A stretch of DNA of 64,000 nucleotides from a virus. Location: positions 6,029 through 70,028 of the IMG/VR virus record IMGVR_UViG_3300025646_000032, one strand, 5' to 3'. Numbering within the stretch: the first letter of the stretch is position 1; each line of letters begins with the position of its first letter. Of this stretch, positions 1-64,000 are shown in pieces. The notes below the pieces were generated by a model. It had not been told where the DNA came from and did no database searches. It was given only the letters and a program-made list of their open reading frames with translations. The position numbers and the translations under genes are program-made.

Positions 1-2
1 TT

Positions 3-1241
3 ACCAGTAACATTACCTGTTAGGTTTGCTTCAACTGTTCCTGCTACAAATGTCTCTGAACCAATTGTCCACTTATCATTTGTTTCGTCCCACAAAAATG
101 TTTTGGCAGTTGACCCGCCTCTGCTGATGCTAATTCCAGCATCTTCTGTAGGTGAACCAGATGTAAAGTTACTGTTTAAAACAATAGTGTTGTCTGCTAA
201 ATTAATAGTCTCAGAGTTAACTGTAGTGGTTGTACCGCCTACTGTTAGGTTACCTGTGATGTTGATGTCGTCATTAACAGTTACATTACCTGTACCGTTA
301 CCACTTAATACTAGGTTAGTATCAGTAGATTTGGTTGTAATCTGATCAACTTTAATGTTGTTAGCAAATGTAATATCGTTTCCTGCACTGTTTGTAATGT
401 TTTGCCCATCTTCAATTTGAAGTGTACCTTTAACTTGAACAGTACCTGTACCTGTAGGATCAAGTTCAATGTCACCAGATCCGCTAGTCTGTACAGCAAC
501 GTTTTGGTTAGAGTCTGCAGAAATTGTAATTGTACCTGAGTTATCGGATACAACCTGTTGTCCGTTAACATATAACGAACCAGGACCTACATAAATATCC
601 CTCCACTGTTTTGTAGAAGAACCTAAATCATAGGTAACGTCTGCTGAAGGAACAATACTGCCGTCTAGTACAGTAAGTAAGCTCTTAACTCTAGCATCTG
701 TGTAATATTGGTTTGTTGAACCTTCTGAAACATCATCTGTATCAGCAGCTGCTAGTTTCGTATCGAAATCAGCATTTGCTCTTGCAGTTGTGTAGTAAAG
801 ATTAGTACTTCCTTCTGAAACATCATCTGTATCAGCAGCGGCTAGTTTCGTATCGAAATCAGCATTTGCTCTAGCAGCTGTGTAGTAAAGATTAGTTGAA
901 CCTTCAGTTACATCATCTGTAGTACCAGATAATTCACTTAAAGCATCTTTACTTTGTACTTGGGTGTCTACATAGGATTTTGTTGCCATAGTATCAGTAT
1001 CTGCTGAAATTTCACCAGTACTGTTATTATAAGAAATACCTGTGCCTGAACTTAAACTGCTAAGTGTAATAGCGCTGGTATTAGATAAATCTGCTAGGGC
1101 AATTTCAAATCCACCTTGTGTAGAACCATCATGAACAACAAGGGTATCTTTAGTAGTATTAACAGTTATCTCACCTACTGCACCAGTAAATGATGAGTGT
1201 TCTGCTGTTGTTCCCCTTCTAAGTTGTAATATTGTTGGCAT
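3..1241 (-). CDS. Tail fibre-like virion protein, runs off the left edge; Mtd_N-like N-terminus and TDDVSEGSTNLYYT repeats
   Basis: Not in ORF track. ATG at 1241 preceded by GGAG; reads MPTILQLRRGTTAEHSSFTGAVGEITVNTTKDTLVVHDG, closely paralogous to the N-terminus of 1252..1476. Confidence 0.8.
   Translation of the reverse strand, partial: MPTILQLRRGTTAEHSSFTGAVGEITVNTTKDTLVVHDGSTQGGFEIALADLSNTSAITLSSLSSGTGISYNNSTGEISADTDTMATKSYVDTQVQSKDALSELSGTTDDVTEGSTNLYYTAARANADFDTKLAAADTDDVSEGSTNLYYTTARANADFDTKLAAADTDDVSEGSTNQYYTDARVKSLLTVLDGSIVPSADVTYDLGSSTKQWRDIYVGPGSLYVNGQQVVSDNSGTITISADSNQNVAVQTSGSGDIELDPTGTGTVQVKGTLQIEDGQNITNSAGNDITFANNIKVDQITTKSTDTNLVLSGNGTGNVTVNDDINITGNLTVGGTTTTVNSETINLADNTIVLNSNFTSGSPTEDAGISISRGGSTAKTFLWDETNDKWTIGSETFVAGTVEANLTGNVTG
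721..920. repeat. 90-bp period tandem repeat inside the tail fibre gene
   Basis: 721-810 and 811-900 are nearly identical, with a partial third unit; encodes TDDVSEGSTNLYYTxARANADFDTKLAAA. Confidence 0.85.
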
Positions 1242-1251
1242 ATTTTATCTC

Positions 1252-1476
1252 CTAGTATGTCCCACCATCAAGAGCGTCAACTTGGGAACCTGGCACTACC
1301 GCGCTAACTGGTAAATTATCTAAGTCTGCTCTTAAAATTTCGTATCCCCCTTGTGTTGTTCCATCATGAAGAACAAGGGTGTTTTTTGTTGTGTTTACGG
1401 TAATTTCTGCTTCAGCACCAGTAAATGATGCGTGCTGAGTAGTTGTACCGCGTCTAAGTTTAACTCTCGCTGCCAT
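1252..1476 (-). CDS. Small Mtd_N-like virion/fibre protein ending LDGGTY
   Basis: RRGTT..FTGAEAEITVNT..LHDG motif. Confidence 0.75.
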   Translation of the reverse strand: MAARVKLRRGTTTQHASFTGAEAEITVNTTKNTLVLHDGTTQGGYEILRADLDNLPVSAVVPGSQVDALDGGTY

Positions 1477-1832
1477 TAGGTTAACCCTCCGTAATCTACG
1501 CTGTTATAACCAATGACTGTATCAGTAATGAGGCCATAATCTAAGTCAGCTGTTTGTGTACATCTGACAATAGCTGTTCCTGGACTACTTGTAGTATCTA
1601 CTGTAAAGTTTCCAAATGTTGTATCCAAAAAGGATATATTGGAAACATCAGCACTAGTAGAACCATCATTCACAGCAACACCACCGCCTATCGCTTGGAT
1701 AGCATCACTTGAGTCTCTTACATACAGCTTTTTATCTGCTGTATTAATAGCAATCTCACCTACTGCTAGATCACTAGTTGTAGGTACTGAGCTCGCTGTT
1801 TCCGATCTCTTCGGCTTGATTGTTATCGCCAT
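1476..1832 (-). CDS. Small Mtd_N-like virion/fibre protein
   Basis: IKPKRS..PTTSDLAVGEIAINTADKKLY fibre attachment-type motif; C-terminal DYG motifs. Confidence 0.75.
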   Translation of the reverse strand: MAITIKPKRSETASSVPTTSDLAVGEIAINTADKKLYVRDSSDAIQAIGGGVAVNDGSTSADVSNISFLDTTFGNFTVDTTSSPGTAIVRCTQTADLDYGLITDTVIGYNSVDYGGLT

Positions 1833-2298
1833 TTAAATTCTCCTGTTCTTTATTAGTGTACTCTGCTAACTGTTTTTTCAAGGAGTCAATTTTCTTATCA
1901 GCCTGTGAAAGTTCTTTCACTAAAATATCATTAGAGGTTTTAAGTTTGTCGTCTATTAAAACTTCTTTAGGCTCGGCATTTTTCAATTCTTTAATTGCTT
2001 GCTTCGCCTTTTGTAATTCTTGTTTTAACATATCGTTCTCATTTTCTAAAAATGCGTTAGTTTCAACCAATCCTGAAACATCATCTGCACTTTTAGAGTT
2101 TTTTTCCTCTTGTTGATCTTCAAAACTTTGTCTTAAAGTAACAATATATTCTTCCAACTCTTTAACTTGTTTATTAGCAAGTTTAAGTTTAGCTTCTAAC
2201 AAAACTCCATCCATTGTTTTATCAGTTAACTTTTTTGATAAACTTTGAATGTATTCATTAATTAAAGCATCATTTTGTTGTGTATTTGTATCCATCAT
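1774..2298 (-). CDS. Coiled-coil hypothetical protein
   Basis: 174 aa, E/K/L-rich heptads, GAGG RBS. Confidence 0.7.
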   Translation of the reverse strand: MMDTNTQQNDALINEYIQSLSKKLTDKTMDGVLLEAKLKLANKQVKELEEYIVTLRQSFEDQQEEKNSKSADDVSGLVETNAFLENENDMLKQELQKAKQAIKELKNAEPKEVLIDDKLKTSNDILVKELSQADKKIDSLKKQLAEYTNKEQENLNGDNNQAEEIGNSELSTYN

Positions 2299-2311
2299 TC
2301 CACCTCAGTGT

Positions 2312-2333
2312 AAGGGGGCCGAAGCCCCCCTTT
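2312..2333 (-). terminator. GC hairpin with C(UUCG)G tetraloop after the fibre gene
   Basis: GGGGGC-TTCG-GCCCCC on the minus strand just after the stop at 2343; weak U tract. Confidence 0.65.
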
Positions 2334-2342
2334 AATTATCAA

Positions 2343-3833
2343 TTAGTAAGTTCCACCGTCTAAAGTAGATGCCCATTCTGGTGTTCCGTTGTTAGAAACA
2401 AGGAAAGTACCGTCGGCACCCGCTGCTGTTACTTGTAAAGCACCTGTTCCGTTACCATACACAATACCGTTAGCTGTAAAGCTACCAGCACCTGTACCAC
2501 CGTCAGCTACTGCAATAGCAGCAGATAGGCCGGAAACTGTACCGCCTGATAATGAACCAGTTACGTCACCAGTTATATCACCGGTGATATTACCTGTTAC
2601 ATTACCTTCTACGTTTGCTACCATAGTAGCTACTGCATAACCTGTTGCAGCAGTGTCTACAGTTGTAGTAGGAGCAGATTGGGAGTCCTTAAAGAGCTTC
2701 CACTTGCCGTCGTTTGCGTCTCGGAATAAACCAGCGTATAGGTCTTGTGAGCCACTTGTGTCATAAAGACCAAAGAAACCAATGTCTACTGCATCTGAGC
2801 TATTGTTGCCAGAAGCTAGTTGGAACAATGGATCGCTTACTGTTAAGTTTGTGGTGTCAACTTGTGTAGTAGTACCAGCTACTGTTAAGTTACCAGAAAC
2901 AGTTAGGTTACCACCAATTGTTGGGTTAGTAACAAGGCCAACTGCTACTTGGTTACCAGAAACAGTAACTTCAGTTTCGTTAGTTGTACCAGCAAATGTA
3001 AGAGTTTCACCACCGTTAACTGTATCGGTGTTTGAACCATCTGAAATATCAAATGATGTAGCAATTGCTGCTGTAGAAGCTGCTGTAATTCTACCTTGTG
3101 CGTCAACTGTAATAACAGGAATCGCTGTTGTAGAACCATAAGAATCAGCAGTAACACCAGAAGCAGGCATGCTAATTTCTCCGCCTGACTTGCTAAGTGT
3201 TGAGTCTACTGAAATAGCACCTTGTGCTCTTGCATCTGTAAAGTAAAGGTTAGAAGAACCTTCGCCTAAATCATCGGTATCAAATGCTGACATATCAACG
3301 TTAAGTGTAACGTCTCCTGATGTGCCGCCACCTGTTAAACCTGTACCCGCTACAACGCTCTCAATGTCACCAGCGTCGTTTGTGAAGCTAATAACACCAG
3401 TTGAAGAGTCGTAACTTAAATCACCACTTACACTAATTGAGCTTCTTGCTCTTGCGTCTGTAAAGTAAAGGTTAGAAGCACCTTCAGATACATCGTCTGT
3501 GTCGTGGTTGCTAATGTCACTAACTGTACCAGTTACATCACCGGTTAAGTTAGCAGTAATTGTGCCTGCTGTAAAGTTGCCTGAGGAATCCCTCTTAACA
3601 ATAGCAGAGGCTGTGTTGGAGTTTGTAGCTCCATCAACAAGATCAGTGTAGTATTTACCGCCTACTTTCTGAATAACCGCTGTGCCGTTTGAGTCCTTGG
3701 ACTCAATGTACATAATAGCACTTGCACCGTCATTGGCTGCATCTTGGCTATACGCTAATTCGGCTTCGGCTAGATCAGTTGTTGTAGGTGCGGCTACACC
3801 ACTAGATCTTTTAATCTGAATAACTGTCGCCAT
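2343..3833 (-). CDS. Tail fibre-like virion protein ending LDGGTY
   Basis: Mtd_N-like start, TDDVSEGASNLYFT repeats, G(D/N)VT repeats. Confidence 0.8.
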   Translation of the reverse strand: MATVIQIKRSSGVAAPTTTDLAEAELAYSQDAANDGASAIMYIESKDSNGTAVIQKVGGKYYTDLVDGATNSNTASAIVKRDSSGNFTAGTITANLTGDVTGTVSDISNHDTDDVSEGASNLYFTDARARSSISVSGDLSYDSSTGVISFTNDAGDIESVVAGTGLTGGGTSGDVTLNVDMSAFDTDDLGEGSSNLYFTDARAQGAISVDSTLSKSGGEISMPASGVTADSYGSTTAIPVITVDAQGRITAASTAAIATSFDISDGSNTDTVNGGETLTFAGTTNETEVTVSGNQVAVGLVTNPTIGGNLTVSGNLTVAGTTTQVDTTNLTVSDPLFQLASGNNSSDAVDIGFFGLYDTSGSQDLYAGLFRDANDGKWKLFKDSQSAPTTTVDTAATGYAVATMVANVEGNVTGNITGDITGDVTGSLSGGTVSGLSAAIAVADGGTGAGSFTANGIVYGNGTGALQVTAAGADGTFLVSNNGTPEWASTLDGGTY

Positions 3834-3907
3834 TTATTTTTCTCCTAAATATTTAGATTTTATTTTTTAGTAATAACCAAGATCATCAATTTTTATTTTT
3901 TATAAAA

Positions 3908-4147
3908 CTAGTATGTTCCGCCGTCTAAATTTTGTATATTTTCTGACGAAATTGCTAAACCAGAAACAGGAGTTGCCTCCCATTTACCAGTATCGGCATT
4001 ATATGTAAATGTGTAACCGTCTTGTGCACCTTCTAAATCAACATTAGCCAAACCTTCTAATTTTGTTGCTGTTTGAACTTTAGATGTTGATGTTGTCGTT
4101 GTTACAACGCCACCACTCCTGGTAGGAATCGTTACTTTAATCGCCAT
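3908..4147 (-). CDS. Small virion accessory protein ending LDGGTY
   Basis: L..L.NVD...AQDG..F.YNA.TGKWEA fibre-type motif. Confidence 0.7.
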   Translation of the reverse strand: MAIKVTIPTRSGGVVTTTTSTSKVQTATKLEGLANVDLEGAQDGYTFTYNADTGKWEATPVSGLAISSENIQNLDGGTY

Positions 4148-4473
4148 TATCGTGTTACCTCTGGAGTTACTGTTATAATGCCTTCCAAAACTCGAAGTGT
4201 TTCTGCTGAGGACTCTATCTCAACATCATAAACATATCTGCCAGCTTTAAGGCTGGAGGTTTGTGCTGCAGTCAAAGAAATTGTCAACTCTCCTGTTAAA
4301 TTCACTTTCGAGGTTGTAAAACTTGTATAAGTATTAGTATAATAACTTTTTCGTAACTGAGCTCTTGCCGTATAATCAGACAGATCTTTTGCAGATCCGT
4401 CATCATTGGAAAGGTTTATTGATGTGGAAAATGTTGTTCCTTGATCAATAACAATGTTCGCTACAGTTGCCAT
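4147..4473 (-). CDS. Small Ig-like/BppU-like virion structural protein
   Basis: IDQGTTFS..ARAQLRKSY..GRYVYDVEI..RVLEGIITVTPEVT pattern typical of T4-like marine phages; late promoter upstream. Confidence 0.75.
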   Translation of the reverse strand: MATVANIVIDQGTTFSTSINLSNDDGSAKDLSDYTARAQLRKSYYTNTYTSFTTSKVNLTGELTISLTAAQTSSLKAGRYVYDVEIESSAETLRVLEGIITVTPEVTR

Positions 4474-4496
4474 TAGTGATTATCCTCTTACTCTGT

Positions 4497-4504
4497 TATT
4501 TATA
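4497..4504 (-). promoter_or_regulatory. T4-type late promoter TATAAATA
   Basis: Exact match upstream of the fibre operon. Confidence 0.7.
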
Positions 4505-4511
4505 AAAATTA

Positions 4512-5171
4512 TTGGCTCTAATGAAAACAATTTTAACATTAAAATACGGTAACAAATACCCAGCGAACGCTGTCAATTCTATTTATGAAAAGACAAACGG
4601 CAAGTACAATTATGTTTGTGTAACTGACAATCCTGCTGGTTTGAACAAAAATATTAAAATTATTAATATGGATTGGGAGCCTGAAGGACACTGGGAAAAG
4701 ATTAAACTACTAAGATATAATGATCTGGGTTCTGTTCTTTATATGGATTTAGATACAATTATACAAAAAAACATGGATCACATGTGGAATTATCTTGACA
4801 AACATCCAGTTATTTGTTATACTTATTGGAAACATAAGGACTTTCCTTTTTTAAAATCAAAGGATTGGTCTTATAACTATCTCAGTAACTATAATTCTAG
4901 TGTTATGCTTTGGAAAGACGCATCTCACATATATAATTACTGGAGAGAGAATGCAGACTATTACATGGTAAAGTATGCAGGAGATGATAGATTTCTTTTT
5001 CATGAAGATTTTACATTTGATCTTTTTCCTGAACAAGAAATATATTCATTTAAATTTTCCGGCGGTGAGTATAAAGAAAATTATACAATCGCCTTACTTA
5101 ATGGACAAGAAGACTTTCCTAACTTAGCAGATGAATATAATAGGAGTATGTTATGGAAGCAAGAACAGTAA
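4512..5171 (+). CDS. Glycosyltransferase-like protein (GT-A/GT8-like), paralog 1
   Basis: LKYGNKY, YMDLD (DxD), YNSSVM, GDD motifs; start probably ATG 4521. Confidence 0.7.
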   Translation: MALMKTILTLKYGNKYPANAVNSIYEKTNGKYNYVCVTDNPAGLNKNIKIINMDWEPEGHWEKIKLLRYNDLGSVLYMDLDTIIQKNMDHMWNYLDKHPVICYTYWKHKDFPFLKSKDWSYNYLSNYNSSVMLWKDASHIYNYWRENADYYMVKYAGDDRFLFHEDFTFDLFPEQEIYSFKFSGGEYKENYTIALLNGQEDFPNLADEYNRSMLWKQEQ

Positions 5172-5389
5172 GAAATGCAACCGCGTTTTTTAGCAGTTTT
5201 GACGAATGGGACAAGCAAGACACGAATCAAATTTTAGACAAACTAAGAGATGGAGAATTTGTTTCAATTGTAGTACAAGGACCCAGAGAAGAATTTGATA
5301 ACAAAGCAGCAAATATTTGCTCTGAACTAGTTAACTATGGATTAATGTATGGGAGAGACTACGTTATTCAAAATGTAGTAAATGATTAA
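5153..5389 (+). CDS. Hypothetical protein
   Basis: 78 aa ORF with GGAG RBS inside the GT operon. Confidence 0.6.
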   Translation: MEARTVRNATAFFSSFDEWDKQDTNQILDKLRDGEFVSIVVQGPREEFDNKAANICSELVNYGLMYGRDYVIQNVVND

Positions 5390-5398
5390 GTTCTTTAT

Positions 5399-6154
5399 AT
5401 GATGAATTTTGTTTGTATAAAATGGGGTACAAAATATACCGCTGAACATGTAAACAATCTCTATAAAATGGTTCAAAAAAACTATACAAGAGATTTTACA
5501 TTTACATGTTACACGGAAGAGCCTGAAGGATTAATTTGTGATAGTGCATATATTCCTGATGACGGCACACTCCATCCTAAATATTGGTTCAACAAGGAAA
5601 ACTATTGCTGGGATAGAGCGAAGTTTCTCGTATTTAATTCATACGAGTGGCTACACTATCCTGGCAAATGGTGTTACTTGGATTTAGATGTTGTTATACA
5701 AGGAAAAATAAATGATTTGGAGGTACTAGCTAACAAACCTCGCATAGTACACACCACCTGGCAAGATCCAAAACAAAAACACGACAGACTTTTTATTGAT
5801 ATGCGTGGTACTTTCTTTAACTCTAGTGTAATGTGCTGGAACGGAGAGCAATGTAAGCACATCTATCACGATGTTCTTATAAACGACAGAATGGTGTTTA
5901 CTACTTTTTATAAAGGCTCAGACAATTATCATTATTGGCGATATCGCGATTTTTGGAAAAACATACCTCTAGATTGGGTATATAGCTATAACAGAGGTAT
6001 GAAGTATCCAGAAGATATTGAGCCTTTTAAATTTAGACCTGAAGCAAAATTTTGTTTGTTTAATACTGATAATACGCCCGATCCTAAAGCTAAAGAACAA
6101 ATTAAGTTTGAAGACTTAAAAGATGAGAAGTTATTAAAACTATGGAGAGGATAA
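5399..6154 (+). CDS. Glycosyltransferase-like protein, paralog 2
   Basis: CIKWGTKY, YLDLDVVI, FNSSVM. Confidence 0.75.
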   Translation: MMNFVCIKWGTKYTAEHVNNLYKMVQKNYTRDFTFTCYTEEPEGLICDSAYIPDDGTLHPKYWFNKENYCWDRAKFLVFNSYEWLHYPGKWCYLDLDVVIQGKINDLEVLANKPRIVHTTWQDPKQKHDRLFIDMRGTFFNSSVMCWNGEQCKHIYHDVLINDRMVFTTFYKGSDNYHYWRYRDFWKNIPLDWVYSYNRGMKYPEDIEPFKFRPEAKFCLFNTDNTPDPKAKEQIKFEDLKDEKLLKLWRG

Positions 6155-6969
6155 GAGTAAATTATATTGTTTGTAAATGGGGTACCAAATACGGACCTCA
6201 CTTTGTAAACAAACTATATAATATGACAAAGAGGCATACGAATGATGAAAAATTTGATCACCATTTTTATTGCTACACTGAGCATCCTGATGGTTTGGAT
6301 GATAATGTTAAAGTTATCCCCTTTCCTGATATTCCCAATATCCATCCTAAATATTGGTTTGGTAGTGATAATTTCAAATATGGAATGGCAAGGTGTTGGG
6401 ACAGGCCAAAAACATTTGTATTTAATACGCACAATTTTGCTGACGACAAACCTACTGGCCGTTTTGTATTCCTTGACCTTGATGTAATTGTACAAAATGA
6501 TTTAGAACCAATCATTATGTATGACTTAGAACGTCCCACTAAACTTAGAAGTTGGTGGCAAGATCCACGTCCAATGAAAACAAGACAGTTTAAATTGGCA
6601 CATGGTGCATACACAAATGGCTCTTGTCAAGTTTGGGGAGACAATCAGGCAGAAGTTATTTGGAAAGATGTATTAGAGCATCAAGAAAGAATTTGGTTTA
6701 CTTTTACAGACGGTACAGATAACTATCATAGTTGGAGGTGGGGAGAGTTTAGTAATGATCCTCTTTGGGGACATTTTCCCAGCGAATTCGCATACTCTTT
6801 TAATAGAGGAAGAGATTGGGAAGCAGGGGACTTAGAAGTAGACAAGTATAGACCAGAACCTATACTTTGTGTTTTTAATATTGATTTACTTCCTTTTGAA
6901 GATTCGAGTAGAGGTAAAACAAAACAAGATGAGTTGGTAGATCCAGACTTATTGGAGCATTGGAAATGA
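6142..6969 (+). CDS. Glycosyltransferase-like protein, paralog 3
   Basis: VCKWGTKY, FLDLDVIV, TNGSC. Confidence 0.75.
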   Translation: MERIRVNYIVCKWGTKYGPHFVNKLYNMTKRHTNDEKFDHHFYCYTEHPDGLDDNVKVIPFPDIPNIHPKYWFGSDNFKYGMARCWDRPKTFVFNTHNFADDKPTGRFVFLDLDVIVQNDLEPIIMYDLERPTKLRSWWQDPRPMKTRQFKLAHGAYTNGSCQVWGDNQAEVIWKDVLEHQERIWFTFTDGTDNYHSWRWGEFSNDPLWGHFPSEFAYSFNRGRDWEAGDLEVDKYRPEPILCVFNIDLLPFEDSSRGKTKQDELVDPDLLEHWK

Positions 6970-7649
6970 TAAATATTTACACGGTGAAATGGGGTGAAAG
7001 ATATGGACCCGAATACGTTAACAGAATACATAATTTATGCAAAGAGCATATTACAGAAGAATTTGAGTTCTTCTGCCTCACAGAATTCCCGCACAACCTA
7101 AACGTAGACATTAATGTTATTCCTTTACCTGAAGGAAACTACTACGAAAAATGGTGGAATAAATTACATTTGTTTGATAATAAAATTGTAAGACAAAGAG
7201 GAGAAAAACTTTTCTTTGACTTAGATATTAAGATACAAAAAAATGTTGATTGTATTGTTAATCATGAATGTGATGATAGATTAGTTTTTGTGAGAACACA
7301 TTGGCACAATCTTAAAAAAATGAAAACAGACGTAAAGGATATTCCATGGGCATACACTGAACTAAACTCTAGTGTATTGAGATGGAATGACAGTTTAGAT
7401 ACAAAGAAAATTACAAAATTTGTTCAAGACTATCCTACACAGATGTTTTATTATTATCGAGGCCTAGATAATTTATTTGGGCATCAAAGGGAACGATTAT
7501 TAAAATTAGACTATTTTCCAGATGGTTGGGTATATAGTTATAATAATGGTTATATGTGGCCTACAGATGTAAGACAGTTTGTAGAAAGAAAAGAGCCTTT
7601 AATTTGTCTATATGATTCAATGGAGAGACCAGAAGATGTTAAGTTATAA
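6966..7649 (+). CDS. Glycosyltransferase-like protein, paralog 4
   Basis: TVKWGERY, WWNKLHLF, FFDLDI, LNSSVL. Confidence 0.75.
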   Translation: MINIYTVKWGERYGPEYVNRIHNLCKEHITEEFEFFCLTEFPHNLNVDINVIPLPEGNYYEKWWNKLHLFDNKIVRQRGEKLFFDLDIKIQKNVDCIVNHECDDRLVFVRTHWHNLKKMKTDVKDIPWAYTELNSSVLRWNDSLDTKKITKFVQDYPTQMFYYYRGLDNLFGHQRERLLKLDYFPDGWVYSYNNGYMWPTDVRQFVERKEPLICLYDSMERPEDVKL

Positions 7650-8289
7650 CTTCTTAAACAATTATAAAAACTGGGGTGATGCGTTAGATAAAATTCATTA
7701 CGAAATGCCCTACAAAGACGAAGACTTTCGTAAGTCTTTAAATCCAAATTCTATGGAAGCCGCTATTTGGTTAGTAGAAAAACTTGATGAGTTTTTAGAT
7801 AAGAGAAAACTTACAATTACAGTTCTCAATTCTTGGTTAGGGTTTCCTTTAGTGCCTTTACTTTGCGAAAATTTATTTGTAAAGAAATTAAATCTTATTG
7901 ATGTAGATAAAGATGCATTAGAATTATCTAAAGTATTTAATAGACATTATAGTGAAAACGGTGTGGAAATTAACCACATTAATTGGGACGTACCTTTTGC
8001 TTTTCATGACATTAATGCACTACAATCCGATATTTTAATCTCTATGTGTGCAGAAACAATGTACCCCTTAAAAGAACTAACAACCGCTAACCCAGAGTGT
8101 ATTTTTGCTGTACAAAATTCTAACGTTATTAAAGAAATGTATGGTATTAATTGTGTAGATAGTATACCAGCTCATTTAGAAAATACTGGTATTAAGTATC
8201 CTCTCTATAGTGGTAGTATAAAACAAAAATACTGGACGTTTGATGGACTAAATGAATTTGAACGTTTTATGGTTATTGGAACGAAGTAG
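7636..8289 (+). CDS. Class I SAM methyltransferase-like protein (degenerate motif I)
   Basis: Paralogous to 56497..57096 (IDVD, CAE, QNSN, RFMVIGTK). Confidence 0.55.
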   Translation: MLSYNFLNNYKNWGDALDKIHYEMPYKDEDFRKSLNPNSMEAAIWLVEKLDEFLDKRKLTITVLNSWLGFPLVPLLCENLFVKKLNLIDVDKDALELSKVFNRHYSENGVEINHINWDVPFAFHDINALQSDILISMCAETMYPLKELTTANPECIFAVQNSNVIKEMYGINCVDSIPAHLENTGIKYPLYSGSIKQKYWTFDGLNEFERFMVIGTK

Positions 8290-8923
8290 CATCTTCTCCA
8301 GAGATATCTTCAATCATATTTCTCCAGATTTCCAAATGAGGAATAACAAACCCTAAGGTTAAACGATCTTCGTAAGAGCCAGCACAATGATAATAAACTT
8401 TGTCTGGCTCTCTTCCTTTTCCGTAGTATCCTACTTTACAAGACCAACCAGGCTTATCTTTCATTTCTACTATCTCATGTGTAATTGGATCTCTGTATTT
8501 AAAAAATCCATTACCCCTTTTTGTGTATGATAAAAGAATGTTGTAACCAGAAGCATTCCAGTTATTGTGCCAGCTCATAAATCCCCCTTCAGGATAATAA
8601 ACTTGCACTGCTTGATTTCGTGCACCTAAATAAGAACAAAGTTCTTTATTAAGTATTTGACATTCTCTTCTATGATGTTCCGGCGCTCGGCCGTCCATTA
8701 AAATATCAATAGAGTTTGTGTGTTCAGGATAGCCAATATGCTCTCCGTCTTTTTTCACAATCATATCTAAATATGCGTTATCACAACCAGTAATTACATT
8801 GTACCCACCCGCTCGGTTATGATCAATAGCCTGTTTTAAATCCGTCAAGTCTTGATTAAAAAACCAATCAGTGTATGGTTGTAGTAAATCGGTTAGTTCT
8901 TGACTAACATTAATCCATCTCAT
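8273..8923 (-). CDS. 2OG-Fe(II) oxygenase/cupin-like protein
   Basis: YYPEGGFMSWHNN ... YHCA..DRLTLGF (H, distal H, R pattern). Confidence 0.6.
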   Translation of the reverse strand: MRWINVSQELTDLLQPYTDWFFNQDLTDLKQAIDHNRAGGYNVITGCDNAYLDMIVKKDGEHIGYPEHTNSIDILMDGRAPEHHRRECQILNKELCSYLGARNQAVQVYYPEGGFMSWHNNWNASGYNILLSYTKRGNGFFKYRDPITHEIVEMKDKPGWSCKVGYYGKGREPDKVYYHCAGSYEDRLTLGFVIPHLEIWRNMIEDISGEDATSFQ

Positions 8924-9678
8924 TCGTCAAGTTTCCATTCTGGTATAGTGTAATGATAAAGAACACGCTCCGATCCTTGTAGTTCTTCATCCCTATAGCC
9001 ATTTACAAAATTCCATCTTGCATCAGGATCTTTTACAAAGCCCCAGTTTACACCGTGATCGCTATACTCTAAAAGCCTCCACATTGTAAAAGTGTCCCAC
9101 TTAGTTGCATCCCTAGGATAATGTTCTAACTCATAATCTGGTTCTTGTTGACGATTATATTCTCCCCACCAAGAGCTCATTAGCTTAATAGTTTCAGGTT
9201 TGTCATTATAAATGAACCAGCCACAGTGTGCAGTCATTTCTTCAGTGTTAGAAAGTTTAGTTAACTTGGCATTGTATGGACGGATCTTTGTAAACACTAG
9301 ATCTTTATCTTCCAATAGATCAAAAATGTTTTCAATATCCTCATGTTCGCAATACATATCGCAATCTAAATAACAAGTTGTTTTGTATGGAGTATGTTGC
9401 AACGCCCAAAGTTTAGCTCGGAGATGTGATGGCACTTCCCAAGTAATAACATTTTCAAATAACTGATAGTCGCCTGTACCTAAAGAACACTCATCGCTCT
9501 TTTGATCAATCCAACGTTCTTCTGTAAACAATGTGATTCTTGCATCAGGCCAAAAGTCTAGAATAGACTCTGCAAGTTTAACAGCGGCTTTATAGTAACC
9601 TACTCTTTTTGTTGCTACTAATAAAAAACCTTTTCCTTCTCTTACGACTTCCTTACTTTTTCTTTTTGGCATTATCAA
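8920..9678 (-). CDS. Glycosyltransferase-like protein (GT-A)
   Basis: AKLWAL..TPY..TCYLDCD DxD motif. Confidence 0.65.
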   Translation of the reverse strand: MIMPKRKSKEVVREGKGFLLVATKRVGYYKAAVKLAESILDFWPDARITLFTEERWIDQKSDECSLGTGDYQLFENVITWEVPSHLRAKLWALQHTPYKTTCYLDCDMYCEHEDIENIFDLLEDKDLVFTKIRPYNAKLTKLSNTEEMTAHCGWFIYNDKPETIKLMSSWWGEYNRQQEPDYELEHYPRDATKWDTFTMWRLLEYSDHGVNWGFVKDPDARWNFVNGYRDEELQGSERVLYHYTIPEWKLDE

Positions 9679-10309
9679 TCTCCTTTTGAAGAATTAATGT
9701 AGCATATAGCATAACCTCAGTAACAGTTTCTGCTGAGTGGATTTTTTTCTTTAGGGGGTTCCTAGACTGTTTAATGTCTAGCATTTCAAGAGCCTCGTTT
9801 TTAGCTCTTACCAAAGGATCCAATGCTCGTTCTTCGTTAAGTAGAAGCGTACAGTAAGCTGCAACTTCCATAGGAGATTTAGATTTTCTTATTAGTCGTT
9901 TAAACTCTGAATTTTTAGAGTTTTTAATTTCTTCAATCTCAAACGCTTCTAATTTTGCACCAAATAGCTGCTCTTGTTTTGCTCTTGCAGCCTGTGCTTC
10001 ACGCCTTTCCATTTGACGTTTGATATTTTCGTTACGTCTTTTTAAACTATCCTCTGTATTCTTATCAATATCCTCTTCTGTATATTGAGAAAGAATAAGT
10101 TGCATATCAGGATTCGTACCATCTCTATCCATAATAGACATGATACGTTTTTGTCCTGTGGGTGTAACTGCGGTAACGATAAGATGACGATGTTCCTTAT
10201 TAGACCAATAAGGAAACTCGTACGTCAGGTCGTCTTTTTTTGCTTTAGCAGGATCTACAAGATCGACTTTAACGTCTTGTAAATCAAATTCATTTTGCAC
10301 TTCTGGCAT
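9653..10309 (-). CDS. Hypothetical protein with duplicated C-terminal helical module
   Basis: 218 aa, GGAG RBS, sigma70 promoter upstream. Confidence 0.7.
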   Translation of the reverse strand: MPEVQNEFDLQDVKVDLVDPAKAKKDDLTYEFPYWSNKEHRHLIVTAVTPTGQKRIMSIMDRDGTNPDMQLILSQYTEEDIDKNTEDSLKRRNENIKRQMERREAQAARAKQEQLFGAKLEAFEIEEIKNSKNSEFKRLIRKSKSPMEVAAYCTLLLNEERALDPLVRAKNEALEMLDIKQSRNPLKKKIHSAETVTEVMLYATLILQKEIDNAKKKK

Positions 10310-10344
10310 TATGTATTCACTCCATTATGTAGAAATTTATCTAT

Positions 10345-10373
10345 ATTATACTATATGTATAATGTCTTGTCAA
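10345..10373 (-). promoter_or_regulatory. Consensus sigma70 (early) promoter
   Basis: TTGACA-17 nt-TATAAT. Confidence 0.8.
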
Positions 10374-10378
10374 GTATA

Positions 10379-11674
10379 TTATGCAGTTCTTAACCAAAGC
10401 CTAATTGTTGACACTGTATCTTTTGTAGCTTGGATAGTATCTCCAGCGTATGTTCCAGTATATGTACCGGAGTAGTAACCTACATAAGAACCAGTATAAT
10501 AACCTGTATATGTTCCTGTATATGCTGATGTTCCAACATAGTAACCAACGTAAGGTCCAGAGTATGTTCCGCTGTATGTTCCTGAATATGTTTTAGCTCC
10601 AGTGTAATATCCGGTATAGTAACCAGTATAGTACCCGGTATAATATCCAGTATATGTTGCGTGTGCATAACCTGCATAAAAAAGAGTATAGTTACCAGTG
10701 TATGCTCCGGCATATGCACCTGAGTAACCACCTGCATAAGCAGATGTCCCTACATAGTTACCAGCATAGGTACCTGAGTAAGTTCCAGTATAAGAACCAC
10801 TATACGTTTTAGGACCAACATAGCTACCAACATAGTTGCCTGAGTATGTTCCGCTGTATGTTCCAGCATATGGTCCTGTGTAAGAACCTACATAGTTTTC
10901 AGATGCAACTGCTTGTCTTGTATCAGTAAAATCATTACCCATCTGTGTCCATGTTCCGCCGCTAGTAGGAGCAGATGCTTGTAATGCGTAAGTACCAACA
11001 CCATTAGCAATAATTCTATTTCTAAAGTTAGGTACAAGTTGCTCAATTTCTGCTTCTGTCATCATTGTAGCACTTGAAGAGCTAACTTTCATAGAAGCTA
11101 AATCAGAGTTGCCTGTATTTGTTGGTGTTGTTTTTTGCCACAAATATGTGGTGCTGTTACCGCCTTGTGCAGTATCAGTAATCGTGTATCGAGAAGTCCA
11201 AGTACCTCCAGCTGGAGCTGAGCCAGCTAGTACATATTGTCCTGCTGTATAGGTAGTCTCACCTACCATGTCGCCAATAACTTTATCTAAAATGTCTGTA
11301 TCTAACGCAGTGTCATCAAATTCTTTAATACCGCCGTCGTAGCCTACGGGTCTGGTAGTAATACTTTCAGTAGCTGCTGATGTTACTTGTTTAAAATAAT
11401 ATGTTGTGCTGCTTGTTGCGCCAGCAGTTGGGTGATCTCCAATACTATCTTGTCTAATAGTATCAGTAAACGTACCAATAGATGTGCCGCTGAGAGCGTT
11501 AGCGGTATCTACATTTAATTCTGCTGTACCTGTTCCATCTGTATCAGATGCAAACTTTTTTGTAATTACATAAGAGAGATACTCTTGAATCTCTCCATCT
11601 GTCATTTCCTGCAAACCTTGGAAGTTTGAGGACGTAATCGGTGTTCCAGATGCTTTTACTCTTAATGGTCTCAT
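10379..11674 (-). CDS. Putative virion protein with a long (Y-x-G-x)n repeat
   Basis: T/S/G-rich; more than 30 YxGx tetrapeptides near the C-terminus; last gene of the structural operon. Confidence 0.75.
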   Translation of the reverse strand: MRPLRVKASGTPITSSNFQGLQEMTDGEIQEYLSYVITKKFASDTDGTGTAELNVDTANALSGTSIGTFTDTIRQDSIGDHPTAGATSSTTYYFKQVTSAATESITTRPVGYDGGIKEFDDTALDTDILDKVIGDMVGETTYTAGQYVLAGSAPAGGTWTSRYTITDTAQGGNSTTYLWQKTTPTNTGNSDLASMKVSSSSATMMTEAEIEQLVPNFRNRIIANGVGTYALQASAPTSGGTWTQMGNDFTDTRQAVASENYVGSYTGPYAGTYSGTYSGNYVGSYVGPKTYSGSYTGTYSGTYAGNYVGTSAYAGGYSGAYAGAYTGNYTLFYAGYAHATYTGYYTGYYTGYYTGYYTGAKTYSGTYSGTYSGPYVGYYVGTSAYTGTYTGYYTGSYVGYYSGTYTGTYAGDTIQATKDTVSTIRLWLRTA

Positions 11675-11685
11675 AGTCCTCGTCC

Positions 11686-12186
11686 TTAGTTAATTCTAGT
11701 GCCAGATGAATCAAAAACAAGTACATCGGCCATGCTGTTCCATTTGGAACCTGAAACTGCAATAAGTTCCATAGTCATGCCCGGCCCTAAAGATTTCGCT
11801 ACGTTTGTACCGTTAGCGTCAATTTGATCTGAAGTCCCTGGATAAACGTTAATGTTTACTGATGTGTCGTTAACAATCTTTACCACCAACCCTGTTACTG
11901 CTGATGGGAGTACGACACCCTGATTAGCGGCTGCTGCGGTTACAACATTATAGGTAGATGTAAGTGAAGTAGCATCTCCTTGTGTTGTACCTGCTGCTGA
12001 AACAGAACCGCCTACACTAAATGAAGATGATCCTGTTACTGTTAAATCTCCACCGACATCTAAGTCAGTTGGAGCCATATTATCACCGCTCTCGTACTTA
12101 TCAGTATTTAGGTTGGTAAAGTTATTGTCAACTTCAGTATTCGTTAAAGGGCTACCTTTAACTGTTCTTAATGTAAGTGTTGCCAT
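11686..12186 (-). CDS. Virion structural/fibre accessory protein
   Basis: TLR..KGSPLTNTEVDNNFTNLN N-terminal motif common in phage fibre proteins. Confidence 0.7.
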   Translation of the reverse strand: MATLTLRTVKGSPLTNTEVDNNFTNLNTDKYESGDNMAPTDLDVGGDLTVTGSSSFSVGGSVSAAGTTQGDATSLTSTYNVVTAAAANQGVVLPSAVTGLVVKIVNDTSVNINVYPGTSDQIDANGTNVAKSLGPGMTMELIAVSGSKWNSMADVLVFDSSGTRIN

Positions 12187-12198
12187 TTCTTTACCTTT

Positions 12199-12435
12199 TT
12201 AGTTAAATTTAGAAGTTATTAATTTTAACATACTCTTAATTTCATTAATCTCATCTCTGAGACTATTTATATCATCTACGCACTTATCTAATTTAGCACG
12301 TTGATTATCACTGTTTTTCTTTCTCAATTTGTAGTCTTGCAAACCTCTTTTATTACAAGACAATAGTGCTTTAGAAGATAAGTCTCTAACAAAATCTGTT
12401 CTTCCTTCTATAGCAATCGTATTTATATCTTTCAT
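12199..12435 (-). CDS. Conserved small protein following the VrlC-like gene
   Basis: IEG...VRD..SKALL..N plus C-terminal coiled coil; synteny. Confidence 0.65.
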   Translation of the reverse strand: MKDINTIAIEGRTDFVRDLSSKALLSCNKRGLQDYKLRKKNSDNQRAKLDKCVDDINSLRDEINEIKSMLKLITSKFN

Positions 12436-12439
12436 AATC

Positions 12440-15400
12440 TTATACCTGCAACGCTATAGCTCGTAAGTCTTTAATCTTAGGCACTTGCGCTGTATTAGAC
12501 GCCGTTGGCACAACCTTAATAGCAAACTGTTTGTACGTTTTATATGTAGTTATGCTCTGTGTTGCAGTTGCAGTAGCACTTGAGCCACCGCCTCCAGTAA
12601 TGGTTACTGTAACAGTACCACCCTTATAATCTCTACCTGGATCTTCAATATTAATTGCTGTAATCTGTCCTGTACCTGTATTAACATCAGCAGTTGCTGT
12701 TGCACCGTATCCATCTAAATATCCGCCCGAGTGGGTAATGGTTACAGTAGGTTGTGAAGTGTAACCACTTCCACCATTTGTTACTGCGATACTGCTAATT
12801 ACATGCACATCGTATTCAAATACACCAGTAACAGGGTCTACGCCCGCATCATCGGTTTTTGCTCCCCCTCCAAGACTTGTTTTTTCAGGAATACTATAAA
12901 CATATTCAATAAAGTCATCGGTTGTGTCTTCTGGTTTTGCTTCAAGCTCTAATGGAACCCAATGAGCATCTTCTGTTAATACACCTGGATCGTTTGAGTT
13001 TAAACCTTTGAAGTACGCATAAACATTAGCTCCTTCTGGAAGTTTGTTTGCTAGGAACACTTGCATATCTTCTGCATCTTGTCCTTCGTCTAATGTAACA
13101 CGTCTTGAAATATATCTAGAAGCGGAATCTCCACCTCTTCTTCCATCTTCTCCGTTTGTTGTGTTGTTTATATCATTCTTAAAACACAATGCTGTTACGG
13201 CTGCAACATCAACCATTGGAGATACATTAGAAGAACTTGAACTTAGAACAACATCCATGTTAAATGTTTTGTTACCACTATAAGTGTCAACCTCATTGCT
13301 TCTGCTGTAAATTGTTTTCTGATTTTCTAGTTCAGTTGTAAAGCCAATATCTGCGGGATCAAATTCAGTTCCTGCAGCAATTGAACCAGTTTGTGTCCAA
13401 GCAATGGAAGATCTAATAGTAGTGTTATTCGTTTGCAGCGCACCGTTCGTAATTACAAAGGCGTCCACTATTTTATCTGTTAAAGAAGATAGTGATGCAT
13501 AACCAACAGAAGAACCTATTAAATCTCCTACGTTAAACGTAAATGCTCCAAATGCTTGTTCTGCTGTTGCATAGCTGTATAAGGTATTCCATTCTCTTAC
13601 GACAGCTGTTTTTAAGTCTAAAGACGCTGTAGCGTCTGTAGTCGCGCCGCCGCCAGTAATAGATACTGTTGGTGCCGAAATATAACCAACTCCTGGATTT
13701 GTAATTGTGATTCCTGTTAGTTCTCCAGTTGAAGTATTTACTGTTGCAGTTGCAGTAGCACCTGAGCCACCGCCTCCAGTAATTGTTACTGTGGGGGCTG
13801 ATGTATAACCAGCGCCGGCTGTATCAACTGTAGGATCAAAAGCATGTAAAATAGTTCCTGGTTCAAATTTTTCTGCATCAAAGGACCAATTTTCAAATGA
13901 CATCCAATCATATGGCTTGTTAACCATTCTTAAAGTTTTACTTCCTGTTTGGAAAATACACTTATTGATTTGGAACATCATGTCTTCACCTTGGCGAGGA
14001 GTCCAAGTTCTGTTATTAGCAGATGAGAACATCATACCACCATGTGGTTGTTTGTCAATTCTTTGGTCTGTACCGTAGTGATTTTCCCCAAGAGTTGCTG
14101 TCCAAACATTATATGAATCGTTATCATTATCAGGAATTGGCACAAAACAATATTCGGTATTATTTTGTAAGTAAACAGGCACTGGGAATTGGAATCTTGT
14201 TCCAACAAATTGTGCAGCACCAGTTGATGGATCTTTTCCGGAAATCTGAATCTGTCCACCATTTAAATGAACCTCACCAAAAGGTAAAACTCTTGGTCCT
14301 GGCATACCATTAATAACTTCTCTAATTTGTAATTTAACACCTAAAGATTCGGATCTAGTAGCAAAGAAAAGATCAATTGAATCAATAAAACAACCTCCAG
14401 GGTGGTTCTGAACCATAAATGTTTGAGCTAATGGATCCATTGCCATGCCCCATGCGCCCTCGTTCACCCAAAAGTCATCCATGATATCGTCAAGAAGTGA
14501 CTGCCAGTCGGTTGTTGGCGGAGGTGGAGGTGGCTCCGCTGTCGGGGGAGGATCAGTAGGCTCTGGTGTTGGCGGTACCGGCGTAGGTGTCGGCGGTACC
14601 GGCGTAGGTATAACAGGCTCCGGCGTTGGTGGCTCCGGCGTAGGTGGTTGCCCCGTTGGTGGCGGAACAATAGGAGTAGGCACTGGCGTCGGCCTAGGAG
14701 TTACTACCGGGTTTGATGGCTGTGGCACGAAAACAGTAACAGGCGGAACATAAACAGTAGGACCTGGTACCGGAATAGGATTAGGTATAATTGTTTCTGT
14801 GGGAGGAGGTAGTGGTGTTCCGCCCCCAGGAACAAAACTTAAAGATGTATCTGTTACTGTTCTATCTCGAGTTGTATGAACCGCGTTAACTGTTGCAGTT
14901 CTTAAAGATACAATAGTTCCTTGTTTTTGTTGTGATAAGCCCGATGAATAAAATTGAGAAACAGTGCTTGTTGTAATAAACAGTTCTCTATTTTGAGCAT
15001 CGTCAACTAATAGAAAATTTCTATTACCTGTTCTAAATACTCCTGCTGGCACTCTAAAAGAGCCTCTAATATTACCGGATGCGTCTGTGAGTAAAGGATC
15101 TCCGTAATCATTATCTCCAGCCCAAGCTGGACGGCAATGTTGTGAAACATTAATACCATCGAAGAAAGGATATACTCTTGTATTAGGCCTTAAGCGAGAT
15201 GCATTAAAGTTGATAATTATAGATCTCATAAAAGGAACAACGCTTGTATTAACTACACGTTCGCCTAAATCTTGTGTTTCAGAACCACCCTCTCCAATAA
15301 CCAATGAGGTTCCAACTGACTGTTGATTCTGTGTTGTTGTTGTGGTTGTATATGTATCAGCAGTCCCGTTACCTTGTCCTGGGGCAACAGCTCTGTCTAC

Positions 15401-18400
15401 TGAAACACTAGTTTGAGAAACGCTTGCTGTTCCAACATCTTCCCATGCACCCCATTGTGTTCCAAAAGCATCTGCCATTTGTACCATGTTGTCATACAAG
15501 CCGTTAAAGTTTGCAGTAATTGCTGGAAGAGTTGAGGTGTCTACAAAAGTGTCAAATTCAGGATCTATTACCATGTCACCATTGTAGTTAAATAAAAGCT
15601 CTGTTACTAAGTTTGTATAATTACTTGCTTGTTTTTGTGCTGTTAAAGGCCCGGTTGCATAAGGCAACATTGCTACACCCTCTTTAAGTTGAGGATATTC
15701 AAGAACATTAGGTCTTTTTACTAATACGTTTGTTGCAGATGAAGCACTCACCATCAACGGAATTTGTTCTTGGTTAAAGAAAGGCCTTAATTCTTGTCTT
15801 TTAGGATCAATAGCAGCGTGGAAATCGTCATCACTAACTGCTGAAATGTTGTGTCCTCTAAAATTGTCTACAAGAATACCGTTTTTAAATCTGTCATTGT
15901 TATTAGCATCTCGAATAGTTAACTCTGCCGCATTTTTTTCTAACAAACTCAATGCAGTATAGTATTCCATTCTTGTGATTCTTTGATCGAGTTGACCAAT
16001 ATCACGCATTGTATAACGTCTATTGTCGTTATGTTTAATATTAATTCTATAATCTTGTCTGTTGATATTTTTTGCAGCAGCTGCTGATAAACTTGGATAT
16101 GGTGGAATAATAAAAGCTGCTAGTTCCATTGCATCTGGAACCATTTGAGGTAAGACAGGATTATCTTTGTAATCTGACTCGAGGACTCTAAAATTTCCTT
16201 CTCCGTCTAAAATTACTCTTGCGCCGCGTCCTCTGTAATATTGTAAGTCTGTTGAAAATTGTTCTACAGGTACAGGGTTAGTCAAACCATCTGCAGGTCT
16301 GTCAATTTGTTGTACTTGAGAAGGATTCTCTGGTGCAGTAGCTACTGATGAAGTTGGAGATGCAGTGTCTGTCATTCTAGGTCTAAAGTCGACACAATCT
16401 TTTAAATTAAAATCTCCATACTTCTGTGAACGATATAACGGAATTTCTTCTGTCTTAATTCCTGAAACACCTGTATCATCTACAGGATATGAATCCACGC
16501 AGAAGAAAGAGGCACCGTTACTAGTATGTGTAAAGTAATCAAACTTAACAAGAATATAAGGAAGTGTAGCTAAGTTTACTGTTGCACCTTGTTTTTTAAT
16601 AATCTTACAATGTCCGTAATAATTATCGCCTTGTCCATTATCAAAAATAAACTGATTTGTTACATCAATTGCACCAGTTTCGTAATCTGAATTTGATGAT
16701 GCTGTAATTTCTTTTACACGGAAACCATCAGCTACACCAAGTAAGTATGTTCCACTTGTGCCGTTGACATGTGTGGCAGTATCAATTTTAACGTATCTAT
16801 CTTCAACAATAGATTTAGATGTTGGTGCAGTATCTGCTCTTTGTACGTTAACATATACTCTTGCATTTGTTGCAATTGAAAAAGTGTCTGGCAAATCAAT
16901 AGTTAAGGACTGAGGATTGTTAAGAGTAAATGTAGCGCCTGTTAAATCTAACCAGTCTCCATTATTTTTAAGTCCTGCAGGAGTTAAAGTAACTCCTCCC
17001 TTTAAAACCATTGAGAAGTTATTTTCAATGACTGTTTGTGTAAAACTTGTGTAAGGGAAAGTTTCGTCAGTAGAAAGTGTTAAAGTAAATTGTCCAGTTA
17101 AACCAACTGAGATATCAAACTCTTTAGTGTATTGGAAATTATAGTCATATGCTGTTCCCCCAGCATCTGCTCGAAGTGTTCTAATATTTTTCTTAGGTAG
17201 TCTCCATAAGAACTTATTAAAAGAAGTTTCTTTTATCTCTGCAAGTCCACTATCTAGAACAATGTCTCCAAATGCTTCTGTGCCAGAATAGTTGTAATAA
17301 ATAGATCTAACTGCACTAAACTCCCCAGATAACATCTTAATATCATAAAGGTATAATCTGTATACTGCTGCAGCTGTGCCAGCTGTTCCGTCTGAGTGGG
17401 TAACATGTCTAACTCTTGCAGTACCTACTTTTGTTCCTGAAGCTGTTCCTGTTCCGGAGCCACTTCCAGCAGTTACTTTGTTTTGTGCGGTATCATAAAG
17501 GTCTACTATACCCCCGCCATCAACATCAAATACACCAACTACTTCTTCAATGTTTACATAGTTACCATACGCAGTACCAATTGGAATGCCTTCTTTGGTA
17601 ACATAGTTGGTTGATTTATCAATAGCTATTCTTACTGTTTCATATGTTTCTCTAGGAAATCCTTGTACTACCGATTTACCGGGAGCAACAGTAACAGCTA
17701 ATTTTGAACTATCTCCAAGATCGGCAAGTGATAACCATCCTCCATTTCCATTACCATCTTCTAAATGCTCAATAACATCAACTTTATGTCCTCTAATGGT
17801 GTAATCACCTGAGTTGTCATAAAATCTTTTAGCAATTTCTTTACCTAAAGAAGCAAATGGATCTGTTTTGGTATCTACTTTTAAAATTGCTCCGTATTTA
17901 AAATCTATCCAATGATAAAAATCATCTGGAATTTCTGTACCTAATTCAACACCATACTCTTGTAGTTTAAGAGAGGTTAAATTTACAGTATATTTTAATC
18001 TGTCTGCACCTGGTGCGTTGTGGTTGTAAGAACCTTGAGCTGGATCTAGTAATGTCTGATCTGATCCTGACTGAACAATTGATTCACTTAACAACCAACC
18101 AACACTGTAATAACCAGCCATAGTATCTAATGTATCAATAAATATCGTTTGTGCATCTACTAATACAAATTTTCCTGCTAAGTAAACAATACCTTCTGTA
18201 ATTGAAATTCTTTTAGTTTTACCATACCAAATTTCTCTTGCAGTTCCAGAAGTAGTATTATTAGTTACAAATGTTCTACCGATTCCATCCCCTTCTACTA
18301 CTGTTAATTTTTCATTAGGTAAAAACTCTTTTGCTGTACCTCTTCCGCCAACATAGTCGATGTATAATGCCTTTAAATCGGGTGCATCAGTTTCACTTCC

Positions 18401-18739
18401 CTGTGCAACATAGCGAACATAAGCAGAAACTTGAGATGTTGCTCCATATAGTTTGGATCCAACAACCTGTGAAAGATTTGAAACATCATTTCCATTAAAG
18501 TCTGTATCGTTAACTTTAATATAAGGAACATCAGTAATAGTTTCTGCACAACCTGTAATTACTGTACCTTCAGTAATTGCCCAGTTGCCAAGAGATTTGA
18601 TGTTGTCTTGTAACAATGTTTGGAGCTGTGTTAACTCCCTTGCCTGTACAGCAACACCTGGCTTAAATAAAATTCGCTGAAAGCCTTTGGTAGGATCAAA
18701 ATCATCAAAATATGGAGCTGCGTTTAAATTAATTGCCAT
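12440..18739 (-). CDS. Large virion structural protein, VrlC/DUF4815-like
   Basis: PYFDDFD..RILFKPG.AVQARELTQLQ, APGADRLK, RYTMRDIG, RFKNGILVDNF, DPLAQTF motifs. Confidence 0.85.
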   Translation of the reverse strand: MAINLNAAPYFDDFDPTKGFQRILFKPGVAVQARELTQLQTLLQDNIKSLGNWAITEGTVITGCAETITDVPYIKVNDTDFNGNDVSNLSQVVGSKLYGATSQVSAYVRYVAQGSETDAPDLKALYIDYVGGRGTAKEFLPNEKLTVVEGDGIGRTFVTNNTTSGTAREIWYGKTKRISITEGIVYLAGKFVLVDAQTIFIDTLDTMAGYYSVGWLLSESIVQSGSDQTLLDPAQGSYNHNAPGADRLKYTVNLTSLKLQEYGVELGTEIPDDFYHWIDFKYGAILKVDTKTDPFASLGKEIAKRFYDNSGDYTIRGHKVDVIEHLEDGNGNGGWLSLADLGDSSKLAVTVAPGKSVVQGFPRETYETVRIAIDKSTNYVTKEGIPIGTAYGNYVNIEEVVGVFDVDGGGIVDLYDTAQNKVTAGSGSGTGTASGTKVGTARVRHVTHSDGTAGTAAAVYRLYLYDIKMLSGEFSAVRSIYYNYSGTEAFGDIVLDSGLAEIKETSFNKFLWRLPKKNIRTLRADAGGTAYDYNFQYTKEFDISVGLTGQFTLTLSTDETFPYTSFTQTVIENNFSMVLKGGVTLTPAGLKNNGDWLDLTGATFTLNNPQSLTIDLPDTFSIATNARVYVNVQRADTAPTSKSIVEDRYVKIDTATHVNGTSGTYLLGVADGFRVKEITASSNSDYETGAIDVTNQFIFDNGQGDNYYGHCKIIKKQGATVNLATLPYILVKFDYFTHTSNGASFFCVDSYPVDDTGVSGIKTEEIPLYRSQKYGDFNLKDCVDFRPRMTDTASPTSSVATAPENPSQVQQIDRPADGLTNPVPVEQFSTDLQYYRGRGARVILDGEGNFRVLESDYKDNPVLPQMVPDAMELAAFIIPPYPSLSAAAAKNINRQDYRINIKHNDNRRYTMRDIGQLDQRITRMEYYTALSLLEKNAAELTIRDANNNDRFKNGILVDNFRGHNISAVSDDDFHAAIDPKRQELRPFFNQEQIPLMVSASSATNVLVKRPNVLEYPQLKEGVAMLPYATGPLTAQKQASNYTNLVTELLFNYNGDMVIDPEFDTFVDTSTLPAITANFNGLYDNMVQMADAFGTQWGAWEDVGTASVSQTSVSVDRAVAPGQGNGTADTYTTTTTTQNQQSVGTSLVIGEGGSETQDLGERVVNTSVVPFMRSIIINFNASRLRPNTRVYPFFDGINVSQHCRPAWAGDNDYGDPLLTDASGNIRGSFRVPAGVFRTGNRNFLLVDDAQNRELFITTSTVSQFYSSGLSQQKQGTIVSLRTATVNAVHTTRDRTVTDTSLSFVPGGGTPLPPPTETIIPNPIPVPGPTVYVPPVTVFVPQPSNPVVTPRPTPVPTPIVPPPTGQPPTPEPPTPEPVIPTPVPPTPTPVPPTPEPTDPPPTAEPPPPPPTTDWQSLLDDIMDDFWVNEGAWGMAMDPLAQTFMVQNHPGGCFIDSIDLFFATRSESLGVKLQIREVINGMPGPRVLPFGEVHLNGGQIQISGKDPSTGAAQFVGTRFQFPVPVYLQNNTEYCFVPIPDNDNDSYNVWTATLGENHYGTDQRIDKQPHGGMMFSSANNRTWTPRQGEDMMFQINKCIFQTGSKTLRMVNKPYDWMSFENWSFDAEKFEPGTILHAFDPTVDTAGAGYTSAPTVTITGGGGSGATATATVNTSTGELTGITITNPGVGYISAPTVSITGGGATTDATASLDLKTAVVREWNTLYSYATAEQAFGAFTFNVGDLIGSSVGYASLSSLTDKIVDAFVITNGALQTNNTTIRSSIAWTQTGSIAAGTEFDPADIGFTTELENQKTIYSRSNEVDTYSGNKTFNMDVVLSSSSSNVSPMVDVAAVTALCFKNDINNTTNGEDGRRGGDSASRYISRRVTLDEGQDAEDMQVFLANKLPEGANVYAYFKGLNSNDPGVLTEDAHWVPLELEAKPEDTTDDFIEYVYSIPEKTSLGGGAKTDDAGVDPVTGVFEYDVHVISSIAVTNGGSGYTSQPTVTITHSGGYLDGYGATATADVNTGTGQITAINIEDPGRDYKGGTVTVTITGGGGSSATATATQSITTYKTYKQFAIKVVPTASNTAQVPKIKDLRAIALQV

Positions 18740-18749
18740 TTATTGTGTC

Positions 18750-20351
18750 CTAAAAATCTATAACTAAACTAATGTTTTCTACTTGGTCGGAAGATCTTGT
18801 AATGGGGGATCTGTTTTCAATATATGTTACCTCCCCTGTAGACATTTTAACTTCCGGTTCTGTTACACTATTTATACTTAAACCGCTAACGCCTGTTGTA
18901 GTATTTTCTAGAACACTTTGATCTGTTATAACTGGTATATCTGCTACCAAATATAAATCAAAAGTACTTCCGTCTGTATTGTCTACAATTTGTGCTACTC
19001 TAAACTTACCACCGTCTGAATTAGTAATAACATCATCTACGGTGTAAGGAATTTTGTCATTTACATTAACAACATAACAAGACGTTGCAGTAAGATTTGT
19101 AAAGTAACTCGATTCATCATAAGTGTAAACGTTTTTAATTACGCCTACTTGTCTAAAATCATTACCTAATATTAAATCTGCATTTGAATTATCAGAGAAT
19201 GATATATTTACACCAACTGTGGTTGCAAATAATTCTCTTATTGCGTTAGATCCGTGTCCTCCTTGAGGAGATATTACTGCCTCAGCGCGAGCATTAACAC
19301 CAATACCAACAGGGCCGTTTTCAATAGTTACAGTAGCATAACTATAACCAGAACCAGCATTAGTAACATTAATACCTAATATTGCACCTGTTTGTTCAGA
19401 AATAGTTAATGCTGCCTCAGCGCCTGAGCCGTCGCCCTCGATATGTACATAAGCATCACCTGAGCTATAGTCAACACCAGTATCTAAAATTTTAATTTTA
19501 TCAATGGTTCCCATGACTGCAGCTGCTTCAACAGATGATTGAAGTACGGGAGAGGGATCATCATCACCCAAAGTAACCTCTGCTACAGCACCCGATCCTC
19601 CGCCACCGGAAAAGGTAACAAAAGCGAAAGAATATCCTTCGCCGGGGTTATCAATAGTAACACCGTCGACGGCACCTGCAGAGAAGGTAGCTGTAGCAAC
19701 AGCACCTGTGCCGTCTCCGGATATAATGACTGCGGGTGCTGAAGTATATCCACTTCCTCCATCTGTTACTGTAATGGTATCAATTTCTCCGTTTACATCA
19801 AAAGTTGGATTACCAGTAATTTTTCTTACTGGTAGGTGTGAGGAATCTAAAAACTTAGTTCTATCAGCGGCAGAAACTTCAAACATAAACTTCCAAATAT
19901 AACCGTCTGATAATTCAAATGCAGATGTACTAGTACTTGTTGGTTTAAATGTGCTTTGAGAATTGTAATTATTATCTAAACACTTATAAACTTTGTACTC
20001 ATCCGTCATTACATAAAAATTTGCTTGATCAAGAGTCTCAGCTCCTGATTGAGCAGGTGAGCTAGCGGAATATTGATGATCATATGAATCATAAACAGTT
20101 CCGCTAACCCAATCTATTCTTCTTGCCAATAGGCAAACATCGCCATCATTGACCCTTTGTAAAAACATGGCTTCTCGTCTAAACTCGTTGATATAGTAAT
20201 CAGAGTCAGTGGGAGAAGGAGGAGCTTCCTCATCCTCCCACGCTGTAGTTTTGCCAACTACAAAATAATAATAGTCGTTTTCGTTAACTATATCTCTAAA
20301 AAAGGATCTAGCTAATTCAACTCTACCAAGTTTTCTTAGTAATAGGGCCAC
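18750..20351 (-). CDS. gp8: Baseplate wedge subunit gp8
   Basis: NFYVMTDEYKVYKCLDN, DGYIWKFM, ISPQGGHG, NDFRQVG, YIENRSPITR. Confidence 0.85.
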   Translation of the reverse strand: MALLLRKLGRVELARSFFRDIVNENDYYYFVVGKTTAWEDEEAPPSPTDSDYYINEFRREAMFLQRVNDGDVCLLARRIDWVSGTVYDSYDHQYSASSPAQSGAETLDQANFYVMTDEYKVYKCLDNNYNSQSTFKPTSTSTSAFELSDGYIWKFMFEVSAADRTKFLDSSHLPVRKITGNPTFDVNGEIDTITVTDGGSGYTSAPAVIISGDGTGAVATATFSAGAVDGVTIDNPGEGYSFAFVTFSGGGGSGAVAEVTLGDDDPSPVLQSSVEAAAVMGTIDKIKILDTGVDYSSGDAYVHIEGDGSGAEAALTISEQTGAILGINVTNAGSGYSYATVTIENGPVGIGVNARAEAVISPQGGHGSNAIRELFATTVGVNISFSDNSNADLILGNDFRQVGVIKNVYTYDESSYFTNLTATSCYVVNVNDKIPYTVDDVITNSDGGKFRVAQIVDNTDGSTFDLYLVADIPVITDQSVLENTTTGVSGLSINSVTEPEVKMSTGEVTYIENRSPITRSSDQVENISLVIDF

Positions 20352-20362
20352 TAACTCTTACC

Positions 20363-20818
20363 TTAGCTGATTGTTACAGTCCAAGTAATAGTCATAGAGT
20401 CTGATGCGCCTTTATTGACTACTGAAAATACAGTTCTGCAAAGTAATGTACCGCCTGTGCCGTTGTTTAAAACACCAGCTTCAGTTAGTGCACCTGTTCC
20501 TGTACCAGCAGCAAAAGTTGCTACATACTCAATAGCATTGTTAGTAACAGTAGCAGAATCAAGAGCTACTCTTGTAAGTTCTGTTCCTAAAGCAGTATCA
20601 GCTGATGCTGCAGCAGTGTTGTCTGTACCAACAGCCATATGTGACATAACAGCTTCTGATGTGCCGTTCATTCTAGATGCAATAAAATCCAATCCAGAGT
20701 CGACAACAAGGTTGTCAACTGTAAAATCTTGTTTTACAGAACCGAATTCGTCTCTAACTACAACGTTAACTTTACCTGTAGCCTTTTGAGTTTCTTTGTT
20801 TAACATTTCGTTCTCCAT
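20363..20818 (-). CDS. Baseplate/tail-fibre attachment-type structural protein
   Basis: NLVV..G, MAVGT, DTALGTEL.R, ALTEAGV, RTVFSVVNK. Confidence 0.7.
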   Translation of the reverse strand: MENEMLNKETQKATGKVNVVVRDEFGSVKQDFTVDNLVVDSGLDFIASRMNGTSEAVMSHMAVGTDNTAAASADTALGTELTRVALDSATVTNNAIEYVATFAAGTGTGALTEAGVLNNGTGGTLLCRTVFSVVNKGASDSMTITWTVTIS

Positions 20819-20825
20819 TTAGTAA

Positions 20826-23567
20826 TTAAATAGGTGTTCCTGAACCAACATAATCGCCTCCGAAGAAGCCTTCACTTGAATAGTTTTCTACTACTACCAA
20901 GCCTGTATCAGATGTTGTTAGTAACTCCTGTTTATTAGTTGTTGTTTGTAAATTTGTATTGTCTGTAGCTGATAAAATATCTGCTACTCTCTTCTGTTTA
21001 TTTATAACGGTGAAATATGTTCCTACATAATCTTCTAAGAAGTAATTACCATTAACATAATTCTGAATGCCGAAATTTAGTTCTTCATCAAGGTTAATGT
21101 CATCTCCAACTCCATCAGGACCAAATCCTTCAATTAGTTGAGTGAATTGTTTAGTAGGTGTATCACTTACCGTTCCTGTGTCAGTCACAGGTTTTGAAAT
21201 ATCTTTAGCATCTGTTTCTGTTGCTAAAGGTATTTCTGAAATAGCTTTGTTTATATCAAAACTATCAAGAGCATCTGTGGATACTGCACTTTCTATAACA
21301 TTCTTATTATATGTTATAATATCAATATCAGATGCAGTTTGTGTTTCAGTAAACACTCTTATAAACTGTATTACATTTTCAAAAGACTGTAAAACAGTTA
21401 GCGTTTCTGTAAACGGTTTATTTAATAATTTAGTATCAGCTTCTGAAATAGAAACTGTATTGTCAATAGGTTTATTGATTTCTTTAATATTTGCTTCTGA
21501 CGCAGTTAGATCTTCTTCTTTGTTTAAAGTAATATCTAATGCTTGATCGTCTGAATTAAATACAGTATCAAAAGGTTCTCTTATATAATCTACGACTCTT
21601 TCAAATACTTGAGATACACTTCCAACATCTGCCTTAGCAAGTCTTAAGTACTTAGAATCTTGTTCAATTGCAACAGCAACCTCTTCTTTATTCATATCGT
21701 ATCTGAAGAAGTCAAAGTCTGTTACATGTGTTAAATCAGTTACATTCTTGCGGTAATCAAGTTCTACAAGTAATGTATCTGCTAATGCAAGGTCTGTAAT
21801 GAATTTTCTAAATACTGTACCAGTAATTGCAACACTAATGGTAGAAGCAAAATCTACATTATGTTTAATAATTAGATCAGAAAATACTTCTAAGCCCGCG
21901 GGGTGGATGAAGTCTTTTAAAGGTCCTTCCCATCGTTCTTGAGCAGTACCAGTCTTAACAACGTATGAATACTTCTGCCATTTTTTGTTATCTTGTAATA
22001 CGTTAACATTAGATAACTTTCCTTTGTCGTCAATATACTTACCAGCATAAGTTAACAAATAGCCAGATGTTATTCTTATTGAAGCTACTGTTCCATTTCT
22101 CGAAGTTATATTAAGATCAGTATTTACATTTAAAAATCCATAACCTCCAGATATAACTTCCCATGCAACAGGTGCGTTATAATTATCTGGATCAACTTCT
22201 AGAATTTTAATATAGGCACCGTTTCTACCACCAATAAGAACATAATCTTCTTCAAAGTATGTGATAGAATAGCCTCTGCCATCGTCTCCAGTTTCATTAA
22301 TTTCAAATGTATCTCCAACTCTAAAACCGGAGTCTGAGGTGTATGAAGTGGAATTTGTAGAAACTGAAACAAGTGTTCTAACTAGGTCTCCATACTTAGT
22401 CATTGAAGCGTGCATGCCAATGGCTAGATGAGTTTCTATAGGTGTTGTGTTTATAATTACGGTAGGATCAGTATAACCACTCCCTCCGTCAGTAATTGTA
22501 ACAGAAGCAATTTGTCCGTTTTCTATATTTGCTCTTACTGTTGCTCCTATTCCTGTTGGGTCCCCGATGCTTATAGGTGGGGCAGCAATATATTCACTTC
22601 CCCCGTTTAAAACCTCTACATCGGTTACTACACCTGATGTAACAGTAATATTAAATGTTGCTCCGGTTCCAGGACCTTCTATTTTTGTTACTGTATCAGG
22701 TAAGTTAAGATATACTTCATAAGTTTGTGGAGCAGTGTAAGCAATTTTTTCAACTCTTTCTACAGTTGTATCAATTTCTTTAACTGTAGTAATTGTACCA
22801 GTTGTAGCATAATAGTGTATACCTACAACCTTACCTGGGAGGGTAAGAGGATCAGGACCTCCGTCAATTTCAGTAATTTTTATTGACTTTTCTACAACCC
22901 ACTGTCCATCAGATGGGCGTAATAAGTAGTGTTGTGGATAATAAACTTCTACTTCTTCGTTGTAAAGAATCCTAAAAAACATTTCAATGGATCTTCTTGA
23001 TCCTTTAGTTTCGTAAATGTCTTTTAGTCTTTTTAGTAAAGTTGTTTTATCTACCGATAAAATTTTAGGCAAATCGATACCTAGGTATTTTTGCCACTTG
23101 TTTAAAAAGGCCTCTGAGGCCTTGTCTATATCGTTAACATGTTCGTTTAATAAAAACTTTTCTGGACCTTCCGTCGCCATCCACTCATAATATTTTTTAA
23201 GAAATAGAACAAATTGAGGATAACGATTTGTAATATATTCTGGAAACTGTTGTTCCAGTAATAGTGAATGTGTTTGATCGTATTCAGTGCTTGAGTCAGT
23301 AGCAAATGAAAGGATTGCTATAAGTTGTGCACCACCTCCTCCACCGCCTCCAGTTACAGTAACGGTAGGAGAACTAGTGTATCCAGTTCCTGGATTAGTA
23401 ACAGTTACGCCTACAATTTCTCCACTGTAAACCTCAGCAGTAGCTGTTGCTCCTGTGCCGCCGCCTCCTGAGATTGTAAGTGTTGGCGCAGAAGAATATC
23501 CACTACCTGCATTTTGGATAGTTAACCTAGAAACATACCTGTAATAACTAGGAATGTAATGAGACAT
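20826..23567 (-). CDS. gp7: Baseplate wedge initiator gp7-like
   Basis: [44 protein letters not shown]; follows gp6. Confidence 0.7.
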
Positions 23568-25474
23568 TAATCTTCTCTTACTCTAGCAGTTGTTGTTATA
23601 ACCATACCGTTCTGACTTCCAGTATTAGTATTAAACGTGGTGTTATCTAATTTTAATATTGTGTTTCTAGAAGGCAAAGGTATGATTGGATTTTCACTTA
23701 CAATAGTATTTCTTGTAAGTATATCTGTTTTAATATCTTTTACCGTTTCATGAGGTATAACATTAAACCTAACAATATTTTCGTTTGAATAAGTTGACTT
23801 GACAATTAAATCTGGAAATACTATTTTTCCAGTATCATAATCAATAGTACCAATGCTTGCTATTCTTTTGCCGTCTGTACCTTCCAACATGAGAGTACCC
23901 ATACCACTATAACTTGGAGCTACTACATCTGCATTAGGAACATCAATAACCTTTACCTTATATGTGTTGTTTGATAATTCGTAATTAAACCATGTACTGT
24001 AAAAAGTTCTTGGTTGTATTTTTGCATTAAATGTATTACGATATGTACCTACTGCATTAATGTCAGTGGTTGTAATTCTCTTTTGTAACCTGTAATTGAG
24101 AGCTAAAGAAACAACCGCATCACTGATATTTAAAAGTTCGTTGTGTAAATCGTTATAATATAAGTGTTTATTTAAACTATTTAAACTGTTAGAAAAATAA
24201 TTAGTAATTGCGTCTTTTGCCAAATTAATAATTTGTCCAGAAGTTAGACCTGTTTCTTTTGAATTGTAAGAAACATTCAATTGAATTCCTACATAAGTAA
24301 ACTCTGGATCAACAAATTCAGGAATAATAGCAATTGGTGTTTTAGGACCAATAATTTCTGCTTGAATTTTATCTTTATCTGACTGTGTGATAATAGAACC
24401 TGAAACAGGATTTAACGACAAAAACACCTTCCCGTAAATTGGGGGATCATTATCTTCACCTCCCCAAACAGATACTGATTCAATATTTGGGTTTGCTGCT
24501 AAAATTAACGATTGATAATCTCTAGCAGTAACCGCACGTTCTTTTGTTGCGTTGTATCTTGGTGCATTTTTCTTAATACTATCTACAGACTCTCTAGCAA
24601 CACCGCCTGCAGATGCTTGAACAGTTTGAACCTGAACCTCTTCTGTAGATAGTGTTAGAGTTTGTCCAACGGAAAACTGCCTCGCATTGTTGGCAGGTGC
24701 TCCCACTGTAGCAAGATAATCAATTATAACAATATTTCCTACCTCAAGAGCTCTACCTACAACACCGTCACCAAATCTAACTTGATATAAACCATCTGCG
24801 CCTTCTTCAATATAATAAGAAGCCGTCGTAGATTTAACATCTATAAATTTGTCTCTTTGTGTAAAGGTAGTAAGTCCAAAATCTGTTGCAGAGTTTTGTA
24901 CTCTTACTCTTAGTGTTGATGTGTCAACACCGGCATTAGGGATCGTAAAAGGTCCAGTTAAGTTAGAACTATTTACAATAAAACTATTTGAAACTCGCCG
25001 GCCTTCTTTGATTTTTAAACCTGGGAAGGCAAACAAATCTCTTCCCTGAAAATTTCTTAAAATAGAAAATTGTCCAGTTTGAGGAAAAAAGGTGTAAAAC
25101 TGTCCGTCAATAGTTGTTTGAAAACGAGTATCTCTTGTAATACTTAAAATAGTATCAGTGTATCCTGCTGGAGGGTAAACGATTAAATTTACAGTTGCCT
25201 CAGCTGCTCGTCTTGATCTTGGTGTGTATCCAATAGCCTTTGCTAAGGATACCACCGAAGAACGTTTGACTGCACTGTCAAGAAAACTTTCGTTTACAAT
25301 CATGTGGGACAACATAGCATTATAATGTGTATTATAAGCTAAGACGTCTAAGAGAATTGAAAGGCCAGAGCCCTCAAAATTATAATCTGAAAACTCGTCT
25401 TGAGCTTGCAGATAAGTTTGTAGGCTTTGCTTAATAGATGCAAAGTCTAATTCTGAGACATCTAGTTGTGCCAT
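23567..25474 (-). CDS. gp6: Baseplate wedge subunit gp6
   Basis: [52 protein letters not shown]. Confidence 0.95.
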
Positions 25475-25496
25475 GTTACCCTCGATTTACTTTTTG

Positions 25497-25886
25497 TTAT
25501 TCTACAACAACCCAATCTTCGTCAGCGTCGACAGTAGTAACTGTTAAGGTAATGCCATTTTCAGCATTCCAAGCGTCTCTGTCTAAGGCTTCTTGTGGCT
25601 TTGGATCTAACCACAACACTGGATCTTCGTCAGTGCATTTAATTCTAGTTTCCTTGTAATCCCCCCAATTATCAGAAGATGTAACAATTAACTGACTCTT
25701 GTCAGTGTTTAGTTCTTCTGAGGTTGGAAAGGCGGGATCAATAGCATAAGATGCTTCGATCACATGAGGGTGTAAGCCTTCAAATCTAGGACTATCTGAA
25801 TAGTCTGTAATTGACTCTAAATGATCATCAAACCATTCAGCAGTTTCAGGCTTTTCTTCTCGGATAATAGTAATTTTATTAGCCAT
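25497..25886 (-). CDS. Acidic hypothetical protein inserted between gp25 and gp6
   Basis: 129 aa ORF fills the gap, GGAG RBS. Confidence 0.6.
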   Translation of the reverse strand: MANKITIIREEKPETAEWFDDHLESITDYSDSPRFEGLHPHVIEASYAIDPAFPTSEELNTDKSQLIVTSSDNWGDYKETRIKCTDEDPVLWLDPKPQEALDRDAWNAENGITLTVTTVDADEDWVVVE

Positions 25887-25887
25887 T

Positions 25888-26292
25888 TTATCTTAATCTC
25901 CTTAAATTTAATGAAAGTGTTTGAGGCGAATCAACGCCTCTCACGGTATAATAGATCGCCACACTATACGAGTTTAGATCAACTGCTGGCTGAACGTCAA
26001 CTCTATCAAGGCCAACTCTTGGCTCATAATTAGTAATGACTTGTTCTACAATTTTTTGTAATGCTACGGCAACCTGAGGACTAACATTTTCAAACAATAA
26101 TCCTCTAATGCCGGTTCCTAGTCTAGGTCTAAATAATCTTTCATTAAAATTTGTAGACACTAAACTAATGAGTGCTTGTTTGACTGCATTTACATCGACA
26201 ACCTTAGAGATATCTCCGGTAGCCGGATTTGCTGTAAAGTTTAAATCCAGGTCCTTATATATTCTACTTGTTTTGGCTGTTTGTATTGGCAT
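25888..26292 (-). CDS. gp25: Baseplate wedge subunit gp25
   Basis: YKDLDLNF..NP, ERLFRP.LG, NYEPRV. Confidence 0.9.
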   Translation of the reverse strand: MPIQTAKTSRIYKDLDLNFTANPATGDISKVVDVNAVKQALISLVSTNFNERLFRPRLGTGIRGLLFENVSPQVAVALQKIVEQVITNYEPRVGLDRVDVQPAVDLNSYSVAIYYTVRGVDSPQTLSLNLRRLR

Positions 26293-26297
26293 AAATG

Positions 26298-26305
26298 TAT
26301 TTATA
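26298..26305 (-). promoter_or_regulatory. Late promoter TATAAATA
   Basis: Exact match 5 nt before the gp25 ATG. Confidence 0.65.
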
Positions 26306-26309
26306 ACAA

Positions 26310-28130
26310 TTAGCCCTGTGGTCCTTTATATATTTTTGGTGGTTCAAAGTTTTCGAATCTTGCTTCTGCTTCTCCTATTCTAGCAGCAATATCAATTGTA
26401 AATACAGGTTCCGGTAAAGGTGGTAGTTTGTATCCTTTTAATATTGCTTTAGCATCTACTTCAGGGAAGGTGATGCCTGTAGATTTTACAATAATCTCAC
26501 CTGAAGGGTCCTCGTTAATGCTAGGCAATAACTTACAAAGAGCCGCTATATCTGTTGCTCCTTGCCCTAAAAGACTAGATGCTAAACCTAACAGCTGATC
26601 AAAGTCTCTTATTGGATTGCCTGAGAATTCAAATCCTCCAAGACTGTCAATAATGCCGCCCCACTTTTTACCTAATTGTTGCATCTTTGCTGCAGCAGCA
26701 AGAGCTTCGTTTCCACCGGCAGCAATTTTGTCAACTAAATCCAGTGCCTCTTTAAGGCCGCCTTCTAAGTTATCGGCTTTTTCTTTTACTGCATCGGGAA
26801 TCATGGCAACCAATGCGTCTTTGAGAGAACCTAGCTCGGCTTCAATTAAGGTTTCAACAGAATCAAGAAGATCGGAAACTCCAAACAAAACAGAGTCTAA
26901 CAAATCATCAAAAGCTTCGTCAAACTCGAGTATTTTTTGTGCTAATTCTCTTAGTCCTTTTGCAGGTCCACAATCACTTGGATCGCCAAAACCAATACCA
27001 TCAGTAATACCAGGATAGTTTGCTGGGGGCTTAGGTGTCTTAGGTGGCTTAGAACTTGGAGGCTGGCCAGCAGGTGGACTAGAAGCGCCCCCTGAGCCTC
27101 CGCCTCCTCCGCCGCCGGTAGCGCTCCCGCCTCCTCCGCCGCCGGTAGCGCTCCCGCCTCCTCCGCCGCCGGGAGCATCTCCTCCGCCTTCTGCAGTGGG
27201 TTCATATAATTTTGTTACTTCAATAACAGCAGGAATAGGATAACTATAACTGGTTGTTACCTCATCAACATAAAAACGATCTCCAACTTTGTATCCTTCT
27301 CCTCGATCAACTACACTTACATTTGTTAGAGTTCCAAGGTTAACAGCAGAAATTGTATATTCAAAGGTGGCGTTATTTCCAAGGTTGCCTGGAGATCTTC
27401 TAGAACGGACATTACCAGCTGATAGTCTTTCTCCAGGTTCAACAATTCTAACAAACTCAATAGGACCGGTTTTAGCGTCTACAATTTCTCCACCATAAAA
27501 CCTTGCCTGAGAAGATTTTTGTAATACAGAATAAATCTTCATTGGAATTGATTGAGCGTTTACTGTCTTAAAAACAGATTCTAAATTTCCAGGCTCTTGT
27601 GTTAAATGAATTCCAATATAACCTTCAAAGCCATCATATGGAATTTCTAAAGAATTGACAGAGGGATTGACGTTTCCGTGAACAATGAAAAACATATAAC
27701 GCCAGTATCTAACACCATCAACTGTATGTTCACCTTGATAAAATCCGCTTACTTTTTGTAATTTGGAATCTACAGTAATAGGATTTGAACCTATATTTTG
27801 ACTGATAGTTACTGTTATATTTGCAAATGTGCTATCTGAAAAACCTGTTATGTCTTTAAATGCATCAACTGGGATATGAACAAAAAATCTTCTCTCTCCC
27901 CAATCCTTATCCCCTTCATTAGAAACACCATCAGGAATTTTTGCGCTTCCCTCAACATAAGTTCCTCTAGAGAAAGGAAAATAAGCTACACCGTTGTTAT
28001 TAACTCTAAAATCAGAAATACTACCTTTTTCAGCTAGCTCAAGAACAGGGTTCTCCTCAGGATTGAGAGGAGTATCCCACCCTAAGGAAAACATTTTTTC
28101 GTGTTCTAAATATCTATCAAATGATGCCAT
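26310..28130 (-). CDS. Hypothetical baseplate-region protein, two domains joined by a Gly/Pro linker
   Basis: 606 aa ORF between gp5 and gp25; GGGGGGSAT repeats. Confidence 0.7.
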   Translation of the reverse strand: MASFDRYLEHEKMFSLGWDTPLNPEENPVLELAEKGSISDFRVNNNGVAYFPFSRGTYVEGSAKIPDGVSNEGDKDWGERRFFVHIPVDAFKDITGFSDSTFANITVTISQNIGSNPITVDSKLQKVSGFYQGEHTVDGVRYWRYMFFIVHGNVNPSVNSLEIPYDGFEGYIGIHLTQEPGNLESVFKTVNAQSIPMKIYSVLQKSSQARFYGGEIVDAKTGPIEFVRIVEPGERLSAGNVRSRRSPGNLGNNATFEYTISAVNLGTLTNVSVVDRGEGYKVGDRFYVDEVTTSYSYPIPAVIEVTKLYEPTAEGGGDAPGGGGGGSATGGGGGGSATGGGGGGGSGGASSPPAGQPPSSKPPKTPKPPANYPGITDGIGFGDPSDCGPAKGLRELAQKILEFDEAFDDLLDSVLFGVSDLLDSVETLIEAELGSLKDALVAMIPDAVKEKADNLEGGLKEALDLVDKIAAGGNEALAAAAKMQQLGKKWGGIIDSLGGFEFSGNPIRDFDQLLGLASSLLGQGATDIAALCKLLPSINEDPSGEIIVKSTGITFPEVDAKAILKGYKLPPLPEPVFTIDIAARIGEAEARFENFEPPKIYKGPQG

Positions 28131-28139
28131 TATAGTTCC

Positions 28140-29936
28140 TTATGCGTCCGGTTCTGTTGTATCTGCTGGAGCGCCGCTACCTGGTATCTCTTTATGTTTA
28201 TGTGTAGCCAATGTAGGTCCATTGCCTGCATCTGTTGAAACATCTCCGCCTGCATGGATAGTATCTTCAACATTCAACAAGCCTGATTGTGTACCAGAAC
28301 TCATTATTGAAACATCACTCAAGAATCCTGTTCCTTCTGTATTTTGATGTATGTAGTAACCATTGTGTATTGTAGTAACTTTGTTTCCACCAGTTGCTGG
28401 TTTTTCTGGCGCCGCCTCTTGTGTAACATTTCCTTCTGCATCTGTTTCTTCTGGTACTGCAGGCTCATACGGAGTTCCTACATCAATATTCTGATCTACT
28501 CCAATCTGTGTTGATTGTGATTCCGCAACATTAATTTCTTGTTCTGCGTTAGTTCTAATAAACATCTTCTTCTCTGAAAGTACATCTAATTCATCGTCTC
28601 TTGATTCTATTGTCATTTTCTTTTTAGAGACAATGTAACCAGTGTCTGTAGTAGCAACGCTATATAGCCCAGCTACACCTAAATTATATTTACCACCAAC
28701 AAGATTGGTCCAGTTGTCTGATACTGTAACCTTCATGTTCTTAAGATGCTTATATTTTACATCTCCGTAAACTGTAGTTTGTTTATCTTTTCCAACCGAG
28801 TGGTACTGATTGCCTACAATAGTTTCTGAGTCGTCTCCAGAAACACGCAAGCCTTTATCGCCGTTAATTTGTGTGTTTTGATTAGACAATACCTCAAGAA
28901 TGTCGTTACCTCCAATCTTTGTATGTCTATCCCCTCTAATTGTTACAAACTTATCCCCGTCAATTTCTTCGTAAACATCTCCGTTAACATACATGTGAGC
29001 ATCGCCCTTAACATTAACTGTAAGGCGTCCCTCTACATAAACGTTTTTATCTTTTAATAAGATGCTAAAGTCATTACCAACAACCTTGGTAATCTTTTGT
29101 CCGTCCCATTGTATTTCTTCAAAAGTACCCGAGTTATGATAAGTATGAATTCTACCATTGCCTGGAGAGTCGTCTACTTCAAAGGCATGCCCCGACTCAG
29201 TTTCTAAAACACTATTGTAAGGGTACATTGAAGTTTGACCTTTCTTAATAAGGTCTGATGTTGGTTTTGTTCCTAATGGTACATAAGAAGCTTCTCCAAC
29301 ATCTTTAATTTTATTCCCGTCAACTTCCATTTTACTAAAACGAGGCTTAGGCTCGTCATAGTGTGTCCTTTGATAAATTTTACCGTCTTTTTGTCCTGCA
29401 ACAGAACTAACATCTGGTGCCATAGCGACAGGAATGTCAGTAAGTCTCATTGCTCTCTTGTTAATAAGAGAGGCGTGCAGTTCTGCATCTTCACCTCTAG
29501 CTAGTCTGCTAGAGTCTGGCTCTTTTAAAGCGTTGTAACCTGTACCTGGAGGACATTTTGGATAAACACCTAAAGGATCTGTAAAACCCATTAATGGATC
29601 AGGGGGATCACATGAGTCTTCTTTTAATCCAGGACCCCTTTGTGGGTTTGCTGAGAAACAGCCCATAATAACTGGCATTTGCATATCGTCTCCGTCAGCA
29701 AAAAATCCAATTACTCTAGCCCCTTCTACTAAAGCTGGGTTATGACCTACACCAGAGATGCCGGGCGTTGTAGTGGGAAGCATAGAAACTGCCCAAGGCA
29801 AGTCTTTAATAGGTAATGCTTCCTTATTACCGGTATTATAACCAATAATACGAACACGATAACGTCCAAGGAATTCTGGATCGGCTCTGTCCTCAACAAT
29901 ACCAATCCACCAAAAGAAATTCATTCTACTAATCAT
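28140..29936 (-). CDS. gp5: Baseplate hub/spike gp5 (OB fold plus beta-helix, no lysozyme)
   Basis: WWIGIVEDR.DP..LGRYRVRIIG, LPWA, GFFADG..Q.PVIMG, YPYN.V.ETESGH. Confidence 0.9.
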   Translation of the reverse strand: MISRMNFFWWIGIVEDRADPEFLGRYRVRIIGYNTGNKEALPIKDLPWAVSMLPTTTPGISGVGHNPALVEGARVIGFFADGDDMQMPVIMGCFSANPQRGPGLKEDSCDPPDPLMGFTDPLGVYPKCPPGTGYNALKEPDSSRLARGEDAELHASLINKRAMRLTDIPVAMAPDVSSVAGQKDGKIYQRTHYDEPKPRFSKMEVDGNKIKDVGEASYVPLGTKPTSDLIKKGQTSMYPYNSVLETESGHAFEVDDSPGNGRIHTYHNSGTFEEIQWDGQKITKVVGNDFSILLKDKNVYVEGRLTVNVKGDAHMYVNGDVYEEIDGDKFVTIRGDRHTKIGGNDILEVLSNQNTQINGDKGLRVSGDDSETIVGNQYHSVGKDKQTTVYGDVKYKHLKNMKVTVSDNWTNLVGGKYNLGVAGLYSVATTDTGYIVSKKKMTIESRDDELDVLSEKKMFIRTNAEQEINVAESQSTQIGVDQNIDVGTPYEPAVPEETDAEGNVTQEAAPEKPATGGNKVTTIHNGYYIHQNTEGTGFLSDVSIMSSGTQSGLLNVEDTIHAGGDVSTDAGNGPTLATHKHKEIPGSGAPADTTEPDA

Positions 29937-29938
29937 AA

Positions 29939-31258
29939 TTAGCCCTCTTGTCCTCCCAAGCTAAATTCTAAGCCGTTTCTAATAACTTCTGCGAGAATAG
30001 TGTGTCTACTAGCATCAAATTTATGGTGTATTGCTGAGAGAACATAAACTCCAGATAACAATCTGTCAAAAACCGGTTTATCATTATCCTCATATTTTTC
30101 ATTGATTGTAGGAAAAGACACATAGATACAATCTCCAACTTGTATGTCTGTTCTTCCAGGTATCTCTATTCTAAATTTATATTGTTGGAAAGAGGCAAAA
30201 TATGATTTTCTCCACATTGTTTGTCCAATGTATTCATCATTATATTCAAAGTCATCATAAAGATAAGAATTCAAAGGTATAAATGTTTGGTTGGCATAAG
30301 GATTGCTGTTTACCATTTTAGGTATTGGAACACCGTCATTTGTTTTTACAAAATCTTTAAAATATTTTTTAGCATCCCAAAAAGATTCAAAGTGCTCGCC
30401 AGTTGTAAAGTTAAAAGCTCGACCCGCACTGGAATAAAATCCTGAGTCCTGTGTTGAAAGAATATCCATTGTAGAAGGTATTTGAACGTCCTCTATAACA
30501 GTAAACCCGTCAGGAAGTTTTGCACCGCGATACCCATATCCATTTTGTCTTCTTGGTACTTTTGTGCCCCCGTGTTCTACTACATAGTGTTCAAACAAAC
30601 TTCCTTGCACTTGTTCTTTAATTATTGTTTCAAGAGTTGAAAAATAAAAACTTTTGTTAGACTCGAAAAATATAAAGTCAGTACCTCCGTTGTTTGCACC
30701 TCTACAGAGCTTAGCTAAATAGTTTAGTGTTCTTATAGGCGTCCAAAAACAGGGTGTAATACTAACTTCAAATTGATGAGGGGTATCTGTTAATACTAAT
30801 TTTCCTTCGTCTTTAATTTTATCAAATAACTTTTGCGCAATCTCATGCGTATAACCTCTAAAAGTTTCTGATAATGTTATAATTTGATCGTTATAACCTT
30901 CTTTTGAAATAAACTGTAATTTAAATCCTTGTTCTCTATCATTAGAAAAGGTTCTACTTTCTAGAGCGTAACACTGGAATGTATGATCAATCATTCCAGC
31001 AGCTGCTTTTTCGAATATTTTTGTTCTATAGGTAATTTTTAAAGTTTCATTTCCTAATATAGGAAAATCTGTAATAAGGTTTGTAGAGTCAGACAGAACA
31101 ATATCTCCGTACATAACGGGAGACCAGATGTCTTCGTAAATATTAACCTCTGCTATAAAATTTTCTATATCTACAGTATTGCCAAATTGATTAGTTAGAG
31201 TTGCTGTCTCTAACTTAACGTCACCCGGCTCAGTACTTTTTTCATCTTCAGCTGACAT
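29939..31258 (-). CDS. Baseplate hub protein, gp27-like
   Basis: NIYEDI, FPILGNE, FFES, IPGRTDIQVGD, LSGVYVLSAIHH; position between gp53 and gp5. Confidence 0.7.
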   Translation of the reverse strand: MSAEDEKSTEPGDVKLETATLTNQFGNTVDIENFIAEVNIYEDIWSPVMYGDIVLSDSTNLITDFPILGNETLKITYRTKIFEKAAAGMIDHTFQCYALESRTFSNDREQGFKLQFISKEGYNDQIITLSETFRGYTHEIAQKLFDKIKDEGKLVLTDTPHQFEVSITPCFWTPIRTLNYLAKLCRGANNGGTDFIFFESNKSFYFSTLETIIKEQVQGSLFEHYVVEHGGTKVPRRQNGYGYRGAKLPDGFTVIEDVQIPSTMDILSTQDSGFYSSAGRAFNFTTGEHFESFWDAKKYFKDFVKTNDGVPIPKMVNSNPYANQTFIPLNSYLYDDFEYNDEYIGQTMWRKSYFASFQQYKFRIEIPGRTDIQVGDCIYVSFPTINEKYEDNDKPVFDRLLSGVYVLSAIHHKFDASRHTILAEVIRNGLEFSLGGQEG

Positions 31259-31261
31259 TTA

Positions 31262-31795
31262 TTATCCTGAAATTAAATCTTGATATCTATCAACAAACGA
31301 AGCAACACTATCTTTTCTTAAAACTTTAATCTGTCTTTTGTTGTCGTTTAATTGTGTTTCATATTCATAGTTTGTTACATCAAGTATCTCACTATTTGCC
31401 CATTTTGCTGGGTCGTAGTCTACTATAATTGGTTCATCATCGTCTTCTGTATCTGCTAAAATATAATGATGAGTATCTGTAGCGTTGTTTGCACCATATT
31501 TATCTTCTACATAATCAAACATATTGTTTTGATGTATTGGCCAATCTGTATTAAGATTTATAATGTCATTAAGAACTAGCACTGTCCAATAATATTCAAC
31601 TGTCCCGTACAATGCCATTGAAACATGTTCAGGCATTTCTCCGTCGGTAACATAATAGTTAACTATAGAAAGTTTTTGATATAACGCTTTTTTTGCTATA
31701 TTATTTTCAATACCAACACGTCTAACTATATCTCTAACTCTTATATTTTTATCTTTAAAAGGATAAATAATAGTTGGTAAATTATTAAAATACAT
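31262..31795 (-). CDS. gp53: Baseplate wedge subunit gp53
   Basis: MYFNNLP, DGEMPE..S..LYG..YYW.VL.LN, YEYE..LND.KRQIKVL. Confidence 0.9.
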   Translation of the reverse strand: MYFNNLPTIIYPFKDKNIRVRDIVRRVGIENNIAKKALYQKLSIVNYYVTDGEMPEHVSMALYGTVEYYWTVLVLNDIINLNTDWPIHQNNMFDYVEDKYGANNATDTHHYILADTEDDDEPIIVDYDPAKWANSEILDVTNYEYETQLNDNKRQIKVLRKDSVASFVDRYQDLISG

Positions 31796-32943
31796 TATAG
31801 TCCGTCCTCAATTCTTTGTGCATTAAGCATATCAAGTTCAGTAAATTCTAACGAAAGATTAATTTCTGCAGGAGCACCGTTTGTGTTTCTGACTGTATTA
31901 AATTGATCTCCGCCATATGTAACTTTCATATTTTTTAAAGCACATGATGCAATCTTATTAATGTGTACGTTTTGACTCCCTCTATAATAATATTCAATAT
32001 TAAATTCTGAAGGATATATTAAAAACAAACCGCTTCCGCTAACTTCAGGGTGCATATGTCTTTTAAACTGATAAATGATATTTTGAACATTTAAATATTC
32101 TTGTTGATTTCTAGGAACAAACTGATAATTAAAAGAAAACTCTCTAAAACGCATAGATTTAAATAATTGTTCTTTGTAAGGGTTAGCTACTTTTCCTGTT
32201 GTTGCTTCAATAGCACCGGCCACGTTCATATCAACTCCAAGTGCTTTAGGAATAGATGCAGCGGCGGCAATAACACCCCTTCCCAATAATTCTGATGTTT
32301 CCGTATTTACAAGTCCTGAAATACTTGTTTTACCACTAGCCAATGCACCAACTACAGGGCCTAATTCCGCTGTTTCCCAATCTGCAGCATAGTTAACTTG
32401 TGGGGGATTATTAATGTGTAAACTAATTGAAGAGTCTAATCTATATTTTGTAGTAGTGTCTGTCATTGCACCTACAATAGTTCCTGCCGCTACTCCAGCA
32501 CCTAATGGTAATAATGCCTTTGCCAATTTACTTGGATTATTACCCAATTGGGTACCCAATGCGGCACCCCCTGCTGCAAGAGCGGCTCCAGCACCCATTA
32601 TTGTATCAGCGTTTTCACCTTTTGCTCTAGATTCTTTGGAAAGATATTCGTTTTGATAGGCTTGTTGGCTAGCAGCCCAGTCCTCATCATTTCCTTTTTG
32701 ATCAAATAGTTGTTTGCCCATTGAACTATTAGATCTAACATTAATATGAAATACCACTGTATGAGGCATGTCAGGGCCGCCTGCATCTGAAGGATAAGAC
32801 ATAACTTTAGGTGTAAAATCATATGTTCTGTTTTCCACAGATTCATTATAACTCGAAACCTGATTTTCGAGTTTTCTCTCTTCTACAACCGTGTCGTTTC
32901 TGTCGCCAGTAAAGTAATTGACAACGTTATCTATCCATTCCAT
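31795..32943 (-). CDS. gp48: Baseplate tail-tube cap gp48
   Basis: NPYKEQLFKSMRFREFSF.YQF.PRN..E, YPSEF, L.FTEL. Confidence 0.85.
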   Translation of the reverse strand: MEWIDNVVNYFTGDRNDTVVEERKLENQVSSYNESVENRTYDFTPKVMSYPSDAGGPDMPHTVVFHINVRSNSSMGKQLFDQKGNDEDWAASQQAYQNEYLSKESRAKGENADTIMGAGAALAAGGAALGTQLGNNPSKLAKALLPLGAGVAAGTIVGAMTDTTTKYRLDSSISLHINNPPQVNYAADWETAELGPVVGALASGKTSISGLVNTETSELLGRGVIAAAASIPKALGVDMNVAGAIEATTGKVANPYKEQLFKSMRFREFSFNYQFVPRNQQEYLNVQNIIYQFKRHMHPEVSGSGLFLIYPSEFNIEYYYRGSQNVHINKIASCALKNMKVTYGGDQFNTVRNTNGAPAEINLSLEFTELDMLNAQRIEDGL

Positions 32944-32957
32944 TTATGGTTTCCCCG

Positions 32958-32985
32958 TATAAATAAACATGTTATAGTATTTATA
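32958..32985. promoter_or_regulatory. Pair of opposed late promoters (TATAAATA on + at 32958, on - at 32978-32985)
   Basis: Two exact matches in the gap between divergent gp48 and gp4. Confidence 0.75.
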
Positions 32986-33001
32986 AAGGTTTCGTGATCT
33001 T

Positions 33002-33445
33002 ATGTCAATGTATTCTAAAGATGTTTATCAAGGAAGGTATGTTCCCACAAATCCTTCTAAGTATAAGGGAGATGTGACTAACATTATTTATAGAAGTTCT
33101 TACGAACTAAAATTTATGAATTGGTGTGATAAAAACAAAGATGTAAAACAGTGGGGATCAGAAGAAGTTTGTATTCCTTACAGATCTCCTTTAGATAAAA
33201 AAGTTCACCGATATTTTCCAGACTTTTACATTAAAGTAAACAACAAAAAATATCTAATAGAAGTCAAGCCTTACAAATTCACAAAAGAGCCAGTAATTCC
33301 AAAACGTAAAACAAAACGCTTTATTAATGAGGTTATGCAATACGGTGTAAACTTAGCTAAGTGGGAAACTGCAAAAGAATTCTGCTTAGATCGTGGGTGG
33401 GAGTTTTTGGTTATTACAGAGAAGGAGCTCGGCTTACCATTATAA
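33002..33445 (+). CDS. gp4: Head completion protein gp4 (TnsA-like nuclease fold)
   Basis: NPSKYKGD..IIYRSSYE, WGSEE, HRYFPDF, IEVKP, N.AKW. Confidence 0.9.
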   Translation: MSMYSKDVYQGRYVPTNPSKYKGDVTNIIYRSSYELKFMNWCDKNKDVKQWGSEEVCIPYRSPLDKKVHRYFPDFYIKVNNKKYLIEVKPYKFTKEPVIPKRKTKRFINEVMQYGVNLAKWETAKEFCLDRGWEFLVITEKELGLPL

Positions 33446-33448
33446 ATA
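33441..33448 (+). promoter_or_regulatory. Late promoter TATAAATA
   Basis: Exact match 5 nt before the gp2 ATG. Confidence 0.65.
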
Positions 33449-33453
33449 GTGGT

Positions 33454-34011
33454 ATGGCGACTACACCGTTTACAGATATTAAAACAGAAGCAGGTACCCA
33501 AGATAGATCCTATCGTTGGTATATGTCTGCGATTAATAGATTAGCAGGAAACATACAAAATCAATCTTCTGTTTTTAGATCAGATATCGGAGAGTTAAAA
33601 GGCTCTTTAGAGATAGGTCATATGTATATGTTTTTGTATGATCCAAAGACAAAAGACACTTTACCTTATTGGGATAAATTTCCACTTTGTATACCTTATG
33701 AAAATACTAAAGGTGGGTGGTACGGATTAAACTTACATTACATACCCCCTATGCTTAGAATGCAACTTCTTGGCAAACTGTTAGATTATACAAACGAAGG
33801 TAAAATGGATGCTGCATGGGGATTGTTAAAAAATACTTCCAGATTTAAGGGAGTAAAACCATGTGTAAAGAGATACCTAGTAAGCCATGTAAAATCAAGA
33901 TTTTTAAAAGTAGATCCAGAACACTGGAAGGCTGCAATATTATTACCTTTGGCGGATTTCAAAGGAGCAACCAATCAGGAAGTATGGTCCGATAGCAGGA
34001 ATTCACTATAA
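33454..34011 (+). CDS. gp2: DNA end protector protein gp2
   Basis: YDPKTKDTLPYWDKFPL, GLNLHYIPP, CVKRYL; start moved to ATG 33454. Confidence 0.9.
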   Translation: MATTPFTDIKTEAGTQDRSYRWYMSAINRLAGNIQNQSSVFRSDIGELKGSLEIGHMYMFLYDPKTKDTLPYWDKFPLCIPYENTKGGWYGLNLHYIPPMLRMQLLGKLLDYTNEGKMDAAWGLLKNTSRFKGVKPCVKRYLVSHVKSRFLKVDPEHWKAAILLPLADFKGATNQEVWSDSRNSL

Positions 34012-34544
34012 TGGCAAATTCAAGTTTTAAAATTAGCGACTTTTTAGGAACGGTTCGCAATTCACAAACACAAAGATCAGATAGATTTGAGGTTAGTTTT
34101 TTTCCTCCCGCAGCAGTTGGGGCAGGTAACGCTACAAGACTTGCTTCTATTCTTTGTGAAGAAGCACAAGTTCCCGGACTATCAGGAACAGTAGCTCCCC
34201 TTAAGGTTGGTGCATGGACAGAAATGAGAGTCAAAAATATAGAGTTTTTAGGTGAGGAGTATGTTTATACTTTTGTTTGTGATGAAGGATGGGGAATACG
34301 TTCCATGTTAGAAAATTGGATGAACTATATTGCAAGTCCAAGATCTAAAGAACTAGCATTTCCTTCAGACTATATGGGACAAGTTAAAGTTTCAACACTT
34401 AACACTAAAGACGAAATAACAGGCTCATGGATGCTATATGATGCATTTCCTAAGCTTCTAAACGTAGTTCCTGTCAGTGCAGGAAATCCAGGTATTATTA
34501 GACTATCGTGTACTTTCGCATCAACCTGGTGGGAGCGACAGTAA
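34011..34544 (+). CDS. Tail tube initiator gp54 / gp19-like
   Basis: RSDRFEV, LCEEAQVPG, ENWMNYI, LYDAFP. Confidence 0.75.
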   Translation: MANSSFKISDFLGTVRNSQTQRSDRFEVSFFPPAAVGAGNATRLASILCEEAQVPGLSGTVAPLKVGAWTEMRVKNIEFLGEEYVYTFVCDEGWGIRSMLENWMNYIASPRSKELAFPSDYMGQVKVSTLNTKDEITGSWMLYDAFPKLLNVVPVSAGNPGIIRLSCTFASTWWERQ

Positions 34545-34550
34545 AAAATA

Positions 34551-35252
34551 ATGGAGAAAATTATGTTACCAAAATTTGAAACGCCTACCTTTAAAGTTAC
34601 TTTAAAGTCAAGTAAAAAAGAATACAAATGTAGGCCCTTCCTTGTAAAGGAAGAAAAACTATTAACAATGGCAGCTGCGTCTGACAATTATCAAGAAATG
34701 ATTGCTTGTTGTCAACAAGTTTGCCAAAACTGTTTATTAGACGAGTTAAATGTTGAAAATTTAACTATGTTTGATTTACAGTGGTTGTTTTTACAAATTA
34801 AAGCAAAATCGGTGGGAGAAACTCACCCATTTACACTAATTTGTGGAAACTGCGATGCAACTTCGCCATGGGAGGTAAACTTTAATGAGTTTACACTTAA
34901 TAGAGATGACGTTGATTATGAGAAAAAAATTGCTGTAAATGAAGAAGCAGGATTAATTTTACGATACCCGACAAGCACATTAGTTTCTAAAATTGAAGAA
35001 ACTGATGATTTAGATATTATCAGAGCGTGTATTAAAAATGTGTATACTGCAGATGAAGTTATTGACTTTTCAGAAGTAAGTGACGAAGAGGCACTCGAGT
35101 TCATTGAAGGCTTACCAATTCAGACATTAAAAGATATCAGAGAGTACTTTGAAACAATGCCTTATTTGGAAAAGACTATTGATTATAATTGTCCCAAATG
35201 TAAAGAGGACAATCAAGTTTACATTAATGGATATGAACATTTTTTCGGCTAA
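34551..35252 (+). CDS. gp26: Baseplate hub assembly protein gp26
   Basis: LPK..TP, RPFLVKEEK.L, FDLQWLFLQIKAKSVGE, two CxxC, ends GYEHFFG. Confidence 0.85.
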   Translation: MEKIMLPKFETPTFKVTLKSSKKEYKCRPFLVKEEKLLTMAAASDNYQEMIACCQQVCQNCLLDELNVENLTMFDLQWLFLQIKAKSVGETHPFTLICGNCDATSPWEVNFNEFTLNRDDVDYEKKIAVNEEAGLILRYPTSTLVSKIEETDDLDIIRACIKNVYTADEVIDFSEVSDEEALEFIEGLPIQTLKDIREYFETMPYLEKTIDYNCPKCKEDNQVYINGYEHFFG

Positions 35253-35431
35253 CTCTTTCTCAGGATTCGTTGGAGAATTATTACAAAACGAATTTCTTAT
35301 TGATGCAAGAACATCATTATAGTTTAACAGAGTTAGAAGATATGATGCCCTGGGAAAGAGAAGTTTATGTTACTATGTTGATACAGCACTTGGCTAAGAA
35401 AGCAGAAAAACAACAACAAAACAAGGGTTAA
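35240..35431 (+). CDS. gp51: gp51-like baseplate hub assembly chaperone, probably reached by -1 frameshift from gp26
   Basis: Not in ORF track. The -1 frame reads FFRLTLSQDSLENYYKTNFLLMQEHHYSLTELEDMMPWEREVYVTMLIQHL...; first ATG is only at 35303. Confidence 0.75.
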   Translation, partial: FFRLTLSQDSLENYYKTNFLLMQEHHYSLTELEDMMPWEREVYVTMLIQHLAKKAEKQQQNKG

Positions 35432-35434
35432 AAA

Positions 35435-38400
35435 ATGGCATTAGACCGTTCAAAAATTAGACAGGCACAGGAAGAATTAGAACAGCTTCTAGAAGAAGGT
35501 ATTGGTTTAGAAGGCAAAAAAGCAGCCGATCACAAACTAAAAGTTTCTAGAAAAAGAAAAGAGGTTCGACGATTAGAAAAGCAATTGTCTGGCGATGCTC
35601 AAGGTGCGCGCCAAGGCGATTCTTCCGCTGTTGATCAAAAGTCTGACGAACGGATTGCCGCAGAAAGAGAGATTAAAGATCAGTCTCAGAAAGATGTTCG
35701 CGGTGAAGATGTTAACGCAATGGATAAAGTGCGTATTGGCGGTAAGTCTACTGTACGACAAGAAGTAGACAAACAAGGCAGGACAAAATACAGAGACGAA
35801 AAATCAGGACGATATGCTAATGAAGAAGCATATCAAGATAGTGAAAGTCGTATCTCAATGCTTGCCAACTCTATTAAAAAGGGTGCAACTACAGGCCCCA
35901 CTTTAGCTACAACAACAAAAGCAAATCAGTTTGGTATATCTTCAGCATCTGCTAATATATCTAGAAGTTTAGGTGACAACGCTGGCTCTATCCAGAAAAT
36001 GATGGATAAAGCAGAGCCTGGTACAAAAGATGAGTTGAAAAAACTTATTGATATGATGCAAAATGCCCAAACTCTAAGAGGGCAAGACGCTTTAGAAGCA
36101 AAACAAAAAATTATACAACAAAAAGAGACATTAAGACTAACTGCAGGTGAGCAAGGAGACGCGCTTATTAGCAAGTTAGGCATGGATACATTACAAAAAG
36201 ATTTAAATAAAGGAAGCCGTATTAAAGAAGCCTTAAACATAGATCAAGACGCCACAGGGTTTAAGGCAATAAAGCAGGCGTTCTCACCAACAAGATTATT
36301 TGGCGATCCTAACACCGGAGGATTGTCTAATTTTTATACAGCCGGTCAACAAGAAGCTGTTGCTAAAAAAGAAGCCGCTGTCGCCTTTGAGCAGAAACAA
36401 CAAAACACCGGGCTCAACACTGCTGGCGAGTTATTGGAAGTTACAAAGCAAGAAGCAAAAGACGACGACAAAAAAGAACAAAGAGAAATAAAACAATCTA
36501 AAAAAGAACAATTAGCAAAAGAAGGTTTTGATGGTGGTGTAAAAGAGTCAGACGATGTTGTTAAGTTATTAGAAGAAATTCGTGACATTTTAGAAAACAT
36601 GTCAGGGGGAATGGGCGCCGCTGGTGGTGGCGGTGGTGGTGGCGGTGGCGTGGGCCTCCTCGGTACCGCTGCGGCAGGTGCAGGCGCCGGTGGACTTTTT
36701 GCTTCAGCAAAAGCAAAAGGTGGACAATTACTACAAGGTGCAAGAAGTGCTGGTGGTAAAATTGTAGGTAGTGCAAGAGCAGCTGGCGGTGCATTAATGA
36801 GGGGTGCAGGAAAGCTATTAAGAGGCAGAGGTGCTTTAATAGCAGGCGGTGCAGCACTACTAGGATACGGTGCATCCAAAATATTTGGTGGTGATGATGA
36901 AGAACAAGCAGATGCTGCAAGTTCAGGTGAAGAAGCAAGTTCAGGAAAAACTGCTTATGACAGAGCAAAAAACCGAGCAGATCGACGATTTGCACTTGCA
37001 GATCCTAATGTATCTGCTGTAGATGAGTCTGGTAATCCTATAGACACAACACAAGGAGACGCAGTACCAAGAGAAGGAAGTACCAATGATTCTATGGCAG
37101 GCATTCGTGGAGCACTCACAGGCGAGACAAGAGAAGAAGCCAATGCCAGATTAGAAAAATTAAAAAATCAAGAAGGTGACGCGGCCGAGCAGGAAGCCTT
37201 GCAAAGAGAACTTAATGCTAGTGATGCGGCTTTGTATGACAATGCTGCCGAGATGGGTGCGTTACCAAGCCAAAATATGGGAAACTCTGCCGACGGTTTA
37301 CAAGATGCCTCTGATAGAGCGGCGGCGCAACTTCCATCATCAGGTGCAGTTGCTGCAACAGGTGCAGCAGGAGCAACAATAGCTGGTATGGGATCAGGAG
37401 ATGCCGCACTAACTGCAACCATGGCGCGCGGCGGAGGACAAACTGCTGCTAAAGCAACGAGCGTTGGTGGCAGATTGATGTCCGGCCTCAAAACAGCTGG
37501 CCGTGTAGTAGGTAAAGTTGCACTTCCTGTTACAGCAGGATTAGCTGCATATGATGCTTACAAAGGATTCAATGCAGACGAAAATGCTAGTTTTGGCGAC
37601 AAACTTAAGAACGCTGGTAGTAGTGTATTAAGTGGTTTAACATTTGGTTTATTAGGTACAAGTGCAGATGAGACTAAAGAACAAGCAGTAGCAAACGGTC
37701 CTGCTATGGAACCAGAGTCAGGAGATGGAGACGATAGCGAAGATGGTAAAGCCAAAGGAAAAGCGGTAAAAAATTCACACCCAGAAACCGGTGATGGATT
37801 CCAACCATTGGATCCTGATGGTAATCCGGTTGTAGACGCACAAGGAAGGCCCGCAATATTTACAAAAGAAAACGCAGAGGCATTTTCTGCAATGATAGCA
37901 GACTCTGATGGAGCCGTAAAAGGATCAGATATTGCAAGTAGTCAAAGATCGTTAGAAAAGAATATTGCAGTGGGCGGCGCGACAAGATCCAAACACATGA
38001 CCGGGTCTGCAATGGACATACACGGAACATCAAATACATGGATTAGACAAAACGGTAGTCAGTATGGATGGAGAGCAAATGATTACAGTGGCTCGCACGG
38101 AGGACATTTTATTGCTGCATCTGGAGGTCCATTACCATCTGGAGCTGCTTTAGCATCTGCACCTATGATGTCTTCCGGTGGTGGAGGCGGCGGTGGCGGT
38201 GGCGGAAGTTTGTCATCGGGTGGTCCGATGGCGGCAATGTCTGCTGCTTTATCTTCTGGTAGTTCCTCTTCTGGTTCAAGATCCTCATCACTAGCAGCTG
38301 CTAGTAGTTCTCCGTCACCAACAATGGGAAGTATTCAACCTACAATGGTTGCAGAAAGTCCTACAGGCCCAGCAGTAGAAAATATGACACAAATAGCTTC

Positions 38401-38557
38401 TAACCAAGCTACTGTACCTCCTCCAGCTGTTATTAATAACATAACTAATAATAGCGGCGGAAAAGGTGTTAATAATCTTCCCCCAGCAGGAATTAGTCCT
38501 AGAGGGACACGACAAAGTACAATGGAACGTTTCTTAGATAGAAGATTCTACGGCTAA
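35435..38557 (+). CDS. Tape-measure/gp29-like tail protein with a peptidase M15-like domain
   Basis: Long helical A/G-rich protein after gp26/gp51; S.QRS..N..VGGA.RSKHMTGSAMDI..GHF metallopeptidase motif. Confidence 0.7.
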   Translation: MALDRSKIRQAQEELEQLLEEGIGLEGKKAADHKLKVSRKRKEVRRLEKQLSGDAQGARQGDSSAVDQKSDERIAAEREIKDQSQKDVRGEDVNAMDKVRIGGKSTVRQEVDKQGRTKYRDEKSGRYANEEAYQDSESRISMLANSIKKGATTGPTLATTTKANQFGISSASANISRSLGDNAGSIQKMMDKAEPGTKDELKKLIDMMQNAQTLRGQDALEAKQKIIQQKETLRLTAGEQGDALISKLGMDTLQKDLNKGSRIKEALNIDQDATGFKAIKQAFSPTRLFGDPNTGGLSNFYTAGQQEAVAKKEAAVAFEQKQQNTGLNTAGELLEVTKQEAKDDDKKEQREIKQSKKEQLAKEGFDGGVKESDDVVKLLEEIRDILENMSGGMGAAGGGGGGGGGVGLLGTAAAGAGAGGLFASAKAKGGQLLQGARSAGGKIVGSARAAGGALMRGAGKLLRGRGALIAGGAALLGYGASKIFGGDDEEQADAASSGEEASSGKTAYDRAKNRADRRFALADPNVSAVDESGNPIDTTQGDAVPREGSTNDSMAGIRGALTGETREEANARLEKLKNQEGDAAEQEALQRELNASDAALYDNAAEMGALPSQNMGNSADGLQDASDRAAAQLPSSGAVAATGAAGATIAGMGSGDAALTATMARGGGQTAAKATSVGGRLMSGLKTAGRVVGKVALPVTAGLAAYDAYKGFNADENASFGDKLKNAGSSVLSGLTFGLLGTSADETKEQAVANGPAMEPESGDGDDSEDGKAKGKAVKNSHPETGDGFQPLDPDGNPVVDAQGRPAIFTKENAEAFSAMIADSDGAVKGSDIASSQRSLEKNIAVGGATRSKHMTGSAMDIHGTSNTWIRQNGSQYGWRANDYSGSHGGHFIAASGGPLPSGAALASAPMMSSGGGGGGGGGGSLSSGGPMAAMSAALSSGSSSSGSRSSSLAAASSSPSPTMGSIQPTMVAESPTGPAVENMTQIASNQATVPPPAVINNITNNSGGKGVNNLPPAGISPRGTRQSTMERFLDRRFYG

Positions 38558-38941
38558 ACTGTTAGTAGTATACACGACATTCTTAATTCCAAACGTCGCT
38601 AAGGCTCTCTGACAGCCTTTACAAGGCTTGGCTATACCTGGTATAACCTCTTTTCCATTAGATGTGCGGCGTGCTCTTACAATATACATTGTATGTTTAC
38701 TTAGATCTTTGAGCCTATTCTTACTCTTAATATAGTTTAAAATACACTCTGTTTCTGCGTGTAAAAAGATAGCGTCGTCATTACTGCTGTATTTAAACTG
38801 AAAAGGATGAGACTTTTTCTTATTTGTACCAATAGTTATTATTCGTCCCTTTTTATCAACAATAGCTGCTGCCATACGACTACCGCGTACAGGCTCTACA
38901 GTATTAGCAAGCTCTAGTAGTAACTTTACAATAGTATCCAT
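38534..38941 (-). CDS. Zinc-dependent cytidine/dCMP deaminase-fold protein
   Basis: LHAE and AKPCKGC motifs; start moved to 38941 because the longer ORF overlaps tRNA-Leu. Confidence 0.8.
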   Translation of the reverse strand: MDTIVKLLLELANTVEPVRGSRMAAAIVDKKGRIITIGTNKKKSHPFQFKYSSNDDAIFLHAETECILNYIKSKNRLKDLSKHTMYIVRARRTSNGKEVIPGIAKPCKGCQRALATFGIKNVVYTTNSLAVESSI

Positions 38942-38947
38942 AATAAT

Positions 38948-39033
38948 TGGTGCCCGTGGCCAGACTCGAACTGGCACGATCAATGATCGAGAGATTTTAA
39001 GTCTCTTGTGTCTACCTATTCCACCACACGGGC
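38948..39033 (-). tRNA. tRNA-Leu (TAA)
   Basis: GCCCGTG acceptor stem, AGAGA-CTTAAAA-TCTCT anticodon arm, long variable arm, GTTCGAG T-loop, encoded CCA. Confidence 0.95.
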
Positions 39034-39077
39034 TTTGAGCAAGGATGATCCTTAAATTGTAGTAAATAGAAATTTTC

Positions 39078-39154
39078 TGGCGCGCCCGGCAGGACTCGAA
39101 CCTGCAACCCTCGGCTTAGAAGGCCGATGCTCTATCCAGTTGAGCTACGGGCGC
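39078..39154 (-). tRNA. tRNA-Arg (TCT)
   Basis: GCGCCCG acceptor stem, TCGGC-CTTCTAA-GCCGA anticodon arm, GTTCGAG, encoded CCA. Confidence 0.95.
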
Positions 39155-39160
39155 CTTCAG

Positions 39161-39187
39161 AAAAAAGGGGGAGGGTTACTCCCCCCA
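39161..39187 (-). terminator. Intrinsic terminator after gp32
   Basis: GGGGGAG..CTCCCCC stem followed by T6. Confidence 0.75.
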
Positions 39188-39191
39188 CACC

Positions 39192-40109
39192 TTAGTCGTC
39201 GGATGCAAGTTTGGCAAAGTAGGATAGTGTATCCTCTTCGTCGTCACTCTCCACAACAGGTGTTACAGGTGCCTTAGGGGCAGTAGTAACAGACTTTAGA
39301 AAAGCCTCATCTTCTGCAGCGTCTTTGGCAGATACTGCTTCTGCTGTACCTACATTAGAACTGCTAGCACCAAGTACCATATTGAGCTTAGACTTTAACT
39401 CGTCATAAGACTTAAAGTTCTTAGGATCAATTAGTTCTTGTAATGAGTGCTGTTGATTCCAAATAGCCTCAATAGCTTCATCGGTATCAGCAACAGGTGA
39501 TGGTGCTTCAAACTCTGACTTGTCATAGTTACGATAACCTTCCACTTGACGAATCTTAATCTTAAAGTTTGCACCTTCCCAAAAATCAAATGGGTTGATT
39601 GGATTCTCATCTTCAAATGTAGGGTTCATCATATCATTGAGCTTGTCAAAGATCTTTTTACCGTACTTGTAAAGGAAAACTTTTCCTTCATTAGCAGGGT
39701 TACCTGGATCACTTACAACCAAGATGTTTGAGAAGTAAGCAAGTCGACGCTTCTGTTTACGAGCAATCTCCTTGTTAGCCTCAACACCACTGTTCCAAAG
39801 CTCACTATTGAGTTCGGATACAGGATCACTTTGGTTTAGTGTAGTGAGAGAGTTTTCGATGTACCACTTTCCAGTAGGACCTTGGAATCCGTGATCCCAC
39901 CTACGCACCCAAGGAAATTCCTCTCCTTTAGTTGGGGGTAAGAAACGAACTACGGCAAAACCATTACCGGCTTTGTCTACTGTGGGTTTCCATTCTCGAT
40001 CATCGCCCTGCGATTGCTGGACGGGGTTAGAAATCTTCTCAACCTCTTTCATTAGCTTATCAAAGCCGCCGCGAGATTTACGAAGATCAGATAGTGAATT
40101 AAACGACAT
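39192..40109 (-). CDS. gp32: Single-stranded DNA-binding protein gp32
   Basis: DDREWKP..DKAGNG.AV.RFLP, HGFQGPTGKWYIENSLTT, PFDFWEGANFK, acidic tail. Confidence 0.95.
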   Translation of the reverse strand: MSFNSLSDLRKSRGGFDKLMKEVEKISNPVQQSQGDDREWKPTVDKAGNGFAVVRFLPPTKGEEFPWVRRWDHGFQGPTGKWYIENSLTTLNQSDPVSELNSELWNSGVEANKEIARKQKRRLAYFSNILVVSDPGNPANEGKVFLYKYGKKIFDKLNDMMNPTFEDENPINPFDFWEGANFKIKIRQVEGYRNYDKSEFEAPSPVADTDEAIEAIWNQQHSLQELIDPKNFKSYDELKSKLNMVLGASSSNVGTAEAVSAKDAAEDEAFLKSVTTAPKAPVTPVVESDDEEDTLSYFAKLASDD

Positions 40110-40135
40110 ATTTTTTCTCCTTATATAGCGTTATA

Positions 40136-40324
40136 TTACGTTTTATTACGTTCTTCATAGTAAAGTTGATCTAGCATTTCATCTAGATCGTCATCATGTT
40201 CACCACTATGTGATGAGTCATAATTATATATGTTATTTATGATTTTGTCAAGCGATTTTTTACTTTTTTTAACAACTTTTTTAATTCTCTTATCGCGATC
40301 AAAATTGCGATTAGTTTTGGACAT
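40136..40324 (-). CDS. Small hypothetical protein
   Basis: 62 aa, basic N-half and acidic C-half, between gp59 and gp32. Confidence 0.55.
   Translation of the reverse strand: MSKTNRNFDRDKRIKKVVKKSKKSLDKIINNIYNYDSSHSGEHDDDLDEMLDQLYYEERNKT
40223..40251 (-). promoter_or_regulatory. Sigma70 promoter for gp32, with ATAAATA in the spacer
   Basis: TTGACA-17 nt-TATAAT. Confidence 0.7.
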
Positions 40325-40913
40325 TGCCGTACACCTTCTTCAAAGCGCTCTTGTGCTTGTTAAAAACTTTGTCCTTATCGAATTTAACAAACGGTTTATA
40401 TTTTTTAATTAATAAACAATAGTCTTGTAACACAAAATCCTCTTTATATCTATCTACAAAAGGTAACAATTTTTCTAAAATTACAACAGTCTCAATCTGT
40501 ATTTCTTTGGACATTAAAAGTTTAAAAACTAAAGGGTGTCCAGTATCGTATACTGCTGACTCTAATCTACGAATTTCTTGTTGAAGTAGAATAGTGTCTA
40601 AATCAGTTTGTAAAGTATACAACAACCTTTGCCGTTTTGTCAACCAGAAATTGTATGTTTCTGTAGCTTCTGTATCAAATATACCGCCCCATTGATTACC
40701 GCTTACAAAGTTAGCTACTAGAAAGTCTATGATTTCATTCTTAGTATAGTCTCTAGCTAGTTTACGCATAGCAATAAGATCTTTTCTTTTTAAGAATGTT
40801 TCTCGTTTACCTTTTACTGCACCTTTATACTTGGTAATGTCATAATCAGGTGTTGTAAAGTGTAATCGTAAAGAAAGATACAGCCTGTAAACGTCAAAAG
40901 GATCCATATTCAA
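40311..40913 (-). CDS. gp59: Helicase loader gp59
   Basis: FDVYRLYLSLRLHFT..YD..KY.G, FLVANF, KKYKPF. Confidence 0.9.
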   Translation of the reverse strand: MNMDPFDVYRLYLSLRLHFTTPDYDITKYKGAVKGKRETFLKRKDLIAMRKLARDYTKNEIIDFLVANFVSGNQWGGIFDTEATETYNFWLTKRQRLLYTLQTDLDTILLQQEIRRLESAVYDTGHPLVFKLLMSKEIQIETVVILEKLLPFVDRYKEDFVLQDYCLLIKKYKPFVKFDKDKVFNKHKSALKKVYGNVQN

Positions 40914-41185
40914 TCCAAAGGAAGTTCGTTGCTTTTTTTCTCCTTGAGCATATTCAAATTCAATGCTTCGTTTTTAATTTTCTCTTTCAATGATGTGCTC
41001 AATAGTTTATTCACACTCTCAAGTTCAATTTCATTTCTTTCACAATAGTCAACTAAAACATCCATGTGACTAAGCTGTGTGCGTAATACTTGTTTCTCAA
41101 TATGTTGAGAAAATTCTGTTGATGTATTAAATTTTTTTGTGATGAGAAAAATATCTGTTACTTTCTCGTCTTTAACTAATTCCAT
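40910..41185 (-). CDS. gp33: Late transcription co-activator gp33
   Basis: FS..IE, MD.LV.YCE.N.IE.ESV.KLLS.SLKEKI..EA..LN. Confidence 0.9.
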   Translation of the reverse strand: MELVKDEKVTDIFLITKKFNTSTEFSQHIEKQVLRTQLSHMDVLVDYCERNEIELESVNKLLSTSLKEKIKNEALNLNMLKEKKSNELPLD

Positions 41186-42035
41186 TATGATTCCTTTTTA
41201 GCCAATCGGCAATATACTCATGCACATCAGAAGGACAATTGATATATGGTTTTATGCACTGCGTAACCTGTGCCTCACCCGGTTTATCAAAAGAGTAAAT
41301 AATGTCAGTATTAAAATCTTCTGCTATTGACATAATACTCTGTGGCAGTCCTTTTCCTAAATGTACGTCTGAATGTTTTCTTTCATCGATCAATAACTGT
41401 AACAAGCCCTGGACAACATCATAAACATGAGTAAAGTCACGTTCTTTTTTTCCAGAACCAAAAACAGTTAAAGGACGACCATTTAAATAATCGGTTTTAA
41501 ATTTTCTAATTACAGTGCTATATTCTCCATAATTAGCTTCACGTGGTCCGTACACGTTATAGAAAAACAATTTAGTACAAAAGATACCATATTGTTCTTC
41601 AAACATACTAATCATATCTTCACATGCTTTTTTACTCCAAGTGTAAGGATTTTTTGATTCCTTGTATTGTGTACTTGAAGATGTAGCAAAGTAAAGTCTA
41701 CAATTAAAAATTCTCGCCCAATCACATACCGCCGCGGTTGTAGAAATGTTATTAGAGATTGTGTCGCCAGGATAATCAATCGAACGTCTTACTCTGGGAC
41801 TGTTTGCTAAATGAAAAATAGCATTTGGAGGCGGTATGTGATGTGTAAAGGGCGAGAATCTAGATACATCTTGAATAAAATACCTAACATTAGGATGCTG
41901 TATAACAAAGTCTCCGGCTCTTTTATCATCAATAACTGTAACAAAGAAGCCTTCGTATAACAAACGTTCTACAAGATGCGAGCCTATAAAGCCACATCCT
42001 CCAGTAACAATTATGTTAGGAATTGTATTAATCAT
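41172..42035 (-). CDS. NAD-dependent epimerase/dehydratase
   Basis: VTGGCGFIGSHL, YxxxK (YTWSK), NVYGP, RDFTHV. Confidence 0.9.
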   Translation of the reverse strand: MINTIPNIIVTGGCGFIGSHLVERLLYEGFFVTVIDDKRAGDFVIQHPNVRYFIQDVSRFSPFTHHIPPPNAIFHLANSPRVRRSIDYPGDTISNNISTTAAVCDWARIFNCRLYFATSSSTQYKESKNPYTWSKKACEDMISMFEEQYGIFCTKLFFYNVYGPREANYGEYSTVIRKFKTDYLNGRPLTVFGSGKKERDFTHVYDVVQGLLQLLIDERKHSDVHLGKGLPQSIMSIAEDFNTDIIYSFDKPGEAQVTQCIKPYINCPSDVHEYIADWLKRNHNGIS

Positions 42036-42042
42036 GTGTTAC

Positions 42043-42071
42043 ATTATACATTATACAAAAAGATTTGTCAA
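42043..42071 (-). promoter_or_regulatory. Consensus sigma70 promoter
   Basis: TTGACA-17 nt-TATAAT, ending 7 nt before ATG 42035. Confidence 0.75.
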
Positions 42072-42628
42072 TAGTTTTTTGTATAAAATTTGTGTACTCC
42101 GTGATATGCTACTAACTGCATATTACGGTTCCAATAAGGATTAACATAATTGGCATGATACCATAAAGCTCCATTTGTATTGTCTTCTAGTTCACCACTC
42201 ATTGCGTCGTGAGCAATACTAACGAACTCTCTATAACGACTCCAATCTTTAATAACATCGGATTTACCATCGCAGTACCAAGAAAATTGACATTGGTTTC
42301 GTAAAGGAATAACCTTACCGCGTTCTAAACCCCACTTGCTTAAACGTGCCTGGTAAACAACCTCGCATGGTGTGTTAGGATATTTACTAGATTTTGCACG
42401 ATTTAAGACAACATGAGCTATAGCAATTTGTCCCTCTAGGGGCTCTCCACTAGCCTCAAAATAAATGTTTTTAGCAATACAAGACACTTGACGCGGGTCT
42501 TGTACTTCTTGTATTGCTTCGATATTAGGTGCTGCTTCAATAGTTTTTGCACTAACTGGCTCTTCATCTAGAGCATTGCAACCACCTAGGATTAGTATTC
42601 CGCATAACGATAAAAATACATTACGCAT
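42068..42628 (-). CDS. SleB/Hydrolase_2 cell wall hydrolase, possible lipoprotein
   Basis: CIAKNIYFEA.GE, VVLNR, CQFSWYCDG, YHANYV.P.W; N-terminal LGGC lipobox-like. Confidence 0.9.
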   Translation of the reverse strand: MRNVFLSLCGILILGGCNALDEEPVSAKTIEAAPNIEAIQEVQDPRQVSCIAKNIYFEASGEPLEGQIAIAHVVLNRAKSSKYPNTPCEVVYQARLSKWGLERGKVIPLRNQCQFSWYCDGKSDVIKDWSRYREFVSIAHDAMSGELEDNTNGALWYHANYVNPYWNRNMQLVAYHGVHKFYTKNY

Positions 42629-42648
42629 ATTTTTCTCCTTTAATACAA

Positions 42649-42960
42649 GGGCCCGTTTGATAACAAGGTGGAACCCATACCCCGTCTAGCTTAAGCAGCT
42701 AGAGCAAATACCTCATCGTTGGCATTTATTTGTTTTGTTGCTTTCACAGTAGCTTCCGCACTGGTCCTCCACTTTCCTACTTATTACCTGTCGAACCTGT
42801 TCACCCCCATCAGATATGCACTTACCGCAATTTGTTCCAATCAGATGATACCTATCAGTATCGTTTTCTCTTACATTGTTACAAATACACAAATACATAT
42901 CTGGTGGAGGTGGCGGGAATCGCACCCGCGTCCAAGTAACCTTTCAGTCCGTTTCATCGA
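42649..42960 (-). ncRNA. ssrA: Circularly permuted (two-piece) tmRNA; tag (A)ANDEVFALAA
   Basis: Acceptor piece ending GACGCGGGTGCGATTCCCGCCACCTCCACCA (3' end 42902) precedes the coding piece starting GGGGGTGAACAGGTTCGAC (42808); 7-bp acceptor stem with G3.U70; tag frame 42723-42691. Confidence 0.9.
42713..42898 (-). CDS. Bfd-like Cys-rich mini-protein nested in the tmRNA gene
   Basis: MYLCICNNV...GTNCGKC resembles the Bfd MYVCLC..CGKC ends; no Shine-Dalgarno. Confidence 0.45.
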   Translation of the reverse strand: MYLCICNNVRENDTDRYHLIGTNCGKCISDGGEQVRQVISRKVEDQCGSYCESNKTNKCQR

Positions 42961-43038
42961 ACAAGGTATTTATAATAACACCTTTTGTTTAATATTAAAC
43001 AAGGTATTTATAATAACACCTTTTGTTTAATTTGTCAA
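42960..43038 (-). promoter_or_regulatory. Composite tmRNA promoter: TTGACA-17-TATTAT overlapping TATAAATA, in a 34-bp direct repeat
   Basis: Repeat copies at 42960-42993 and 42998-43031, each containing TATAAATA. Confidence 0.7.
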
Positions 43039-43040
43039 GC

Positions 43041-44063
43041 CTAAATTGCTATTTTTTGGCCTTCGTTGTATTCTTGTAATCTTTGCTGATCCACTAAACT
43101 AATAAACTCAGCGCCTGTCATTACTTTTCCATTTACTGTATAACTATCCCAATGTCCATGATTAGGATACAGTTTGTTCATATAAGAAACACTTCTCCAC
43201 ATCTTTCTCATATTACCATCTTTAATGTTGGTTGGACGTGCATGTAATGTAATATTTTGATCCATATACACAACCTGTCCGTCTTGCCAATCATGTTCGT
43301 ATATGTATTCGGGTTTATTTATTTGTTCCCAGAGATGCTCTTTAAATTTTAAACTGTCATACTCTGTCATACCCTCGAAGTGAGAAAACAACGAGCCAGG
43401 AAAATGAATACCTTTAACACCGGCTGATGTTTCTTGCTGTAACTTACAAGACATACCGTCTATTGGAACCTGATTGTAACGAACTAATGCTTTTTGTTCG
43501 TCAATTAAATCTCCAGTAAAGTTGACTCTATTCCACTTGTAAACACTACGAAGTTCATCTACCATTGTTTTGTCTTCTTGGCTCAGTTTGTCGTAAGCCT
43601 CGGCAGTACATAAGAAACAAGTTTGTGAATTTTCTGAATGTTCTACAGATACTAAACCAATTACTCGCGCGCCGTCATCAACAGCAACCTGATCACTATG
43701 CCAACCCAACGAGCCGTTGGCAAATAAACCTTTTGGGCGTCCTTTCTTACCTAGCTGATAGGTAACAACATTCATGGTGTCCCGATATTCGGGCTCAATC
43801 TCGCTTGAGACGTTGAAGATATCTAGTCGTAAACTGGACCAATGTTTACCCATGTTGCTAAGAGACACTGCTCGATTAACAATAGACTGTGCACCTTCGC
43901 CCCAACTATTTTGGACTTCCCAGGTTCTTTTTTGATTTAATTTTTGTTTAACTAGGACGACTGCTTTGTTTGCTACTAGTTTGCCCAAATCCTCGATGTG
44001 CTCATCAGAGTAAATGTCAAAGTCGTATGCTTCAGTTGCCCCGTTTAAGGATTTCGTTTTCAT
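43041..44063 (-). CDS. TauD/TfdA-family 2OG-Fe(II) dioxygenase
   Basis: WHSD, T.F....AY..L, H.W..G....DQ..TLHAR, R.M.R. Confidence 0.85.
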   Translation of the reverse strand: MKTKSLNGATEAYDFDIYSDEHIEDLGKLVANKAVVLVKQKLNQKRTWEVQNSWGEGAQSIVNRAVSLSNMGKHWSSLRLDIFNVSSEIEPEYRDTMNVVTYQLGKKGRPKGLFANGSLGWHSDQVAVDDGARVIGLVSVEHSENSQTCFLCTAEAYDKLSQEDKTMVDELRSVYKWNRVNFTGDLIDEQKALVRYNQVPIDGMSCKLQQETSAGVKGIHFPGSLFSHFEGMTEYDSLKFKEHLWEQINKPEYIYEHDWQDGQVVYMDQNITLHARPTNIKDGNMRKMWRSVSYMNKLYPNHGHWDSYTVNGKVMTGAEFISLVDQQRLQEYNEGQKIAI

Positions 44064-44700
44064 ATGCGTCCCGTGCTTCAAAAAGTTTTTCTACAAAGTT
44101 ATCTCTCTTTTGTAAAAACACTATGGGCTCTTCTCCTTCAACTGCCATTAAAATAACAGTTTGAGATACGGGTATGCCAGTAAGTTCCTCAAACATAATT
44201 GCGTAAGCGCTACATTGTATGAAGTAGTTCTCGCACTGTGAGGGTGTCTTTCTTCTCTTTGATGTTTTAAAATCAATAACAGATAACTTGCCATTATATT
44301 CTGCGATACAATCAACTTGTCCTGCAAGTCTTAAATGTTCACTATAGAGCTTTGTCTCCAATGCTCTAATATTATTTATATCGTCTAACAAAGGGCGAAA
44401 CTTACGAAACATTTCTTTGTCAATATAATTTAGATGAGTATCCTCTGTCAACTTATTGTCAAGAATGTCTTCACAAAGTTTGTGAATACGAGTACCACGT
44501 GTCGTGGCTTGTTTAGAAATTTTATCTGCTTCAGCCTCGCCAATACGTTGACGCCAGGCCTGAATAAATGGTTTAGATTTGTGAGATAAAATTGTAGTAA
44601 CAGAAGGCAAATGATCACCGGACGGAGTAACATACCTCCGTCCGTTTTCTGTATTTACTTGTTTGAGTTTAGGTACTTCTACTAGATTATGAATAAACAC
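44032..44700 (-). CDS. PD-(D/E)xK Cas4-like exonuclease of T4-like phages
   Basis: PSVTTIL, RGT.IH, AGQVDCIAEY, IDFKTS, YFIQC.AYA. Confidence 0.85.
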   Translation of the reverse strand: MFIHNLVEVPKLKQVNTENGRRYVTPSGDHLPSVTTILSHKSKPFIQAWRQRIGEAEADKISKQATTRGTRIHKLCEDILDNKLTEDTHLNYIDKEMFRKFRPLLDDINNIRALETKLYSEHLRLAGQVDCIAEYNGKLSVIDFKTSKRRKTPSQCENYFIQCSAYAIMFEELTGIPVSQTVILMAVEGEEPIVFLQKRDNFVEKLFEARDAYENEILKRGN

Positions 44701-44702
44701 TA

Positions 44703-45065
44703 TTAAATAAAAGTCCCATCTCTTGGAGTTCCTGCCATAACACCTGAACAGTAACCTGGTCCGTATTGTAGCCTACGGTTCATTTCAAAACCATCAAACA
44801 AGTTACCTCTAGCTTTGTTAAGAGCTGGACCTGCCCAACCCTGAGCTAAAAGTACATCGCCTTCTTTGAACTTCTCATGGGCTAAGTTAATAAAACCCCA
44901 AACAGATCTGGAACCAGGTTGGTCCTCTCTGATGATTTTAATAAACTTTCTACCAGCCTTGTAAGTACAATTAAAGCCGTCTGCTAAAGTTGGATAATCT
45001 TTGCAGTGTTGTTCTACAATATCCTGACAAAGTTTTTCTACTACTTCTTTAAGTTCTGTTCTCAT
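44703..45065 (-). CDS. Conserved hypothetical early phage protein
   Basis: GRKFIKI..SVWGFI..GDVL.A.GW..PALN.ARGN; early promoter upstream. Confidence 0.7.
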   Translation of the reverse strand: MRTELKEVVEKLCQDIVEQHCKDYPTLADGFNCTYKAGRKFIKIIREDQPGSRSVWGFINLAHEKFKEGDVLLAQGWAGPALNKARGNLFDGFEMNRRLQYGPGYCSGVMAGTPRDGTFI

Positions 45066-45096
45066 ATTTTCCTCACTTCTCATTGTTTATGCGTAC

Positions 45097-45125
45097 ATTA
45101 TAGCACCTATTTCAGCAAAAGTCAA
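45097..45125 (-). promoter_or_regulatory. Sigma70 promoter (extended -10)
   Basis: TTGACT-17 nt-TATAAT with TG. Confidence 0.75.
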
Positions 45126-45179
45126 GCCTTTTTTACAAAAAATAGTGAATTTCTTTTGTAAGAATATCAATAACTTACG

Positions 45180-45932
45180 TTAGGTGCCGTATTCATCCTC
45201 ATATTTTAGCCTTGCTTCAATGTATTCTTTAACAAGATCAGAACGTACAATATCGTCTGTTGTAAACTCAACAATTTTAAATGATTTCATATTTTCGGCG
45301 ATAACCATGAATTTTTGTAATCCTGACATATCATGTCTCTTATATAAGTCAGTTTGTCTAAAATCACCGCAAAAAATAACTTTAGTGTTTACACCAATTC
45401 GTGTCATTATAGAGTTTAATTCCATATCTGTCATATTCTGACATTCGTCTACAATAACAATAGAATTGTCTAATGTAATACCCCTAACAAAAGACGTACA
45501 CATAAAGTCCATATATTTTTGTTCAATTAAACGTTGATATGGCTTTTCTTTTCCTGGAAATAGTTCTTGGCACATTGCTTGATAAGGTAACGAATAAATT
45601 TCAATTTTATCCTTATCGTCACCTGGCAAGTGTCCAATTTCTCTTGATGGTACTGCTGAACGAACTAAGACCACTTTTCGGTAAGGTGTTCCTTTCATGA
45701 GAACTTCCTCTAATGCTCGATACAGCGCAATATATGTTTTACCTGTACCTGCACAACCGTGTAATAAAAATGCTAAGGCATTTTTTGATTTGTATTGAGC
45801 AAAAAACTGTCCTTGCATTTCAGTTATTGCATCAATTGTCACCATGTCCTCGATTCTCATTCTGAGAGAATTGCTTGCTCCTGGTGCTGCACCTTGAGTG
45901 TGTACTAAGTCTAGTGCTTTACGTTTTGCCAT
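45180..45932 (-). CDS. phoH: PhoH-family ATPase
   Basis: GCAGTGKT, VRSAVP..IGHLPG, SFVRGITL, IVDECQN, GDFRQTD, DIVRS. Confidence 0.95.
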   Translation of the reverse strand: MAKRKALDLVHTQGAAPGASNSLRMRIEDMVTIDAITEMQGQFFAQYKSKNALAFLLHGCAGTGKTYIALYRALEEVLMKGTPYRKVVLVRSAVPSREIGHLPGDDKDKIEIYSLPYQAMCQELFPGKEKPYQRLIEQKYMDFMCTSFVRGITLDNSIVIVDECQNMTDMELNSIMTRIGVNTKVIFCGDFRQTDLYKRHDMSGLQKFMVIAENMKSFKIVEFTTDDIVRSDLVKEYIEARLKYEDEYGT

Positions 45933-45960
45933 TTTGGTCTTTCTCCGTTTTTTAGATGAG

Positions 45961-45997
45961 AAAAGGGCAGAGTGCCTATTTGACATTCTGCCCTTTT
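45961..45997. terminator. Hairpin with T tracts on both strands, between the FmdB-like gene and phoH
   Basis: AAAAGGGCAGA ... TCTGCCCTTTT inverted repeat. Confidence 0.6.
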
Positions 45998-46021
45998 GTT
46001 GGTTTAGAAACTGCTGGATTT

Positions 46022-46342
46022 TTAGCTGTCAGTGCTAATATTTCCTATTTTCTTCTTTACTTTTTTAACGGCGTCTCGAATCTTAACCGACGTGGCGTCT
46101 TTCTTGCCCCATGTTTCTGCAAGCGCACTAGTAGGGTTACTTTGGGCAACCCTGGATAAAACATCTTTAAAGCCAGCTGGTGGTTTAGTTCGATCACCAG
46201 TTCCCTTCACTAAACTTGGAGCCCCTGTAATAATTGATTTAACATTAGGGTTTTCTTCCAAGTATTTGACCTTTTCATCCCACGACATAATTTTGTCATG
46301 TACTTCTCCGGTTTCGATGTTTTCAAAACTGTATATTGGCAT
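46022..46342 (-). CDS. FmdB-like small protein (T4-like phage type, lacking Cys)
   Basis: MPIYSF.N..TGE..D..MS ... GFKDVL pattern; upstream of phoH. Confidence 0.6.
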   Translation of the reverse strand: MPIYSFENIETGEVHDKIMSWDEKVKYLEENPNVKSIITGAPSLVKGTGDRTKPPAGFKDVLSRVAQSNPTSALAETWGKKDATSVKIRDAVKKVKKKIGNISTDS

Positions 46343-46345
46343 TAA

Positions 46346-46639
46346 TTATCCTACCTTCTCATCATATATTTCTTCAACGTGGTCTATAATATTATTTATG
46401 ATTCTTTTTCCTTTTAATGATAAGAAATCTGTGTGATACAAAGACATTAGGCATCTTCTTATAAACACAGGATCTAATTTTTTCATGTACTCTCTAGTAT
46501 ACTTAATTTCTCCAAATCCGTACATGTTTAAGGCTAGAAGAGCCATTTCGATTTCTTCTTCAGAATAGAAAGACATCCTGTACCCAAGTACTTTCTTGGG
46601 CTTACTTTTCCATCTTTTTAGGTTTATGACGTCTCCCAT
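46346..46639 (-). CDS. Hypothetical protein
   Basis: 97 aa ORF in operon. Confidence 0.6.
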   Translation of the reverse strand: MGDVINLKRWKSKPKKVLGYRMSFYSEEEIEMALLALNMYGFGEIKYTREYMKKLDPVFIRRCLMSLYHTDFLSLKGKRIINNIIDHVEEIYDEKVG

Positions 46640-46665
46640 ATCTTTATTTAGTTAAATTTAGTATT

Positions 46666-48117
46666 TCACTTAGCCGTAAAAACCTTAACACCATAGTGTT
46701 TTTCAAAGTCTTTTGCATTCTCTTCGGTGTTAACAATGGGCTGTCCTTTAATATTTAAACTTGTATTAAGTAACATAGGACACCCTGTTTTTTCTTTCCA
46801 TTTTGTAAGTAAGTTATACAAACCTGGGTGTTGCAATTTTGTTACTGTCTGCACTCTACTGGTTCCGTCTTGGTGTACAATAGCAGGGTATTTTTCAGGC
46901 TCTTTTGCTTCCACAATATATTGCATGTAAGGAGAGGTGAAGTGTGGACCAACTTTAAAATGATCTCTAACATCTTCCTGTCTAATAACAGGAGCAAAAG
47001 GACGATATTCCTGTCTGTTTTTAACTGTGTTTACTTTGTCCTTCATCTCTATACCTCTAGGATCAGCGAGAAGAGAACGATTACCTAAAGCACGTGGACC
47101 AAATTCAGCGCGGCCATTTGCCACACCACACATACCGGTTTTAATCAATTCTTTAAACACCTTGTCTACAGGATACTCACCCTCAATATTATGCCCCAAG
47201 TAAGGAGTTAACCAATTTGCTCTTTCTTTTGTTTGTGCTAAAATAGCACCTAACGAAGAGCCAGCGTCACCAGGGTTAGGCATAATCCAACTACTCTTAA
47301 AATAATCTGGAATAATTCTATTTGCCAGACAATTAAGAGCACACCCTCCCATAAAAACTAAATTTTCTTCACCTGTCAGTTCTTTTGCTGTTGTAAGTAT
47401 TCTTTTTAGATATACTTCATAAACCTTTTGTGTGGCAGCAGCAACATCAAAATAATCTTCCTCAGTAAGTTCTGGCTTCCACCATCTAATACCCCTGTGA
47501 AAATTATCGTGTAAAACAGATAGTTCCATAATTTCATCATAAAACCTATCAGGATTGCCGTAAGCAGCCATGCCCATTAAAATGTATTCGTCCTCATTTG
47601 CTTTTAGGCCAACTCTGTCTGTAAATGCACTGTAAAACAATCCTAATGATTTAGGATACTTCCAGCGATTTAAACATTTTAAGTCTGTATTAGTACCTTT
47701 CCAAATTGAGGTTGTGGTCCACTCTCCAATAGCATCAACAACTAAAACACAAGCGTTTGTAAAATGAGAAGTATAATAACCAGCAGAAGCGTGACTTGCA
47801 TGATGGTCTCCCCATACAACAACACTGTCAAAGATACCATAGCGTTCCATGTATTTCTTAGGTGATAACCAAATGTCTTTTTGACCAGCATAAAGTTTTC
47901 TTGTTGCTTTAACAAGAGGGTTTTCATACCAGTAAATTTTTTCAGGATATCCATATTCCATCGCCTCCCCAATTAAATAGTAATGTAAATCTTTATCGTT
48001 TTTCTTTCTAGAAAATCTTTCAGAGTGAGATGCAAAAAGAATATCATTTCCTTTCATCACTGTCAAAGATCCGTCATGTGTTCCTGCAGCTACACCCCAA
48101 ACTACTTTATCACTCAT
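46666..48117 (-). CDS. Carbamoyltransferase (NodU/CmcH/TobZ family)
   Basis: HDGS, ERFSR.KND, HHASHA, GGCALNC, EFGPRALGNRS, RPFAP, LNTSLN. Confidence 0.95.
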   Translation of the reverse strand: MSDKVVWGVAAGTHDGSLTVMKGNDILFASHSERFSRKKNDKDLHYYLIGEAMEYGYPEKIYWYENPLVKATRKLYAGQKDIWLSPKKYMERYGIFDSVVVWGDHHASHASAGYYTSHFTNACVLVVDAIGEWTTTSIWKGTNTDLKCLNRWKYPKSLGLFYSAFTDRVGLKANEDEYILMGMAAYGNPDRFYDEIMELSVLHDNFHRGIRWWKPELTEEDYFDVAAATQKVYEVYLKRILTTAKELTGEENLVFMGGCALNCLANRIIPDYFKSSWIMPNPGDAGSSLGAILAQTKERANWLTPYLGHNIEGEYPVDKVFKELIKTGMCGVANGRAEFGPRALGNRSLLADPRGIEMKDKVNTVKNRQEYRPFAPVIRQEDVRDHFKVGPHFTSPYMQYIVEAKEPEKYPAIVHQDGTSRVQTVTKLQHPGLYNLLTKWKEKTGCPMLLNTSLNIKGQPIVNTEENAKDFEKHYGVKVFTAK

Positions 48118-49625
48118 TCCCATTTCCTCCAAAAACTTGTAAACTCAGGGAACGTGTCTAAAAAGTTAGTTCCCCTCCTTTCGTCGTGTTGTTTGAAAAA
48201 CTTAACAAAGTTCTTTCTTGCAATATCAAGTTTTTCTCTAGGCATATTTCTTTCACGCATCCATTCTAGATTACGTTTAACTTTGGCAATCTCAAAGTCG
48301 TAAAAGCCTACAAAATCATCTACATTAGAATTGTGTTCCATAAACTCGATTGCTTCTTCTAAGTATTTTTCAAATTCTTCTGGCAAAGTATTAATACACT
48401 GCCATTCAGGATTTCTTAAAAGTGGAACATCGAACCAAATACGTTGTCTCGGGTGCACTTCAAAGTCCGGGTGAGTGTTATAAGGATCGTAGATGGGGAT
48501 CTTTTTAACACCTTGGTTTTGTCTTGAATACTCGTGTCGTAATTCTAAAATATACTCCAAGAATTCCTTAAAACTCGTTAAACTTAAACTGTTAAATGTA
48601 TTAATAAATGTAATGGTTGTATTACATGTATCCCCTAAAATACGTTCAACATTTGTTTGTAGTGTGTCATAATTTAAACCATTTCTAATATATTCTGCTT
48701 GTTTTCCTGCTCCGTCCAAACTTACAAATACTGCAAAGTTTTTCACTGCCATATTTACATACCAGTGATTGCCTGAACCGGGATTAAATCTGTCGCTTTG
48801 CCAAATTTGTATTTCTTCTAGTTTTTGAAGTTTTTCAACAAACATGTCCATCAGTTTAGGTTTATCGGGACACATATTGCTTGTAACACTTACTTCTAGC
48901 CAAGCGTTTGGATTTTCATAAATGTAATCCAACACCTTGTAAGTATTACTATCCATTAATGGCTCTCCTCCAGTCATACGAAAAACTTCTAGTGTTTTAT
49001 ATAACTCTGGCCACCATTTCCAAAAAGCAGTTACATAAGGATTTTCATCCTGTGCAACTTTAATAGGCATTAAATCAATTTTTTCTAAATGAGCAATGTC
49101 ATTGTGTTTCGTAGAATGCCCGTCTTGTCCAATAATATTGTAAGGACCTTCTTTTTTAACTTCTCGTTCCCATGTAGTAGACAAGTGAGGGGAACAATAA
49201 CTGCATTTAAAGTTACATGCCTGATTAAAATTAACTTCAACATAACGTGGATTAATGTTACCAATATCTAAGGTTTCGATTATATCTTTTCTGGCATTTT
49301 GAGCCCAGTATTCTCCACTTCGGTAAATACGATCACTTCTTCCCCCAACGTCCTCAATCTTCCAACAATAAGAACACCCAGCTGGACGTTTTCCTTCCAA
49401 CATCATTTTGCGTTCTTCTTTTTTCTGTTTTGTATTGTGCAGAGCAGAAGGATTGTCTTGTATTTCTAAGACATCAATTTTATGTGTAGGGGGGTGATAA
49501 CAGCTATGTGTTTGTCCGTTAGTAAGGTGCATGGATACCTGCGCCCACTTTGCGTAACACATGGTTTTAGAAATATTTCGAAGCTGCTTTTCTGCCTGAT
49601 CAGCAGCGCTGCCATAATCACTCAT
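48114..49625 (-). CDS. Radical SAM protein with N-terminal twitch/SPASM-like domain, paralog 1
   Basis: CNFKCSYC, TGGEPL; N-terminal C..W..SCYHP..CSYCW. Confidence 0.9.
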   Translation of the reverse strand: MSDYGSAADQAEKQLRNISKTMCYAKWAQVSMHLTNGQTHSCYHPPTHKIDVLEIQDNPSALHNTKQKKEERKMMLEGKRPAGCSYCWKIEDVGGRSDRIYRSGEYWAQNARKDIIETLDIGNINPRYVEVNFNQACNFKCSYCSPHLSTTWEREVKKEGPYNIIGQDGHSTKHNDIAHLEKIDLMPIKVAQDENPYVTAFWKWWPELYKTLEVFRMTGGEPLMDSNTYKVLDYIYENPNAWLEVSVTSNMCPDKPKLMDMFVEKLQKLEEIQIWQSDRFNPGSGNHWYVNMAVKNFAVFVSLDGAGKQAEYIRNGLNYDTLQTNVERILGDTCNTTITFINTFNSLSLTSFKEFLEYILELRHEYSRQNQGVKKIPIYDPYNTHPDFEVHPRQRIWFDVPLLRNPEWQCINTLPEEFEKYLEEAIEFMEHNSNVDDFVGFYDFEIAKVKRNLEWMRERNMPREKLDIARKNFVKFFKQHDERRGTNFLDTFPEFTSFWRKWE

Positions 49626-49640
49626 AATATAATCTTTTCT

Positions 49641-49754
49641 TTAGTCGTAAATAAAGGGATCTCGGTCTTTTAGTTCCTTAATTCTTTTTTCAAGTTCTTT
49701 TTTGGCTTTTCTGTCGAGCCACCAATTTTTAATTTTATTCCACAATTTTTTCAT
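49641..49754 (-). CDS. Small basic protein (37 aa) ending RDPFIYD
   Basis: Below ORF-track cutoff; MKKLWNKIKNWWLDRKAKKELEKRIKELKDRDPFIYD; TAATG coupling to the upstream ORF. Confidence 0.6.
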   Translation of the reverse strand: MKKLWNKIKNWWLDRKAKKELEKRIKELKDRDPFIYD

Positions 49755-50005
49755 TAAAATATTTTCCTTAAATCATATCCAACGGGATTGACAACTTTTA
49801 TTTCATGTCGCATGCCGTTTTCTTCAATAAACACCATATGAAGGTGTGATAACTTTTTTATACGCTTGACGATATACGTCTTGGGAGACACTGTTTCCAA
49901 CCTGGTTCCGTCAGGCAAAACTTTTGTTTCTGCGGGAAAGTATATTGTTAACTCCCATCTCTCTAAAAATAGCTTTTTAAAAAAGTTTTTTAATGTTTCC
50001 TTCAT
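49754..50005 (-). CDS. Hypothetical protein
   Basis: 83 aa; TATAAATA at 50012-50019 upstream. Confidence 0.6.
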   Translation of the reverse strand: MKETLKNFFKKLFLERWELTIYFPAETKVLPDGTRLETVSPKTYIVKRIKKLSHLHMVFIEENGMRHEIKVVNPVGYDLRKIF

Positions 50006-50014
50006 ACAATTTAT

Positions 50015-50959
50015 TTATAACGGAAACTTCTTTTTAATATGACTAGCAGTAGATCTCATTACCTCAGCACCAGGGTGTAACAAATCTCTTGCTCTGTCTG
50101 CCTTAGAACCTAAATACGGAACATAATCTACTCTTGCAGCGTGTGCGGCACTCTGGAACCATGAAAAATGATAATTTGGGACACCTGCCATATCACACAT
50201 TTGCTGTATTACAGAAGCAGTAAAGTAGTTTCTTCCCACTTCATTAGACTTTGACAAAAAGTGTGCTAAGTATTGTTGAGTTTTATTTTCTCCGTGTATG
50301 ATTGTTTCTTTTTCTGGATAATTAGCAACATCCCAAGGACCAATACCATAAGCTCGCATATCTTCAAACGTTAATGCTCTATCTGTTGTTGTATATGAAA
50401 CAATAACACCTGCTGGCATTGGAAAATATTTAAACAACATTGTTAGGTTGTATAAAATATGTTCGTTAGATCCTCCAGGATAACCTAAATTGATAAAAGG
50501 TCTACCGTTATATGCATCTGCTAATGCAGCATCAAGTGTTTCAAACTCAGACAAGCCTGTTCCAAAAACACAAGAGCAACCCAATACAACGACGCTGTTT
50601 TCCCAATCTATTTTTTCCCAAGGTTGTGCTCTATAACCATTGTTATTTAAATTATAAAACACCTCTTGTGTTCGGTACTTCCAATCATCAGGTTGTGTTT
50701 TTAGGTTATGTTGAAATTTATTTTCGTCGTCTCCTGTTGAAAACTTATAAGCACCTTTTGGCGTCTCATTACAAGGCTCTTGGTAAACGAAGGGATAAGT
50801 TTCCTGTAAGAAAATAGGTACTGGAAAAACATCACAATCAGGAAAAAATTTTTCTTCTTCATGGATTTTTTTTCTTCTTTCAACAGGGATATCTTTTGTA
50901 ATTGTCCAAAAAATATTGGGCTGGTATTGCAATCCATTTGTTTTATAATCACGCTTCAT
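50015..50959 (-). CDS. SGNH/GDSL-like protein
   Basis: LGCSCVFG, NLGYPGGSN, D.LHPG. Confidence 0.65.
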   Translation of the reverse strand: MKRDYKTNGLQYQPNIFWTITKDIPVERRKKIHEEEKFFPDCDVFPVPIFLQETYPFVYQEPCNETPKGAYKFSTGDDENKFQHNLKTQPDDWKYRTQEVFYNLNNNGYRAQPWEKIDWENSVVVLGCSCVFGTGLSEFETLDAALADAYNGRPFINLGYPGGSNEHILYNLTMLFKYFPMPAGVIVSYTTTDRALTFEDMRAYGIGPWDVANYPEKETIIHGENKTQQYLAHFLSKSNEVGRNYFTASVIQQMCDMAGVPNYHFSWFQSAAHAARVDYVPYLGSKADRARDLLHPGAEVMRSTASHIKKKFPL

Positions 50960-51899
50960 TTTTAATCTTCTCATATAATTTTTCTGCAAACAATTTATGT
51001 CCTTTGATAGAAGGATGCGCACAAGGTGTAACCCACCCACCAGGCGATCCTTTTCCCATGTAACCATAATAAGAGTTTCTATCCAACCCTTCTGCTTGTT
51101 CTACCAAATTCATAAATGTAAGTTCGCCATCTGGTTTCCACATATATTGATGCGGCCAATTCTTTTTATAAAACTCTTTAGCTTTGCCGTTATAGTGCTG
51201 TTCATAAAGAGCATAGTCATAAGCAGGAACGATAATAAGTTTCCATTTTGCTCCTGTCGATTTTAACCAAGTTTCTAAAATTCTTACTTGTAAAACCTGT
51301 TCTTGTAAAATGTTTAAATCTGACAACAAATAATGTTTGTATGCTCCCCACAAATTGCTTCTCCAAATATCTTCAGGAAAACTATCTTCGTGCGGCCACA
51401 TTGTAATAAAGTTATGATGATCATTAAGAGTCTTTTGAAAGAAATCAAAACGTTCAACACCTGCTGGGGTGTAAATAACAATAATTTCCTCTAAACGATG
51501 TAACAGTAATTCGGGGTGTGTAAACAGTTGACTAATACTTGCTCTATTACCGTTGCCTCGCATACCAAAGTTAATACCTGCATGATCTCCTAACATCTCT
51601 GCAAGCTGATAAGAATATGCCCGACGTCTTTCGTGCAAATGAAAATCTAATGTTGTGCCATTTTGCATCCAACGAAGAGTTTTAACATCATGATATTTGG
51701 TTCTAACTTCACTTTGTTGTTCTCTGGTTAGTTTATCCCATTTGAGTGTGTTAGCGCCATCTATATACCAAGGATAATTATTAAGGATTTCTTCTTCAAT
51801 GGCTCCTTGTCCATCTGAAAATGAACACCCAAAGCCAATAACAGCCTTCCTGTGTTTTATAATGTCATCGTTGACACGGGTATACTCATCCTTCCACAT
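50949..51899 (-). CDS. SGNH/GDSL-like protein
   Basis: FGCSFSDG, NFG..G.GN, HPS.KGH. Confidence 0.65.
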   Translation of the reverse strand: MWKDEYTRVNDDIIKHRKAVIGFGCSFSDGQGAIEEEILNNYPWYIDGANTLKWDKLTREQQSEVRTKYHDVKTLRWMQNGTTLDFHLHERRRAYSYQLAEMLGDHAGINFGMRGNGNRASISQLFTHPELLLHRLEEIIVIYTPAGVERFDFFQKTLNDHHNFITMWPHEDSFPEDIWRSNLWGAYKHYLLSDLNILQEQVLQVRILETWLKSTGAKWKLIIVPAYDYALYEQHYNGKAKEFYKKNWPHQYMWKPDGELTFMNLVEQAEGLDRNSYYGYMGKGSPGGWVTPCAHPSIKGHKLFAEKLYEKIKNEA

Positions 51900-53202
51900 G
51901 AAAATATTCCTTATAGTAATTAATTAATTCAATCATAGAGTCAGGTAAGTATTCTTCTGAGTTTCTTTTTAGAACCTTTCTATTATGTTTTAAAATATCT
52001 TCCATACCTGCAAACCACTCTAGTTTATCTTCTATTGCATCAATTCGCTGTAGCTCTTTAGCAATGGCATTTAATCTTTCCCATGTAGGCAGCGTATCGT
52101 AAGTTTCATCAATAAAAGGATGAAATGTTTTGTAACCAAACTCTTTTAAATAACGTAAGGAGTCACGATTGCCAAATACAATAAAAGGATGCTCACACGC
52201 AATAGATTTAAATGTTTTTTCACTTAAAAAGCATGTTTGATCCGCATCAGCAAAAGAAGCTTCACTTACTACACTAACATAGGTATCTAATACTACATCA
52301 CTATTAAATCTAGTAATATAGTAGCCATCATCTTTTTCATTATTAGCTACACCGTATGCTTTTAATGGTAATCCTTTATTATACAACAAACAATGTTCGT
52401 TGTCAATACCTTTAGTTTCCATAAACGTTTGATCTGATTGAAATTCGTTCATACTACAAAGACCCTTATCAACTAAGTCATGATCGTACAAAGTTTTAAA
52501 CAACCAGGTTCTATGAGGACGAACTCTTTTTTGTAACGCATTAAAAGTCTTACAATCATTTGTCGCCTTGTAAGCCATATGATCTTCAAACGTTGGTAAC
52601 GGATCTTTTTTATGAATTCTAACTTCATTAACAGCAGTTACATGAATCATATTTTCAAAGTGTGTGTGAGGAATAACTTTTATTCTATTAACAAGACCAT
52701 GTGTATTTGCCCACGCTGTGTATTGTTCTTTTGCTTTACAGTTACCAGTAACATAAACAACTGCTTTAGGATTGATTAAATACATTTCACAAGAGTTATG
52801 AAACCAACTCCACAACCATTCTGTTTGATAGCCTTCATGACTTTGATCCAAAACAAGCATTGCGTTGCCTTTTTGTAAATCAGTCATTTGTTCGTAATCT
52901 AAACAGTCAAAAACATTTTTTCTGTTTGGGTGTTGAGGGTGTGCCCCTTGACCAATATTGTCTGGGCCGCACCATTCGTGAGGATTATGATTTACTGCTG
53001 TTGAAATAACATACTTTTCTTTTTTGCTTGTAGAAAAGTCTTCAAAAGAAGCATTTTTGTATTTTTCTTTTGTTTGCCAATAACGAACAAGTGTAGTGGT
53101 TATTGGACATGGTGTAAAGCGCTGTAATCCTGACAGATTTAAGTTTTCTTCATCTTGAGGAAAGCATAATAGATTCACTCTGTCCTTAAATCTAAAATTC
53201 AT
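51886..53202 (-). CDS. Hypothetical protein, possibly glycosyltransferase-related
   Basis: VVSEA..FLSEKTFK.I...HPF..G...L..L...GYKTF..FIDE.YD C-terminal motif. Confidence 0.55.
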   Translation of the reverse strand: MNFRFKDRVNLLCFPQDEENLNLSGLQRFTPCPITTTLVRYWQTKEKYKNASFEDFSTSKKEKYVISTAVNHNPHEWCGPDNIGQGAHPQHPNRKNVFDCLDYEQMTDLQKGNAMLVLDQSHEGYQTEWLWSWFHNSCEMYLINPKAVVYVTGNCKAKEQYTAWANTHGLVNRIKVIPHTHFENMIHVTAVNEVRIHKKDPLPTFEDHMAYKATNDCKTFNALQKRVRPHRTWLFKTLYDHDLVDKGLCSMNEFQSDQTFMETKGIDNEHCLLYNKGLPLKAYGVANNEKDDGYYITRFNSDVVLDTYVSVVSEASFADADQTCFLSEKTFKSIACEHPFIVFGNRDSLRYLKEFGYKTFHPFIDETYDTLPTWERLNAIAKELQRIDAIEDKLEWFAGMEDILKHNRKVLKRNSEEYLPDSMIELINYYKEYFHVEG

Positions 53203-54206
53203 TACATGAGACCCTCGGACCATGTTTTAGGAGTTTTTTCATTTTTAATCTCAACTGGCAAATTATAATTAAAGGGTTTAGGTCCTTTATCTTTTATATA
53301 TTGTACCACAGACTCTACCATTTCTTCTACTGTAGTGTTTGTCTTAAAATGCAATAGTTTTCTAGCTTTATCAGCAGAACAATTTGCATGTTTTACTTCT
53401 TGAGGTCTGTCGTCCATATAAATTGGTTCTGCATTTACACCAGTTTTGTCTGCAACTAAATTAGCTAAATCGTTAATTGTAATGCTACCTTCGTCCGGGC
53501 CGATGTTAATAACTTCTTCGTTAATGTCATCTCTAAAAATCATTTCCATTAAACATCTAACGCAATCGTCAACATAAGAAAAACATCTAGTTTGTTCACC
53601 GTCGCCGTAAATAATAGAAGGCTTACCCATTAAGTTTCTATTAGCCATAATGCTCATAACATTTCTAAAAGGATCGTCATAACGTTGTTTAGGTCCAACG
53701 ATATTATGAGGCACCGCAATATTCCATTTCATTCCGTGAACTTTGCTTAATATTTTTAACACATCTTCAGCCGCTACTTTTGCAACAGCGTAAGGATCAA
53801 CTGGCTGTGGTGTCATATCCTCGGTAAAGGGGGACTCTTGATTTCCATATCTAGCCATTGAGCTACAAAAAATAAATTTCTTAACATTATTAGCAACAGC
53901 GGCTGACATTGTAGTAACAGACGCTTCAAAAATATTTTTTGTAATAAATGAAGGTGAGAATACTGATAATCCTTCGTGTGCAGTGGCTGCTGCGTGTACG
54001 ACAACATCAACCCCCTCCATTAAACGATTCATTTCATTAAAGTCACAACAATCTACAACTTCCCAATGAATATGGGAAGGAACATTGTCTGCATAACCCC
54101 CAATAAGAGAATCATTTCCGATAATGTCTGCTTCTGTCATAGCAGAAAGTTTTTCTGCTAAATGACTACCTAAAAAACCTGCAATTCCTGTAATTAAAAT
54201 TTTCAT
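53202..54206 (-). CDS. NAD-dependent epimerase/dehydratase
   Basis: ITGIAGFLGSHL, YAVAK, HNIVGP, RCFSYV. Confidence 0.9.
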   Translation of the reverse strand: MKILITGIAGFLGSHLAEKLSAMTEADIIGNDSLIGGYADNVPSHIHWEVVDCCDFNEMNRLMEGVDVVVHAAATAHEGLSVFSPSFITKNIFEASVTTMSAAVANNVKKFIFCSSMARYGNQESPFTEDMTPQPVDPYAVAKVAAEDVLKILSKVHGMKWNIAVPHNIVGPKQRYDDPFRNVMSIMANRNLMGKPSIIYGDGEQTRCFSYVDDCVRCLMEMIFRDDINEEVINIGPDEGSITINDLANLVADKTGVNAEPIYMDDRPQEVKHANCSADKARKLLHFKTNTTVEEMVESVVQYIKDKGPKPFNYNLPVEIKNEKTPKTWSEGLM

Positions 54207-55021
54207 AAGTCTAAAACTTCTATTAGTCTCCTAGAAAAAACGATATTGGCTTTTCTTGTTGCATGAGATCGAGGAGCAATCCATTTTTCAACGGTCTCGT
54301 TTCTTATATTATCTCGGTTAGCATCCATAGTATCATGTGGTTGTGTACTTAATGGCAAACCTGCCTTCTGACAAAGCCATTGGTAATAATTGTTAGAGCC
54401 ATCTACTGTAATATAATATTCCCAACCCATTCTTTTAAACAGACCCTCGTTCATTTTATATATGCCCTGCGTCGAGGGAGTTTTACGAAAATCTTTCATA
54501 ATTTTCCGTGTGGTTTCATCATTAAAGGCAGGAAAAATAAATAATTTGTTAAAACCTTTTGCGTCATAAAAGTTTTTTAGAATTTGATAGGCTGTTAAAA
54601 AATCTTGCCTAACAGTCTGTGGGTTAGTAAAATCTACTAAAGCTGACTCTAATTTCTTTCTACTTTCACTCCATTGTTCGTAAGGTTGTTTATTAGGAAA
54701 TGGTGTAAATATTGGAGAGTTTCGTACTACACCCCAATTATCATCAGGATTCCATAATCTGTTGGCCATATCAAATCGATTTAAACCAGTAGGCATCCAG
54801 AAAATATATTTATTATTCCATTGACTCCAATCAATATCGTAAATAAGTGCTTTATATACACTCCCTAGATTGCCAATGCCTTCGTGTCCCATATTAACAC
54901 AATCAAATCCTTTTTGATTGCAGTATTGGTTCAAAAAAGAGTGCTCTGCGCCACCAGCTTCTGATCCTTGTAAATAAGAATCTCCCAATCCCAGTATAAC
55001 AGTATCTGAATTAGCTAACAT
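54203..55021 (-). CDS. SGNH/GDSL-like protein
   Basis: LGDSYLQG, NMG..G.GN, C-terminal H. Confidence 0.6.
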   Translation of the reverse strand: MLANSDTVILGLGDSYLQGSEAGGAEHSFLNQYCNQKGFDCVNMGHEGIGNLGSVYKALIYDIDWSQWNNKYIFWMPTGLNRFDMANRLWNPDDNWGVVRNSPIFTPFPNKQPYEQWSESRKKLESALVDFTNPQTVRQDFLTAYQILKNFYDAKGFNKLFIFPAFNDETTRKIMKDFRKTPSTQGIYKMNEGLFKRMGWEYYITVDGSNNYYQWLCQKAGLPLSTQPHDTMDANRDNIRNETVEKWIAPRSHATRKANIVFSRRLIEVLDL

Positions 55022-56504
55022 TTACAATATCTATTCTATCTCTTGTTCTTTCTTCAGCAAGGCCTTTACAAAGATCCCAAAAAGAACTCATGTCTGGAAA
55101 GGTTTCTAAAAAGTTTGTATTTCTTCTGCGATCAATTTCTGTAAACCAGTTATAAAAATCGATTCTGCCTTGTTTTACTTTTTCCTCATCATATTGTACT
55201 TCTGCAAAGTAATCCCTTACACGACGAAAACGTTCATACTCAATATTACTAAATTTAGTGGTATCGTTGTCGTCTCTATTGTCATTAATAAACTGCAAAA
55301 TTTTATCAAAGTGAGGTAAGTATTCTTCTTTTGGTAAAATGTGCATATCGTATTGTAATGGCTCTTTTAGATATGGTGTGTCAAATCTAATTTTTCTATC
55401 TTGAGGATTTTTAGGATCAAGAACAGGAATCACATCATCATACAATTCTCTCCAATCTAAAATCTTTTGCAAGTAGTCTGTAAAAGAAGTCACTGACAAA
55501 ATATTAAATGTACACATGTGAGTGATATGACTTTTAACACCTCTTACATAAATGTCTTGATTCTTTTCCCAAGTCTCGATATCTAAACCAGTTCGCAAAT
55601 ACTCAGCACGTTTGCCCCAAGTATCCATGCTTGTAAACATTTTAAACTTACGAATTTTTTTCGTGTCTAATAATTCAGTGATTTTAGGCACGAGCTTCTG
55701 AACATGTCTAGAGGACATACCTAAATTACTATTAACATTGATTTCTAAGTGTGGTTTTGGATTCTCTTTCAAATCCTCAAACAAGCGCCATGTAGATTTA
55801 TGTAACAATGGCTCGCCACCTGTAATACGAAGAATGTTCAACGTTTTAGACATCTCTGGCCACCATTCCCACCACGCTTTAACAAAAGGATTATTATCTT
55901 CGTCTTTTAATGATGACAAAAGAGAACTTTTTTCAATATAATCAATATCTAAGGCATGATTTTTAACCATATTGTAAGGACCAAACTTTTTAATCTCATT
56001 ATAAAAGCTCGTACTTACAGCAGGGTGGCAATAGCCACATTTAAAGTTACATTCATTGTGAAAAGCAACTTCAATATATTCGGGATTAACGTCATAATCC
56101 CAAGGCATGTTTTTAATCTCTTCTACACGTTCTGGTGTGTAGATACTAGAGTTACGAATTTTTCTATCGCTAATATGTTGTTGTTCGTAAGGTGTTTCGG
56201 GAGTATCTAAACTTTCAACATTCCAACAATACTTACAACCATCAGGTTTTTCACCAACAAGCATTTCTGCTCGTTCTTTCTTCTTCTGTCTTGTATTGTG
56301 TAGTGCTGCTGGGTTTATTTTAATATCTTCTACTGAGATATCATGAGGGCGAGGATGGTAACAACTATGTGTTTGCCCCGAATACATGTAAATTGAGGTA
56401 TGATGCCATTTTGCTAAACAAAAAGTTGGGCTAAACTCTTTTTCAAGTTTAGCAGTTCTTTGTTTAATACCATCAACATCAGATTCATATTCTTTTTTAG
56501 CCAT
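55011..56504 (-). CDS. Radical SAM protein with N-terminal twitch/SPASM-like domain, paralog 2
   Basis: CNFKCGYC, TGGEPL; clearly similar to 48114..49625. Confidence 0.9.
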   Translation of the reverse strand: MAKKEYESDVDGIKQRTAKLEKEFSPTFCLAKWHHTSIYMYSGQTHSCYHPRPHDISVEDIKINPAALHNTRQKKKERAEMLVGEKPDGCKYCWNVESLDTPETPYEQQHISDRKIRNSSIYTPERVEEIKNMPWDYDVNPEYIEVAFHNECNFKCGYCHPAVSTSFYNEIKKFGPYNMVKNHALDIDYIEKSSLLSSLKDEDNNPFVKAWWEWWPEMSKTLNILRITGGEPLLHKSTWRLFEDLKENPKPHLEINVNSNLGMSSRHVQKLVPKITELLDTKKIRKFKMFTSMDTWGKRAEYLRTGLDIETWEKNQDIYVRGVKSHITHMCTFNILSVTSFTDYLQKILDWRELYDDVIPVLDPKNPQDRKIRFDTPYLKEPLQYDMHILPKEEYLPHFDKILQFINDNRDDNDTTKFSNIEYERFRRVRDYFAEVQYDEEKVKQGRIDFYNWFTEIDRRRNTNFLETFPDMSSFWDLCKGLAEERTRDRIDIVNVS

Positions 56505-57096
56505 TCTTTCTTCCAATAATCATAAATCTTTTCATCTCACCCAAATCAAGTGTTCCACTATAGAAAGGCAATACTTTAGATTGCTCCACAAACTCTTCAA
56601 TGCTGTCTGCGGTTCTAACGTGTTCTTCTAAAGCAAAATTATTACTTTGTAGGATATAGTAAGTATTTATGGGAATATTATTATACCATTTATCGTATTC
56701 TTCTTGTGTGATGTGTTCGCAGCTTGTATTAATTACAAGACCAGGACGAGCGATATATTCATAATCAACCATATCGCATGTAACAGGGAAAATTTTATCT
56801 TGTTTTGTGGTTACTTGTTTAACAACTTTAACACACTCAGGATCTTTGTCAACTGTAACAATGTCATTACACATTTTGTTATCTCTAAAAAGTCCTGCTA
56901 GTATTCCGTACCAACCTCCAAAAATAACCACTTGACCAGTAATTATGTCTGGCAAGTAAAATCTCGTTTGAGTGATAAGCCAATCTTTTGACTTTAATTG
57001 AGAAGGGAAAAAACAGTCTGAGAATCTTTGACTTAAATGATTTTGGTATCGCACATAATCGAACCAAAGGGAAACTCTTTCGGGCCTAATAACCAT
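56497..57096 (-). CDS. Class I SAM-dependent methyltransferase-like protein
   Basis: SK.WL, IFGGWYG, VDKDP, INTSCEH, QSNN, RFMIIG. Confidence 0.7.
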   Translation of the reverse strand: MVIRPERVSLWFDYVRYQNHLSQRFSDCFFPSQLKSKDWLITQTRFYLPDIITGQVVIFGGWYGILAGLFRDNKMCNDIVTVDKDPECVKVVKQVTTKQDKIFPVTCDMVDYEYIARPGLVINTSCEHITQEEYDKWYNNIPINTYYILQSNNFALEEHVRTADSIEEFVEQSKVLPFYSGTLDLGEMKRFMIIGRKNG

Positions 57097-57097
57097 T

Positions 57098-57418
57098 TCA
57101 TGCTCCAAAAATTGTTCGTAGTAATGAGCCAAACAACATAATACCAATAACGCCGTTTAGCAAGACAAGTGCTCTATCTTTCCACATAAAACCAACAACA
57201 AACCAACCCACTGCACCAACCCAACTTAAAAACACATCATACAGGTGAAGTTCGGGTACGTTTGAGCTTCGAATAGCAACAGCAAAAAGAACAGCAATAC
57301 TAGATATCCACTTAATATACCAGTCTACTGTTCCTTTTGGTGTTTGGCTTTTTTGAATTCGTTTGCTTTTTTCTAACTCTTCCTTAGAAAATTCGTTGGG
57401 TGCCATGCCATTACTCAT
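57098..57418 (-). CDS. Small membrane protein
   Basis: Three hydrophobic segments; DWYIKW, W.DRAL..LN. Confidence 0.7.
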   Translation of the reverse strand: MSNGMAPNEFSKEELEKSKRIQKSQTPKGTVDWYIKWISSIAVLFAVAIRSSNVPELHLYDVFLSWVGAVGWFVVGFMWKDRALVLLNGVIGIMLFGSLLRTIFGA

Positions 57419-57632
57419 CCACTTTTATAATAGGGGAAATTGTGCTAGTATCATTATAGTCACCAGTTTCAGTGTTATAACACCTTGTATGTGTTTCCTC
57501 CACCAAATAACCGTTTTTGTTTTTAATAATGACAGTTTTTCTTTTCAACACAACACCGTCTGTGCATTTTTCATTAATAGCGTCAGCATACGGACCTTCC
57601 AAATATTCCAATTTTCTAATTTTAATACTCAT
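57411..57632 (-). CDS. Hypothetical protein
   Basis: ORF with GGAG RBS in operon. Confidence 0.6.
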   Translation of the reverse strand: MSIKIRKLEYLEGPYADAINEKCTDGVVLKRKTVIIKNKNGYLVEETHTRCYNTETGDYNDTSTISPIIKVDE

Positions 57633-58023
57633 TTTCTTCTCCTTTTCTAAGCTTCTCAAGGCTTAGTTTATCTTTTAAACTCATTATATATGCCGCACCT
57701 GAAAGTATAAAAATAGCACCCGACTCTGCAACAAGAGTCAATGGTTCCATTTCTTTAGAGTGTAGCACGATTAGTCTACATAAAGCTGTCACAGCAATAA
57801 TAATTGGCAATGTAACAGGTATTCTGCTAGTACTGTAAAAAGCACCAACCATACCAATAACCTCAGCGTAAATAAACATCATGAACAAATCAGCAAGTGC
57901 TACATGCTGACTTAGGACCATATTGTAAACATACTGTCCCGCAGCAACAAAGGTTGCAATACCAATAATCGCTAAAAGTATTTTTTCTGCTATTAAGGTT
58001 GTCCAGTGTAGTTTATTCATCAT
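57622..58023 (-). CDS. psiE: Phosphate-starvation-inducible PsiE-family membrane protein
   Basis: LADLF..FIYAEV.GMV..FY...RIPV.LP.IIA.TAL.RLI. Confidence 0.85.
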   Translation of the reverse strand: MMNKLHWTTLIAEKILLAIIGIATFVAAGQYVYNMVLSQHVALADLFMMFIYAEVIGMVGAFYSTSRIPVTLPIIIAVTALCRLIVLHSKEMEPLTLVAESGAIFILSGAAYIMSLKDKLSLEKLRKGEENEY

Positions 58024-58379
58024 CCTCGCCTCATTCTTGCGATATCTTTCGCATGTTGTTCATCAATAACAGGCACCGCGTTGCTCTTGTGCATTGTAGC
58101 GATACCTTTGATAAGGGTTCCAGTATATTTCATTGGTTCTTTTTTTGTGCCGTTGCCTCCATTTTGTGTGAAGGTTCCTTCGGCAATTTGTCGCTCCATC
58201 ATAGAAGGATATTTTTCTCTATGATCATCTCCGCGATATGAAGGTGAGGGTTTTAGCTCTGTAAACGTCCTGGTTGTTGGTTTAGCAAACACCTGTGTGT
58301 TTTCTTTAAATTTTTTCTTACGGCGCTTTCTTCCGTGTGCGTCATAACGTAGTGAGCCGGAAAAGTTCATGTAAGCCAT
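58020..58379 (-). CDS. Conserved hypothetical phage protein
   Basis: YTGT..KGIATMHKSNAVPV..AKDIA.MRR. Confidence 0.7.
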   Translation of the reverse strand: MAYMNFSGSLRYDAHGRKRRKKKFKENTQVFAKPTTRTFTELKPSPSYRGDDHREKYPSMMERQIAEGTFTQNGGNGTKKEPMKYTGTLIKGIATMHKSNAVPVIDEQHAKDIARMRRG

Positions 58380-58467
58380 TATTATCCTTCCTTCTCTCTC
58401 ATAGAGATTTATAAGAGTTCAACTAAAGAAATACCGACCAATTTAACTAAAACGAGTCAATAGTTCT

Positions 58468-58512
58468 TATAAATAAGATGTATACTTTAACATGTATTGT
58501 TACGAATGTCAA
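58468..58512. promoter_or_regulatory. Late promoter TATAAATA (+, 58468-58475) facing a sigma70 promoter (-, TTGACA-17-TAAAGT)
   Basis: Motif matches in the divergent intergenic region. Confidence 0.6.
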
Positions 58513-58559
58513 GCATTTTTTGGGGGTGAAAAAAACTAATTAAATCAAAGGAAAACAAC

Positions 58560-59624
58560 ATGTTAAATAAGATTGCTCCAATGGTAGCAGCGGTACTTAT
58601 ATTAATGGGATCTGGTGTCCAAGCACAAGACGCTGAAAGTGGTAACACGACAACTAATGTAAACACGACTAATAATACCACTACAAACTCTACTAGTAAC
58701 AACACTAATACAAACACTAATAATAACACTAACACCAACAATACGACGGTGAATAGTACTAGTAACAATACCAATACTAACAATAATAACACAACCAGTA
58801 CTAGTACGTCAACTAATACTAACAACAATAATAACAATACTAATATTAACAGTACTAGTAACAATACAAACACGAACAACAATAACACCACTGTTAATAG
58901 CACTAGTAATAATACTAATACTAACAATAATACGAACACCAACAATACAACGGTGAATAGTACTAGTAATAATACTAATACAAATAACAACAATTCCAAC
59001 ATAAACTCTAATAGTACTAGTAATAATACAAATACTAATATTAATGAGTCTAATTCAAATAGTACTAGTAATAATACTAATAACAATTATAGTGAATCAG
59101 AATCTAATGTTACAACAGACAACACAAATAGAAACATAAACGAGTCTAGAAGTGAGTCTGTACAAACACAAAATATCAATCAAAAGATTGAATCTCCCCC
59201 TCCAAGTGCAATTGCTCCAAGCATAGGCAGTTCGTATTCACAGGATTTGTGTACGACTGGTGTGAGTGGTGCAATACAAACTCAAATACTGGGTTTATCA
59301 GCAGGAAAATCTGTAAGAGATATGAACTGTGAAAGAATTAAACTTAGTAAAACATTATATGATATGGGAATGCGTGTAGCAGCCGTATCAACAATGTGTC
59401 AAGATGAAAGAGTTTGGAAAGCAATGATGATGGCAGGAACACCATGTCCATTTGAAGGAAAAATTGGAGCCGATGCGTTGGCCGCTTGGCAAGAAAATCC
59501 AGAGTTAATTCCTGACAATGCTTTAGACGAAGTTTTAATAGAAGGCGAGGAGAAGAAATCAAATGTTTTGGAAAACATGCTTAAAGTGGCTGGCGGTATT
59601 GGCTTGCTGCTTCTTGCCCTATAG
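58560..59624 (+). CDS. Secreted Asn/Thr-repeat protein with Cys-containing C-terminal domain and hydrophobic tail
   Basis: Signal peptide (VQA-Q), NSTSNNTNTNNN repeats, PPPSAIAPS..DLC..CER..C..CP. Confidence 0.8.
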   Translation: MLNKIAPMVAAVLILMGSGVQAQDAESGNTTTNVNTTNNTTTNSTSNNTNTNTNNNTNTNNTTVNSTSNNTNTNNNNTTSTSTSTNTNNNNNNTNINSTSNNTNTNNNNTTVNSTSNNTNTNNNTNTNNTTVNSTSNNTNTNNNNSNINSNSTSNNTNTNINESNSNSTSNNTNNNYSESESNVTTDNTNRNINESRSESVQTQNINQKIESPPPSAIAPSIGSSYSQDLCTTGVSGAIQTQILGLSAGKSVRDMNCERIKLSKTLYDMGMRVAAVSTMCQDERVWKAMMMAGTPCPFEGKIGADALAAWQENPELIPDNALDEVLIEGEEKKSNVLENMLKVAGGIGLLLLAL

Positions 59625-61986
59625 TTTACAAGCAGAAGAAACTCAAGTAATGAATGGTGTCGATGACGGCACCGTTCATATTCAACTTGGTCACGTCTTT
59701 CCATATTACGGTGGAATCTTTACTGATGCCTGGATGTCTAGTAACGGTTTTATTCTATTATACGATCCTGTATCTCAGTTCGGAAATCCTAGCACTTACA
59801 ACGACGGGTGCTGTAGTGGTTTTAACCCTTCTGGTTATAACTATGCTGGAAACAGTTTTAGTTACATGCTTGCTCCTCTGTGGACTGACTTGATTCATAT
59901 CACTTCAGTACCAGACTCGGGTTACTTTTATGAAACAGGAGAAGGTGGTACATGGTTTGAGTGGCGCAATATTGCTGAATTTTATGACCCAGAAAATTTA
60001 AACACATTTGGTGTTCAGCTATGGCCTGATGGTTCTTTTGACTTTCAATACGCAAATGTGAACATAACAAACCACGATGTTTGGATCGGTTTCACTGGAG
60101 ACACAACGAGTCAAAGTGGAAATGTTTATGATGAAGTAAACGAATTGTTTTATAAGACTGCCAACGAAGGTGGCATGACAACACAACACGTCACTAACTT
60201 TACAGATGCTACAACCAACTTTGGTTATGCATGGTGGGGGCAAGACGGTGGTTACGATTCAGCTCCTGCTGGACCTGATTGCAGTAACCCACTAAACGAT
60301 CCATCGTGTGAAGGATATGATGACGCTTATTACTCTCAACAATGTGATGTAGATCCTTTATATGACACAGGCTGTCCTGGATACGAACAAGCATACTATG
60401 ATCAACAATGTAGTATAGACTCTTTGTATGATCCTGGTTGTCCTGGATACGAACAAGCATACTACAACCAGCAGTGTCAAAACTCGCCGTTGTATGACAG
60501 TGGTTGTCCGGGATATGAAGAAGCATATTACGCACAACAATGTACAGAAGATCCTTTGTATGATAGTGGCTGTCCAGGTTACGAAGAAGCGTTTTACAAC
60601 TATTCTTGTGGATTAGATCCTTTGTATGACAGTGGTTGTCCAGGATATGAACAAGCATACTTCAATCAACAGTGTGATTTAAATCCTCTTTACGATCAAG
60701 CGTGTCCAGGTTATCAAGTAGCATACGATGCTTTATTATTTGCTGAGGCTTGTTCGGCAGATCCTTTGTATGACACTGGTTGTGACGGTTATGAAGAAGC
60801 ATTAGCAATACAAATGGCAAACGAACAAACAGAAACAATTATAGAAGAAAGTATAACAGAGGAAGAGGACTTTGGTTACCAAGAAGAAACGTTCACTGAA
60901 ACTTATACTGGAGAAGAGGATTTTGTAGATGACGGCATTCCAGACTTTACTACACCAGAAGTTTTAAATGCAGTAGAAGAAACTATTGTAGAACCAGTAG
61001 TAGAAGTAGCTGCGGTTGAAGAAGAAATTTTTGTAGAGGAGATGGTGTTACAAGAAGAGTCACCAACAGATGTTTTTGAAGAAATTTTTGAAGAGCCTGT
61101 AGTAGAGGATGTGTATTTTGAAGAAGAAATTACACAGGTGGAAGAGGAAGTGAGTATTATAGAAGAAGAATTACCCATATCCGAAGAAATTGAATCAGTA
61201 GAAGAAATAGCAGTTAGTAACGAGGATGAAAAAAGAACAATACGAACAGAAAAACAAACACGTTTATTGGCTATTGTGACAGAGGTAATTGCTGAGACAG
61301 TACAACAAGCACAGGGTAATACAAATTCTGCTCAAGAAACAGAGGATTTTGGCGACGGAACACCTGAAATTGGCGTTGAAAATGTTGATTTTAGTGTAGA
61401 AACTGAACAAAATGAAAATGAGAGTACTAGCACACTACTTGCAGGAGAGGAAACCTCAGAAATCAGTGTTTCTGATACTAGCCTACAAAGTGAGAGTGGC
61501 GAAACTGTTGAAGAAACAGTAGAGAGCCTTACATTTAATGAACAAACAGTACAATTTGAAAACGATTTAACAGAATCTTTGGCAACTGGACAAAGTTTGG
61601 GGCAATTCCTAAGTGGGGTACAACCAGATTTTGGCAAATTTGATGTTGCACCGCCTGCTCCCCAAGAGCAAAAGCAAATGGCAAGGGCAGAACAGGCACT
61701 ATCAAGCATGTCACAAGAAGAAATAGAGGAAACGTTAAAAGAGAACGTGGAATCTAACCAAGATGACGGTGGTTTTGATACCGATCAGAGACTGACACTG
61801 GTTATAATGGGCTACAATCCAAATTTTGGCCAGTATAATACAGTTTTAACTGACAACCAAGCCTGGTATGTAGATAGAGGCATATACAAAGGTAAGGCAG
61901 TTCACGATAATATGAGGAGAAATATTAACCTACTACTAGGCAGTGATGCAAAACATAAGGCACTAGTAGACTTACAATACGACTAA
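59563..61986 (+). CDS. Secreted protein with nidogen-like domain, Cys repeats and acidic stalk
   Basis: Signal peptide; FPYYG..MSSNG..APLWTDL; CxxDPLYDxGCPGYExAY repeats; E-rich region. Confidence 0.8.
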   Translation: MFWKTCLKWLAVLACCFLPYSLQAEETQVMNGVDDGTVHIQLGHVFPYYGGIFTDAWMSSNGFILLYDPVSQFGNPSTYNDGCCSGFNPSGYNYAGNSFSYMLAPLWTDLIHITSVPDSGYFYETGEGGTWFEWRNIAEFYDPENLNTFGVQLWPDGSFDFQYANVNITNHDVWIGFTGDTTSQSGNVYDEVNELFYKTANEGGMTTQHVTNFTDATTNFGYAWWGQDGGYDSAPAGPDCSNPLNDPSCEGYDDAYYSQQCDVDPLYDTGCPGYEQAYYDQQCSIDSLYDPGCPGYEQAYYNQQCQNSPLYDSGCPGYEEAYYAQQCTEDPLYDSGCPGYEEAFYNYSCGLDPLYDSGCPGYEQAYFNQQCDLNPLYDQACPGYQVAYDALLFAEACSADPLYDTGCDGYEEALAIQMANEQTETIIEESITEEEDFGYQEETFTETYTGEEDFVDDGIPDFTTPEVLNAVEETIVEPVVEVAAVEEEIFVEEMVLQEESPTDVFEEIFEEPVVEDVYFEEEITQVEEEVSIIEEELPISEEIESVEEIAVSNEDEKRTIRTEKQTRLLAIVTEVIAETVQQAQGNTNSAQETEDFGDGTPEIGVENVDFSVETEQNENESTSTLLAGEETSEISVSDTSLQSESGETVEETVESLTFNEQTVQFENDLTESLATGQSLGQFLSGVQPDFGKFDVAPPAPQEQKQMARAEQALSSMSQEEIEETLKENVESNQDDGGFDTDQRLTLVIMGYNPNFGQYNTVLTDNQAWYVDRGIYKGKAVHDNMRRNINLLLGSDAKHKALVDLQYD

Positions 61987-61997
61987 AGGAGAACAAA

Positions 61998-62459
61998 GTG
62001 GCAGAAATAGAAATTGGAGATATGAAAGTATCTGGCAGTAAAATGCTTCTTATACTTCCTTTGATAGGCACACTTGCAGGCGCATTATGGGGAGGCTTTG
62101 AAGTTTATCAAAGACTTTTAGATGCTGAAGAAGCGATTGTGAATTATGTTGAGCCAGATCTATCTGGCATCGAACAAAAACTTGAAGTTATCAATACAGA
62201 GATTACACTACTTAATGAACAGTATGCAAAAGAACTTGACGATATGAATGATCGTATTCGTAGCGTTGAGAGTTTAGCAAGAACAGTAGATAGCACATCT
62301 GCTGATACCCAAAGGGACGTAAGAAATACAGTATACGAACTTGAACAAAGAGTTAACGACGGGCTAAGAGAAATCGAAGCCGAAGTTAGGGGGGTTAGAA
62401 AAGAGCTTGATGAGAAAATTGAGCGCATTCTTGATAACCCATTAAATAACGAAGACTAA
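61998..62459 (+). CDS. Membrane-anchored coiled-coil protein
   Basis: GTG start with GGAG; TM segment ending LWGGFE; coiled coil; LDNPL end. Confidence 0.75.
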   Translation: MAEIEIGDMKVSGSKMLLILPLIGTLAGALWGGFEVYQRLLDAEEAIVNYVEPDLSGIEQKLEVINTEITLLNEQYAKELDDMNDRIRSVESLARTVDSTSADTQRDVRNTVYELEQRVNDGLREIEAEVRGVRKELDEKIERILDNPLNNED

Positions 62460-62476
62460 GTACAAGGAGGTACCAC

Positions 62477-62608
62477 ATGGAATTAGTAATCGTAGTAGTT
62501 TTAGCCTTAGGAGCATTTTTTGTTCTACAGGGTTTTAGAGCTAAAAACAAAAAAAGAAACGATATCCCAGGAGGGGGTAAAGTTTCTAAAGGTTCCTCGA
62601 AGAAGTAA
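62477..62608 (+). CDS. Small single-pass membrane protein (43 aa)
   Basis: AGGAGG RBS; MELVIVVVLALGAFFVLQGFRAKNKK... Confidence 0.65.
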   Translation: MELVIVVVLALGAFFVLQGFRAKNKKRNDIPGGGKVSKGSSKK

Positions 62609-62614
62609 CCTTAT

Positions 62615-62642
62615 CGATAGCCCCCTATTATAGGGGGTTATC
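62615..62642. terminator. Hairpin between convergent genes
   Basis: GATAGCCCCCTA-TTA-TAGGGGGTTATC. Confidence 0.6.
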
Positions 62643-63386
62643 TTTGATCCACTCAAAAATAAATTTTGATAATTGATTATTACCAGCACTGTTAGGATGA
62701 TGATCAGTTTCGCTAATATATAAACCCTTCCTCAATCCACCTGGAATGCTGCTTTTAGGATCAAAAAAATCACCAACTACCATAATATTTCCTGAATCAT
62801 AATCACCTGCAATCCAATTAAAAGAGTCTGAAAGAATCTTTGTTCTTTGTGTTGAGAAATATTTGAATGTATTGTAGTTCATATAATATACATCTACACC
62901 GTATTTTTTAAAGATAGCATCTATAGCGTATATTTGTTGGAGATAGGTATAAAACTCATATGTTTCGTTCCATACAGGTATACGAGCCTCCATCAGCTGT
63001 ATTGCCAGTTTCTTATGTGGAGGAGTATCATCATTATTTTTCATTAGCCGATCTGTTATATGATCAATCCAGTTTTTTTCATCATATGTTCTTGAATGTG
63101 TTGGTATATGATCAATCCATTTTGCTTCTACTTCATCATATGTTTCAAAACGCAGAGGATTTGTAAGTTGAATAACTGCTAAAGCATTTGATGGGTTTTT
63201 TGTTCGAAAGTATTCTTCTGTTTTACGAAAGATTGTATAATTAGATCCCCCACCGTGGCCGTTGTTAACAAGATTTTTGATACCCATACGCCGCTGGAGG
63301 TAATACGGCCATGTTTTCTCAAGACTTAAAGGACGGTGCCATGTAAAACTGCATCCAGCAGCGTATAGGGTATCGTATTTTTTCAC
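62628..63386 (-). CDS. SGNH/GDSL-like protein
   Basis: AGCSFT, N.G.GGGSN, D.HPN..G. Confidence 0.65.
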   Translation of the reverse strand: MKKYDTLYAAGCSFTWHRPLSLEKTWPYYLQRRMGIKNLVNNGHGGGSNYTIFRKTEEYFRTKNPSNALAVIQLTNPLRFETYDEVEAKWIDHIPTHSRTYDEKNWIDHITDRLMKNNDDTPPHKKLAIQLMEARIPVWNETYEFYTYLQQIYAIDAIFKKYGVDVYYMNYNTFKYFSTQRTKILSDSFNWIAGDYDSGNIMVVGDFFDPKSSIPGGLRKGLYISETDHHPNSAGNNQLSKFIFEWIKDNPL

Positions 63387-63853
63387 GATTTAAACTTCAA
63401 ACTTAATTGCCCGTCGTCGGTAGTATAACCACCCGTGACAATGTCGTTATGTGTATTCCAGAGATCAACATCACCTGAGTCCATAGTAAACTTTACAGCG
63501 TTTGTTGTATCCCACGTTCCGTCATTGAAGTCATAAGAGACGTTCACTGTATAGTCGGAATTTGATTCCGGATATTCTTGGTATGAAGGATCTACACCCG
63601 TCCATACTGTTTCTTCGGTTTCTTCTGGGGTATGATATTCGTTTAGTTGATATGCTTGACAAAACGTATCTTCAAGACGATCAAAACGCATCTCATAAAG
63701 CTCTTTCATTCCTAGCAGAATGTTTGCAATACGATCAACTGTCTCGGCAGGCATGTCAAACTTATCACATACGTTCTCATACAACATATCAATATCATCG
63801 ATAATGTTGCGACAATACATGATGTCTTGTTCCAAGTCAAAGCGATCTTTCAT
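63383..63853 (-). CDS. Hypothetical protein
   Basis: DRFDLEQ.IM.C..I.DDI..N.LLG..LY..RF N-terminal domain; GAGG RBS. Confidence 0.7.
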   Translation of the reverse strand: MKDRFDLEQDIMYCRNIIDDIDMLYENVCDKFDMPAETVDRIANILLGMKELYEMRFDRLEDTFCQAYQLNEYHTPEETEETVWTGVDPSYQEYPESNSDYTVNVSYDFNDGTWDTTNAVKFTMDSGDVDLWNTHNDIVTGGYTTDDGQLSLKFKS

Positions 63854-63958
63854 TAGGATATTCCTCTTTTGTGAATTGTTTACAAGGCTCCGAGTGTCAT
63901 CATTTGTATATAATACGGAGCCAGCACTTCAGGATAAAGCAAATTATATACAAAAGAC

Positions 63959-63987
63959 ATTATAGTTAATATTCCTATCAATGTCAA
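63959..63987 (-). promoter_or_regulatory. Consensus sigma70 promoter
   Basis: TTGACA-17 nt-TATAAT. Confidence 0.75.
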
Positions 63988-64000
63988 GCCGATTTTAATT

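Follow-up and report, generated by a model that had tools for sequence, protein, structure and literature searches.

Homing-endonuclease ORFs sit in group I introns of tRNA, rRNA, and tmRNA genes, and they resemble the locus described here in being protein genes nested in a segment that is removed from a stable-RNA precursor. In another type of gene, represented by arfA and by brfA of Bacillus subtilis, a rescue factor is encoded by a non-stop mRNA and repressed by trans-translation. For arfA, RNase III cuts a hairpin of the gene itself and leaves a non-stop message, the product of which is SsrA-tagged and repressed by trans-translation, as described in two reports (PMC3989581; PMC10107115).

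The closest described tmRNA gene is that of the OM43 phage Melnitz, for which the passages on tmRNA, ssrA, and the riboswitch describe the same arrangement of acceptor piece, spacer, and coding piece as found here, an early-type promoter, a T4-like marine phage, and a tag with an LAA ending. They also describe a glutamine riboswitch as an accessory element of ssrA, and an ORF in the tmRNA spacer goes unmentioned in them (PMC9004378). The tmRNA database paper mentions tmRNA introns, names as spacer contents a tRNA-Ala gene and a repetitive element only, and has neither "ORF" nor "open reading" in its text (PMC11915505). A literature search turned up neither a tmRNA spacer that carries a protein gene nor a mini-Bfd from a phage. 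The nearest described protein is Bfd (PF04324; P. aeruginosa 4E6K, 6E6Q, 6E6R, and 6E6S), which is likewise small and stand-alone and begins at Met1 with MY-C-x-C, and whose residues M1, Y2, and L5 bind bacterioferritin (Bfr), according to the relevant part of a published account (PMC12261321).

The window analyzed here, that is, the whole stretch of 64,000 nucleotides of viral DNA, carries a two-piece tmRNA gene in which the accessory element, compared with that in the Melnitz passages, appears to be a protein-coding gene filling the spacer. This mini-ORF differs from intron ORFs in that it encodes no mobility enzyme and borrows its stop codon and end stem from the host RNA gene; moreover, the spacer of a permuted tmRNA is no intron because the two pieces are never rejoined. 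Spacers of two-piece tmRNAs have been treated as discarded RNA, whereas in this gene no part is better conserved than the spacer, which seems to encode a protein. One transcript would be forced to serve as messenger and stable-RNA precursor at once, its start and stop signals being common to it and the RNA gene, which makes the locus a compact case of overlapping RNA and protein information. The best overall explanation, which we consider fairly likely, is a mini-Bfd gene nested in the spacer of a dual-use transcript, with bacterioferritin as the target of its product.

Anatomy of the two-piece tmRNA gene

Positions 42641-42994 on the minus strand of the window were identified as a permuted two-piece tmRNA gene by both Rfam RF04321 and ARAGORN. 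RF04321 scores 121.8 bits against a cut-off of 47 (model positions 1-213, alignment beginning at 42963), and RF01850 scores 98.4 bits against a cut-off of 84 (model positions 1-331). The tag called by ARAGORN, ANDEVFALAA*, has a hydrophobic ending of the LAA type. In the acceptor stem, GGGGGTG, with which the coding piece opens at 42808, pairs with CACCTCC, the third pair being G-T, and is completed on the other strand by an A and the CCA at 42904-42902. The promoter has 11 of 12 matches, is the sole promoter-like site within 42500-43150, and is kept in loci L001 and L004. The phage context of the gene is T4-like and marine. All features are listed in Table 1.

Table 1. Features of the tmRNA locus and of the mini-ORF, in window coordinates
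Feature	Positions	Strand	Basis or remark
Sigma-70-type promoter of the tmRNA/mini-ORF transcript, early-type	43010..43038	-	TTGACA, 17 nt, TATTAT, TG-extended
tmRNA acceptor piece (5' helix strand, T-arm, acceptor 3' strand, discriminator A, CCA)	42902..42963	-	RF04321, ARAGORN
Intervening segment (spacer), 93 nt, between CCA and G1	42809..42901	-	Removed in tmRNA maturation
Predicted mini-Bfd core CDS, 30 codons, Cys4/Cys6/Cys24/Cys27	42809..42898	-	RNase P site falls directly after the last codon
5' arm of basal spacer stem, holds the ATG	42890..42901	-	MFE fold; covaries with 3' arm in L056, L171, L112
3' arm of basal spacer stem	42813..42824	-	Overlaps the second pair of Cys codons (K-C-I)
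tmRNA coding piece (5' acceptor strand GGGGGTG, tag frame, 3' hairpin)	42641..42808	-	RF01850, RF04321
Read-through tail of the mini-ORF in the mature coding piece, 31 codons + TGA	42713..42808	-	Unconserved as protein between lineages
Tag reading frame, ANDEVFALAA + stop	42691..42723	-	ARAGORN, coding part 272-304 of the gene starting at 42994

The mini-ORF in the spacer was first noticed in a first-pass annotation made from the sequence alone, and this observation is confirmed on the minus strand, while the reading given to it there is, taken as a whole, partly supported. The ATG at 42898-42896 lies three nucleotides (G-A-T) past the CCA, and all four Cys of the pattern CxC-x17-CxxC fall inside the 93-nt spacer. 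The frame, MYLCICNNVRENDTDRYHLIGTNCGKCISD, has zero stops in the spacer and ends after 61 aa at the TGA 42715-42713, within the tag frame and, as had been claimed, in another frame than the tag. The pairing of the spacer ends that had been proposed to bury the ATG is also present in the MFE fold, as a hairpin stem of 11-13 bp (MFE -24.7 kcal/mol, z -3.69). The duplex of the two arms is at -11.8 to -13.7 kcal/mol in embedded sequences versus mostly -1 to -9 in free-standing ones.

The mini-ORF comes without its own promoter, Shine-Dalgarno sequence, or stop codon; a Shine-Dalgarno sequence before the ATG was found in none of the five embedded sequences checked. Its read-through tails differ by lineage (GGEQVRQV..., GGVLDSTG..., GGDSGIDL...) and track the tmRNA sequence.

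Conservation and distribution of the mini-ORF

The first-pass annotation had named loss of the frame or of the Cys pattern from homologous spacers as the case against its reading. Such losses were looked for, and all seven embedded lineages examined keep both the frame and the four Cys, with a stop-free spacer in which the last codon ends exactly at G1 and a stop codon that falls within a mature tmRNA piece. The synonymous-biased change that had been suggested as a check is seen as well: dN/dS is 0.02-0.21 among five short-type embedded sequences, synonymous sites are near saturation, and the synonymous excess in three pairs has Fisher p values of 1.3e-9, 1.3e-4, and 3.2e-4. The first of these pairs, the window sequence (WIN) and L056, has a pS of 0.90 and a pN of 0.07, with 13 synonymous and 5 non-synonymous differences. 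Across 37 short-type sequences, the variable columns at codon positions 1, 2, and 3 number 17, 12, and 27 of 28, respectively.

WIN and L056 are 78% identical in the spacer, 60% in the acceptor piece, and 51% in the coding piece; in L008 and L009, a pair without the ORF, identity is 100 and 98% over the mature pieces and just 43% over the spacer. The tmRNA backbone of WIN is nearest to these ORF-less loci L008 and L009 (86 and 63%), and that of L056 is nearest to L113, a locus with an upstream ORF (75 and 71%), yet the 93-nt ORF spacer is common to WIN and L056. Conserved RNA structure was considered as the cause of the spacer conservation and rejected because the inner fold is unconserved, differing between WIN and L004. 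Gene conversion from a second copy was also rejected, as the 100%-complete 162-kb genome G001 contains only the embedded copy and no paralogue. A lone open frame of 31 codons would be unremarkable, given that open frames also occur in several spacers without the ORF; it is by the comparative evidence, not by the open frame alone, that the mini-ORF sequence rises above chance. We regard it as very probable that the mini-ORF is a real, translated gene.

Scans gave 84 relatives in viral contigs, of which 80 were kept, as well as 65 loci, and 167 clusters were found at E<=1e-3 among 1.84 billion representatives. The family, of about 30 residues and of Bfd type, is widespread in aquatic T4-like phages. 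It falls into two subfamilies by the number of residues between the Cys pairs, 17 (short) and 21 (long), with short spacers in 124 of the 156 representative clusters that have the Cys pattern, and both subfamilies occur embedded. Among 74 unique viral core sequences, six (plus the window) are embedded in a tmRNA spacer and seven abut the acceptor piece on its 5' side with the stop codon inside that piece; the other 61 neither abut nor sit within a tmRNA, one of them (L174) lying 391 nt upstream of one, and 60 loci being free of any tmRNA. Free-standing genes with their own stop codon and no tmRNA in the locus make up 59 of the 74. In the five upstream-type lineages checked with Rfam, the stop codon always lies 4-66 nt inside the acceptor-piece model. 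In L114, L117, and L119 this stop is a TGA within the first ten acceptor-model positions, and the acceptor piece of the window has a TGA at the same place. In P0125, a lineage known from protein only, the ATG overlaps the last A of the CCA. For clusters known from protein only, tmRNA signatures, present in roughly 20 of them, come from a regular expression on the protein strings alone; P0082 is probably false and P0096 was added by eye.

Free-standing members neighbor gp32, DNA polymerase B, or a radical SAM gene, many have Lys-rich tails, one group is fused in frame to the N-terminus of the UvsW helicase, and dozens of ordinary genes that differ at the nucleotide level yield the same peptide. 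In the 91%-complete phage genome G002, the mini-Bfd gene and the tmRNA are 58 kb apart and the tmRNA spacer is non-coding. When permuted phage tmRNAs were sampled regardless of the ORF, most were without it: it was present in 0 of 12, and in three of seven in another sample. A metagenome scan with a 32-nt T-arm/acceptor string gave 21 loci with the ORF in one, L034 (= L001); 15 of these spacers were parsed, 14 being without the ORF, and six were unparsed. The family is recurrently linked, physically, to phage tmRNA genes. It is also not tied to them, most relatives being free-standing, and the nesting may carry no functional meaning because most family members have no tmRNA nearby. A general habit of trailing tRNA genes was rejected, since ARAGORN found a tRNA in only one of 60 tmRNA-free loci, as was a common genomic site of the gene in G001 and G002, whose flanks have just one weakly similar ORF in common.

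In 50,697 cultured-phage records, tblastn with the 30-mer, the 61-mer, and a 52-aa free-standing member gave no match save a chance one at E=9, and blastn with the tmRNA gave three short T-arm matches only. PHROGs returned nothing below E 0.1 for 10 members. A pattern scan of 185,579 species genomes gave 59 matches, of which only a Croceicoccus relative of canonical length was confirmed; because the pattern was narrow, this speaks only weakly for absence from cells. For annotation practice, ORFs inside tmRNA calls should no longer be masked.

Kinship with Bfd and a candidate partner

The comparison with Bfd made in the first-pass annotation fared differently by method. Its statements that Bfd starts with MYVCLC, contains CGKC, and has a longer spacer are borne out by the PDB Bfd chains, and the likeness itself is upheld by the family profile: against the PDB (177,635 sequences), its four best matches are Bfd chains (E 1.4e-4 to 3.9e-4), with profile positions 1-28 aligned to Bfd residues 1-42 and Cys 4, Cys 6, and the CGKC pair matched. 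The suggested HMM check against Fer2_BFD (PF04324) stayed below threshold, with 13.5 bits for the 30-mer and 9.3 for the 61-mer against a gathering cut-off of 26. Every member tested is below that cut-off (9.3 to 18.7 bits). Among nine mini-proteins, L114 scores best (18.7 bits) and L113, L117, and L120 have no Fer2_BFD match; L113 and L117, two of the ten sequences in that search, gave no match of any kind.

Bfd and the mini-protein share an ending in G-T-x-CGKC, their four cluster-ligand Cys align, and the Bfd anchors M1, Y2, and L5 correspond to M1, Y2, and I5 in the mini-protein, the residues present in the window. In the family alignment, M1 is invariant, position 2 is mostly Y, with I and F as the alternatives, and at least 90% have I at position 5. 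The two differ in that Bfd has 31 residues between the Cys pairs, compared with 17 here (14 fewer) and 21 in the long subfamily, and in that the mini-protein is below the Pfam cut-off and is found in viral contigs and metagenomes only. The Cys-spacer lengths grade from 17 through 21 to about 31 in canonical Bfd relatives. Judged by its sequence, the mini-protein is a shortened Bfd relative. Binding of a [2Fe-2S] cluster is uncertain because the shortened Cys spacer lacks the cluster-shielding helix hairpin.

The AF2 model of the 30-mer consists of one short helix (pLDDT 82.3) and gave no match in Foldseek because it is too small; with a long-type model, the top three of four Foldseek matches are Bfd chains (E 0.4-0.8, TM 0.46-0.50). 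In a complex model built from the family alignment and two BFR_ECOLI chains, the ipSAE is 0.75 versus 0.01 for the best control, the mark for this score being one that 58 of 80 solved complexes reach, as do 2 of 110 mismatched pairs. Three runs share at least 94% of contacts, the pLDDT of the partner is at least 79, and the modeled residues 1, 2, and 5 contact Bfr at 67-74 and 74-81, in the canonical Bfd site, which lies at the dimer interface above the heme. The score may, however, reflect the model's memory of the solved Bfr-Bfd complex (4E6K), and the E. coli Bfr is a stand-in from which the host Bfr may differ. Docking of the mini-protein on bacterioferritin, as predicted by this model, is accordingly put forward only tentatively, at a little short of even chances. 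In this family, phages may have a minimal module for metal binding that lets them draw on the iron stores of the host or block them.

Use of the transcript and competing explanations

We propose that the mini-ORF is transcribed from the early-type promoter of the tmRNA. With a stop codon 93 nt inside the mature coding piece, the complete message would be present on the uncut precursor only, and because of this, translation would most likely be co-transcriptional, probably beginning before the spacer and acceptor stems form and RNase P cuts at G1; the same RNA would later mature into tmRNA. The four Cys would most likely hold a metal centre, either [2Fe-2S] or a single metal ion, and Met1, Tyr2, and Ile5 would most likely dock on the host bacterioferritin at the Bfd site, where docking might alter iron release to the benefit of the phage. 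The dual-use locus posited in the first-pass annotation holds by anatomy, the transcript being dual-use in this sense because the frame ends within the mature coding piece; that the precursor acts as messenger for the mini-Bfd seems to us slightly the better bet. The further suggestions of that annotation, that translation might compete with maturation, that the excised piece might be a non-stop mRNA tagged by its own tmRNA, and that the locus might tie ribosome rescue to iron or redox state, stand as conjecture. Such an arrangement suggests a possible new form of protein control via RNA maturation or trans-translation.

The dual-use reading has to be weighed against one in which the mini-ORF is a real, translated phage gene that rides as a passenger, its place in the tmRNA reflecting genome compaction and having no coupling to trans-translation, and the spacer being a permissive, strongly transcribed slot with room for about 90 nt of coding sequence. 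The 59 of 74 unique sequences that are free-standing without a tmRNA in the locus, the 58-kb separation and non-coding spacer in G002, and the lack of the ORF in most permuted phage tmRNAs sampled regardless of it make this a serious possibility, if one somewhat short of probable. It accounts less well for the precise linkage that recurs on different tmRNA backbones (WIN versus L056), for the embedded members of both the 17- and 21-residue subfamilies, and for the 13 of 74 unique sequences that touch a tmRNA, when just 2.3% of phage genomes carry one, as given in the Melnitz report (PMC9004378). A tighter coupling than that of the dual-use reading can also be envisaged, in which tmRNA maturation cuts the mini-ORF from its stop, by RNase P at G1 where the ORF is embedded or by 5' processing of the acceptor piece where the ORF lies upstream, and the peptide of the resulting non-stop message is tagged by tmRNA and degraded. 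Each precursor would then yield one tmRNA and one non-stop message, and the peptide would accumulate once trans-translation capacity is exceeded. The locus would resemble arfA in that RNA processing parts a short ORF from its stop and the product would be a tmRNA substrate (PMC3989581); it would differ in that the cut would be tmRNA maturation itself instead of RNase III cleavage of the gene's own hairpin, and in that the protein is Bfd-like and not a rescue factor. Besides this documented precedent, the stop-free spacers ending at G1 in all seven embedded lineages, the stops inside the acceptor-piece model in all five upstream lineages checked, and the TGA of L114, L117, and L119 at the place of the window's TGA would fit such gating. 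The shared frame at G1, however, may be mere inheritance, and the mini-protein needs no gating because free-standing members have normal stop codons. In bacterial precursors that encode the CCA, 3' maturation usually starts with an endonucleolytic cut downstream of it, and here that cut would land inside the AU-rich mini-ORF; because of this and of the overlap of ATG and CCA in P0125, translation of the excised fragment is unlikely, and we hold gating as a whole to be rather improbable. If it were true, an ArfA-style sensor in the tmRNA gene would couple ribosome rescue to host iron mobilization in infection.

As regards the protein, the four Cys might instead bind Zn, or Fe in the manner of rubredoxin, in a zinc ribbon that acts as a nucleic-acid- or ribosome-binding knuckle and not as a bacterioferritin ferredoxin. 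For the 30-mer, zinc_ribbon_6 has an E of 0.005 compared with 0.093 for Fer2_BFD, zf-ChsH2 and DUF35 match weakly, the Lys-rich tails and the UvsW fusion would suit such a role, and the shortened Cys spacer drops most of the Bfd helix hairpin. Yet the zinc_ribbon_6, zf-ChsH2, and DUF35 matches are all under their cut-offs, whereas the best PDB matches are Bfd chains aligned end to end, the Bfr anchor residues are conserved, and the predicted Bfr complex passes its controls, so that a zinc ribbon is a minority view that we consider unlikely. Far less credible is an accidental, untranslated four-Cys frame in a spacer that serves as a processing hairpin. L011 and L031 have spacers with all three frames open, and the missing Shine-Dalgarno sequence, the paired ATG, and the sub-threshold Pfam matches could be cited for it; it is already contradicted by selection (dN/dS 0.02-0.2 with synonymous sites near saturation), by a spacer better conserved than the mature tmRNA, by the recurrence of the peptide in dozens of ordinary genes with different nucleotides, and by the single copy in the complete genome G001.

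RNA data were taken from four of 24 runs, all as Logan contigs, in which RNA ends, processing, and translation are not readable and to which DNA in the libraries may have contributed. Contigs of runs X1 and X3 cover 42400-42989 without differences, and a 333-nt contig of run X4 (42642-42974, depth 4.4) matches the whole precursor including the spacer; no joints were present in the contigs of the RNA runs. Contig ends at 42989 and 42960-43027 coincide with a 38-nt tandem duplication.

The spacer-encoded frame and its conservation

The tmRNA gene of the window covers the full length of two Rfam models (RF04321, 121.8 bits, cut-off 47; RF01850, 98.4 bits, cut-off 84) and is of the permuted type, in which an acceptor piece is followed by an excised spacer and a coding piece that holds the tag. 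Its spacer encodes the reading frame MYLCICNNVRENDTDRYHLIGTNCGKCISD, a 30-codon, four-Cys (CxC-x17-CxxC) mini-ORF that is stop-free within the spacer and terminates inside the tag frame, yet out of frame with the tag, and the predicted fold pairs the spacer ends over 11-13 bp, taking in the ATG. The first-pass annotation had read each of these elements correctly (CCA, 93-nt spacer, ATG, four-Cys frame, paired ends, and stop in the tag region). Because the start abuts the CCA and the stop falls within the mature coding piece, only the unprocessed transcript holds a complete message; a single promoter and a single transcript serve both tmRNA and mini-ORF. This anatomy bears out one part of the earlier interpretation, the dual-use transcript, whereas the competition of translation with maturation, the tagging of a non-stop product, and the link to iron that it also proposed are putative (Table).

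Table. Features of the tmRNA locus and of related loci (L-numbers, related viral loci)
Feature	Position	Strand	Basis or remark
gp32	39192-40109		window annotation
Cell-wall hydrolase	42068-42628		window annotation
Permuted tmRNA	42600-42994	-	ARAGORN; tag ANDEVFALAA
Mini-ORF stop (TGA)	42715-42713	-	
G1 of GGGGGTG (coding piece)	42808	-	sequence read
Spacer, 93 nt	42901-42809	-	between CCA and G1
Mini-ORF ATG	42898	-	
CCA of acceptor piece	42904-42902	-	sequence read
38-nt tandem duplication	42956-43031	-	between promoter and acceptor piece
Near-consensus promoter	43038-43010	-	promoter scan; TTGACA, 17 nt, TATTAT
TauD-family dioxygenase	43041-44081		window annotation
Upstream-type long-type genes	L113:2973-3134, L114:3001-3183, L117:3001-3162, L119:3001-3159, L124:1284-1448, L166:1501-1662		
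UvsW fusions	L057:3001-4590, L065:1230-2825; also L066-69, L072, L176-180		
C-terminal-extension sub-group	L120-L127, L132-L139, L164, L113, L166		
Free-standing mini-Bfd	L089:3001-3201		record G002
Spacer of other permuted tmRNA, 88 nt	L032:776-863		T-arm-like motif

An open frame by itself is not beyond chance, as ORF-less phage tmRNA spacers have open frames too. Embedded relatives (L001-3 with L034, 99% neighbours; L004; L052-55; L056; L171; and L112, a long-type member) make up seven lineages together with the window, and in all of them the reading frame and its four Cys are retained, as expected of homologous spacers. The ATG lies 3 nt 3' of the CCA (7 nt in L112), and the spacer lacks a stop and has a codon boundary exactly at G1 in 7/7 lineages. 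Substitutions are overwhelmingly synonymous, with dN/dS of 0.02-0.21 among five short-type embedded sequences and, between the window and L056, pS of 0.90 and pN of 0.07 (Fisher p 1.3e-9). Identity between these two is 78% over the spacer, against 60% for the acceptor piece and 51% for the coding piece; the mature pieces of the ORF-less pair L008 and L009 are 100% and 98% identical and their spacer only 43%. The ORF-bearing spacer is better conserved than the RNA from which it is excised. The inner spacer fold differs between the window and L004, and the basal stem alone is maintained, by covarying changes that are either silent in the protein or conservative. By sequence comparison, the evidence for more than chance is decisive, and the mini-ORF is a real gene, related to bacterioferritin-associated ferredoxin (Bfd). 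Genome G001 (162 kb, CheckV-complete) holds no second mini-Bfd copy from which gene conversion could maintain the spacer sequence.

Two-piece phage tmRNAs have already been published (Melnitz, PMC9004378). The 2025 tmRNA database paper names two unusual kinds of spacer content, a tRNA gene and a repeat element, and makes no mention of ORFs (PMC11915505), and a literature search limited to the articles themselves turned up neither this mini-Bfd family nor any protein gene lying within a tmRNA spacer.

Relationship to bacterioferritin-associated ferredoxin

The four best matches of the family profile in the PDB are Pseudomonas aeruginosa Bfd chains (E 1.4e-4 to 3.9e-4). The alignments begin at Met1, match each of the four cluster ligands, and leave a 14-residue insertion in Bfd relative to the family, which confirms the suspected kinship; the anticipated Fer2_BFD match was found as well, but only below the Pfam cut-off. 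No match was obtained in PHROGs with family members. AF2 models reach moderate confidence (pLDDT 82.3 for the 30-mer and 73.9 for a 53-aa long-type member), and the first three of four Foldseek matches of the long-type model are Bfd structures, with weak E values. M1, Y2, and L5 of Bfd anchor on bacterioferritin, Bfr (PMC12261321); in the family alignment, M1 is invariant, Y2 the majority residue, and I5 nearly invariant. When the family alignment was modelled in complex with two E. coli Bfr chains as a stand-in, the ipSAE was 0.75 (best control 0.01), a mark attained by 58/80 solved complexes and 2/110 mismatched pairs; this pass may come from the predictor's memory of the solved complex. The runs share at least 94% of contacts with a partner pLDDT of at least 79, and the model places residues 1, 2, and 5 against Bfr 67-74 and 74-81, the published Bfd site; what the model shows is predicted likeness to Bfd, not binding. 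Because the Fer2_BFD match is sub-threshold and PDB matches, anchors, and modelled likeness all point to Bfd, we regard the mini-protein as a shortened Bfd relative rather than a Pfam Fer2_BFD member, and one that probably works like Bfd. The best-supported hypothesis for its role, to which we give just short of an even chance, is that putative docking on bacterioferritin alters iron release, the main rival being a Zn-knuckle role in place of such docking.

Used as query in a word-indexed search, the 61-aa ORF recovered two more tmRNA-embedded ORFs and seven proteins of 36-101 aa that share its 30-residue core but have unrelated tails; JGI labels one of these proteins bacterioferritin-associated ferredoxin. 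IMG/VR was scanned with back-translated patterns, which yielded 84 relatives (80 loci retained) and 65 loci, together 74 unique core nucleotide sequences, and HMMER run in full against 1.84 billion representatives gave 167 clusters at E<=1e-3. Two subfamilies have 17 (short-type) or 21 (long-type) residues separating the Cys pairs; matches grade toward the canonical Bfd spacing of about 31, with at most 23 residues in 124 of the 156 representatives that have the Cys pattern.

In some members, the core continues in frame, uninterrupted by a stop, into the N-terminus of a UvsW-type helicase (UvsW_N, ResIII, Helicase_C), whose native start may be an internal Met just past the core. In the free-standing L089, a G+C-rich hairpin immediately 3' of the core looks like the terminator of a convergent gp32 gene on the opposite strand, and the frame goes on for 38 more codons through it. 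In a long-type sub-group, the Cys4 core is extended at its C-terminal side by a conserved stretch, DGxR-V/M-T/S-Y-L/I-T-N, which AF2 models at low confidence (pLDDT 45-62 past residue 30).

Association with tmRNA genes and possible expression

Besides the window, the mini-ORF is spacer-embedded in 6 of the 74 unique viral sequences, immediately 5' of the acceptor piece in 7, and 391 nt upstream of a tmRNA in one; the remaining 60 loci contain no tmRNA, and only one a tRNA. Rfam alignments were used to check five lineages of the upstream type (L113, L114, L117, L119, and L124). A Shine-Dalgarno sequence precedes the ORF in all except L124, and L113 has a promoter-like TTGACA-17-TATAAT just 5' of it (read by eye). 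Their stops lie 4-66 nt into the acceptor-piece model; that of L114, L117, and L119 is a TGA in the first ten model positions, the same place as a TGA in the window's acceptor piece, and the L124 frame crosses the entire T-arm, past the CCA. The long-type gene of L166 likewise sits immediately 5' of a permuted tmRNA and terminates within its acceptor piece. Protein sequences suggest about 13 further representative clusters that end in the translated tmRNA 5' end or begin with a translated T-arm, and 7 more with the upstream signature. The stop codon is inside the tmRNA in 12/12 lineages checked. The window's tmRNA backbone is nearest to those of ORF-less L008 and L009, and that of L056 to upstream-ORF locus L113; the linkage is not simple inheritance, because these differing backbones carry a common 93-nt ORF spacer.

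We propose that ribosomes would engage the A-rich, SD-less start during transcription, before the stem's 3' arm is synthesized about 75 nt later, yielding a mini-protein (61 aa here) that ends in an arbitrary tail or, where RNase P cuts first, a truncated product, and that the same RNA would afterwards mature to tmRNA. We lean slightly toward this reading of the precursor as a messenger that is loaded, translated, and then matured. It is less probable, but still a serious contender, that nesting is mere compaction without functional coupling to tmRNA; most family members are ordinary free-standing genes near a gp32, DNA polymerase, or radical SAM gene or are fused to UvsW, genome G002 has its mini-Bfd gene 58 kb away from a tmRNA with a non-coding spacer, and most phage permuted tmRNAs, sampled irrespective of ORF, lack a mini-ORF, all of which counts against an obligatory tmRNA link.

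The product of the rescue-factor gene arfA comes from a non-stop message made by processing and is gated by trans-translation (PMC3989581). Deliberate processing to a non-stop message with similar gating would agree with the stop-inside-tmRNA rule, but appears unlikely here, as free-standing members have normal stops. An endonucleolytic cut 3' of the CCA, which is likely in a tmRNA precursor, also speaks against such gating.

Genome setting of the locus

The source record is a 70-kb uncultured virus with T4-like genes, PhoH also being among those of the window. Immediately upstream of the tmRNA lies a TauD-family Fe(II)/2OG dioxygenase, an iron-dependent phage enzyme that could, by association only, profit from mobilised iron.

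In another phage permuted tmRNA (L032), the spacer has a T-arm-like GGTTCGAATCC motif, a candidate for the kind of nested tRNA-like element reported once (PMC11915505). A regular expression placed GGGGGTG just 5-12 nt past the conserved T-arm/CCA string in L027, L028, L030, and L035, which could be explained by a very short spacer, by another form of the gene, or as an artefact of non-greedy matching.

The 38-nt tandem duplication copies the -10 region and the transcript start, and alignment shows it to be missing in L001 and L004. RNA-run contigs (Logan contigs, which may contain DNA) break at 42989 and 42960-43027 because of this duplication, and one RNA-run contig (X2) has a shorter variant there.
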